The position numbers and the translations under genes were made by a program. From Adineta vaga (Eukaryota; Animalia; Rotifera): 64,000 nucleotides of DNA. The stretch spans positions 8,804,001 through 8,868,000 of the forward strand of contig CP075492.1 of the NCBI GenBank assembly GCA_021613535.1. Direction: 5' to 3'. Under the pieces are notes generated by a model. The model worked only from the letters and a program-made list of their open reading frames with translations. It had not been told where the DNA came from and searched no databases. Within the stretch, counting starts at the first letter, position 1; each line of letters opens with the position of its first letter. Below, piece by piece: positions 1 through 64,000 of this stretch.

Positions 1-305
1 GATTAGAGAACATTCCAGGACTAACTAAAAATATCTACGTGAATCACTGTTGAACGGTAGAAGAGTTCGTTGGATCATATTCTCTCGAGGAATTCAAATA
101 TCCAATTCTCTTCAAAATGAACCATGGTAATTAGTAATCTTTCCTTTTTCATTCGTTCATTATAACTAATTAAGAATGTGTCGTTTAATTAAAAACAAAA
201 ACAAATATTTATTTGAAATTATGAATTTTAAAACGAGAAAAATATCTTCATTCTGATAACTTCTACAAAATATAAAAAGACAAATAATTTGAATATCAAT
301 TAAAA

Positions 306-3300
306 CTATTCTTTATTTATTGATTCATTTGATTTGAAATATCGCACTGCCGATTGACATGCTGCATATTTCGCCATCTTCTTGTTTTCATGTTGACCGA
401 AAAATTGAACACCATTATTAGCTTTAATATAACAAACAGATGTAAATTTCTCTGTTTTAGAGTCAACTAGACGAAATTGGCTAGAGGAAAAGAAATAATT
501 TATCGATGTTCTTATAACTCTAATATGAAACTTACTGAACAATTTTGCCACCTTGTTCGAAAAATATTCGTACAGGGTTAGAATTAGGATTGTCAATCGA
601 TCGTTCTGTATAGAAATAAAAATAAAAATCTATTTTATAATGAAGAAAAAGTAGTTTACTGATATATTCTCGAAGCAGAGGTTCGATCGTTTGCCAGACC
701 GTTTCTAAGCATTTATCAGAATCGAGAAAAATTGCACCAACTAAAGCTTCAAAAACATCAGCTAAAGCTTTAGGTGCTGTCGAATCAGCCCATTGATCAT
801 TATCCTAAACAGAGAAACGTTGAAATTGAATTTTGATGAAGAGAATAGGATTCATTACTTTGCTTAATTGAACATCCATGGATGAATCTTTTGGAAATAA
901 CACCTCATTATTAGTATAATAGCTGATTTTACCAAATAAATCCGGTGAGTTATGAAGAATTTTCTTATGAAGACCAGCTGCAACCAAAATATAAGACAAA
1001 CGTCCATTATTTGATAAGTCTTGTCGAATATCTGTTACTTGACCTACAATGGATATTATCAAAAATTCAAAAGCTCATCTCGATTGATGAACATTACCTG
1101 GTTTAATATCTTTCTTTTCGATAAAAATATATCGTGTAACAAGAAAATCGAGAACAGCATCTCCCAAGAATTCCAATCTATAGAAAAACAAAAATCGAAT
1201 GATAGACTAATTTTTCAGAAATAGAATACCTTTCATAACAATTTGTCAAACGATTCGCATAACTTGATGGATGAGTAAATGCTGCAATGAGATATGCTTT
1301 ATTTTGAAATGTATAATTAAGTGTTTTTTCAACAGAAGAAAATGCTTGTTCTTCATAAAATTTCTGAATTACATCATCACTTTCATTACAATCCAGATAC
1401 GAACAGAGAATTGATGGTGTTTCTATGACATGATCTAATTTCATGAAAACAAAACTTCTTCACAAAGTTTCTTTCAATTTAATCCTTACTTTCACGATCT
1501 AATGGAATAACATCCAGACCTAACCATTTCATAAACTGTATCGTCGTTGCATAATCAGTCGACAAAAGAAAAGCACCCATAAATGCTTCCATCATATCAG
1601 CAAATGCTTTTCGTTTTACTGTTTGATATTTATATCGTTTTAATTCAAGTACATCATTGGCATTTGTTTCTTGAACAACATATCCAGGTGGAATCCAGTT
1701 GGCATCATCTCCACGAAAATCAACTTTCTTTGCATTTAAATATGATTTTAATTTCTTTAAAAACGCGATTGCATAGAGATTTCCATTCGATATTTGTTTA
1801 GCTTTTTCAACCGTCAATGCACCAGCACCAGCAAGTGGATATCGATGATAAAAACACAACGATATAGTAAGTTTCAGAAAACAATCACCAAGAATTTCAA
1901 AACTTTCCATATCAAAATTTTCATCTGTTGAACGACGAGTAATCGATTGAAAAAGAATTGCAGATGATGGCTGTAATGTAGAATGTTTTGATAATAAATC
2001 ATTGTAGTTTAGACGAATAAGAGGAAGAAACTAGGAGAGAAATAATTGTTATAAAACAAACTAAATTTGAGTACTTCTTAAGAACTTACCGATTTATTTT
2101 GATTAGTTTCTAGATGATCACGGAAATCTACCGGTGGTAGTTGATCAACATCGGCAAACTAAAAGAAATGAATACTTAGTTCGAATGAAATTAGACGAAA
2201 AAATTCCTGGAGTGTAGTATGTTTCTAAATAGGTATAATAGTTATTTCTATAATTCTTATCTAATATCCGTTGTCCTTCAATCGACTGTTGATTATTTCA
2301 TTTCCGTGTTAGAATTACTTCTCTATAATACATACCGGATAGGTTTGAATATTTTCTGCAAATAATTTTCTCAGTCGTTCAATTCGATATAATTGAGAAA
2401 TACGAACAAGTATACTTGGTAATTTATAAATCATTCCAAAATCGTATCGATTTAACGGAGCATAACGAAGTACTTCAATAGGATAATAATAATAAAGAGG
2501 TTCTTGTAATGAATTCTTTGTTTGATTAGTTGAAGATAAGTTTTTTAAATAATTAATTCTTGGTTTTTTAACTCCTTTCATTGTTGCTAAATATAGATCT
2601 CGTCGGATATGTATATCGCGTATGGTATATTCAAAATAATCTGCATAAGTTTGAATATCTTTTCTTTTCGTTTTCTTATCCCATGGATCTGATGCTCGTT
2701 TCAACAAAGAAGGATCAGGTATATTGATATAATATCGATTTCCTTCTAAATGCTTTGGACAGTAAAGTTCTTTATCATTTAATTCGGAATAATTTTGAAC
2801 GAATTTATTTTTTCGATTACAGATTGTCTCCATTCTTTGCCAATCAATTTCACTGTATTCTATATAAATATAAACAAGAGAAATTTTCAAAAATAACTTT
2901 ATTCAATATATATATACTCGTCAATAAACATGGAAGTAATTTAAATGTCGTTTGATCAATATCGAACTTTAGTAGAGTACTAATATTCATATCTTCAAAA
3001 ACATGTTCAAATATATATTTGCAGAAATTTTCAAGTTTAATTCGATATTGTGTATAATCAATTGGTTTTAAATGAATAATTTTAATTGAAATAGCACCAT
3101 CAAAGTCATAAAGATTAAATTTTGGTAACTAAATGTTTAATTGTCAGATTTATTTATCTACGAAAATCTTGTTTAACTTACATTCATTAATAAAGTAGGT
3201 ACAACAAAACCAAGATCAGAATTGATTTGATATAAATGCCATTCATTCGTTATTTGATTACATTTAATAGGAAATGTAGCGATCTAAAGAAACAGACAAG

Positions 3301-6106
3301 ATATCAAATGAAAGGGACAATTCACATGAAAACGAATACCATTTTAGGAAACGTTTCGAATGAACTATCAGATTTAACTTCGAATAATCTATCCAATGTT
3401 TTAAATATTTGATTTTCAATAGGAATAGGAGTTTGTGATAATGCTTGACATTTTCTAGGTTTACAATGTTCATCAAATTCACCTATAAATGAATAAAAAC
3501 AAATCAAATTTCATTTCTCTAATATTAAGATTCATTTCTCTAACGTTTCTTATGAAGTTTCTTGACCATTTCCAAACAACATTCATATTTTGCCAATCTC
3601 TTCGTTCTATTTATGCACTAAATAATCAATAGAAATTGTATACATAGTTCGAATGAATTCTTTAACTTACGATAATATCATCACGAATAGGACAATTGGC
3701 TGGCATCGATAAAATACATGTGTACGAACTTTCTGAACGACTAAAGAGAAATCGTGGTGGAAAGATTTGTCCATTACCAAGTATGATACAATATCTAAAT
3801 GAAATTATTTTTTTTTTCTTTTTAAAGAACAATAATTAATTAACCTTACTGCATGATCAATTGTGCAGCACGTATTGCATCAATAACGATATTTTCGGTT
3901 GGACAATAAGGTGCAATTGTGAGAGATCATCATTTAGTTCATTGGCATCTTCTAATGAGAAACCTTTGTGAATACTCTAAAAGATAAATAAAGTTGATTT
4001 TCAACCCTGATGAGGATAGATATATAAATAATTGATATGACAAACCTTTTCTATCTCTTCATAATTATCGTATTCATTTTGATCACGTTCAAGTGTTTCG
4101 GGATTGGATTGATCCATAAACAATACATATGATGCTTGGTTTTTTGATCTTGCACGACCTTTCGATTGCATATATGATGAAAAATTATTTGGTTTACTAA
4201 ATCGTACAACTAGATCACATGTGGGAATATCCAAACCTAATGGAAATGATCATAAAAATCAAACCAAACGAAAATATGTCAATACCTTCTTCAACAACCG
4301 CTGTTGCAATTAATATATTAACTTCACCAGCTCGAAACTCATTGATCGTTTTTAACTAAAATCAAAATATAAAAAAAAATGAAATATCATACTATTCTTA
4401 CTTGATATTCAGCTGTCATTGGTTTATCATTTAAAAGTGCTTTGATACCAGTAATATGTTTGACTTTTAATCTTTCATTCCACGGTGGTTCAGTAGTTAA
4501 TATAAGATCAGCTAAAATTTCACTTAACACGGTTGCTGTATATACGCGTTCAACAAAAACAATGCACCGACTAGCTGAGTTTCTCGTCTGCTGCTGTTGA
4601 ACAATTCGTTTTAATAATTTCAATATTTTTGGACTAAATAAAATATGTAGGTTTGATACATTTAATCGATATAATTTTTTCAAAATATCATCGACAAGAC
4701 ATTCAAGACGTTCGAAAATATCATTGAATAGTTCTCTTGCTTCTTGATCAATGATGCATAATAGATTTTGATTAGTTTTTAATTTCTTTCGTAAATCATT
4801 AGTAAAGACAGTTAAACCCGCGAGACCAAGTTCGAAACCAATGTCAATGGCATTTTCAAGATCACGTTTTAATCTGATCAAAGTCGTCGATTGAGATTGA
4901 GTAAATGAAGTGTATTCACTTGATTGTTTATGATAAACTTTATTATTTTTAACACGATAATCCGTTTTTAACATTGTTTTACTAAGATCATGTTCGATTT
5001 GGTTATGTTCATCTTTTTTTCGTAATAAATAACTTTGAATTTTATTCACCATAATATTAAGAAACTAGAAATACATTCTCTCGTTTGTTTTTCTATTAGT
5101 TAAGATAAATGAAAATGTATCTTACATCAAATGGTATTGTTAAACTTTCATTACGTTTTATTATTGCCTCTTGATAATTTTCATAAAGAATTTTTTCCAC
5201 AGCAACAGATGTACCATGTTTCAAACTTTCATCTCGATGTGCAATTTGAGCTCTAAATAATTGAAATTGTTTTCAACTCAAATAATCAAATAGAAACTCA
5301 CCGATAAATTCGTTCTAATTCTTTAGCATCATCTAATAGATCTTTTAGTTTTACTTTTCGAACTGCAATCGATGCAGTTAAACCAAGTATACGTGGAGGA
5401 TTAGAACACTTATCATAATGTTTATTCATTAGAGATGCATATGGATTTTCACCAGTTGCATGTTGACATTCATCAAATATGATTAAATTCACATAATTTA
5501 ATGCTAAACAGAATGAAATTGATTTTTTTATTCATGAAATAACAAACGTATTTTGTTATCTTACAAAAATAATCATGATCAATTACATCAAGAAATACTT
5601 TAGCAGTGAAAATTAAAACTTGATGATTTTCAAATTCCTCTGCCCAATCTTCTTCTTTCCAACGATCAACGCCCAACTCTCCAAAATATCTTCCAATAAT
5701 CAAATCTGTTTGTGCACGTATATAATCACTTTGTTGACAAGCAAGTTGAACTAAAATTAACGGATATTTGACAAAAAAAATAATAGACGTGAGTAGACAA
5801 TTATCTACCAGTTTTAACAAGGAAGATTGTTCGTTTTCCACCTTTTTTCAGACTATGACGTATCGCATGTGCCATTTCTTTAATCAACATAACAGCAATA
5901 TATGTTTTTCCACTACCAGTTGGAAGACAGACAATTAAATTCTCTCGTTTCGCTTGTTCCATTAGTTCTGTCTACGTTGAAATGTCAAATAAAAGACGAA
6001 AATAAAGACGAAATAGTCTTCTTACTTGATAAGCTCGAGCAGTAAATACTTCAGTTTGATCCGTACTTGGTGTATATGTTTCCTGAGTAGTTTTATTTGA
6101 CTTCAT
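306..6106 (-). CDS. Dcr: Dicer ribonuclease, multi-exon (helicase, DUF283-like region, divergent PAZ, RNase IIIa, RNase IIIb, dsRBD)
   Basis: ATG at 6106. Spliced N-terminus reads [17 protein letters not shown], followed by helicase motifs [29 protein letters not shown] and [10 protein letters not shown]. RNase III signatures [22 protein letters not shown] and [23 protein letters not shown]-terminal dsRBD ends [12 protein letters not shown]. Confidence 0.95.
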
Positions 6107-6799
6107 CGTTTTACTAAAACATAAACAAGATATTTTTTATATTCTATCTCAGTGTTATATACGAATTGTTTTGCAGCGTAGATTTAAAGATTCAGAAACG
6201 ACAGACAAAGTAAAACGTTTTTTAAAATGAATGATTTCTATCTTCCGATAGTCATCATTCTTCAAGCTTTGGATGCACTTTGATATAGAAAAACAAAAAT
6301 CTTACTTTATTTTATACTTTCCCAACGAATAGATTCGCTGTTGACCTTCCCTACTCCGCGAAAGAAATATTTTCAATAAGACAAATGATAGAAATGTTCA
6401 TTTCGTCTGCTAGTTTGTATCATTTATTTCGAAAATGATTTTCACTTACGGCCGTTTCGCTACTGAACTGAAAGGAAAAGATGCTTGACGACGCATTTGA
6501 AAAGATTCGTTTTGTTAGTTTCATGCAATGAGTATTAAAAGAAACTATCAATCTCAGTTTCCACGATAGAATTGATTCTATTTCAATTTTGAAAAAGTTC
6601 TTTTTTATCATTTTTCTTTCTACCACAAAGCAAGCTGTATAGCAATTCTCTGTAGAAAAAAAACCCAGTCAATGCAACAAACAGCTGGCAAAAGAATGAG
6701 GAGGAGGAGGAAAGAGAGAGGAAAGAAAATGTCGCTGTTGTTTTCTTTCATTCTTTCATTCTTTCGTAAGAGATGAGTCATTGTTCGTCTTCTATACAT

Positions 6800-6822
6800 T
6801 CACCGATTTTGTTCTGCAAGAA
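6800..6822 (+). promoter_or_regulatory. candidate snRNA proximal sequence element (PSE) for U4
   Basis: TCACCG about 61 nt upstream of the U4 5' end; matches the position and TCACC core of metazoan PSEs. Confidence 0.4.
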
Positions 6823-6860
6823 TTTTGATTTAAAAGAGTAAATGAATGGATGTTCACGTT

Positions 6861-6997
6861 ATCTTTGCGCAGCGGCAGTACCTTATCCAATGAGCGTTTC
6901 GCGAGGAGAGGTTATTGCTAGTTGAAAACTAAAACCCAATATCCCGCACGTCGGCCTTGTGTCGATTGTTGCAATTTTTGCTGCTTCTTCGGAGGCG
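6861..6997 (+). ncRNA. U4: U4 spliceosomal snRNA
   Basis: ATCTTTGCGCAGCGGCAGTA..CCAATGAG..CGAGG..TTATTGCTAGTTGAAAACT..CCCAATA is collinear with metazoan U4. Sm site AATTTTTG at 6973-6980. Terminal hairpin GCTTC-TTCG-GAGGC. Confidence 0.95.
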
Positions 6998-7206
6998 TTC
7001 AATTAAAACTGAAATGAAAAAATAGCTATTATGAAATCTTAATGATTTTGAACATAAGAAAATGATGATCTATGATTTATCTATATTCTTCTTTTATTTT
7101 CCTAGAATCTTGTTTCGGTACAAAAAAAACACATGGGAATAACAAACAAATTCGGGGAAAAATATCAATCTAAACAGACACATACAGTTGTTTAGTTCGG
7201 TGTTGT

Positions 7207-7671
7207 TTAAAATCGTTTCAATTGATCAATGATACGACTTTCAATTTTAGGTAATAACTGTTGAATTTCACTGGCACAATTCACTACACAGGATTCAAAA
7301 CCGGATCGAAGACGATTATTATCTTTATCACTATTATCTTTTGCTTTATCTTCACAACTACGAATACATCGCATTAATCGTTCTTGAACAGTTTGCATTT
7401 CTTGACTCATCGCTTGTTCAGCGTTAGATATTTTCGATGAACATCGTTCAACACATTGATTGAATTTCAAAGGATCCATTGATGGATCTTCTGTACATCG
7501 ATATGAACAATTAAATGCATCACCCTACAACAAACAAAAAACAGTATGAGTCATTCATTTTTTCTTTCTTTCACAATCTATCCATACATAAATTCGTCGT
7601 AGATAATCACGATGTAATGTTCCTGCCATTGTTGAAATAGATTCATTTAATTTTCGTTGTGAATCTTCCAT
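7207..7671 (-). CDS. FAM136A: FAM136A-like mitochondrial twin CX3C protein (2 exons)
   Basis: MEDSQRKLNESISTM..LRRIY, intron, then NCSYRC..QCVERC..QERLMRCIRSCEDKAKD..ESCVVNC: the four CX3C motifs of the family. Confidence 0.85.
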
Positions 7672-7718
7672 GTTTAAATTGAAAGTCAATTTCAAAAATC
7701 TACAAAGAAATAGCGAAA

Positions 7719-8303
7719 CTATTTTTTCGTTACTTTCTTTTTCTTTTTTTGCACTCCGGCTGAAATTCTTTTCGGATTTTGATATGGCGCAAGAATTTTT
7801 CCTGGTAAAAAAGTTACGAAAGATGATTCTTCTCGTTGTTTTTCACAACCATTTATAATCTGATCGAATTGTTCGACAAGATTTTTCAATTGAAGATGTT
7901 CTTGACATGATAATTTAAAACCTATGATTGAACAATGTGGTATAGCAAATGTCTTTGTTAATAATGATGATAGATTTTTTAAACGAATAGCTGCTATGGA
8001 ATGCATTTGAGAAAGAAGTAAAATTGGTTTTGTCAGAATAATTGGTGATAATGATGTACAAACAAAAACGATCGAACATTGTTTTTGTTTTAAACAACGC
8101 ATAACACAACGTAAGCCAATAGCTAAATGTTGCTTAATTGGATGTTTTGTTGACTCTGTTGATTTTTTTCGTGAACGTTTTAATGAAATATTGAGTTTAT
8201 CTTCATTTAAATCTTCACGAAGAAGTGTTAAAAGACGATCTTGAATATCATCAGGTATTGTTGGCCAATTATGTTGGCCAGGTGCAGCAACATAAACTTT
8301 CAT
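7719..8303 (-). CDS. RPP38: L7Ae-domain protein, RNase P/MRP subunit RPP38-like
   Basis: HLAIGLRCVMRCLKQ..IVFVCTSLSPIILTKPILLLS resembles the RPP38 L7Ae fold, with a basic C-terminus. The likely start is MKVYVAAP at 8303; the upstream part of the ORF is low-complexity UTR. Confidence 0.65.
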   Translation of the reverse strand: MKVYVAAPGQHNWPTIPDDIQDRLLTLLREDLNEDKLNISLKRSRKKSTESTKHPIKQHLAIGLRCVMRCLKQKQCSIVFVCTSLSPIILTKPILLLSQMHSIAAIRLKNLSSLLTKTFAIPHCSIIGFKLSCQEHLQLKNLVEQFDQIINGCEKQREESSFVTFLPGKILAPYQNPKRISAGVQKKKKKVTKK

Positions 8304-8575
8304 TGTCTTCAAGAAACAAACATAAAAATAGATGTGTATGAGTATTATTGATAAAATAAAATAATAAAAAAAAAGAATGAAAGAAAAGTTTCCTCGTTTT
8401 CTTCTTCTTCTTCTCGCTTTCATCGGTTGAATAAAACAACAACAACAACAACAACAATAACAACAATGACAATGAAAAGGATGAGTTCCACCGGTTTGGT
8501 GTAAGTAGTTAATCACCAATTTGATGCATACAATTTCGAAGAGGAAAAAAACAGAAGAAAAACCCTTCATGATAA

Positions 8576-9714
8576 TTAAGATTCAGGACGGATGAAAAAC
8601 GCTGAGAGAGCAAAACATAGAAAGACAATACCACCGACTAATGTCACTGTTTTTGGTGAAATACGTTGAGCGATAAAACGACCACCAATAACGGCTAATC
8701 CAGTACATAGACCATGGCCAATGGTACCACCAACAACAACACCGAAGAGATTTTCACTGGCAGCTAGAACAATAGTAGTGATTTGAGATCGATCACCCCA
8801 TTCCTAAAAATAAATTTAAGACGTCATTGATAATTGCTTGTATATATATACTTATCTAGAACTTACAGCAAGAAAAGTCATAATAAAAGCTTGAATAAGT
8901 ATTGGTGATACATAACGACGTAGAATGATAGTTAGCTTGGTCAATGTACTCTTTTGTTTCGATGTTGACTGTGATCTTTGTTGTAATTGATTAATTGTAT
9001 TAGATGTTGTTGTTGTGCTACCTCCTAATTCTAAATCATCGGTTGTTTCTGCCTTTTCAACTTCATGTTGAACTTCATCGTACTCTTCCGCTCCTTCATC
9101 GGGTGACATTATATATCCATCTCTTAACATTTTAATACCAAAACATGCAAATAAAATACTCGATGCATAATATGTATAAAGTCTTGGAATAAATTTCGTT
9201 ACAATATTTCCTAATAGAGCAGATAGAATTGTCATTGTTCCTAGTGCACCCATGGCACCAGCATAGATAATCAATCGTGAATGACGCATGGCCATAATTG
9301 CTGCGATAAAAAATGTTTTATCTCCTAATTCAGAAACGACAATAACAGAAATCGATGCAACAAACGCATGAATAAAACCAAAATTTGCACTATCTTTTAG
9401 TTTTTCTTTGATTTTATCATGCCAATGATCGAGTTCTGCATTGGATTTCTCATCTCGATCTTTATCATACATGAAAATTTTTGTTCCATTTGGTAATATG
9501 ATTGGAAGTCGAGGTCGATGTTCTTTTTGATAATGATTATGCGAATAAAGATAGATTAATATTAGAAGAATTGAAAAACCAATTGTAACAAGAACAACAA
9601 GTGGTCGAGTCGATGCAAATATTCGACGAATCTAATTTTTAATCATACAAACAAATTTATGTTTATTTCAAGTGTATTTACCTTAACAAGCAAATGTGGT
9701 CGAATATTGAGCAT
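8576..9714 (-). CDS. TMEM165: TMEM165/GDT1 Golgi Ca2+/Mn2+ transporter
   Basis: Both UPF0016 motifs are present: ELGDKTFFIAAIMAMRH and EWGDRSQ..GHGLCTGLAVIGG. Confidence 0.95.
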
Positions 9715-9951
9715 GATTTATCTATAGAATAAAATGAATTGCACTCGATAGATATATTTATATGTGTATATATATATATATTATTTAAGAGACTACAAAA
9801 ACATTTTATTTATATGTATATTGATAAATACATTCGTTGAAACTTACTTTTATAATAGAGATAGTAGCTATCTTGATGAATTCATGCAGAATTGCAGATC
9901 CTAATTAGAAATGATCGATCTAGAAAGGAAAAAAAAGAAGAAAATTATTGA

Positions 9952-11322
9952 CTAGATATCACAAGAATTATCATCATTGACAATTTCAACAACATGATCA
10001 ATTTGCATTAATGTGTATATTAATTCTAAGCTTGTTTTCCAAGCATCAAATTTTGAATCAAAATCATCAATAATATTAGATTGAAAACAATCTTGACGAT
10101 TAGTAATTTCTTTGGTAAACAATTGTAAACATTCAAGAAAACATTCATAAGCGAGATTATTCTCGAGAGAGGAATTCTCTCGTCGATTATACCAATATTT
10201 ATATAATTTATCTTCGAAATCACTGGATCCATTTAGATAAAATCTTCGCCGTAAAATTTGACGAAATCGAGATATACAATGAAGGAATTGTTCATGTTTA
10301 ACATCAATTAAACTTTCTAATGGAACATATTGAAGAATTGTTGATCCTTTTTCAATCATTGTCAACAGAGAATCATCCGAAAATGGAATATAATTCAATG
10401 AGACAATGTATTGATCATTTATATCAGTTAAATAAGTTAATAGAAGATTTTCTCCAAGTAATCGTAATGTTTTGACTGGTATATTTTCAATAAAAATTCT
10501 TTCATTATCATCTTTTAATTTCTGATCAACAGTACCCGAACAGATGATAATTTCGATCGAATATTCTTTTAATATCGATAATATCAATTGAATCCATGAT
10601 AATGATGAGGAAGATATTTGTTTCACTTTCATTTTATTATTATAACCAAGATGAACATAATCTTCTAGAAGATGTCCATCAATACATATCGTTCTTCGAT
10701 ACCCTTCAATTGATTTGTTTATTTGTAGTAATGTACCAGGCATAAATAAACATTTCTCTTCCATATATTTCACACGTGTTAAATGATGAAGATTATCAAA
10801 ATAAGTAATCAAGTCTATCTGAGATAGTGATTGTTCCTTTGTCAACAAATGTACATAAGCTTGATAAAGACTATCTGAATAGATTGTTTGATATCGACAA
10901 ATACGTAAGATAGTTTTCGAATTTAAAAGTAAAGTTTCAGTAAATTGATTTTTAGCAATAATTATCGATTGTTCAATAAAATATTCTAAATGATTGAAAA
11001 TTTTCTTGTAAAATATTTGATTATTTTTATCGAATACTGATTGTAGATGATTACAAAATGTTGTTAAAAAGAGTAAGAATGTTTTACATGAACATCCATC
11101 ATATTTCATATGAAATGTATGTAACGTTTGAATGACTAATGAATGATACGGATGATGAAGATGAAGTTCTTCAATGAAACGAATTGGACATGAAATGAAT
11201 TGAAATAACGGCGATGATTCAATACATTTCATTCGTGTATGATCACATAATAATGATAAGACAATAGATCTTAATTGAAACATATAGGAGGATAGATCAT
11301 GACATTTTACCAAGCGACTCAT
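9952..11322 (-). CDS. BBS12: Bardet-Biedl syndrome 12-like chaperonin-like protein (single exon)
   Basis: LHHPYHSLV..KTFLLF, DGHLLEDYVHLGYN (compare EGDLTENYRHLGFN) and C-terminal KFDAWKTSLELIYTLMQID resemble BBS12. Confidence 0.7.
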   Translation of the reverse strand: MSRLVKCHDLSSYMFQLRSIVLSLLCDHTRMKCIESSPLFQFISCPIRFIEELHLHHPYHSLVIQTLHTFHMKYDGCSCKTFLLFLTTFCNHLQSVFDKNNQIFYKKIFNHLEYFIEQSIIIAKNQFTETLLLNSKTILRICRYQTIYSDSLYQAYVHLLTKEQSLSQIDLITYFDNLHHLTRVKYMEEKCLFMPGTLLQINKSIEGYRRTICIDGHLLEDYVHLGYNNKMKVKQISSSSLSWIQLILSILKEYSIEIIICSGTVDQKLKDDNERIFIENIPVKTLRLLGENLLLTYLTDINDQYIVSLNYIPFSDDSLLTMIEKGSTILQYVPLESLIDVKHEQFLHCISRFRQILRRRFYLNGSSDFEDKLYKYWYNRRENSSLENNLAYECFLECLQLFTKEITNRQDCFQSNIIDDFDSKFDAWKTSLELIYTLMQIDHVVEIVNDDNSCDI

Positions 11323-11655
11323 CTAAAAAAAAAGACAATGCGTATGAATGTTATATTTTGTTTCTAAGAAAAACAACGAACTGCAGAGTGTCTGTTTTGC
11401 GAACGAGAAAAAAAAGACAACAACAAAGCTAATAACAATATCGAAAAAAAAAGACAAACAACAATGATATACTAGAAAATGAATAAGAAGTAGAGAAAAA
11501 AAAACTGAATATCACAATACAATGTTCAGTTAGCCTTTCTGTTTTTTTTTCTTAGGTTTTGTTTTTCAAAAACCGGGGGCGCAAACATATAGACATATAT
11601 CAATGAGAAAAGAAACAAGAAAAAGTCCAATGGAATCAAAAAATGTTTTCTACTT

Positions 11656-14600
11656 TTATTCATCATAAAGTTCCGACATAATCAAAACGATCAGTGATGA
11701 CCAGCCAGTAAATGGATGACTACCCTGACCATTACCAGTCTTATCATCGTATTGTTCCCATACATGACCAGTTTTTTCATAAATACGAAACATATTTGTA
11801 ATAAGATTAGTACGTAATTGTCCATAGATTTGTCGAGCTTTATCAGAATATGGACCAGAAGTTTTTGCATAATGTTGTAAAGATGATAGAACCATATAAT
11901 TCATATTGATCCATATAGCACCTAAATATAGATACATACATGCAATAATCTATTCGTTTAGTCAACATAAGGAGAGAAATAGAAACAAATAATCGCTTGA
12001 AATTTACCCCTCCAATATGGTGGATCATGTTCGGTATTTCGAAGTCCATATAGTGGACTTGATTGAGCTAAAGATCTTAAACCATATTGTGTCCATAATA
12101 AATTTGGATTTTGTAAATCATTTAAAATATTCTCAAGTTTAGGCGATTGTGGATTTAAAATACGTGTCATCAATGGAAATAATGAAACATAACCGAAATG
12201 TTTAACATATTTCAAACTTAAATCGGATTGTTTTGTTACTTGTCGAATCATATGTGTTGGTTGTTGCGGTTGTTGTGGTGTTGGTTTACCAACTGGTACA
12301 CGGTGTAATTGAACATGATCCGTATGTAAACCATAATCAGCATACATTCCATATTGTTCTGACCAATGTAATTGATCGAGTTGTTCATTATTTGAAAGCA
12401 ATTGAGCATAATTTAAATAGTGATTTGTTTGTTCATTATTTATTCTTGCATAGAGTTTACCAATAACAGATGATGCTAATGTCATCCAACAGCGTAAATC
12501 TAAATGACGTTCGGAATCTGTTGGATGCGATGCACGTGGATAATCATCGAGACCACTTGTTAATGTTTTCGGATTTAATTCATGGATTGATGATGAATTA
12601 CGTCCACGCCAACGATATGATAATGGTAATGGACCATATTGTGTTCGATTGTACCATTGATACCATTTTTCTAAACGTTGAACAAATGGTAAATTGAATA
12701 ATTGATTATTTGGAGTTGTTTTTAGTAAATAATCAATCGTTAAAAAGAATGTTGGTGGATTAGCATTGTTTGTATATTGAACAATGAATTCTGCGGGTAC
12801 ACGAGCACGAGCTTCATTACCAAGAATAATTTCCTAGAAATGAAAAAGAATGATCAATCAAAAAAAGAAGTTATTCATTTGTCCCTTACTCGAGGTATCC
12901 ATCCATTATCATTGAGCATATCGAACCAATGAGAAAGAATATCTACTGTAAGATTTCTATTCCAACGAGCAATGACCAAATTATGAAAACCTTCATCCCA
13001 GAGGAAACCACGTGGAAAGAATGAACGTGAAGGAACAGCTGTATATAAACTTGTTGTCCAATATTCATCGGGTACTTTTTGATTCGCTTTTGCTACTAAT
13101 GATTTTCCTAGATGAAGAAAGAATTCAGTATTATTATGATCGGAAATTTCAGTTGTTTTCTTACCAGTAAAATATGAAATTCCACCAATTAAATTACTTA
13201 ATGTTGATCGAGCGAAATGAATCTTTTTTGAATCCATATTTTGTTTTGATTTTAATTGAAAAATATTTTCAAAATGTTCATCAAATTGCTTTTGTAAACG
13301 TGCAATTTCATCATTGAAATAATATCCTGTTAAATCTTGTTCTCGAACATGATTTGATGAATCTGATTGGTAAATAACATCGAACGAAAATGTTTCACTA
13401 GCAATTGGTTGTGTTAAAGTTAATTGAACGAAAAATGTATTATGTTCAAAATCTTTAAATGGTTGATCAGCAAGGAAAAAATGTGGATGTTCACGTGATG
13501 TAGCTGCGAATTTTGTTAGAAGAGTTTCGTGGATATTTTCTAATTGAAAAACGTCAGTTAATGTACGAATAACGACCTGATTCGATGGAGTATTTTGTTT
13601 GATTTTAATTGTAAAACTATCGAGTTCATTTGTTTGACCACGGACAGTAAGTGTATCGGGTGATTGTTTCGAAATTGTATTGATTTCATCCATCCACGGT
13701 AGATCATGATGGAAATAAAAGAATAGAGAAATTGGAATGGAACGATTGAGAGACTAGAAGGAAAAAAAACAGGATTTATTTTTCTATGAATAAGAAGTTT
13801 ACAACTGCATGCTTATGAATTATTCATTAAAAAGATCCGATAAATCGACCCTATTATGTTATCATTATTTGTTAATACGATGGCGTCAGATATTATTTTC
13901 CTTTTATACAATCTGCTTCAACATACCTGTGGTGTAACAGTAATTCTTGCTGTCCAATCTCCACCATGTTGTCCACTAACTTGTTTGAGCCATTGAATAT
14001 TTAAATGCAAATTGTCATCTATGATCTGTTCAATACCAAATGTTTCACCATCATGATACGTCCAGCCATATTTTAATTGATCATTTTGATCACACCAATG
14101 TCTAAAATGATTCATTGAAGAAAATATTTTCTCACTTGATTAGAAAATCATTTACCTCAAAAATCGATTATTTGATTGTTGTAATTTACTATAATCAAAC
14201 CACATTAATCCTCCACTTAACGATCGAGCACTACGATGTTTAACACCAAAGTATAGATTTGATCTAAACAACAATGAAAAAAATATTTAGGGATTCCTTT
14301 TGAAAAAAGAAAAACAATTATTTTCATACCTATATGTTCCCCAAAAATGTTTTGGATTAATCTCCGGTGTTGTGTCATTAACATTCACAAGTTTAGGTAA
14401 TTTTATAGGTATATTGGTATATTCATATTGACTTCGATAATCCATCACAGTTAGAAATGCTCGATATAAAGTAAATGCAATTAAACCTGTAATAATTATC
14501 GTGATTACGTAGGATGGTATTGTGAATGGAAATTTCTTCTTCATTAAACTTTTATATAAATAATCAAAGCGTGATCGATTGTTTGTTGGAAAATTTCGAT

Positions 14601-14730
14601 GTTGATTTCGTCGTCTGGCAGCAGCAACAACGGCAGCAACATTTGAATTTCCATTACTAATCTCATTATTTATACTCGATGAACGTTTACTATCGAGTTG
14701 TCGACGACGTTGAGTAATTTTTGCACTCAT
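11656..14730 (-). CDS. MOGS: mannosyl-oligosaccharide glucosidase (glucosidase I, GH63)
   Basis: Type II TM anchor, [61 protein letters not shown]. Confidence 0.97.
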
Positions 14731-15014
14731 ATTTTCTTCTTTCTCTTACTTATACATCTAAAAACGAAGTTTTATGTTAAATAATAAAATACACAATAGT
14801 GTCGTCTGAATGTGTTTGTTTGTTTTGTTTGTTCATTTCGAGAGATGTAAAAATTGCACGAATCGGCGTATTAGAAACAATAAAACCATTAGCAAGTAGT
14901 GACAATAAAAGAGAAAGAAAAAGAAAAATGCACAATCACCATTAGAAGATATAGAAGAAAAACAACGTCTCCAAATGAGATTCAGATCGGAAGACAAAGA
15001 ATTTGGAAAATTTT

Positions 15015-16680
<1,666 letters not shown>

Positions 16681-16872
16681 TTTCACTTTTTCTCTAATCA
16701 ACAATGATTTATTTTCTTTTTCTTTGTAAAGAAATGAAAAAGGCTCATAAGCAACCAATTGATAGATGGTTGAATAAACACATTTGTGATTCGTCGAAGA
16801 GGAGAACCAATAAATGCATTGATAAATGGAACTTTTGTCTCTCTACTTTTTATTCGTATTTCATCAATCAAT

Positions 16873-18178
16873 ATGACAGATTCAATGTCTGGACAATTGA
16901 AACGTTTTGATGCTTATGCTAAAACACTTGATGATTTTCGTATTCGAACAATTAGTGGTGGATTTGTTACTATAATCAGCTCAATTTTAATATTTATTTT
17001 ATTTTTTATCGAACTAAATTATTTTCTATCGACTGATGTTGTTCAAGTTTTATTTGTTGATACGAGTCGACAAGAAAAAATGAATATTACTCTTGATCTT
17101 AAATTTCCTGCTTTGCCATGTAGTCAATTAACTGTTGATGCAATGGACGTTTCAGGTGATTCTCAAACAGATATTATTCACAATTTATTCAAAACAAGAT
17201 TAGATCTCAATGGTCATCCTATTGAGAATGAAGTAACTAAAATTTTACTACAACCAATACCAAAATTAAATAATACAAAATTAAACGATGACAAACTCGA
17301 ATCGACAACGAGAGCTGAATGTGAATCTTGTTATGGAGCTGAATCCGCTGTACAAAAATGTTGTCCAACATGTGATGATGTTAAACAAGCTTATCGAGTG
17401 AAAGGATGGTCATTTGTGCCAGGTAAAATTCATTGATTTATCTCGAACTATCTAAATCTTTTTTTTTCAGGTGGTATTCATCAATGTGTTCGTGAAGGAA
17501 TAACATCGGATACACCTGGTTCACATCCTGAAGTTAAATTAGATGAAGGTTGTCGTTTACATGGTCATTTAGAAGTGAATAAAGTAGCTGGCAATTTTCA
17601 TATTGCACCTGGTCATTCATTTCAACAGCAACATGTTCATATTCATTCATTACAAAATCTTCGTTTAAATCAATTGAATACATCACATCTTATTGATGTT
17701 TTAACATTTGGTGAACGTTTTCCAAATCAAATAAATCCACTTGCCAAAACTAAACAAATAACAAGTTCTCATGATAATGGTGCTGTTCTTTTTCATTATT
17801 ATGTTAAAGTTGTTCCATCGACGTATGTATTTTTAAATGGAACAGAATTACTTACAAATCAATATTCAGTTACAAAACATAAGAAAATTATTAAAAATAT
17901 CTTTGATTCAACTGATCAACAATTACCTGGAGCATTTTTCACGTATGAAATAAGTGCAATTATGGTGAAATTTGTCGAACAAAAACGATCGTTAGCTCGA
18001 TTTTTAACTTCATTATGCGCAATTATTGTAAGACAAATTTTGTTTTAACAATTCATTCGATCTATTTGTTTTGTTTTCTTAGGGTGGAGTTTTTACAGTC
18101 TCAAGTCTTATTGATGCTTTTGTTTACCGTAGTAGTTGTCTTTTACATAAACAAGGTGAACTTGGCAAAGTTACTTGA
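16873..18178 (+). CDS. ERGIC3: ER-Golgi intermediate compartment protein 3
   Basis: FDAYAKTLDDFRIRT, CESCYGAE..CCPTCDDV, VNKVAGNFHIAPG, FLTSLCAIIGGVFTV, C-terminal ELGKVT. Confidence 0.95.
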
Positions 18179-18318
18179 ATCCATTTTTGTATTCTTTTCT
18201 CGCAATATTATTTTTTTTAGTGTTAAATATCATTTTCCTTTTTACTTGTGTTAGGAGAATTGTTATTCATCTTTTGAACATCAGTTTAAAAAACAAAAGA
18301 GTTCAATTTTAGATAAAT

Positions 18319-20759
18319 ATGCGTTTTCGTCAGTTGATTAATCCAACGTATAAGAATCTATATGATGTATGTTTAAATCAAGCACCGTTCTATCAAAATG
18401 AAGTGATCGAAGGTATGTTTAATAACAAAGATTCAATTGACAATAGAATTTTTCATGGTAAATAGAAATTCGACCTGATCATAATTATTGTCGACCGTGG
18501 ATTGATGATCCTACGATTCCAACTGCACTTCCTCGTGTTCAATTATTCTTTAATTCTAATTTAATGTATGTGAAATGTGAAAGTTTGTATTTTTATTCGA
18601 AATTTTATGTTTAGAGATGATTTACAAATCGATATTGATAATAGTTTGGAACGAAATGAGGAGAATTTAGAAAAAATCAGTTGGGCACCAATGATCAAGA
18701 CACTCATTCCCGAAAAATATGAATTTCTACAACAATCAGATGAAATCCTAACCTCTGAACAAGACAAATTCATTCAAAATATTCGACAATTAATTGATGA
18801 AACAAGAATTGCTACATTATGTTGTGAAACAGTAAAAATAATTTCATTTCTTTTTCCAAAATAATCATCGAATCTCGCCTTTAGAATACTTCGGATGTTG
18901 TCTACTGGCGTTTATCTATTCATAATATTGTTGCGCGACTCTTCTCTCTTCTCAATAGACAACCCGATGTAAATAATTAAAAAAGAAAAATTATGAGAAA
19001 CAAACACACACTTTTTCGATTTAGCATGAAAATCTCCTTGATTGGCTTCATGAATACATATGTAAAACATTTGATCGAATATTTATTGGTCACTATGTTG
19101 ATCTCTTTCAAATACTTTACTATGAGGTTTGACAATCGTTTATTTTCTAAACAAATTATTATTATTCGATGTAATTTAGTATCCTGATATGCGTGCATTG
19201 TTCACTGAAAAACCGAAATCTTGGCCAACGACAAGCCTTTGTTCATATGTTTATAATAAATTACTTCAAAAACCCAATGATTTGACTGAAGAAGTTATTT
19301 ATAGTATAACATTGGTATTGCAAAAAACTTTTTAAAAGAAAAAGAGTGATTCTACTTATGAATATTTAGTCGTCATTATCAATACCAACAATTTTCTTAC
19401 TCATCCCTGGTTTAGCCTACGAAGGTCATATGGAACGTGTACAATTTTGGCAAAGAAATCTTTCGCAAGTCTCAACAGTTATGCTGACAGAAGCGATCGA
19501 GAAAGATAGTAAATCTGAACAAGAACAAGTTCAAACAGTTTATGAAGATATTTTGACTAAGTTTAATGAAGTAAGTTCTAATGATTTAACTTTCATTGAG
19601 ATTCTACTATGAAAATATTTTGTTTTAGGTTCGTCAAATATATCCAAATCATCATATTATATTTCTTGGTTGGAATGTTGGTTGTATTCTTGCTCTCAAA
19701 GCTGCACTTGTTTGTTCTGTTTCATCGATAATCTGTATGTCACCACCATATCTCGCTCTTTCTGAAGAATCCAAAGTAAAGTCTTTGTTTTTGATTGACT
19801 ATACATCAATGAAGGAACTTTTTATTAGAATGATTTTACACAAATTAATGCATCGATTTTATTCATTACGGGTGAACGACAACATTCAAATCAAATCGAT
19901 CAATATCGTCAAAGATTGAAATCTCGAAATGGTTTAATTGAATTAGGCGGTTGTAATGATAAATTATGTATGTCTGAAGATGGAAAATATCGTTTTCGTC
20001 TAATACAACGGTTAATTGATAAATTATTAATGGTAGTTAGTTTTTGATAGATAGGATTAAACAGAATTTGATTTATTATTAATTTAGGAAGAAATACTCG
20101 ATTTTTTTATACTAATATCTCCTAAAACAGCTCGAAATATCTGCGAAGATGTAGATGAAGATAATAGAAAAAAGAAATCGGAACGTATTCATTCAGCTAC
20201 ATCATCACATATGGAAGATTCAAGTATGTAACAAAATAAAATCTTGAAAATTATCCATATACATCAATTATTTCGTTTAGATGATCCGTTCCTTTATATG
20301 GGAAGTAATGCTAATAGTAATGCATTAACTACCTTAACTATTCCACCTGAGCAAGATCCGAATTCAATCTTTATAAATACTGTCCCACCTACAATGTCAA
20401 CATCACGAAAACGTAAAGGTTCAACATTAACCAATTCAGCTGACAAAGATCGACTGACAACGACTCAAACAACGAATTCTACAGGTGCAAAACGAGGACG
20501 ACATCGAACAAAAAATTTACCACCACCATCTACTGATATGGAATGGGCACCTAGTAATGAAAAACGTCCAGTCAAAACAACAACTAAAAAAGCAAAACAA
20601 ACAATGCCACCAACAGCAACAACAAGTATTCTCAATACTTTATTACAATTACCTTCTAATCAACCAAAACAACGAACGAATGAAACAAATCTAATCAAAC
20701 CTGTTCATCAACCACCTTCTTTTGTTAATACAGTTCTTTCATCAAATTCTTTTCTTTAG
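18319..20759 (+). CDS. KANSL3: KAT8 NSL complex subunit 3-like (alpha/beta-hydrolase fold), multi-exon
   Basis: DHNYCRPW (compare DHSYAKPW), LLDWLHEYI, HHIIFLGWNVGCILA, low-complexity C-terminus. Divergent; exon boundaries are approximate. Confidence 0.65.
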
Positions 20760-20855
20760 ATAAATCTTATTTTGAAGATTAGATTTGCTTTTGTACATGA
20801 TACATTATTGTTGTATATATATATATATATGTATTGATCAATCTCTTTTTTTCAG

Positions 20856-22009
20856 ATGACACGTCATTCGAAAAACTCTACAGCAAATGCTGTATATACT
20901 TATCATGAAAAACAAAAAGATTCAAGTACGGGTGGTTATGGAACAACACAAATGCGTCTAAGTAAAGACGCAATCAAAGAATTTGATTGTTGTAATTTAA
21001 CTTTACAGCCGTGTCGTGATCCGGTTATTACAAAAGATGGATATCTATTCGATAAACAGGCTATACTTGGTAAGCATCATTGTATAAGATTTTGAAGATA
21101 TTTTAATGAAATGTTCGTTGATTTAGAATATATTATTCATCAGAAAAAACTTAATGCACGTAAAATGCGTGAATATCAAAAACAACTTGATCGTAAACAA
21201 CAAGAAATTGACGAACAAAATGCTCATGATCATCAGAAAAAAATCAATAAATTTCTCGAAAAAGAAGCAACTTATTCAGTTAATCAATCTGTTAAGACTC
21301 TTCTTTCAACGAAACATTCTGAACAATCCTTTTCTTCATTTCTTGCTACACCTATCTCATCAACATTAGGACATAGTTCAACAACAGTTTCAACACGAAT
21401 TTCAACGAAAGAAACTGATGATGACGATAACGTACCTGAAACGCCATCATCGACAATAAGTTCATCAACAAAAATGAGTAATATGGACGGTAATCAAGCA
21501 AAACAATTACCAAGTTTTTGGATACCATCATTAACACCAGCAGCAAAAAAATCAGATATAAAAAAACCTGATCAACATGTCTATTGTCCTATAACGAGCA
21601 GACCTATAACAATGAAAGATTTAATTGATGTAAAATTTAAATTAGCAAATGATGTTGATCCAAAAAAACGACCATTAGTCGCTGTACGTGACCGATATGT
21701 ATGTGCCGTTACTGGTGATGTTCTAGGAAATTCTGTACCTTGTGCGGTTTTAAGAACATCCGGTAATGTTGTTACTATGGATTGTGTGAATCGATTGATT
21801 AAATTGGATATGATTGATCCAATTACTGGTGACAAATTGACCGATAGCGATATTATTCCAATGCAACGTGGAGGCACCGGTAAGGGAGAAAGAGTTTTGA
21901 ACTTTGAAGGGAAAAGATATATATTATATTTCTTATTTTTGCTCGTTAAGGATATTCGGGATCGGGAGTACAATTGGATGCAAAGTTACCAACACCTGCA
22001 ATGCAGTGA
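20856..22009 (+). CDS. NOSIP: nitric oxide synthase-interacting protein (U-box-like)
   Basis: MTRHSKNSTANAVYTYHEK, FDCCNLTLQPCRDPV, LPSFWIPSLTP, YVCAVTGDVL, QRGGTGY. Confidence 0.97.
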
Positions 22010-22392
22010 TCGATGTCTTTGTGTATAAATTGATTGATGTATTTGTCGTGTCTTGTTTTTTTTCTTCTTCTCAATAAATCTAAGCTGGACTAAGCGAGCA
22101 AACATAAAAATCGATTACTTTAGTCAATTCTCAAACAAGAAATCGTTTCCTATGTCATGCCTACTAACACCATCTATTATACTACGCTAGCGCCATATAT
22201 ATTTTCTTCTTTTTTCAGTGACCTCTTTTATATGACACGCATACGTGTTACATTCAATTGGTTTGGAATCGAACACACACGTGTACTTGTTCTCACATCC
22301 ATATTTTCTTACTAGCCTCATCGCCTGTTTACAATATTTCAAATACGAAATCAAATCGGTATAGATCATTCATTCCTTGTTTTTAACTAAGT

Positions 22393-22753
22393 ATGCCAGC
22401 TTCACCTAGTGGAACATCTGTAAGTATTCTTTGATATCTCTTTTCATAATATACATGTATGTATGTATGTATATACTATTGCTTTTGACTAGGTTGGTAA
22501 AGGCGATACCGGAAAGACTGCAGGACCACGAGCATCAGCTGGTGGTGCCGGTCTTCGACAACGTAAATCAACAACAACAACGGCTCGTAGTCGACCAGGT
22601 GCAACCGGTGGCGGTGCAAGTGCTGGTGTATGGCGTTTTTACACTGAAGATTCACCAGGTCTTAAAGTTGGTCCAGTACCCGTACTTGTCATGAGTTTAA
22701 TTTTTATTGCCAGTGTATTCATGTTGCATATTTGGGGAAAATATACAAAATAA
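22393..22753 (+). CDS. SEC61B: Sec61 translocon beta subunit (2 exons)
   Basis: [56 protein letters not shown]. Confidence 0.97.
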
Positions 22754-23214
22754 ACGTGCAATCTATTTACACTGCGAATGACTACTAGACATTTGTTATT
22801 GTTGTTTTATCTTCTGTTAGCGTTTTTTTGTCATGAAAAAATATATATTGCGACGTCTATATGATCGGTCTTAGTGTTTGTGTTAAAATCAGTTTTTTTT
22901 AACTCTAAAGAAAACAACATGAGTTTGTGAAATACATTTTCATAAAGTAATTTTCAATTTATTCAATTGATGTACTTCAAAATTGATGGTTGTTGATCGA
23001 CTACGATTGGTTGCTTATTATTTTTTGAGAAAGGGAAGACAACAACATAATAAAAAAACACGTAATAGTGATTGATGATCTAATGAATTTCATCGAATAT
23101 ATCTAAACAAGTTCATATTGAGAGTATTCTATTTCGTCTTTCGTATGTTATCGTATGGAGAAGAAAAAGAGGATAACTTTTGAGATTAGATAAATTTTTT
23201 TTCTTGATTATTTA

Positions 23215-24364
23215 TTAACATATGAATAAATCCACTAAATGTTTGTGTTTAGTACTAGAAAATTCTTTCGATAATTTTTTAAGATGTTTCTTAAATTCAA
23301 CTGTACGATTTTGTGATTTGTTTGTCATTTGCCATCGTCCTTCTTTATCTTGTAAGGATGGATTTGATTGAACTATATTTTGAACAGTTTTCAAATGTGC
23401 TGTAGTATTTTCTGGTGTATGAACATCAGAACAAGTCTCAACTAATTGTTGAAAACGTGTATCATTCATAATACTTCTTGATTTATCTGATAATTGAGTA
23501 TTCACATTTGATACATCATCTATTTCACCAAAAAGATCTTTGACTGTTATTGGTGGTATATAATGTGAACGAACATGATCCAATGATTGATAGGGACGAC
23601 CTCTTGGTTGAGCTAAACGATTGATTCGATCGATTGATTCTTGTTGTCGTTTGGAACGAGCCTTTGGAACAATTAGTTGCAGTTTATCATTCTTTTTTTG
23701 TATTTCAGTATGAGCATTTGAATGAGATAATGTTGGTTGAAATGATGATACGATTGATTGATCCGTTTTATTCAAACTAAGTATTGATGATGATAAACTA
23801 CGACCTGTTTTTGGAGTTGATTGTGCAATATATCTAAATGCATAGACATTTTTTAATCTGACGACACATTTTAAAAGTGAGTTTGAGTGCAATCAGAAAG
23901 GAAAAGTATTCAGTGCCCAAAGGATAGAAAGGCATTAAATATTTCAATAACTCTGCCAATTTTTTGTTTGTAAACAAATTTTAAACCTTCCATTTTGACT
24001 TCAGCTGTCATATCTAGATTACACCTTTAAAGAGCATTCAGTTTCAAGAGAGAAACTTCTTAGAATATCAAGATAGTTCTTTTTTCTTCTGAACTACATA
24101 CGGTAGAAGACCAGGCATTCCTATTTCCGCTCTTGCTTGCTGTTGTTGAAGAAAATTTTGCTTATCCAAAGTACATTGATTGATTGTTCGATATCGTTCC
24201 GATGATAGATTATACATATCAGCAAAAAATTTCCGATTTAAAATTGCATTTTGTTTCGTGTCAGTTGGCATTACACTTCCTCTCTCACCTAATTTCTCTA
24301 TTTTCACATCCTTTTCCATCCATAATGTTATTTCCATTGGTATTTGTCGTGGTGATGTGGACAT
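23215..24364 (-). CDS. hypothetical basic protein, multi-exon
   Basis: Two long ORFs (109 and 225 aa) joined by short GT-AG introns. No family recognised. Confidence 0.55.
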
Positions 24365-24820
24365 GTTTTGTATGAATTGAATTGAAATAAATTTCAAATG
24401 TTTTCTTCACAACGAACAATTGCTTCTAACATCTGTACATTTTCAAGAGAAAGAGCAAAAAACTAATGTAAATGTTTTTTTTTCTTATAAGAGGTCATGT
24501 GTCAGTCAACAAAACATTTCAATGATGTTCACGATTGTTCGAAAAAAGAAAAGCGAAAAGTTTCCAAGAAAAGATCTAATCAAATTAACGACATGAAATA
24601 TATGTTTATCTTTTAAATGCGATGATTGTAATGAATTAATTCTTATCAATGATTTCGCTATTACGATATCTAGTACAGAGCATTATATCGTCTTTATCTC
24701 ATACTCACTTTTACTTTCTTTATAGTTATTCAAATAAAAACACGACCAGCAAGTGTCATTCACCTTTTTGTCTGTTGAAATTATATGAAAATCAATTGAT
24801 ATTTTTTAACGATAGATATT

Positions 24821-26703
24821 ATGGTGTCCAGACGACAAACATTTCTTGATATTTTATCATCTACACTAGAATCATTACCATCATATGAAAATTTAAATCA
24901 AAATCCGGATGAACAAGCAGTATTTAACGAAGAACAAGAACCATCATCAGGTTTAATAAATTTAATACGACGAAATTCTTATCTCGAAGATGATGTTACA
25001 ACAACATCTGCTGATATTGTAAGAATTATACTGAATATCTATTCAAAATTTCAAGCCATTTTTTTTAGACAGAAACAGATAATGATACAGGAATTAATGA
25101 GTTTAACACAACACCACGAGCTTCAATTTCGAATAATCTCAATGAACTTCTCAATCGTGGCGATGTTGTTGATGATGAAGAAGCACATATGAATCTACTT
25201 AAAACTCCATTGAAACATTTATTTATTCTAAGTGAAAATGGCAAACCTGTTTTTACAAGGTACGAATCATTCAAGATAAATTTGATCTTTATATGTATTC
25301 ATAAATTTAGATATGGTGATGAAGATCAATTAGTAACTCTCATGGGTGTAATGCAAACACTAATTTCTTTTGCTGAATTAACCGATTCAAGTCAATTAAA
25401 TTATTTAAAAGCTGGTCGTTGTCGTATTGCATTTCTACATCGAGAACCACTAGTATTCGTTATAGTTACACATACAAACGAACATTCAATATGTCTTCTT
25501 CAACAATTAACATATGCCTATCATCAAATCATAAGTACATTAACCTTAAGTCGTATTAAACAAAAATTTTCTGTTCAACCTAATTTTGATTTACGTCGTT
25601 GGTTGTCGAATGCTGAAAAGAAATTATTAACGAATATAATTGACATGTATGAGCGTGATCTTGGAATGCTTATGACATCGGCAAGATGTTTGATTCTCTC
25701 CGCAAATCTACGAAGTCAAATTGGACAAATCGTTGCACAAACAATTCGAGGACAGAAAGTAAGTGAAGACGAGAAATTGTTCAGAGTATTTGCACGAAAA
25801 TCTCTTTTAGGATATGATATTTGTTATTATACTTGCTCATGGTCATTTAGTTTCAATAGCACGTTTGAGAAATTATCATTTACATCCAGCTGATCTTTAT
25901 CTTCTTATTAATCTTGTCAATAGTTCCGATGCTTTCAAAGGTGTTGAATCCTGGGTACCTGTATGTTTACCACGATTTGATACAAGGTTTATTCTTCATA
26001 CAAAACTTTCAAAATAAGATTAATATTCATATTTTGTTCTTCTATTTAGTGGTTGTTTACATGCACATATATCATATTTAGATGATTCATGTGATATATG
26101 TTTAGTCTTATTAACAGTTAATCCTGAACATTTTCAAATTCTATCCGATTTTAAACAAACGATTGCTAATGTAAGAAAAGAAATTTTGTTATTTTGACGT
26201 TCTTTTTTTTCTTTTCATATTTATATTTAGAAATTAAAAAAACAAAATTTAATTATACAAATCAACCAAGCATTGGAAAAAGAACGTCTACTATCAGATG
26301 AAATAGCTTGTCCGGAATTACGATTTTTTGCTTACAAATCACGCGGTTTAAGTCAATATATTTCATCGAAATTATCTAAACCTTATCTAACTAATGATCA
26401 ACATGTTCGATTATTTGAATTGATTCGTTTTGTTTATGGACGTCTTCATCATCCGAATCTTCAATTGAAAATTGTCTTTTATAGAACTGAACATGAAGCA
26501 TTACTAGGATGGGTTTGTTTCTTTTTGTTGAAATTACGATTTGAATTTTTCTTTTGATTTAGTTGGCACCCGGTTTTGAACTGCATGTAGCATTTTCTCC
26601 ATTGATTTCGTTAGAAAATGTTATTCTTTGTACTGATCGAATATTATCGTATATAAAACGTGAAGAAAGTCAATTATTCATAATGCGATGTGAATATTTT
26701 TGA
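24821..26703 (+). CDS. MON1: vacuolar fusion protein MON1 (Rab7 GEF subunit)
   Basis: KHLFILSENGKPVFTRYGDE, NFDLRRWL, LHPADLYLLINLV, ESWVPVCLPRFD. Confidence 0.95.
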
Positions 26704-27882
26704 AAAAAATATAACCGAATTAATTGCGGTTTTTTTTCTTTCTTTTCGTTTGATATTAATAATTTTAATTACTTCTATGTTTTTCTTTTAATAAACAATA
26801 TGTCTATGCAGTTAATTTTCGTCTTTGAATATTTACCTGTTATTTTCCGAGACGACTTTTTACTAAAGTAGTACACAAAAAAGTAGGGGAAAAAAACAAA
26901 ATAATAAACTATGTCGATGTTGATAAGGATTGATAGACGAGATCCTTGTTCATGTCTTGAAGGAAACTCTATCCAAGATCTGTAAATTAGTATAGATCAT
27001 GTTTTTTTGTATTGAATTTTGTCAATGAAATCTTGTTGTCTCAAGGTAATAATTCGATTCATTTTTTTGATAAAAATTCAAGGATATAATGTCTGTCGTA
27101 AAGATAAGATTATTATGTAACGGTATGTTAGATCTATCAAATCGTATGACCTTGAAATTTTCATCTACTATGAATATTTGTTTCAATACATATGTTGCTG
27201 AACGACGACAATCACAATTGAAATTAATATACATTTGAACTTTCGATTGTTCTCGTCAATAACGTTATGTACGGTCTATGAAGAGTCGAAAGGGAAGGTA
27301 GAACATATAATTTTGTTCAATCAATATTTTGGTTTGTGAAATAAAATCAAAATCGAAAGAAGGTCAAAGAAATTGGCCTTCTTAATACGAACTATTTTCA
27401 TTGTTCGTCTTTTTCATCATTACATTAAATAAATCAACCGACATTGAACATTCACATTTTGAATGAAAGGATCGACTATCTATTTTAATGTTTCTTTGAT
27501 TGATTTAAAATGGATATTGTCACAGTGATAAGTGTCGTCACGACGTCCTTCAATTATCAATCAGGTATATGTATATACATGTACTACTAGCTCAATCGAA
27601 TAGCCTTTTCTTTCGTTCGTCAGTTTTTTTCTTATTACAAGACGCGACATATTCTTTCGACGTAGAGGAAAAATGAAGAGGAAAAAAAAGAGAAGCATAT
27701 ACGAATCAACTTCGTTTACTAGCGTTTGTTGCGACACGGTTCATCTCTCTTCATTTACTGAGAAAAAGGCCCGTTCTTTTATCATCATCATCATTATTAT
27801 CATCATCATTTAACAGCAAGGAAAAGAGACGAGAAGAGGACAAACATTTTGAAAAAATTTTCATCTATTTAACCTATTAATC

Positions 27883-30171
27883 ATGCAACAAGTTTCACCA
27901 GCAATTCTTCAAACTCGTTATCCTCCACCCTATCATCAATATCCGACGCTTTCCGTTGGAAGTCCTCAATCAATCAAATCTATTGATACGACAGTATTTG
28001 GACCAAGTGTTCCGCCAATGAAAAATTCCAAATTAGCAAATAATCATACGATTAATCATAATAATAATAATACCAATAATAATAATAATATTCATCATAC
28101 AATGAACAATGGTCAATCAATTCCTGAAGTTGATCCACGTCGTTTAATTTTATTTAATTTACCTGTTGATCTTGTTCAAGAATATCTTGAACTTTATCTT
28201 GAACATTTATCTGGTGAATCAGAAATCGAACGCATTGATTATTCTAATTTAGAAGATACCACAGTCATGGTTACATTTAAATCTGAACTTGGTTTGTACA
28301 TTCTTTCGTTTACGGGAAAAAAAATAATTCTTTTCTTTTTCATTTTTTCCATTTCTAGATATGAATGAAGTTCGTCGTCGTCATGGTACACGATCGAAAT
28401 TAAATAATTCTGAAATAGCATTAGCAGAAGTCATTGCACCAGCCACAGTCATGATACGTAATTTACCGACGGATATATCACGTGATGTCCTTGAATTATA
28501 CTTTTCCAATCGACGTCGCAGTGATGGCGGACAAGTTGTTGATGTTACACTTGATAAAGAACATCAACATGCACTCGTTACATTTGCTGATTATAAAGGT
28601 TTGACATAAAAGAACTGTTCTGTTGTATCATTTGTTTGTTTTCTTCTTCAAGATGTTCGTCGTGTTATTAAACGTGAACATTTGATACATAATAATCGTC
28701 TAGATGTACGTATATTCTATGCACATATGGGTGTTGAACCATTTATTGATGCATCAAATGTTGGAAAAAAACCTGATCCTATTTGTTATCGAGGATGTGA
28801 TGATAGTCGATATGCTTTTTTATTAAAAAATCGTCCTTTACTGGATGAACTTCGTGATCAATTGAAAACAATCAATGGTCATATCAATTTACAAAATGAA
28901 GGTATTATAGAAATAAATTTTAATGAATCACGTTTAACGGTCAAACGTCGTCTAAAATGGGCTAAAGATATTGAAAAATTAGTTGAACATTTTCTTACGG
29001 AACGTCTCGTTGTTCATAAAGTTCCATGGAATAATAATAAAATTCCACAAATAACTTCCGAACAACTTGCCGAACTTTCCTTAAAAGATAATACACGGCT
29101 AATGCAATTAGCACCATCAGATACTCAACAAGATCATATTATTGTAACAGCTATAAAAGATCATTTAGATCGGGCATTAAGTGAGTTAACTGATATGTTA
29201 ACAACACGTACAACAACAAATAAAAATCATATTCCATTAACTGATGCTGTCTATAGAAGTAAACCAGTCAGTGCTACACGTGATCCCAAAGTAAATAATC
29301 ATCGTTCATCATTATTAATTCGAACAAATTCACCAGCAAAATCAAGTTTCAATAATATTGAATTACCTCCACCGCCAGCACATGTTCCACCATCCGTCGC
29401 AATTATTGATGATAGTCTTGAGAATTTACGTTTATTTCAAATTGATCTTCTTGCAATGCGTTTCATTGACTTAGCTCGACGTACATATACAAATTTAACA
29501 ATTGATATTGATCGAAATGAACGACGTGTTATTTTACGTGGTCCACTCGATCAAGTAAATGTTTGTAAAACATATTTCGAATCCATACTCAATGGTATTA
29601 TACATAAACATTATAGAATAGGAAAAGAAATGGCTGTTTTCCTATCAAATCCTGATACGGGTAATTTAATACAAAAGAAAATGAATTCTATTGCTCTATC
29701 GTTTCTTTTTATTTAGTGGAAATTGTTATTGATAATTTAACACGTGCTGATTTCGTTTGTGCTTATGAAATTGAACGTGTCACTGATCATCATCGACGAA
29801 GTTCAGCTTCGCCAACACCAACAATGAATGGTCATGGACAAACAGCAAATAATAATCATCTCAAACTTGTTCTATATGGTTTATCACGTGAAGGTTGTGA
29901 TCGTGCTTATGATTTCCTTCGTCATGATATCCGTGTTAGTTCAATAATGTTAGATAAAGATGATAAACGTTGTTTAGCAAGTGATTCTTGGCATGCATAT
30001 GTACGTGATCTCTATGCAAATCCTAATGGTTTTCGTCGTCGACGTGTTTTGTTACAAGTCAAACAAAATCAATTAACATTCGTCGGTTTCGAACAAGATG
30101 TTGATGCTATGCGAAAACAAATTTATGATTATTTTGTTGAAAATGCCATATCATTTTATGAATCAGACTGA
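27883..30171 (+). CDS. RRM/NID- and KH-like domain protein resembling the PARP14/PARP10 N-terminus, without a catalytic domain
   Basis: EYLELYLEHLSG and RDVLELYFSNRRRSDGGQVVDV are PARP14/NMI-type RRM motifs. VILRGPLDQV and LTFVGFEQDV are KH-like. The stop at 30171 comes with no macro, WWE or PARP domain. Confidence 0.6.
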
Positions 30172-30826
30172 ACAGTTCGCAGTAATCATGAAGAAGAAGA
30201 AGAAGAAGAAGAGAAAAAAATTAACCTAAATAAAGCACGACAAAAAAAAGATAATAATAATAATATAATAATTTATTTCGATTTTTTTTCTTGTATTTCA
30301 AATGTAGAATTAGAACAAAAAATAATTTTGACATTTGTGTTTATAGAGAATTATGCATATATGTCATGGATAATTACTCACCCTGTCTCTCTCTCTTTAC
30401 TACAATATTGACTCTTTTTTTTTAATCTTGACTATTTATCTACCTAAATGATAATGAAAGTGTGTACATCATTGGTAATTTAGATCTATTTATTAATTAC
30501 TATATGAAGTGAACATCTATCAGACATGTAATTAATCAAAAACTTTAATATATGATGTTGATGATGATTAATCGTAATGATCAAAACTTGGACGTGCTTT
30601 TTTACCTTCATAAAGATCAAACAGACCGTTCACCTTGACCTTGAACGAGAAAAAAATCTCGAGAGGATAATTATATCGAAATTAGAACAAATAAATTGTC
30701 ATTAGAGATTCATTAAATTACTTTTCAAGATCTATTCATTCGATTGACAGGATATCGGATGAAGAAATGTCTTCATGTCAATTCAAATGAGATGTACTAG
30801 ATTAGATATTATTCTTCTTTTTTTAT

Positions 30827-31903
30827 TTAACATTTTTCAATATTTTCTTTTCTTTTCTTAGCTTGATTTCGTTCATTAAGAATTCTTGCAATACCAAGTA
30901 CAACTACACTACTAATCACAAGTGTTGAACCAAATAATGCATATAGATTTGAACGTACATTAGTAAACAGATTCTGTAAAATCAATGCAAAAATAATTTC
31001 AGCTGAACTAAGAAGTGAAAAAACTGCAGGATGTTCACGTTTAATAGCTTTTTGCGTTATAATACTTGCAATAATAGTAATCAAACAAATAGTTGACGCT
31101 AATAAAAAACGCCATGATAGAAAATGATTGAACGATGGCATAGATTGTAGATGAACGATTTTATAGATTTGATTAGTAATTAAACATAAAAACATGGCAG
31201 TTGCAAAATGTAGATTTAAAACACTTGGTTTAATATCTCGAGATATGGAAATAAGTTGTTTGAATAATAGAACATTAGTTGCTGATGTTAAAGCACAAGA
31301 TAAAGCCAGTATAAAACCAATTAGACGGTGTTTATCGTCAACAGTTTTCATGGTAGATTCTACTTTTGAATAGAAAAGAAAACTTGGTTGAGTAACGAAT
31401 ATAACTCCAAGAAATGTTAATGGTAGAGCAATCAATGTACCTATGGATGGTCGTTCACGATAGACAATAGCACTAAGAACAACTGTCCAAACAACTCGAG
31501 TATAACCTAATGTATTAACATCAGCTAATTCAACATAACGTACGGCAAGAGAAAATATCACAAAACCACCTGCGCCAATTACAGCACAAATAATCTGTAA
31601 AAATACTTGTAACATTGTTCCACTGAGTAGTGTATAGTTTTTATATAGAACAAAAGCGAGTGTCAAGGATACTTGTATAAAAAAACGTAGTAATAATGCA
31701 TCCAATAAATCTACTCCAAGTTGTTTGATCATAAATGTTGAAAATGTAAAGAGAAATGAAGCCGTTAAGGCATAGAAAATACCAGAAAATCGATGGATCC
31801 AATGAGGTTGTTCTGGCACATTTTCTCTACTGATCGTTGAAACAAGAATAAGTGGCTCAGAAGAGGTTATTTTTACGTCAGATTCTACTTCAAATTTGGA
31901 CAT
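30827..31903 (-). CDS. EamA/DMT transporter, SLC35G-like (intronless)
   Basis: 358 aa, about 10 hydrophobic segments in two repeats; GVIFVTQPSFLF, EHPAVFSLLSSAEIIFA. Confidence 0.85.
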   Translation of the reverse strand: MSKFEVESDVKITSSEPLILVSTISRENVPEQPHWIHRFSGIFYALTASFLFTFSTFMIKQLGVDLLDALLLRFFIQVSLTLAFVLYKNYTLLSGTMLQVFLQIICAVIGAGGFVIFSLAVRYVELADVNTLGYTRVVWTVVLSAIVYRERPSIGTLIALPLTFLGVIFVTQPSFLFYSKVESTMKTVDDKHRLIGFILALSCALTSATNVLLFKQLISISRDIKPSVLNLHFATAMFLCLITNQIYKIVHLQSMPSFNHFLSWRFLLASTICLITIIASIITQKAIKREHPAVFSLLSSAEIIFALILQNLFTNVRSNLYALFGSTLVISSVVVLGIARILNERNQAKKRKENIEKC

Positions 31904-32272
31904 GTTTTAATGGTAGGTTTTTTATGAATAAATACGATTTCACTCGTATCTTTTTGATAGTTATCGAAAAAGTCGTAAAAAACCAAATTTTGTGATTTTG
32001 ATGATATATATTGAAGAACCTGGACAAAAAGATTAGAAAATCTGACGAGCTAGATGCACTCTTAATAGAGCATTTATGATATGAAACAAACGTCACGAAC
32101 AATAAGAAACTCAATAATGTTATCGAAGAAATGATTCATTCTCTGAACGTCGGTTGTTGTTTTCTAGTAATAAAACACGTGGCTTCTCTTGCGTTCTTAT
32201 TCGAATCATTTTCGATATATACATATATATCTCTCGTTTGGACTATCATAACGATTCTAATTCGATCTGCTT

Positions 32273-33116
32273 ATGTATGAAAGTAAGTTTAACATAAAAA
32301 GTATTGTTCAACTAATTCAAACATATACAGATCATGTTGTTGTTGTTGTTTTTTCTTCCTAGATACTGATACTCCGATTGCATCACCTTCTCGAACGATT
32401 TATCAATATGAAACAGTTTCTTCACCTTTTCGATCATTCTATCAAAATAGTACTCAACAACCTGCTTATGTATCTTTCGAATCTATTCCACCATCGATCG
32501 ATAAAGAAACAACATTGACACCTGCATTTCAAAAGACATTACCGATTATTCCTGTGATTATTTTAGGATTTTTCGAAATCTTTGGTGGATTAATTGTTCT
32601 TGTGCTCGAAGTACTTGTTTTCGATATTGCTGTTGGACTTTGGTGTGGATTTATTTATGCACTTGCTGGTATTGCTGCAATTGTACTTGGTAAGTTTTGT
32701 GAGCATTATGGCAAAAGATGTCATTCTAATCTTTTTTTTAAATCTTAGTGATTGGTACTGATCGGGAACGTCATCAAACAACAGCTGTATTGATTTTCCA
32801 ATTTGTTGGTAAATTAAAAAGATTTTCTCCTAATATAAAACAAATCTCATGTTCATTATTAGCATTGATGTTTTCGATTACTGAAATTGTATTACATGTT
32901 GAATTTTATCAAAAACGATGTTTAACAAAACCGAATGAGCCTTCACGTGAAGCATTCTATCAATGTCAAATTCTTCTTATTCAGATTGGCATTGCAGCAT
33001 TTATTTTGATAAATACAATTCTATTTGCGATTATATATTTTCGAATAACAATTATTGTACTTAAACAACCACATGGAACTTTTAATCTATCAAATGCTAT
33101 CAACTTAAGTTGTTAA
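32273..33116 (+). CDS. four-TM protein, MS4A/CD20-like
   Basis: Splices MYE/NTDTPIASP.. into hydrophobic exons IILGFFEIFGG..AVGLWCGFIYALAG, with about 4 TM segments. Confidence 0.55.
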
Positions 33117-33118
33117 TT

Positions 33119-33138
33119 GTGTGTGTGTGTGTGTGTGT
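33119..33138. repeat. (GT)n microsatellite
   Basis: About 10 GT units directly after the stop codon. Confidence 0.9.
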
Positions 33139-33541
33139 AGAAGAATTAGTTAATTTAGAATGAAATTACTAGTTGTGTTGTTTTTTTATGATTAAAGATT
33201 GAAATAATATTGAAAAAGATGTAATATTTTTTATATCTGGATCGATCCGAAGTATAACTCATTTTTGGATAGATGTCGATCATTGTCAATAGAAACAATG
33301 ATGCATAGTTTGTATGATTGGTTGTTTATGTGATCAAGTCGATTGTATTCTTCTCTTTTGGTTGTTATTAATCAATCTTTTAGAAACTAACTACAACATA
33401 ACATATCGATATAATCATCATGGTAAGATTTTTAAAAAGAATACTTTCTATACTGACAACGATTATTTGTTTTCTTACAGACGTATTCTTAGTAACCTCT
33501 TTCTATAGACAATTTTGTTTTATAAGATTCAATCAAAATCG

Positions 33542-34431
33542 ATGACTTCAACATCTCATTATACTTCCTATCACAATCCCAAAGCTGCCAAACGTGATTA
33601 CAGTGATGATGATGATGATGATAATTTAGATGCATTACGAAATGCAGCATTGAAGACTTTGAATTCCAAAAAGCGAAAAGTTTGTTTCGAAAGCAAAAAC
33701 TTATCTACATTTGTTTACTTGTTATTTCTTCATAGAAAACTTACGATCATTCACCAACTCATCGTAGTTCTCGTTCATCGTCCAGATCGTATTCATCATC
33801 TCATTCGAGTTACAGTTATTCTTCAATCAGTCGATCCTCTTCATCTTTATCATCAATTAGTTCGGATTCAGTTGATAATCATGATAGAGATTATCGTTTC
33901 GAAAACAAAGAAAAACAAGCGACAGGTGATATTGATGAACGTTTTCCACAAGACATTCCAAATGGCAACGATGATATGTTGATTGTTGATTGTCCACTTC
34001 AAGATGATGATCTACTTTCATATCAAGAAGAAAAACCAACGAAAAAACCAGCCAAACCACCATCACCACCACCACCGCCACCACCACCACGATCATCGTC
34101 ATCATCAAAAAAACCGTCGAATCGGAATGAACGTAGAAATCATTATGAACCTTCTGTTAAAGATATTAAACCACGAAAAGAAGAGCGACGACGTTCGCCA
34201 TCGACCGAACGACCTATTTCTATAACAGTTAAACTCAATACGGATGAATTTGATCTTCGACAATTGATTAAAAAACGTCGAACTGAAGAATCTTCACAGA
34301 ATAATCAGCGTGTTGTACAAATTCTACCAAAAGATAAAAATACATCAGTTGTAGATAAAACAAAACAAGATCGTTCTTCGTCTGGACAGTCACAGAAAAG
34401 TCGATCCTCGCATAGACATCATAAACATTAA
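33542..34431 (+). CDS. hypothetical Ser/Arg/Pro-rich, probably nuclear protein
   Basis: DDDDNLDALRNAALKTL exon, intron about 33681-33735, then a long S/R-rich exon with poly-Pro and DLRQLIKKRR. Start uncertain. Confidence 0.6.
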
Positions 34432-34537
34432 TAATACTTGTTGTTTTCATTTCTCTTTTGTTTTTTGATTCTGTAATATTAAAATTTTGATGATCATGGT
34501 TTTTCTTAATTGAATGTGCATTTCTTCTAGATAAACA

Positions 34538-36617
34538 ATGGTATTTAGAGGAGCAGCGACATTCATTGTTCGATTGAGTCGAACATTAATTGCTCGTCCA
34601 GTTAAATCCGTTCTTCTTTCACATGTTCATCCAACATCGAAACTACATAAACATCATCAAATCTATACGAAACATCCAACACGATTCTATTTATTTCCGT
34701 CCATTTATCGATCATTTATTGCACCAACGAATGGACAAAATCTTTCAAATTTAATACCATTTCGACTTGCTTTAAATGAAATTAAACGACGATTATTCTT
34801 CTCAGGTTTGTGACAAATAGAAACACAGAAATATAGTATGACCTTCATTTTTCTCTGACAGTTATTAACAAGAATAACTAGATCTAATTTTCCTAAGTGA
34901 AACATTACCATCTATAAATTTAAAGAAAAATTCACTCGTCATTTACTAAATGTAACTTACACAAATTTATTCTGTAGCACCAAACAATTCTCGTCTTCTA
35001 TTGGGCCTTCTCGGTTATTCACTTGTTCCAAAATCAACGTTTGATCAAATCTATCTGGACGAAACACTCAATCAAATTGGTAATCTTCTATCGAAAAGTA
35101 CCATGGTAGATCAATTCAATCAAGAGAATGAGAAACATTATCGAACCGTACTGGATAATTATGAATTAGGTCGTTTGATTGGCTGTGGTTGTAATGCAGC
35201 TGTATATGAAGCACGACTTCGTTCATCATGTGATTTGATAGTTCCATCGGAAACACAATCAAATGAAAATGATATTGAAATACTTTCACAAAAATCAACG
35301 GATGAAGAGTCATTCACTGAAGGTAATTTCAAACTCTACAGTTTAGTGACACTCATATTCTCAACATTTGATTGTCTAATCATTTCATTCTAGTTCAATC
35401 TCGGTCATCGATTAGTATGACTGAATCATCACTCAGTACCAATTCGGATATATTACCAGGTAAGTTGAATTATTTGTTATCTATCGATTTGAATTCAATA
35501 CTCTTTTCTATTTTAGCTGGTCGATTTAATCTAGCAATTAAAATGTTATTTAATTATGGTATTCGATCGGATGCAGAAGCAATTAAAAAAGCCATGGATA
35601 AAGAATTAATTCCATTGCATCAATATTTTTCTCATCCAAATATTGTTCGAATGTATTCATGTTTTGTTGATTCATTTCCATTATTGAATGAAGCACATGA
35701 ACATTATCCAATGGCAATTCCAACACGTCTTTCATCAGAAAGTTATGGACGAAATAAAACTTTATTCATTGTAATGCGACGTTATGATTTTACATTAAAT
35801 GAATATATTCATCTATATCAACCAGATGATCATCAACGTTTACAACTTTTTGCACAATTACTTGAAGCTTTGCTATATTTACATAATCATTCAATTGTTC
35901 ATCGAGATCTAAAAAGTGATAATTTACTTGTATGTGAAACAACAGGTGAATTAGTTCTAGCTGATTTTGGTTGTGCACTTTATCATCCACCAGATTTGAA
36001 AATTTCCTATCAAACTGATGAAATTTGTAAAGGTGGAAATCTTGCATTAATGGCACCAGAGGTAATTTTATAGGATGTGATTTAAATAGTGACATCCATT
36101 CAATTGATTTAGATATTAAATAGTCAACCAGGACCAGAAAATTATCTTGATTATAATAAATCTGATCTATGGGCAAGTGGAACGTTATGTTATGAATTTT
36201 TCTCTCAACCTAATCCATTCTTTCATGGTATACTTCGACAGGACACCTATGATGATGAAAATCTTCCATCGCTTTCCTCTCCATCAATTATTGAACGACT
36301 TGTTCATTCAATATTACGGAAAAATCCCGAGAAAGTACGTCATATATCTTTTTTTTCAACAAATCCATTACTTTCGTTCTGTCTTTTTTTAGCGTCCTTC
36401 GATTGCTTTAACTGCGAATTGTATTCATCTTTATCTATGGTTTAAAACCTTGAAATCAACAAATGAACTCTACGAAGCTTATATGTGGACTGCATTGGAA
36501 ACTTTATTTACTAAACATACATTAACACGTGTTGAATTGAATTTGAAAAAACTTTTTTTTGAACGACAAACATCACAAACACTTTTTCGAGCACAAACAT
36601 TTCTTAATCAACTATAA
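34538..36617 (+). CDS. PINK1: PTEN-induced kinase 1
   Basis: Mitochondrial-type N-terminus, IGCGCNAAVYEA, LAIKMLFNY, HPNIVRM, GRNKTLFIVM, HRDLKSDNLL, DFGC, GGNLALMAPE. Confidence 0.95.
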
Positions 36618-36734
36618 ACATTGATTTTCTTTTCTTTTTTTTTCTAAAGTTTTGTATATAGAAATAAATTTTTGTTTTTGAGAACGTAATCATTATTCAT
36701 TGAATGAATGAAGTTTATAGAACGAGATTCAATA

Positions 36735-37612
36735 TCAAAGTCCTTGATTATGTAATTCGCGAGTTAATTGAATCGATGTACAGCATGGACAACATGTTGC
36801 AGTACAACAATCATTCATTAAATTACCCTAAATAGATAAGTATAGGTATACTGACTAAACATTAGCTTATTCATCTATAGAAAAGTGTCTAATTTAATAA
36901 AAAGTACAAATAATTAGTAATAGCATTGAACATTCATGGCTTCTATTGACATGACTTTTTAAATGTATAGTGCAGTTACATTATTCGAATACCTTTAATC
37001 GATTACTTTAGAAAAATGAGTTTTGATTCTGAATATTAATCAAAATGCTTACCTGAATTCGAAATGCTGTACGAATTTTTGATCTTAATGCAAATCGGGA
37101 TCCAGGACAGATACATGTACAGGTCTTTTCTCCAGCACGTTTGTATAATTTATATTCAAAACAACAAAAGCAAAAGAAGGCATAACAACCTAAAGGAATC
37201 GTATAGAGAAATACAAATCTAAATGAGTTTTATCATAATACTACATTGTCTACTATTCGAACAACATGAAGAAAGTTCAGTTGACCATCGATGTTCAAAA
37301 TCCCATACACTTCGACCAGGTTGCGAAACGACCACATTGCTAAAAGAAAAAAATCATGTATCTCATTCACAATGATCCGTTTTCTCCAAATGTTTACACA
37401 TGAGCCATTTGTTGTCGAGCTTTAATTTGTTGCTCATCCAGTTGATAATCATTAATTGGATAGACAACACGTGAGGATGATGGTAGTGTTGGCGGTGGTG
37501 GTGGCGCTTGATAATACTGTACTGGTTCTAAGATTTAAAATATGAAATAGATCAAATCGATAAAAATAAGAATAAATGTAAACTTACCACGTAAACGATA
37601 AGATGTACTCAT
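36735..37612 (-). CDS. PLAC8/cornifelin-family Cys-rich protein (5 small exons)
   Basis: Manual splicing gives ..VVSQPG..WSTELSSCCSNSRQCCYAFFCFCC..LRSKIRTAFRIQGNLMNDCCTATCCPCCTSIQLTREL, the PLAC8 pattern. Absent from the ORF track. Confidence 0.85.
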
Positions 37613-38527
37613 TTATGAAACGAGAGATTAATTACGTACTTCAACAATCGTCGACTTCTTGTTTCTCTTTCGCAAAAATGCAATGATCGTTTTTTTTACT
37701 TTTCTTCTTCTTCTTCTTCTTCTTCTATTTTTTTAACTGTTATTGTCGTGTACATTTGTTCGCCTACAATAATCGTTCGCATTCGCTCTTGCCAACGGCA
37801 CACAAACACATTTCTATAAGTGAAACTTATGTTTCAACTTCTTCATATTAAGAGATTTTCACACGTCTATCGTCGAATAAAGAATAACGTCTTCGACTGC
37901 ACGCCTAAAGAAAAAGAACAAGAATAAATCATTTTCTATTAAATGAACAAAAAATATAAAAACTACATAAATGAGTGAGACCGTTGAAGACAAATTCAAT
38001 AGAACTTGAAATAAAAATCATTTTATCATTCGTATATTTAAGATGTATATCATCAATATCATAATTTTAATAATCGAATGTTCTCAGATGATCCTTTCCC
38101 GCAGGTGGAGTACATAAGCAATCAAGTAGTAATCATAAATATAATGTTTATGTACAAAAAAGCACTTTGTCGCCTAGGATGTTCGTGACAAAACATTTGT
38201 CATCAACGAAACACACTGTTTATTCAATGACCTTCATGCTTAATCGAAGAAAAATAGGTACTTTTCTAAGTTCAATTTACTTACATGATAAAAGATTAAA
38301 GTAGTCAATATTTGAATGAAAACAAAAAATGAATAGATATATGATCAATGAAGTTGATCGTATTTGAATTGAAAGCTTATGTTATTTCAACAAATACAGT
38401 TCATCAATGGAGACATATTCAAATTTAGCAAATAATCTATTACTTCTTTCTGTACATATACTATTAAAAGGAAAGATGTAAATGATTAAAATAAAATCTT
38501 TCGAATTATTGCATGAATTCAATATAT

Positions 38528-39097
38528 TTACAATCCGATACCAAATAATAAAATTCCTGCAACAACAAAAAGCAATGCAAAAGCAACATAAGTTGCAATC
38601 ATCAATCCAAATGCACTTGAAAATATTGTATATAAACAATAAGTTGATTCTTTCGGAGATTTCGATTGAAACTTTTTCAAATTTCCATATATACGAGTAT
38701 TTAAAAGTATAATAAATATAAATGCACATGTACCAAATATACACATAATTGCACCTAAACAAAAATCATTGACAAAAGAAGATTAATTTAACAAACAATA
38801 TCATATACCAATGAGTAGTTGTATTGATCGATTACTTCCTTTTGCACTTAATTGTGCTGCTGTTAATTTTTTATTTGTTTTAAATTTTGGTGGAGTTATT
38901 GAATAAATAAAACCTATGGCTGCGGCAAAGAAAATTGCGAGAAATACACCACCCATTGCCATGATTAATGCAATATCAGGTTGTAAGGGACATAATTCAA
39001 TATAATCCACATAATAAAATCCAATCGATAATTGTACAAATGGAACAATAAAAATCAACAAGATTAAAGATAAAATTAATATCTTCCGAAGCGACAT
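38528..39097 (-). CDS. four-TM membrane protein, TMEM272-like (2 exons)
   Basis: PFVQLSIGFYY..CPLQPDIALIMAMGG..YCLYTIFSSAF, with 4 hydrophobic segments. Confidence 0.65.
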
Positions 39098-39563
39098 TTT
39101 ATCCTCTAGTCAACGTTCTTATTTGATCGTTACAATTGAAAATGTTATTGATAAAATCTGTTACCCTGTCGATTTTTTTCTCACTAATATGATGTTTTTT
39201 TCTTCTCCTTCGAATAACATCAACATTATGGTGCAAAGAGGAAACTGGAGAAACATTCGAGCTTGACTCGATTGTGAATACTTTCGTTTTAATTATCTTG
39301 ATATAATGAAAATCTAACAAAAAATATATCACGCTCAACAGTTGAGTAACGTTCCATTTTCTAGAACATCCGATCGCAAATGATGATCTTTCGAAGAAAA
39401 AAAAGAGAAAAGAAAACAATGATAATAATAAGCAGACGCGAAGATATTCAATAATACGATGCTAGCATACCGTAATGTTTACGATAATAGAACAAAAAAT
39501 GATTAAAATTTTAAAAAGAAATATTCAATATCCCGTCACCCAATGAAAACTACATATGAATGT

Positions 39564-40653
39564 TTAATCGTCTTTAACAAAATTATCGATTTGAACAGTA
39601 TTTTCTCCAATAGCTGCTTCACCTGTATCAGCTGATGCCGTTAATGTTTCTTCAGCATTAAATATACCAAGATCAGCGGGATCCATTCGTGGTGCGGACA
39701 TTTGTTCTGGATATAGCCACGGTTTCAAATGTGCTTGATGTTTTGATTTCCATTTTTCATATTTACCACATGATTTTGCTAATTTTTTAATTACCTAAAT
39801 AAGAATAAAATATCGTAAATCAAAAAGAACAAAATAATGCTACTTTTGGTACTAAAACTTTCGATGTTTTATTTACAAACCAAGGTGGTAAATTACCTAC
39901 AGAAAGAAGACAAAATTTCAAAATAGAGCATTACTAAAACGACAAAACAAACCTCCAGGATCACACTGTGTCATGTAATAGAATGTACATGATGATGGAC
40001 TTTTAGGTATGATTAAAAATCCTGTTAAATAAGATATTCCACGTACGAAACCTTTTCGTGGCGGCTCACGCTTAAAAAAAGATATCAACAGAATAGAAAA
40101 GTAATTAATCATAAGAATGACTTACAAGATGATTGACCGAATGATTTAGAATATATTTTTCTTTATTACGCCCAAAATCTAACCAAGCACGTTGTGTAAC
40201 AAAATCACGATTTTTAAATGGTGGTGGACTTCTCACTAGAAAGAAAAAAAGATTACTTATATGAGTAAATTCATCACTTGAGGACAAACCGGAATAATAT
40301 CCAATATCACTATTTGGTGAAACGGTGCATATATCATAGCCTTCTATCATAGTTGAATCCCATTGAGAACGATATCCACCATCGTGTAGAACATCATAAA
40401 GTACTTCACTTGAAACATCATGAAATTCTGATTGAACCTTTGAAATAAATATTGTATAAGAATATATTATTGATCAATTTAGTGATGACCTTACACGAAC
40501 AAGATCAAATGCTGAAAGTGAGTTTTTCTTCATTGCTACACGGCATGACGATTTATCATAACATATTGTCCATCCATCATCAGTTGTACATTCATTTTTA
40601 AAATATTTAAAATCTTGATCATCCGGTAGAAAAACTTCTCCTACTTTCATCAT
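39564..40653 (-). CDS. STARD10: START-domain protein, PCTP-like
   Basis: [71 protein letters not shown]. Confidence 0.92.
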
Positions 40654-42444
40654 TTTTGTTTATTTTTTTATGTATGTATAATCATATACAGATAATAATA
40701 ACAAGTCAAGCTTGACGGTATTATACACTCGTTAATTCATTGGTTATACAATCGTGTACATGTGTTATATAAACGAAGGATCTAATCAATGATAAAACGA
40801 CTACGCTTATTTTAGGTCAGCTTGCCATTTATGAAAAAATTAACAGATATTTTTATCCTTCGGACAAAATTATAGTCGATATTCAAAAATAACGAAGATA
40901 TAAAACTTAAGTATTGCTAATGATATGAATAGATGCGATACTATATATTTGTATGTGTGTACAAAGACAAATTGATGATAAATATATAATGTATCTCTAA
41001 TGACATATAATTTTGTAGTATTTTTTAAGAATAGATAAGCGTTTATTAGAGACATCTTTTGATTATAAAAATGGATTTTTCATTAGAATTCACTGATTAT
41101 TTATCTCATCTGTATCTTTTGTTTTAGTAAAAACTAATTTATCTTCAATTTTATTTTGTTGATCATCGATGCTTCTTTTTATGGATAGACCTATTCATTG
41201 TTTATAAAGTTCTGTTATGTATGTTTCGAGTTGTTGTATATAGAACTTGATCTCAGATTTGGAATTATAACTTGAAACTGTTCTATTTGCTAATGATACG
41301 ACTGAATAATGAATATTTTTTCTGTTCATTATTGGATATAGAACTTGAAGTTCTTGTTGAAAAGAAAATATTTAGATATTATCGAGTTTTCATAATAGAA
41401 AATGCATTATTTAACCAGACAATTGACAAGGTTGTATTCACGAAGTTTTCATCAAATATAATTTGACTTGGTAATTTCGTTGTTTTTTCCTTCAGTTAAA
41501 TCATCAATAAACAAAAGCACAATTAAATATCTTTTTACTAATCTTCATCTTTATGTTCCTATTTGAACAGTCATTACTATTTCTCTCAACACATTGATTG
41601 ATCGATTAGATTATCAACAAAAAAAGACTTGAACGAAACTTGATTCATTCTTCATTTCCAATGAACCCCTTTCTAGCTTGACTACTGCATAATAAATCTT
41701 AAGTAAAGAGAACTTTGAAAATAATATGTATAAAATTTCTTCGATTATGAAGGTCAACTTCTTCATTTTAACATAAGAAGAAGAAGAAGAAGACGAACAG
41801 AAATTCTTCTTTGCATCCGCATTCTCTTTCGATTATATATATATATATGTATGTCCTTTAGTTTTTTTCTTCTTTTCTTTATATAACTAAAAGTTTATTA
41901 CCTACACACACACACACACATATAAACCAAAAAATTGTACTAGACATTTTTTCTTTCCTGGCATTTTTTACGTTTTTTTTTATGTAAGTTGTCATCACAT
42001 TACCGTCGCTTTAATTTCTCCTTCTTTCTTATCTACAGTAGACGACCCATACCATTTTCTCTGCATTTTTTCCTGCCAGCAACGGTAAAGGTGAGAGTAA
42101 TATACACGCGCAAGCAAGAAAAAAAAATCTTCAAAGAACACAAAAGAAAAATTTTGACGGAAGAAAAAAAGAAAAGTGAACATGCTTGACATTCAAGGCC
42201 GTGCTAACAGAGAACTAGTAAGAGTATGTAGTCATACATTGACAAATTATATAACAGAAGAAGAGGAAGGACTTAAAAAGACGAATAAAGTTAGACGTCT
42301 TCATTGCTTATCTTTTACGATCGACATCGTTCGTTTTGTCAAAAGTTTATTTTCGATTACAAATATATTCAATTCTTCAAAGGTTCTTTGTCATTTGTAT
42401 ATGAACAATAAATCATTTTTCTTTCTCTAGATCGAGATTTCAGT

Positions 42445-43113
42445 ATGTCTACGAAATCAAAAAAGGTTACATACAAAGATCCAGCCGAAGATAATGCTGA
42501 TTATCTCGTACCTTTACAATATGATTTACGTCATCCATTACCTGGTCAAATCATAACATCTTCAACAGCCACAAAATCAGGCGGATATCTCAATTCAATC
42601 TATTTTCTTATAACAATTCTTCTATATGCTGGTGTACCTATTTCACAATTTGTTATTGGTTTAATCTATGTTGGACAATGTACTGTTCGACAATTTATAT
42701 CTCCATATATGATTCTCAGTGGTATATCAGGTATTTCTTTTGTCATCGTCAGTGTCATTGTTAATAGACAATTGACTAAACAATCATCATTATCTTATGC
42801 TGGTTCTCGACCAAATCCAATGGTATTAAAAATTCTTATTTCATTGACGGTTATTCTCTTTCTTCTTGTCGTCGCATGGTTTTTTGCTGGACAATTCATC
42901 GTGTTTGAAGTAAAACTACGTGTCGAATTTTTTGATCCTGTCTTACCTGAATATTGCCATGGACATTTGTATAAAGCTGCATACATACTTATTTTTGTGG
43001 ATTATCTTCTATTCCTTGTTGCTATCATCTTATACGCAGTCGATCGCATGTCTCCTCCTGAAGATATCAAGAAGAAAAAGACAAAACGTCCAGTTCGAAT
43101 TCCTCGAAAATAA
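42445..43113 (+). CDS. four-TM membrane protein, TMEM272-like
   Basis: PISQFVIGLIYVGQCTVRQFISPYMILSG..AWFFAG..YCHGHLYKAAY. Confidence 0.75.
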   Translation: MSTKSKKVTYKDPAEDNADYLVPLQYDLRHPLPGQIITSSTATKSGGYLNSIYFLITILLYAGVPISQFVIGLIYVGQCTVRQFISPYMILSGISGISFVIVSVIVNRQLTKQSSLSYAGSRPNPMVLKILISLTVILFLLVVAWFFAGQFIVFEVKLRVEFFDPVLPEYCHGHLYKAAYILIFVDYLLFLVAIILYAVDRMSPPEDIKKKKTKRPVRIPRK

Positions 43114-44930
43114 AAATAAAAAAGAGAACGTCTTCTTTTTGTATTTGTAGAAATATTTATGTGTTAATTTGTATTCTTTTTTTAAAATACTCTTCATAAA
43201 AAAATGTTTTTTCAATCGATTTTATTCAATATTTATAAGTGTCGATTAAGAATGAGTTCGAAAGACGTTGAAAACGATGATTTATTATGATAACTATCTT
43301 GTACGAGTCGAAGAAGTGAAACGACCTTTGTATCATTCAATACCGTATACTTTTTCTCCGGTCAGAAGTGTCAGAAATTGACTATCATAATAAAGATTCG
43401 CAGAGTAGGAGAAAACCAATTCTTATCAGATGTACTCCTTGAGTTCAATTGTTACGAGTCATCGGGTTCCACTCAAAGGTAAACGTACAATTTGTAATGA
43501 CTCGGCCGGTAATGCATAGATTACGTCATGTTCTATTCCATTATATCCTTTAGGAAAAGTAAATTATTAACTGAAATATAGTACACAATAAAAACAAAAG
43601 TGATTAATTATTGTTATGAGGACATTAGTTTACATCTTGTTTTTATGTCATCAATTTTTGGCTTGATAAAATAAAGATTTTGTTTCATGCATATCTTTCT
43701 TTACATTCTTACAAATAGTTCAACCAATGATCTCGAATTCTATTGAAAATTTCAATACTTTTTTTTAGAGTATAGTTTTAATAGAAATGAAATACTCAAT
43801 ATATAGAGACAACATATACTTTCAATTGTAAATAATAATAGAACAAGTCATCTTGTACACAATTTATCTGTGTATAATATTTGTTCTGATTTACATCATG
43901 TAGTTCAAGATGAACGAATGATATCGAAATGTATACATAGTCTGTCGAGATTCATCTATTCTTCGACTATGTTATAGATATGTTAAATGTGCAAATAGTT
44001 AACGGGCACAATAGTTGATGAATGTCAATATACTTATCGCTATCATGTAATCGTCAACGTTGATCTTATTGTACAATATCTCGAGTATTTTCTTGCTATT
44101 GTCTTATGAAAAGATTTGATTGATATTTAATAATCAAGTTTCGTTTTTTTCACAGTAAAAAATTGAGCTGTAAATTAAATGGAATATGATTTTTAAGTAG
44201 ATCATTAATTTAATTACAGAATTCATTTCTTTTTCATAATTGAACCATTATGTATATAGAAATAAATGTATCCGATAATTACTCTCTGCTTTATATTTTA
44301 ATTCATTGTGAAGCTCACGAAATGAATATTCGTGATAGGTTTCATTTGAGTATTACTCATATATCAAAGATCGATTACCAATTGAATGATATGTTTATTC
44401 AACTAAATGAATGTACTATAAATAATGAGCTTTATATAGATGTCTGTTCAATTGAATCAATGAATGAAAATGCCATCTACAAGCGACCTCTTCTATTTCG
44501 TTCGATATAAAGGCTTTCTTCTAATGAACAAATGAGCCATTCATCATCCTTGAATGTTAGCATAGTATTTGAAAGCGAATAATGTTACATTCGACTGAAT
44601 TGTATTCTTTTCATTCATTTTTACTATTACTTGACTTATTTGCTATCTCTTTTTTGTTGCTTCGTTGCGTTGATGATTGATAATTGAGTGTTCGACAGTC
44701 GAGATGTATGTATACATACAGACATACACATACGCAACTGTCCGTTTTCTTTTCTTCTTTTACTCTCGTTTGCTCTCATCATTGCCGTATTGTTGACTGA
44801 AGTATGTGAAACATTTGATAGACATACAAATGATAGGAAGAAAAATCCCTTCGATTGATTAGTATGTTTACAGAAAGAGTACACTGATAGTTTTTATTTA
44901 GGTTAAGAAACAACTATAGAATACATAAAT

Positions 44931-46060
44931 ATGGCATCATCTTTTGCCTCATTCTTTGCGAAAGACAAGGTAAGTTATTGAAGAAAATTATAAGTTATTA
45001 TTGTACACTTTAATTTCGTAGACTTTTCGTCCAAAGAAGAAATTCGAACCAGGTACTTCTTAATTGATTACACTATGTTACAATGTTCTGTTTGTTTCAT
45101 AGGTACAATGCGATATTCACTTCATAAACAAGCAAGTGCTTCTTTGAAATCTGGTCTTGATTTAAAAGAAATTGTTAAATTACCTGATAACGAAGATGAA
45201 GATGATTGGATTGCTGTACATTGTAAGAATAGAGCGCACGAATAACTTTTGTTAGAAATAAAAGCTGATTTCAAAATAATGGAAAAAAAGTCTACAGAAG
45301 AGAAGCGTGAAATATTTGAATGAAATACAATCCTATAATACTCCTAATCTTTTAAATATAAGGATTGAATGTAAACAATTTTGTTTATTTTTTTAAATGT
45401 AGTAGTCGATTTTTTTAATCGAATCAATCTGGTCTATGGCATTGTTAGTGACTATTGCACTCCAGAAAGTTGTCCAACTATGTCAGGTGGTCCTCGATAT
45501 GAATATAGGTAAGTTTGAAAATTGTGCTTTTCATTCTATTACTCTTTATCATATGTATTGAGATGGTGTGATGGTGTAAAATATAAAAAGCCAACGTCTT
45601 TAAATGCACAGAAGTATATAACTTTACTTATGGAATGGGTTGAAACGATAATCAACGATGAATCCATATTTCCCGTACAAGTCGGTACACCATTTCCAAG
45701 AAGTTTTCGTTCGACATGTAAAAAATTACTCTCACGTTTATATCGAATTTTTGTTCATGTTTACGTACATCATTTTGATCGAATTATTGATTTACAAGCA
45801 GTAAGTTTTCTTGATGATAGTGAAATAATCACTTTTTTGTGATTATCTTTTATTCTTTTGAGGAAGCACATGTGAATATGTGTTTTAAACATTTCTGTTA
45901 TTTTTGTCATGAATTCGAATTATTGAAAAGAGAAGAAATGGCTCCATTAGTAAGAGATGTGTTTTTACTTTTTTGAATTTATTCGTATATTTATATTGCT
46001 TGATTTTAGTATGAAATGACGAATCGATTGTGTCCAGAAGTACTTGGTCTTGTCAAATAA
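44931..46060 (+). CDS. MOB3: MOB kinase activator 3-like
   Basis: [74 protein letters not shown]. Confidence 0.93.
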
Positions 46061-47640
46061 AACGAGTTTTACGCAACTACATCTATGTTGAAAGATTTTT
46101 TATTTTAAATTGTAAAAAGAAAATGAATTGTACATAAAAGACATTCGAGATATAATTAAATAATCTTAACAAATGTTTCTATATGATAAGTTTTCTTAAG
46201 GATATATCAAATACAAATGTTTCAAATTATTATACTATATTATGAGTTATATGTATCTGATAAACGATGGTATCTATTTTCGAACATTCCTCTCAGTGTT
46301 GGGTAATATTATTTATTTACAAACTAACTTAAATAGATTTATGAAATCTTCATTGCAAAGTCATGTGAAGTATCTAATCTAATTCAACTATATGTTTGCG
46401 CATCCCGCTAGTGATGCACTCATTATTGCATACTGTACTCCCTTATTGAAGAACTAAATTTTAAGTGAAATGAAATATGTACAGTAGTAGTTGAAAAACT
46501 TTATGCTAGCAGAAATATATTTGTATAAAAATGACAAGAATACTTGAAATTTATCTGAAAGCAATGTGAATATATTACACCGAGGCAATCTCCAATGAAA
46601 TTATGACTACGATTACTACTTTGCTATCTTCGAATAAGTACGCGATAGTGCCGTTTAATACAATTATTATAGTGTTAACATACCGTTCTTGACTCTTGTA
46701 TTATATTTAAAGCCAATACTTTGTATGTATTTGCGTTCGAACTAAAATAAAAAATAATATGTATATTATAACAATATAAGAAGTATTTATCCGATATATT
46801 GTTCATAAGAAGTATGTCATGAGTGTCTGAAATAATGTATCTCATAATTTTTCTCTAGTCATGTTTTCCCATGCTTACACAGATAAACACAATCAACTTC
46901 TTACATCTTATGAAAATAGAAGATGAACAAAAATAACAGCGTAATCAGCATCTTAGTGTTATCTTTTCACAGCCACCGAAATATGCAATAAACTACATGT
47001 GTCTGTCTATTAGCAAAGGCTTATGATTTTTGAACGAATACATCACACTATCGTAACTCAAAAATCAACATGAGATCACCAAATGAAACTCGTCTTTGAA
47101 CTTGTTTGCTTTACAAATTACTTTATTCACATCTCTTCTAATTATTTAGACTATTTCCTTTTCATACCGCTCTTTTCTTCTTCATATCAACATTATGAAT
47201 ACATACATACATATATCAAATGACACCACTGCATTACACATTCAAATCAAATCTAAAAACAACCAACATCATTGTCTAAAATAACATCATTATAATCAAA
47301 TTTATGAGTTCAATCATTTCCATCTTTACTTCTCTTCCTCCTCCTTCCTTCCTTCCTTCCTTTGAGAACAACAAGAAAATTGATCTGTTTTCTTTTGCAT
47401 TCAAATCATCTGCTACACACACCAACACGTTACGCAAACTTCCGCAATCAACACTTAAATATCATTCATTCATTCTTTATTTCTTTATTTCTTTATTTTC
47501 ATTTTAATCGAAATAACAAATCTATCTTTATACATATACAACACATCACTGTTCACTGTGCTTCTCCTCAACGGATATAAATAAATCAAAATACAAAATA
47601 ACAATAATAACAATAATAACAAATAACGAAAACACAAACT

Positions 47641-48546
47641 CTAGTCTTCATTCTCAATATCGATCATATCATCTTCATTTTCGACATCATCCTCATCATG
47701 ATCTGCATGAGACAATGAACGATTATTTTCTGAATAGAACGACGATGATGAACATGAGAAATCTAGAGGAACATCATTGTGATGTGTACGCATATGTGAT
47801 CGAAGATTGCACGATAAAGAGAATTTCTTCAAACAATAATTACATTCAAATGGCTTTTCACCACTATGAATGAGAAGATGATTTCTCAAGTTGGTTTGTT
47901 TGGAGAAACCTCGCGTACATATTGAACATCGAAATGGCCATGTACCATTATGAACATGTGAATGACATCGAAGATCACCAGGTGTTGCAAAACTTTTCGA
48001 ACATTGTGAACATTTATGAGGTTTATCCTACACAAAAACAAACAGATGAGTTAATATGTGGTTTGAGAGAGAGAGATGTCAATGACAACACTTACTTTAC
48101 TATGTGTTAATTTATGATAATACAAATTGGATGATGCAGTGAAACGTTTGTTACATATTTCACAAACATGAGGTTTTTCACCTGAATGAATACGACGATG
48201 AGTATTGAGTGATGAGGAAGTCGAAAATGCTTTTGAACAAACATCACATTCATGTGGTTTTTCACCTACAAAATCAATCAAATCAGATTGAATGAAATCA
48301 AATGAAATCAATGTTGATCTTACCAGTATGTGTACGAATATGTCGAGTCAACAAGGATGGACGATCGAATGCTTTGGAACAAACGTCACATTGCCACATT
48401 CGTCGTTGTTGTTGCTTTTGTTGACTAGTTGTTACTGGTGGTATGGAAGTGATGAGAAGAGAAGTGTTTGTCAATGATCGAAGAGCTGATCGATTGTGGT
48501 TGTTTGCTGATGATGATGCAAGAATTCGGTCAATCATAAATGACAT
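47641..48546 (-). CDS. C2H2 zinc-finger transcription factor (6 fingers) with N-terminal eh1-like motif
   Basis: SFMIDRIL (FxIxxIL), six CxxC..HxxxH fingers with TGEKP-type linkers across 3 exons, acidic tail. Confidence 0.92.
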
Positions 48547-49087
48547 GATTGCTAGTTGATGTTATGCTGTAATCTTGTGTGTATGTTGAGAAGGATGCGA
48601 TCAAGTGTAGTGTTATGTCAGAATGAACATAATATTACGTAGTCAATACCGTCATATATATACATACATACACACACGTACAGATCGTTCTCTTTCTCTC
48701 TCTCTCTCTTCCTCCTTCCTCTTTTGTTTTTCTTCGTTCAATATCTACGTAATCATGGCGAGACGTTCTTTACATCATCATGCATCACATCTGTCTGACC
48801 AATGAGCAAAGAAGTGAGTGAGAGAGTGAGAAAGAGAGAGAGAAAAGGAGAGATATGATGCAAACAATCAACCAATAATCTTTCACTGATTGTTCTGTAT
48901 GTCTCTTTTCATAATCATACTGTTCAAATACCAGTTATCAAGATTCTCATAGTCATCACTGACTCATATACATCCTCAAAATCAGAATCATTAACGCAGA
49001 AAACTGAGTGCATTGTTCGATTTCGTCTGTAAGATGTTCAGTGAAACGACGTGAAGATGTGTGTAATTCAGTTCACAGCTGGTGATC

Positions 49088-49109
49088 GAGAGAGAGAGAG
49101 AGAGAGAGA
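49088..49109. repeat. (GA)n microsatellite; further GA/CT tracts at about 48690-48710 and 48815-48850
   Basis: Visible dinucleotide tracts upstream of the zinc-finger gene. Confidence 0.85.
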
Positions 49110-50119
49110 GGTTGATTCGCCTGACCACAAATAATTAGATGTTCATTTCATTTCATTTCGTTTCCATTTTCAATTATAGTTTCAAGTGGTTTTTCTTTTA
49201 GCTGATGTCGATGTTGAGCGGCAGCATTTTCTTTGGTGTATTTTTGTAGATGAAGATGTCATCTTTGAGTTATGTCTTTTGATCGAAAAGAATAATTGTG
49301 ACCAGCGGGCTCTGTTGCTCATCATTGATGTCAATCTCTTAGATCAAACATTACCAAGTGCGAAAAAGAGTGTCAATGCATGACATGAGTTATTTAAATG
49401 ATACATCATATTGCCGAATATTTTCTTTTGCTTGTATATCGAAACAAAAATCCAATATAACATCTTCATTTAATATCGTTAACCATCTTTCTCATAATTC
49501 AAGATCAAAACATTCATAATCATGATGATAATGTTCTTGTGAAATAATTTTTTCTTCAAACACAAGGGAGATAACAGATGGACTCAATATGAGCTAATGT
49601 GTCAATCGATTGAAACCATACATATGCGAGAATCAAAGAACAATAGAGGTGATAGGTAATCTCATCAGACTTGATCGTTTGCACATTTATGTTTTATAGT
49701 TCGTCATCACCTTCTCCGTTGGAAATGAAAACATCAGAAGATAAATCGGCTATAGACCACTTAACACACAAAATAGTATTTTCACAATTCCATTAGTTTT
49801 TCTGCCAATGGGTGAAATTTAAGAGAGATTATAAGAGGGATAAGCTATTTCCAGTAGACACACCTGCCAGTGTACGTCACGCAGTAGGAAAAGTGCTCTC
49901 TTCACTCACTTAGTCACTTGACTTTCTTTCCCATTTCACGTAGATTAGGTTAGATACTTTTAACAACAGTCACGAATAATTGTGGTGTGTCTATGCACAA
50001 AAAAATCATACAGTGTAGAAGAGAAGCGATTATATAAATGATAAGATCGATAAAATAAAAAAGTAAATGTATTTTTCTCATGTTTTCATATAAACAAGTT
50101 AAGTAAACACGAATAATTT

Positions 50120-50801
50120 TTATGCTTTGCTACTACAACAACTATTCGTTGCTCTTGTTTTTGTTGTTGCAGTCGGTGAAATTGTACCCGTCGGTCTATT
50201 CAATGCGTTAATTTGTTGTTTTGCAGAAACTTGTTTAGCAACGGCAAAAAATATTTCTTTTACATTATCACCTCGTTTTGCTGATGTTTCCATAAAGATC
50301 AGGTCATTTTCTTCAGAATATTCACGAACTTCTTGTGCATTAATTTGACGCCTATCGTCTGTAGCTAAATCAAGTTTATTGCCTACGAAACCAATTACCA
50401 TATCAGGCCCATTTGCTGCACGTAATTCATTGACCCACATCTTCGCACGGCGAAATGACTCCATATTCGTGATATCATAAACAACTAAACCTGCTGAAGC
50501 ACCACGATAATACATGGGAGCAAGAGAATGAAATCTAGAAGGACAATTCTATTTATTTATATCAGTTAGAATAGAATAGAATATAGAAAGATATGTACCG
50601 TTCTTGTCCAGCTGTATCCCACAGTTCAATTTTTAATATTGTATCATTATCAATAGGAACAGAATGTGTGAAAAAAGCAGCACCAATTGTAGTTTCAATA
50701 GGTCCTTCACAGTATCCTCTAGTTATACGAAGTGCTAGACAAGATTTTCCAACTGCTGTTCCGCCCAGTAGAACCATTTTACAATGATCAGGACGAAACA
50801 T
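50120..50801 (-). CDS. Rab5-subfamily small GTPase (2 exons)
   Basis: [44 protein letters not shown], C-terminal CC. Confidence 0.92.
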
Positions 50802-51048
50802 TTGATGATTACTATAATCAATAGATAATAGACAGTGATGTAATATTTCTTTATATTTTAAATGTTGTATTTATATATTCTATTGTTAGATGATGACTCA
50901 ACTAGAGAAATTATTTGCTCTCGTTCTTATCATTTATGATATGAAAATATATACAGATTCTTCATCTGTTGAATATAAAAATGATAAAAAAGGATATGTT
51001 TTTTTCGAAAAAAGTCATAAAAGATATAGGATATTAGTCATATCAGTG

Positions 51049-53839
51049 TCATTGTTGGTCACTTAATACACTGGATCGTATTGAATCAAGTCGTGCTAGA
51101 TTATCCCCCGCTTCGATGTAATCTTGAATGCAATAAATCAAATGATATGGAATCTCTTATAATAATATACTGACCGTTTTCTAACGCCGCTAAATTTTCT
51201 CGTGCTTCATTAAATTCATTTTCTTCCATTCCTTCACCAATATACCAATGAATAAATGCTCGTTTTGTATACATAAGATCAAATTTGTAATCAATTCGAG
51301 CCCATGCTTCTACAAACGCTGTTGAATTTGTTAATCCAACAGCAGATCGATTGACACGCGTAAGATTACACTCCCCGGAACAAATGTCGGTGGACTTGTG
51401 ACTAAATAATATACTTAATAAAAGCACAAATCAATAATAAAGAGCACTCAACTATAACCAATTTTGAAACCAGTAGGGCACCTACAATTAAAATAATCAT
51501 AAAACTTGCGTCAAACTTTCTGCATTTGAGTAAATAATTGTGGAACCAATGGAAGTAATTATATTTGTTCGCTTATTATTGTGTATACCAGACAGAGTAT
51601 ATAGGTTGCGGTCGAAAGCAAAAATATTTTATTACAAAAACAAATTCATAACTAACTCAACAGTTGTTTTCAAACAAACATGTCCTGTGGTAGTCTTTAT
51701 TACTGTAGTCCTTCAATGGAAATGCGATGCGTTCCTCAACCTGAATTGTGCTGTATATATCCTCCAGAACCAGAACTCATCTGTGTGCCGAATCCTGTCT
51801 GCTGCCCTTCACCACAGATCTGCTGCCCTCCGCCAAAGATCTGCTGTCCTCCACCGCCACAGGTCTGCTGTCCTCCGCCAAAGATCTACTGTCCTCCACC
51901 ACAGGTCTGCTGTCCTCCGCCAAAGATCTACTGTCCTCCACCACAGGTCTGCTGCCCTCCACCAAAGATCTGTTACCCTCCACCAAAGATATGCTGTCCT
52001 CCGCCAAAGATCTGCTGTCCACCACCAAAGATCTGCTGCCCTGCGCCAAAAGACTGCTGTCCATCGCCAAAGATCTGCTACTATCCAGCAAAGGTTTCTT
52101 GCCCTCCTCCAAAGGTCTGCTGTCCTCCGCCGGATTGTCTGCTCACCACCGAAAATTATCTGTTCTCCACCAAAACTAGTCTGCGCTCCTTCCACAAAAT
52201 CAAGCAGCGATTCTACACCACGATCAAGTGAAATGTCTACGACACAATCAACATCGAAATCTTCCAGTTCATCTGCATGCAGAGCCCCTTGTCTACCCTG
52301 TCCACCTTCACCAAAAACAATTTGCATCCCAGCTCCTGAAACAACCTGTGCTCCGGCACCACCACTAGTCTGTGTAACTCCACCACAAATCATTTGCGTT
52401 CCTCGACCCAAACCAGTTTGCATACCCAGACCAAGACCAATCTGTTTTCCAAGACCCGCACCGATCTGCTTTCTACCCCAACCTATTTGCGCCCCCGCCT
52501 GTTGCTGTGGCGACCCAATATTTTGCTGTTGTTAAATATTCTCTACGAATATTTTCAATTATTAGCAAAATACAATAGGAGTATAATAACTTTCTAATTA
52601 AATGAGTTCATTCGTTACTAACTAACATGTTCTGTTTAATTTTTTATATTATTTAATTTAGTGATATTTTTAGTAAATAAAAAGAATTTTTCCGATGCAA
52701 AATAATTTCTGATGTGCATAATTCAATCCAATAGCTTTCTCGAAACTTACCAATCAACAAATGATATTCTTCTATCATTTTTCAATTTATTAATTGTATT
52801 ATTCACATCGATAGGTGATACTACACCTCGATAAATGATTGCAATTGACATATATTTTCCTTTTGATGGTTCTACTTTAACCATTTGATTATTTTGATGA
52901 AATAAGTTTTCAGTTAACGATTGAGTATCATTCTGTTCATCGTAAGCTTTCTCTGTTGAGTTTAATGGTGCATAACTTACCAGAGGAAAATGAATACGTG
53001 GAAATGGAACAAGATTTGTTTGAAATTCATTAAAATCAGCTGTAGTTCCATCTTTAAAACGACTACCTGCTGTTATGTTTGATATGACTTGTGCAATTAA
53101 ACGATTAATATTGACAAAATTTCCTTTGGAAATATTTAAGGAACGTGTACAGATATCCCAAAGTGCCTCATTATCAACAATAAAAACACAATCAGCATAT
53201 TCTAAGCCAACATGAGTATTTAAAACAGTATTGTATGGTTCAGTAATAATAGTGGACAATTTTGGTGATGGAAAAATAGCAAATTCAAGGTGTGTCTTTT
53301 TCCCATAATCGATATTTAGATGTTCCATAAGAAGAGATGTAAAACCAGAACCTGTACCTAACATATTTGGAGAAATTCAATATGAAAAACTTGATGCACA
53401 TTTCATAATTACCACCACCAAAACTATGAAAAATAACAAATCCTTGCAATGTGTGACACTGATTAACAATACGACGTATTTGTTCAAGAACATGATCGAG
53501 TAATTCTCTTCCAATAGTAAAATAACCACGAGCATAATTGGATGCTGCATCTTCTTTACCAGATATAATTCTATCAGGATGAAATAATTGTCGATAGGAA
53601 CCAGTACGAACTTCATCTAAAACTGTTGCTTCTAAATCAATATACAACATTCGTGGTGTATATTTATATCCAATATCTTCGAAAAAAGTTAATAAAGATT
53701 GATCATTGTCAGTTACCGAACAATTCTTCATTAGTGATCCATCAGGCTGTATACCATGTTCAAGACAAAACAATTCCCAACAAGCATGACCTATCTGACA
53801 ACCCGCTTGGCCGATATGAAGACATACAATTTCTTTCAT
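51049..53839 (-). CDS. divergent alpha-tubulin with one apparent 2-nt frameshift (possible pseudogene)
   Basis: [90 protein letters not shown]. Intron 51482-52750 is 1269 nt. Frameshift near 51368. Confidence 0.9.
51680..52535 (+). CDS. Cys/Pro-rich tandem-repeat protein nested antisense in the tubulin intron; frameshifted at 52133
   Basis: ORF 51680-52231 carries the [14 protein letters not shown] repeats, and the same style continues in the +1 frame to 52535 ([16 protein letters not shown]). TATA-like TATATA about 51598. AATAAA at 52676. Confidence 0.75.
51799..52190 (+). repeat. coding tandem repeat, 21-nt unit (TGCTGTCCTCCGCCAAAGATC-like), roughly 15-18 copies
   Basis: Directly visible. 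Variation falls mostly at third codon positions of the CCPPPKI frame. Confidence 0.92.
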
Positions 53840-54887
53840 AGAAAAAAAATTCGAAAACAACAATAAAATAATCATTTTCGCGCTTTTCAATTGACATCAT
53901 ATAAATACAATCAATTTTTATGTGTATTCGTTAGTTAACTAGACAAATATTTTGTGATTAATCATATCGATATGATAACACAGAGATGAACTCAATCTCA
54001 CATTTCTACAATAGAGCTACGCTACGTAGTAATTCAATCTAAAATGCGTGATCAATTCAGGAAGTATTTTGAGTGAAATGAAATTTTAAAATGAGATCTT
54101 TGAATAGTATTGTATATTTTCTTTGTCTTTTCATTGCAGCAAAGTTATCAAGTATGGACTCTGAAGAGTTGAATATTGAATTAATTATATGGAAAAACAA
54201 AGCATCGATAGTTTACATAAACGAAGCCATCTGTTCCGTCTCATTGACAAAAACAAATTTCCTGAAGAAACTGAGTTTATTTTTTTATTCAAGGTTTTTT
54301 CTATAGTATAATTAAAAACCATAATATGGAATAACAACTTTCTTTCGTATAGTTCTTTCAAAAATTGATTTATTTCATAACAACTGTAAAAAATATTTTT
54401 ACCCAACGAAAATTTCAGCGATAATTATTCTAAATAGCATAATTTCACAAGATGTTAGTTTTTTAACTTTCTGTGTGACAAATTACTTCGAAATGAATAC
54501 TGAATAACATCATATTCGAAGTTGATGAAATCAAATTAAGAGACAACTTTGTTTTTCTTTTCATAAACGTTCTGTTCATATCAGATGAAAAGCTGCGTCA
54601 GTTCCATTGGCTCGTTTATCTCGTCTCTTTTGCTACTTCATCAGATGTGAAAAGAACGTTGCTGTTTTTTTCCCGTCGTCGATTTTTTTACTTTTTTTCC
54701 TTCTTGTTCATGTCTGTCGAAGATGAGAAAAAGAAAACGTTCATGTAATCTTCAAAGATGAACACATGAACTATTTTAACATTATAGACTTCTTTTTCTT
54801 ACTTCTTGTTTTCTTCTCATATCCTTCAGACATATTTTTCTTCTTATTAGAAACTCGCAACTACATTTTTTCTTTGAATATAAAGCA

Positions 54888-55746
54888 ATGAAGATCTTTC
54901 TCAACATTTTCTTTGTTTATGTATTCATTGTGTCTATACATGGAGATTTTAATGTCACACAACAAGTCCCAAGTGCAACTCTTACAGTGACTAATGCGAC
55001 AGTAACATTTCTAATCGAAAGTAATTATCCAAAGACAACTTTGTATTCATCTTTAATTCTTTTTTTATTTTTAGTTAATCAATTTGTCAATCGACCATCA
55101 TTTTCAGCACGTATTTGTGTTTTCAATGTATCGTCAAATACATCCGTTTATCAGATGGATGTTTCTAACGCTAATGCTAGTATAAACTACGTAAACAAGA
55201 CACTTACATTCGTCTTACCACAATATTTTTATACTTCTCCCAGTGAATTTTATATTACATTTGATGCAGGTGTATTCTTTTCCAACAGTACTATCAATTC
55301 AACTGCTCGCAATGATACACTATTTTGGCATTTGAAAGTTATTGATTTGCAAACAAGTACCAGTATGTTATATCCATCTACATATCCATCCACTATAACG
55401 GCATATACTGCTGCGACGAGTTTATCAACAAATTCTACTGCCAATACTACTACAGTGACAGTAACAACAACAACAACAACAACAACAACAATCAATCAAA
55501 CTTCACAATCAACATTAACAACAACTATGATTATACAAGCTAATACAGGTCTGATTGTTTTTGTTTAAACAAAGACATAAAATGAAGAAACTTCCGTTTT
55601 TTTTAGATGAACCTTCACCAACCCGTTCAGCACAATTGGGTATGGGTTTAGGTATCACATTTATTTCCATAGCTATCATTGCTGAAATAATCTACTTTAA
55701 GTATTGTTACAGTGGTGGAGACCGCAGTGGTAGTTATTATACATGA
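54888..55746 (+). CDS. type I membrane glycoprotein: signal peptide, beta-rich (Ig-like?) domain, Thr-rich stalk, TM
   Basis: MKIFLNIFFVYVFIVSIHG signal peptide, many N-x-S/T sites, poly-Thr, TM GLGITFISIAIIAEIIYF in the last exon. Confidence 0.75.
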
Positions 55747-56544
55747 ATGATTATCTGACAATGCTTATCAATTTTAAAAACATTTATTTTACATGTGATT
55801 TTAGATGAAAAAAAACACAAATATTGTGTGATTATAATCTAGAAAAGTACACCGAGCTTTTTTGTATGTGTGTCTAGTCTATTCATATATAGAATGAAGA
55901 ATATATGAATTATTTAATCAATAGTCAGAGAAATGTGTTTATCGTTTATTTTAACAAAATAAACTATCTTAAAAAATCATTGAAAAAGTGTTAGGAAAGG
56001 AAATCATCTCTATTCTATTTGTTATATAATGACGTCATCATATATCTTCGTTCGTTCCACATGATCTCCATCTCACTCTTACGTCATGTTCTCTCTGTGT
56101 GTCATGTGTTCTCTAGTCTTCTGATCTTTTCGTAAACGTATATAAACCCGATGTTTCTAAATAATAAAACGCTTTTGTGTACAAGCACATATCGATATAG
56201 TATTCAATCAAGTAGTTGAACATCACTACCTCACAAAATATATTTACGTCATATTTTATAAAAAAAAGTTATCTTTTATTTATTTGTTTTCGTTAAATAA
56301 TATGTCGCAATTTTTCGCATTTGTATATCGAAGAATTAATGAGAAAAAGCATGACATTGATGTTATCGTTCGATAATGTTGATTACTAATTTTTGACAGA
56401 AAAAAAAACCCAAATATGTTTTCCTCCTACAATAAAACGCTTGATTTCTTTTTATTTCTCTATTATTTTGTATATATACATATACTTCTATACCTATTGA
56501 TAATTTGAATATAGAATATTCAACGACGAAGTAAACAACATCAA

Positions 56545-56778
56545 ATGGAGTTATTACTTGCTGCAGGTGCTGTTGGTTTAGCTGGTTATGCATTGGGTAA
56601 ACGACGAGAACGTCATGAAGTAGCCAATGGTTTTGTAACATACCATGGTAATGGAACTGGTACGCCAGAATATGGTAATGTTCACTATGGTAGCAGTGCT
56701 CGTCGATATCACAATAGTCATCATCACCACCATGCCACATATCAACCAACTACTATGGGTGGTGCTACGCAATATTAA
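56545..56778 (+). CDS. small Gly/Tyr/His-rich protein (77 aa)
   Basis: Clean ORF, more GC-rich than its flanks, with an upstream splice acceptor and AATAAA at about 56837. Confidence 0.6.
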   Translation: MELLLAAGAVGLAGYALGKRRERHEVANGFVTYHGNGTGTPEYGNVHYGSSARRYHNSHHHHHATYQPTTMGGATQY

Positions 56779-57176
56779 AAACAAAACCATAAATTATGAC
56801 TCTTTGATGTGAATCTTTGTCATTTTTGAAATGCAGAATAAATTTCGATTCCTATAGGATGAGAAATCAAATTGAAAAGACTAGAATATTAATTACCTTT
56901 TTATATATGGTCATTGCAATGCATGTTCACCCTTTATAGGATAAGTATTTTATCTACGTGATATTATATAGCGAATGATAAAGCTATCGTTCTATTAACT
57001 CATCGATTAGAAACAAAATCAATCATTTCTATATTAATATTCAATTAACGGCTTCGATCCGATTGTTGACTTCTCGACTTTTTTCTCGAACATTCTGAGC
57101 ATTATGCAAATATTTGATTCATAGTAACGAGTAACATTCAAAATAGAATTTAAATACCCTAGAACTTGATAATTTA

Positions 57177-58360
57177 TTACAGATCACCAATCAAAAATAT
57201 TATTATCATCATCATAACTAGAAATATCATTTTAATTTGACACGTTTTTTCCAAATTCTTTTGACCTGATGTTAATAAATTGACGTTTTGACATTCGACG
57301 TCGATTTTCATAAGTTTTGTCATACTACTAATATTCAAACATTGTCCATAATAATATTGTCTTGGTTCTGAATAACTAATCTTGCCATTCTCAAGGTATA
57401 ATCCATTGACATCTGCTCGGCTTATTTGCAGTTCTTGTGACGAATAATAATCAAGTACTGGATGTTCAGTCACAATATTACATCTAGCAATTATAAGTGC
57501 TTGTTCACCACGAGCGAATATATCTTTAAATGTTATATTTTTCAATAATTCTGTTCATGTTCGTTCAGCATTTGTTGAAAGACCAGTAATGTAAATTGGT
57601 TCGGCTGTATACTCCACCAATCTAAACCAAAAAAGAATCTGTTTCAATAAACATTTGTTCAAATAAAAGATTTGATATTATTACTGATCTATTCTATAGA
57701 TCCATATTGTCGACAGTAATATTAAACATCAATGGTGCACTATGTGACATAATTGCAATACAATCATCACCAGTTGACATATTAGAATTATGAATAGTAA
57801 CATGACGAGAATTGATTAGATCAATACTATCATTATTTAGCCAACGACGATCTCCAATTATAGTTATATTGTCAAAAAGAATATTCTCACTTTTAACAAT
57901 CGTAACTATCCATAGGGGAGATGTCATTACAGTAATATTAACGATTTCTATTGATGAACTGTATCGTACGACAAGTAGTTTTGAGCGACAACTATAAAAG
58001 GAACAATTTGGTAATGTTCATTCCGTTGGTATAAGCATATTTGATGATGAATGATATTCGCGAACGAGATGTCCAGGTGAATTATTGGCACCAACATCAA
58101 TTCGACCTTCACCATGAATATGAACATTATTTGTATGATCAACAAGTAAAAATAGATAATCACAAGGTCCAGTATCACTAGTCATACTCGGAACACATGA
58201 ACAATGACTAGCATTATACGCTAGATAGAAAGTGATATTTGACCATCACCAATAGTATCATCATCCAAAATAGTGAATACAACAGTGTGTTGTGTTAAAA
58301 GGAATTTAGAAAATGAAACAATATTTGATACGAAAAGAAAAAGGAATATATCACGCTTTT
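57177..58360 (-). pseudogene. degraded glycoside hydrolase family 28 (polygalacturonase-like)
   Basis: SPLWIVTIVKSENILFDNITI..NNDSIDL..STGDDCIAI, plus DWW and AEPIYIT in different frames. In-frame stops and frameshifts. Confidence 0.8.
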
Positions 58361-58850
58361 TAAAAGGATGGCAGCATGTTGATGACAGGTGATCTCTATG
58401 GTAACAACTATTTATCAGTAGTTGATAATACATATCTAAGAAAGGTACCATTGTCATATTTGACATTTAATTATATAATTCGAAAAAGAATGTTTTCATT
58501 ATTTCTTCGGCACTTTTGTATACAATGTATCGATTACATGAAATGTATGATTTTCATTAGTTAAAGAATAACAATATGACAAAGATGTAATGTCGAACGA
58601 ACTAAATAGTTACCACTAATATGAGTCCTGTTTTTCCTTATCTAGAACATTACAAAAGAGTAAACGATCAGCTCGTATAATTATTCAATCATACGGATCC
58701 TATTTTTACTATGTATGTATCGATTGATAATCTTCTGTTGTAAGAATAAATAGTGTTGAATTCTCATCAATTTTGTGTGCTTATTTACTAACTACAATCT
58801 ATGATAACTAAAGAAATAATTCTAATGATAAAAAGGATAATTTAATATGT

Positions 58851-59579
58851 TCATTCATCTTCTTTTCCACGTTTTATTTGTTTTGTAAATGCAGCATAAT
58901 CGAGTAAACCTTTGGGATCAATTGGTGCTCCTTCAAGCATTTGATTGAACTAATTGAAGACGAAATGAATAAGATAATAGAATTCAATAGTTCTGAATTT
59001 ACCTCAACATCAGAAAGTCGTTCATTTGGTTTTCCTGTTGTAGTTAACAATTCTTGAAGACTGAAAAGAACAGCAATCATTGAAAAAAACAATTTTCTCA
59101 ATTAATTTACTTGTCACGATTGAGAAAACCTTTACCATCTTCATCAAATGTTTTAAAAGCATTCATTAGAATATCTTCTGCATCTGTACCTAAAAGTAGC
59201 AAACACTAACTTCGTTAAAAAATCAGTTACATTCCAAATTTTTCAAACCATTTAATCGATCACCAAATATTTGTAATAATTTTGTAAAATTAACTGGTCC
59301 ACCAGTTTCTTCAAGCATTTCCTTCAGTTCAGATTCTTTTGGTGCTTTACCTAAGGATGAATAAACTTCTTTTAAATCATCTAATGATATCGATCCATCT
59401 CGATCTTGATCCATTAAACCAAATGCTTCTTTATATTCTTGTACCTGCTTTTGATCGAACATGGTGAATACATTGCTTGTTGCTCGTTGAGCAGATTTCT
59501 TTGCTTTTTTCTATCAAAAAAAAAGAACTCGAACCAAAAATTAGAAAATGATAGAAAACTAAGGACTTACATCTGCCAT
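58851..59579 (-). CDS. myosin regulatory light chain
   Basis: AQRATSNVFTMFDQKQVQEYKEAFGLMDQDRDG, GPVNFT, GTDAEDILMNAF, LDYAAFTKQIKRG. Confidence 0.95.
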
Positions 59580-60444
59580 TAGATGCAATTATTGTACTAT
59601 ATGTCGATGATCAGTGATATTTCTCGACTAGATGGTGACTATTCGATATACAAGTTAGAATAATAAGAAAGAGAGAAAACACCATGGCTATTTCCTATTA
59701 CGGAAAAGATCATTCTTTCATACATAGGCGCGTTTGTTGATTATCTGTATGCTATTGCTATAAACAGAAGAGAAGAGCAAAAAAGGTATCTAACAGTTTG
59801 TACGATTACATGTATCCTGTGGAGAAACTAGTCAATATAGAACTTACTAAAGAGAAGATTTTGAATATAATCATCATTATTATTTCATGTACGATAATAT
59901 GATATGAGCGAAGATATAAACACGATATAATTATCATTCATCCATGACAATCGATAATGATTGTTAAGATAGATAATCCTTTCTCATTTGACGATGGTTA
60001 GATATATATGACAGCTCATATACTAAATAATCGATCGTTCAAATATATTTGATTACTCTTTATTTATGGCAAGCAATTCTTCGTTACTCTGAAAACAATC
60101 TCGTCGATTTTCCATAGCAGATTCGAAATTTTATTTGAACAAACGTATGATCATCAATAAAGTCAACTTTAAGAAACACTTCATTATCTATGCAATTAAC
60201 CAACAATCTTTTCAAAATTAAAAGATGACAATCAGCATTGTATATTTTAACATAGAGAAAAAACGGAGACATTATTCGTTACTTCCCTCCTTCAAATGCG
60301 AGTCCATTCTCGATTTGATCAATAACTTACTTTAAGAAGAAATCGTTTTTCTTATTCCATCCAAAATAACTGTTCTTATATATTTTTTATTTTTGTTTGT
60401 TCAGAAACAATAACAATATAAGAAAAACAAATAACAAAATACTG

Positions 60445-62483
<2,039 letters not shown>

Positions 62484-62780
62484 TTCGTATTTGAAAAATT
62501 GAAATAGTTTCTCAAGTAAAATTGTCTTCTATTGGAACAACCAACACCATCTATCGTCAAGTTTCATAATAAAGCAAAAATATTTTTTTCTTTATACATT
62601 CTTTTTTTCTAAATTTAAAATATTTTACTCTAAATATGATTCGTTTTCGAAATATCGAAATTCCTCAATGGAGAGTCTTTTTTCCTATCTGTCAATATGG
62701 CATCGACAAAGACCTTAAAACTATCATCGTCTTCATTGCCATTTATTGTTTTGGACGGTGTCTAAGTTAAATCCGTTAGC

Positions 62781-64000
62781 ATGTTTTATACACATGCGAT
62801 ATTGACCAAACGTGGTCCCTTAGCTCGTCTTTGGCTTGCTGCACATTGGGATAAAAAATTAACGAAAGCACAAATTTTTGAAACGGATATTCGACTTAGT
62901 TGCGAATCGATTCTTGAACCATGTCTAAAACTAGCATTACGTACCAAAGGACATTTATTACTTGGAGTTGTACGAATCTATTCACGAAAAACGAAATATT
63001 TATTAGCTGATTGTAATGAAGCGTTTATTAAAATTAAAATGGCTTTTCGGCCAGGAATGGTAGGAATTGAAGGAGCAAATACACATCATGTCAATCCAGA
63101 TTCTGATACACGAGAAGTGTCAATTGCTGCAATAACTTTACCAGAAAATTTTCACGATTTTGATTTAATTGATCTTAATATTGAGTAAGTTTCATCTGCC
63201 TTATCTTCAACTAGTTTATCTAAGAGGATAAAGATTATCTTGAGACATTTTGATACAAACTATTTCTAAGATTGAAATATACGTAGAAGTTATATCGTAT
63301 GTTTTCTAAGAAGAAACATTTTTCAATAAAGAAAACTCATCTGTTGATTCTATTTAGTTATATTGATGATCCATCTCGTTTTCAAATGCATCAAGCACGC
63401 GCAGAAGAAATCACATTGAAAGAAGATTTTATTAGTGTACCTATGCCAATGGATGATGATTTTGGTAAGTTTGTAAAATAAGAAAAATGAACAACGATTA
63501 TTTATTATCATTTATCATTTAGGTGATGCCAATGGACTTGATGAACCTGAGTTCTTTCGTAAACTTCAACCATCACTTCATTTTAATGCACAAAATTCAA
63601 ATATGGATTTAGATAGTATGTAGAGATTACTTTTGAAATAGGATAATTCTTAATTAATTCTTCTTTTATTAGATACTAATATACGCAAAGAACAAAGTAT
63701 TGCACGACCATTTGGTGATGATCCATTTGCATTGGATGGTTTCGGAGATTGTATGTATTTAGAATAGATGATTTAATTTTTGAAGATACTATTGATCTTT
63801 CTCATTAATAAGAATCATTTGTTTGATTCCATAGAAAAAAACCTTATTGAGTATATCCGTTTGAGAACGGTGCAAATTGATTTACAGATGAAAAGAAGGA
63901 ACGGAATATACGAAACGAAGAAATTCCTTCTTCATATATTCTTGATGATGTATCTATAAATTTTTTCTTCGAATTTCCAGTTGCTGCACCTGCTTCAGTA
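62781..64000 (+). CDS. RAD21: cohesin kleisin RAD21 (runs off the window end)
   Basis: [71 protein letters not shown]. Confidence 0.93.

Follow-up and report, generated by a model that had tools for sequence, protein, structure and literature searches.

A probable antisense Cys/Pro repeat gene in an alpha-tubulin intron of the bdelloid rotifer Adineta vaga, related to a family of Cys-rich mini-proteins

The window analysed here comprises 64,000 nucleotides of Adineta vaga contig CP075492.1 (assembly GCA_021613535.1, positions 8,804,001 to 8,868,000), and all coordinates refer to this stretch. Its minus strand carries a tubulin gene with exon 1 at 53413-53839, exon 2, which ends in FVDW, at 52751-53357, and exons 3 to 5 at 51481-51453, 51401-51175 and 51122-51049, the last including the stop codon. 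The flanking exons match the Pfam models Tubulin (PF00091) and Tubulin_C (PF03953), and the closest relatives of the product are named tubulin alpha, matches from outside the bdelloids sharing about 56% identity or less. Exon 2 is 72-88% identical to its bdelloid orthologues, dN/dS against Adineta ricciae is 0.05, the C-terminal tail is not acidic, and exact look-up of the exon ORF matched no record. Judged by these comparisons, the host is a conserved yet divergent and unusual alpha-tubulin. Near position 51367 the assembly carries two extra bases that the contig from run X1 lacks, and the X1 state restores PGSDLTRVN, comparable to PGGDLAPTN in the A. ricciae orthologue. After this read-supported correction, the exon lengths sum to an open frame of 454 codons with GT..AG borders, the exon 4/5 splice being placed by GT..AG and homology only.

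Intron 2 of this gene (51482-52750, minus strand, GTAAGT..TGTAG) separates FVDW (TG|G) from CPTG. It measures 1269 nt, compared with 55, 51 and 52 nt for the remaining introns, i.e., about 24 times the local norm, where the initial annotation had estimated about 20 times. The entire nested cassette lies within it on the plus strand, with a GC content of 0.52-0.58 vs. about 0.30 in the surroundings. A putative promoter (51596-51630) consists of a TATA box at 51598-51604 followed by TGCGGTCGAAAGCAAAAATATT. The ATG at 51680 opens the first part of the coding sequence (51680-52132, 151 codons), in which the non-repeat N-terminus MSCGSLYYC precedes heptads of the type CCPPPK(I/V); TRF assigns 15.6 copies of the 21-nt unit to 51798-52128. 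The second part (52134-52535, 133 codons plus the stop codon at 52533-52535) starts with the two last, degenerate heptads and continues with a Ser/Thr-rich linker (about 52185-52277) and a second Cys/Pro block (52278-52532) made of PxPxxC units of 8-9 residues and ending in CCC. An AATAAA poly(A) signal follows at 52676-52681. By sequence, coding region, TATA block and poly(A) signal are thus all contained in the intron. Heptad variants comprise C/Y, K/Q and I/V replacements along with synonymous changes among Pro and Cys codons. All cassette features listed in the initial annotation were recovered in their places, and its description of the cassette as complete holds for this inventory but not for the reading frame of the assembly, which is broken at 52132-52134, a defect that had been missed.

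In the assembly, the frame opened by the ATG extends from 51680 to 52231, while the Ser-rich linker and the second Cys/Pro block are read in another frame (52134-52535). All read-derived contigs that cross positions 52132-52134, from three samples and two studies, contain two bases more than the assembly, whose state was seen in none of them. Contigs X3 and X4 have AA inserted behind 52132, and X1 has GG inserted behind 52134 together with the exchange G52133A. The two added bases restore the PPPK(I/V)V heptad and yield a single ORF of 285 codons. One X1 haplotype is shorter by 42 nt, corresponding to two units; all length variants seen are in frame. A 43-nt GT..AG "intron" at approximately 52137-52179 that could mend the frame was rejected, as the reads show a 2-base insertion and heptads of the conserved type are encoded there. 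If the reference clone truly had the 2-base deficit, it would carry one dead allele. Two 2-base errors in the assembly are flagged by the analysis, one disrupting the nested gene and the other its host.

With regard to coding capacity, A. ricciae has a 342-residue orthologue, called as a gene, that resides in the same intron in the same orientation in two separate assemblies. BLASTP of the nested protein against it gives 8e-23. For the second part of the coding sequence, dN/dS is 0.28 across 119 codons and 0.21 across the final 67, with a dS of 1.1-1.26 that equals that of the host tubulin, and differences by codon position (16/13/30) show a third-position excess (p = 0.015). In spite of a dS of about 1.2 between the two species, A. 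ricciae has a nearly identical promoter block, which is also recognisable in the bdelloid genome L034; the block around AATAAA (TTAG-A/T-AAATAAAAA) is likewise conserved in A. ricciae. Across 52134-52532 the minus strand has no open frame. Loss of the CCPPPK frame in homologues had been named by the initial annotation as evidence that would speak against a gene, and this frame is preserved in A. ricciae. The orthologue, the dN/dS values and the conserved signal blocks together argue for what had been proposed, namely a complete, independent protein-coding gene lying antisense within the tubulin intron.

An open frame arising by chance in a GC-rich minisatellite or transposon fragment might be suspected, given that the heptad array is open in every frame of the plus strand and in one of the minus strand and that word-index and HMMER searches with the protein halves returned no homologue. 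The repeat does not, however, occur elsewhere in the A. vaga genome: a degenerate 35-nt heptad pattern gave eight matches, all at this locus, and its reversed control none. A genome-wide minisatellite or transposon fragment, another outcome set in advance as contradicting a gene, is therefore not what was found. With a single locus, a frame-specific orthologue, constrained codons and conserved promoter and poly(A) blocks, we give the non-coding explanation next to no credence; as far as sequence comparison allows, it is refuted. A CCPPPPM locus at C6:11.11 Mb was considered as an ohnologue and is disfavoured, its similarity being of the low-complexity kind only (34 bits) and the closest paralogue of the neighbouring Ras-family gene lying 3.7 Mb away.

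Positional orthologues of the nested gene, defined by the same tubulin intron, antisense orientation and a flanking Ras-family GTPase gene, were found in A. ricciae, A. steineri and several uncultured bdelloids. In L034, L054 and L055, mini-ORFs lie antisense in the orthologous tubulin intron and encode versions of only 41-70 residues. Three free-standing paralogues of 52-59 residues are present in A. vaga itself (UJR19497.1, UJR29705.1 and UJR18855.1), annotated as hypothetical proteins. These mini-genes are intronless, possess a TATA box and AATAAA, encode no signal peptide and contain at most a few CPPP units. In their products, a CC(P)n arm at the N-terminus is joined to a fixed C-terminal domain of 33 residues, CxPVCCCV..C.PC.G......C....VRIQ, for which dN/dS is 0.25-0.4 with the exception of the close paralogue pair P0127-P0129 (0.58). 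AlphaFold predicts a long beta-hairpin for a mini-protein with this domain (pLDDT 82.6). The tail of the L034 protein matches the A. vaga paralogue P0129 with 1e-11, and L055 matches the A. steineri intron with 7.6e-10 and, by tblastn, the A. vaga host intron with 2e-4.

BLASTP of the tail of the nested protein against the free-standing paralogues revealed no significant similarity, including none to P0128. The link of the long form to the family therefore rests on position, the 2e-4 match of L055 and the PICxPxCCC motif, as the CC(P)n arm followed by P-I-C-x-P-x-C-C-C is present in the nested protein in register with the family (alignments A1 and A3). The complete 33-residue domain ending in ..QTMVRIQ is absent from the long forms of both A. 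vaga and A. ricciae, which stop eight residues past the CCC motif (replaced by YYC in A. ricciae); the DNA downstream of the stop aligns weakly to the second strand of other members. By sequence comparison, the nested gene belongs to a bdelloid-restricted family of Cys-rich mini-proteins of 41-70 residues. The A. vaga mini-proteins and the mini-genes of L034, L054 and L055 are true relatives that share with it the CC(P)n arm, PICVPVCCC, the intronless structure and the lack of a signal peptide, but they are 4-7 times shorter and retain the whole hairpin domain, whereas the long form stops after strand one. Neither the mini-protein family (40-70 residues) nor the derived, lineage-specific status of the long Cys/Pro form had been noticed by the initial annotation.

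The intron varies considerably among bdelloids. Orthologous introns of 48-49 nt in L035, L036 and L039 contain no gene, and others measure 207 nt (L042), 350 nt (L034), 379 nt (L037), about 1130 nt (Rotaria L030) and 1455 nt (A. ricciae L028). L037 and L042 carry a decayed or truncated gene, and the long Rotaria intron has none. The A. steineri copy features a QQNY/PQPQ-rich region. In a tree of tubulin exon 2, intended to distinguish gain from loss of the guest gene, seven of the ten inner branches are open. The likely course of events starts from a Cys-rich mini-protein of 40-70 residues that grew about five-fold through repeat expansion. In the line leading to A. vaga and A. ricciae, CCPPP was amplified in tandem to approximately 15 heptads and PQPICVP to units of 8-9 residues; the long form also gained the Ser/Thr linker, and its second hairpin strand was eliminated by a stop that follows the first. 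Taken together, we consider it likely, with a probability of roughly 0.8, that the locus harbours an intact, intronless antisense coding gene with its own TATA box and poly(A) signal, which is a repeat-expanded member of the bdelloid mini-protein family that has lost the second strand.

Searches for relatives beyond the bdelloids remained without result. In Pfam hmmscan, neither half of the nested protein matched a family at E values up to 1, nor did the A. ricciae orthologue or the mini-proteins at E values up to 10; the models Keratin_B2, Cornifin and LCE were matched by none of these sequences. None of the three ORF forms of the nested gene turned up when looked up exactly in the protein collection. 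Word-index searches with each ORF half gave no matches, and a whole-library HMMER search with the C-terminal half gave six, all to proteins that have periodic Cys repeats but are unrelated; such blanks do not show that relatives are absent, since the A. ricciae orthologue escaped too, probably owing to low-complexity correction. ESM Atlas feature searches gave scores of 0.76-0.80, the nearest clusters (0.78-0.80) being KRTAP16-like and SPRR5-like, no more than a lead. AlphaFold produced no confident structure for the C-terminal half (pLDDT 43). A PDB profile search found nothing. With the hairpin model as query, Foldseek against PDB and a shape search of the Atlas gave generic long hairpins and nothing else. 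Literature searches on rotifer Cys/Pro proteins, lamina composition and A. vaga nested genes yielded nothing relevant beyond morphology. The proposal of an undescribed protein is thus borne out at the level of a family, now defined as bdelloid-restricted and without relative in Pfam, PDB or fold searches.

Information on expression is suggestive only. Contigs of runs X4 and X5 (depth 4-6), which give no strand, are confined to 51645-52592 and leave the tubulin exons and the remainder of the intron uncovered. The first X5 contig begins at 51645, and X3 and X4 contigs end at 52592-52602; X3, which is of low depth and DNA-like, covers 19 of 30 bins including an exon/intron boundary. None of the runs recorded as RNA has the stretch, and nine runs from three studies that were guessed to be RNA contain next to none of its words. 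Expression under standard conditions is therefore unproven and could be low or stage-specific. The nested gene could interfere with transcription of its host tubulin, and the locus would be a clean system for testing how a host gene and its antisense guest affect each other's transcription. The co-regulation or mutual exclusion of the two genes suggested by the initial annotation is conjectural.

The protein of 285 residues is basic and consists of 29% Pro and 19% Cys, its 53 Cys residues being arranged in CC and CCC clusters, with 8 Tyr and 3 Phe. It has no hydrophobic N-terminus, signal peptide or TM-like stretch (maximum Kyte-Doolittle value for a 19-residue window 1.24), in agreement with the initial annotation, which had seen no signal peptide. 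Its likening of the product to SPRR, LCE and keratin-associated proteins stands as a statement on composition; a relationship to these families in Pfam terms was not found. Features in common with SPRR, LCE, loricrin and KRTAP are a single-exon coding region, tandem Cys/Pro units of 7-9 residues, lack of a signal peptide, rapid change in repeat number and a role in an intracellular cross-linked matrix, which for the nested protein is proposed only. On the other hand, there is no sequence relationship, the phylum is a different one and Gln/Lys-rich transglutaminase termini are missing. SMCP and the Drosophila Mst84D/87F proteins also have short CCPPKP-like repeats and are cytoplasmic and hardened by disulfides; proteins of this type are specific to the male germline, whereas bdelloids are not known to have males.

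By analogy with SPRR, LCE and KRTAP, the product may serve as an intracellular matrix or scaffold protein, a reading of its function that we hold tentatively, at somewhat less than an even chance, and a scleroprotein role is plausible. Rigid polyproline-II spacers would present Cys, and Tyr interchangeable with it, for covalent or oxidative cross-linking; the two residues do interchange at the same heptad position, both among the A. vaga repeats and in comparison with A. ricciae. Cys content is 19% in A. vaga vs. 12% in A. ricciae, a difference that weakens all models requiring every Cys. Disulfide cross-linking would require a special compartment or an oxidase because the living cytoplasm is reducing. 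A candidate site for such a scaffold is the rotifer intracytoplasmic lamina, an electron-dense layer within the syncytial epidermis (PMC13403294). A microtubule-associated structure, the other site suggested by the initial annotation, is conjectural. That the mini-family and its expanded member build this lamina, with the hairpin core polymerising and the Cys/Tyr/Pro arms cross-linking, is conceivable and at present quite doubtful. If it were so, rotifers would possess an intracellular "cornified" skeleton invented independently of SPRR/LCE/KRTAP and of the corneous beta-proteins of sauropsids, and repeat expansion would tune integument toughness among Adineta species. Sauropsid corneous beta-proteins combine a beta-sheet core of about 34 residues with Cys/Pro-rich arms, an architecture matched by the mini-family, and homology is not expected. 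In the bdelloid proteins, however, the hairpin is only predicted, and it is truncated in the nested gene. Any structural role would provide a first molecular handle on the rotifer intracellular skeleton.

Instead of forming a structural polymer, the protein could act as a thiol-based metal or redox buffer, its Cys residues taking up Zn, Cu or oxidants in the manner of a metallothionein, for instance in desiccation. Its cytosolic nature and the CC/CCC clusters fit this idea, as do the metallothionein-like size (52-70 residues), the 8-11 Cys residues and the CxPC motif of the mini-proteins. Metallothioneins are recognised by a Pfam model, few or no aromatic residues and invariant Cys ligands, but here no metallothionein model is matched, 8 Tyr and 3 Phe are present, Tyr freely replaces the heptad Cys, and A. 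ricciae has Val in place of one Cys per pair. Furthermore, PPII-type spacing by 29% Pro does not resemble metal-thiolate clusters, and the mini-domain is modelled as an extended hairpin rather than a cluster fold. We therefore regard a buffer function as unlikely. The chances are lower still that the long form or the ancestral mini-protein is tethered to membranes by S-acylation of an N-terminal MxCC and Cys strings. Intronic mini-forms begin with MICC or MICP and long forms end with CCC, and such ends resemble dual-palmitoylation motifs, but conservation does not extend to the MICC start, since MSCGS opens the long form of A. vaga and MxxG....NPCC the free-standing paralogues. CYSTM proteins (PF12734) are similar in being small with a Pro/Gln/Tyr-rich N-terminal part and a C-terminal Cys cluster. 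In the bdelloid proteins, however, there is neither a Pfam CYSTM match nor a hydrophobic segment of TM grade (maximum 19-residue windows of the proteins compared 1.24-1.59), and the C-terminus is modelled as a charged beta-hairpin.

It is equally improbable that the locus is mainly regulatory or decaying, that is, an antisense unit modulating the host tubulin or a slowly decaying relic, with a dispensable protein. Loss of the second hairpin strand from the long form, decay or absence of the gene in L037, L042 and Rotaria, and the free-standing A. vaga paralogues with their full domain would agree with such a fate, as would X4 and X5 contigs that cover the cassette and no tubulin exons. Against it, dN/dS is 0.2-0.3 over 119 codons that lie exactly outside the lost domain, and both species and every haplotype seen have an intact ORF, with length variation restricted to in-frame changes.

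Returning to the preferred reading of a coding gene that grew out of a mini-gene, its nesting was probably an accident of the landing site of the ancestral mini-gene. A small antisense gene with its own signals inside an unrelated conserved host is also known from Drosophila, where an intron of Gart hosts a pupal cuticle protein gene, although a structural role is only presumed for the gene described here, which is probably an unannotated addition to the A. vaga reference. Unlike the Gart case, the guest can be traced across related species from a mini-ORF to a large repeat protein and on to decay. The bdelloid introns thereby offer an unusually complete natural series for an intron-lodged micro-protein gene growing into a large low-complexity protein, with products of 41, about 50, 70, 285 and 342 residues; the long forms in this series have lost the original domain, and in sister lineages the gene has decayed or is missing.

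The assembly containing the window comprises 100.8 Mb in six contigs. Pfam Tubulin and Tubulin_C domains are found on the exons of a minus-strand alpha-tubulin-like gene, whose borders were read straight from the sequence and whose exons were searched one by one: exon 1 at 53839-53413, exon 2 at 53357-52751 (ending in FVDW), exon 3 at 51481-51453 (starting with CPTG), exon 4 at 51401-51175 and exon 5 at 51122-51049. The introns measure 55, 1269, 51 and 52 nt, the large one (51482-52750) having exactly the borders within which the initial annotation had placed a hidden antisense Cys/Pro repeat gene. All elements of the proposed cassette are present on the plus strand of this intron, i.e., a TATA-like box (51598-51604), an ATG (51680), 15.6 copies of a 21-nt unit encoding CCPPPK(I/V) (51798-52128), a Ser/Thr-rich linker between this array and a second block of PxPxxC units of 8-9 residues that ends in CCC (stop codon 52533-52535), and AATAAA (52676-52681). 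GC content is 0.52-0.58 in the cassette vs. about 0.30 outside. The 21-nt units vary, with C/Y, K/Q and I/V variants and synonymous changes in Pro and Cys codons.

The cassette had been described as complete, which holds for its elements and not for the frame in the assembly: the latter shifts at 52132-52134, such that a different frame encodes the linker and second block, the first one ending at 52231. The two frame pieces were accordingly searched separately. In a comparison over 3001 nt, contigs derived from sequencing runs X3 and X4 carry AA inserted behind 52132, while that from run X1 carries G52133A plus GG behind 52134; the assembly state occurs in no read-derived contig. Both read versions restore the PPPK(I/V)V heptad and yield one ORF of 285 codons, and one X1 haplotype is shorter by 42 nt (two heptads), in frame. 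In host exon 4, X1 is two bases short of the assembly at 51367, which restores PGSDLTRVN, in agreement with the orthologues; with this change the host exon lengths total 454 codons. Each discrepancy breaks a frame in the assembly, by +2 in the tubulin exon and by -2 in the nested gene. Taken together, these observations suggest assembly consensus errors at heterozygous sites rather than mutations, and further genes of the same assembly may carry similar errors.

Since the guest protein retrieved either nothing or misleading matches, the host tubulin was used as query. Exon 2 retrieved bdelloid orthologues with gene models that all end at FVDW (341-344 aa). In two separate assemblies of Adineta ricciae the equivalent intron is 1455 nt long and contains a single-exon gene in antisense orientation (gene call of 342 aa), beyond which follow the tubulin C-terminal exons and then a Ras-family neighbour as in the window. 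The heptads of its product read (V/I)(C/Y)PPPKL; they are accompanied by a Ser/Thr linker and by a C-terminal block alignable with that of A. vaga (BLASTP 8e-23). Frame and nesting are both preserved. Between the two species, the nested gene has a dN/dS of 0.28 across 119 codons (0.21 for the final 67), dS (1.1-1.26) equals that of the host tubulin, and differences per codon position amount to 16/13/30 (p=0.015). The upstream block GTATATA-GG-TGCGG-CGAAAGCAAAAATATT and the downstream AATAAA region are likewise conserved, with neutral sites near saturation. Judged by these comparisons, the cassette is a conserved, real coding gene, which supports the initial interpretation in part.

A genome-wide minisatellite or a transposon fragment might produce a comparable repeat; the array, however, is confined to the nested locus. 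Within its own genome the intron DNA matches itself alone apart from one 83-nt low-complexity match, beyond which the genome contains no paralogue of either protein half. A degenerate pattern for the repeat (11 protein letters) gave 8 matches, all at the nested locus (control 0), and the looser pattern CCPPP..CCPPP occurred at three loci in 100 Mb.

A search with the pattern CCPPP revealed a 59-aa ORF on C5 with two paralogues on C4 and C5, all three of which the A. vaga annotation lists as hypothetical proteins. Common to them are a CC(P)n arm and a fixed tail of 33 residues, CVPVCCCVE..CCDPCLG.RRITQ..QTMVRIQ. These free-standing genes, L051 (G000:C5:2849122-2849298, minus), L052 (G000:C4:443730-443876, plus) and L053 (G000:C5:237591-237761, minus), each possess their own TATA box and AATAAA, encode Cys-rich products of 52-59 aa and are recent duplicates as judged from a dS of 0.18-0.30. 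Similar mini-ORFs reside antisense within the equivalent tubulin intron of uncultured bdelloids (L034, L054, L055). In L034, the intron has 350 nt and the mini-ORF about 50 aa, its frame slipping by one base in this assembly of 5x depth; the tail of the mini-ORF matches the A. vaga paralogue P0129 at 1e-11. A scan of metagenome contigs with the aligned free-standing paralogues yielded the mini-ORFs of L054 (41 aa) and L055 (70 aa), both of which again lie within the tubulin gene. L055 matches the intronic gene of Adineta steineri (7.6e-10) as well as the second block of the window (2e-4), the PICxPxCCC motif being common and in register; the A. vaga and A. ricciae ORFs end eight residues past this motif. 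The A. steineri gene (L032, 6256-7210, minus) is long and has different repeats, a 16-residue HKERSPTPQTVHTHTS unit encoded by 48 nt and QQNY/PQPQ-rich units, which precede the conserved tail, kept in full. Its array is broken by an assembly gap (N near 7207), and this contig yielded no tubulin C-terminal exons. The sequence relationships place the nested gene, as an expanded member, in a new family of bdelloid mini-proteins. Among other bdelloid contigs, L042 retains the last 22 residues only, the nested gene of L037 has lost its ATG, and the introns of L035, L036 and L039 are 48-49 nt; in Rotaria sp. Silwood1 the intron is AT-rich, about 1130 nt long and free of guest remnants. The host tubulin tree is too poorly resolved to tell gain from loss of the guest.

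No family member matches Pfam, and a PDB profile search found no match. In the AlphaFold model, based on the family alignment, a long beta-hairpin is predicted with confidence for the 33-residue domain (pLDDT 82.6, strands 19-33 and 37-51); fold searches with it returned generic hairpins only. The domain is retained by L051-L053 but lost from the intronic copy of A. vaga, whose C-terminal half has no confident fold (pLDDT 43). The 285-aa product contains 83 Pro, 53 Cys, no His and no Trp (over 284 residues of the two pieces), the halves having pI values of about 8.3 and 8.7. It contains neither a signal peptide nor a transmembrane stretch, in line with the initial annotation, in which no signal peptide was visible. 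One heptad position alternates between Cys and Tyr, and A. ricciae has Val in place of the first Cys, a variation that agrees better with a polyproline spacer presenting cross-linkable or stacking side chains than with fixed metal ligands. Given the heptad residue pattern and the protein properties, a structural, cross-linked intracellular role would be the best guess. The rotifer intracytoplasmic lamina has been characterized as keratin-like and disulfide-bonded in older biochemical work. One candidate site, as a guess, is this lamina of the syncytial epidermis, which is electron-dense (PMC13403294).

With regard to expression, none of the sequencing runs containing the stretch is recorded as RNA, and almost none of its sequence words occur in nine runs presumed to be RNA. 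Two 2025 runs of unrecorded type, X4 and X5, gave contigs at depth 4-6 on 51645-52592 only, with none on the tubulin exons or the remaining intron, while the low-depth, DNA-like run X3 covered 19 of 30 bins including one exon/intron border. The X4/X5 coverage resembles a guest transcript without host, which is counted as a hint only because neither the strand nor the ends of a transcript can be read from the contigs.

Another gene without signal peptide, L002 (G000:C6:11110013-11113095, plus-strand ORFs 361..744 and 1366..1695), lacks Pfam matches; its Gly-rich ends (GGFGG, GGYGG motifs) flank CPxP units and nine CCPPPPM heptads, a layout like that of loricrin or high-Gly/Tyr KRTAPs.

The host (51049-53839, minus) is a divergent alpha-tubulin paralogue whose identity is about 56% or lower to non-bdelloid alpha-tubulins and at most 64% to other tubulin loci of its own genome; dN/dS vs. 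A. ricciae is 0.05. Alpha-tubulin tails are usually acidic, Glu-rich and Tyr-ended, features that are missing from the inferred tail of the host, which ends in DQQ. ORFs scanned on the side of the window (56366-57545) corresponding to a gene for glycoside hydrolase family 28 in other bdelloids had no Pfam match. On most orthologous contigs (L028 846-2547, L032 292-1797, L035 337-1842, L036 1747-3186 and others), this polygalacturonase-like gene is situated upstream of the tubulin at a distance of 2.5-4 kb. The tubulin and its neighbours are conserved together across at least 11 contigs of bdelloids.
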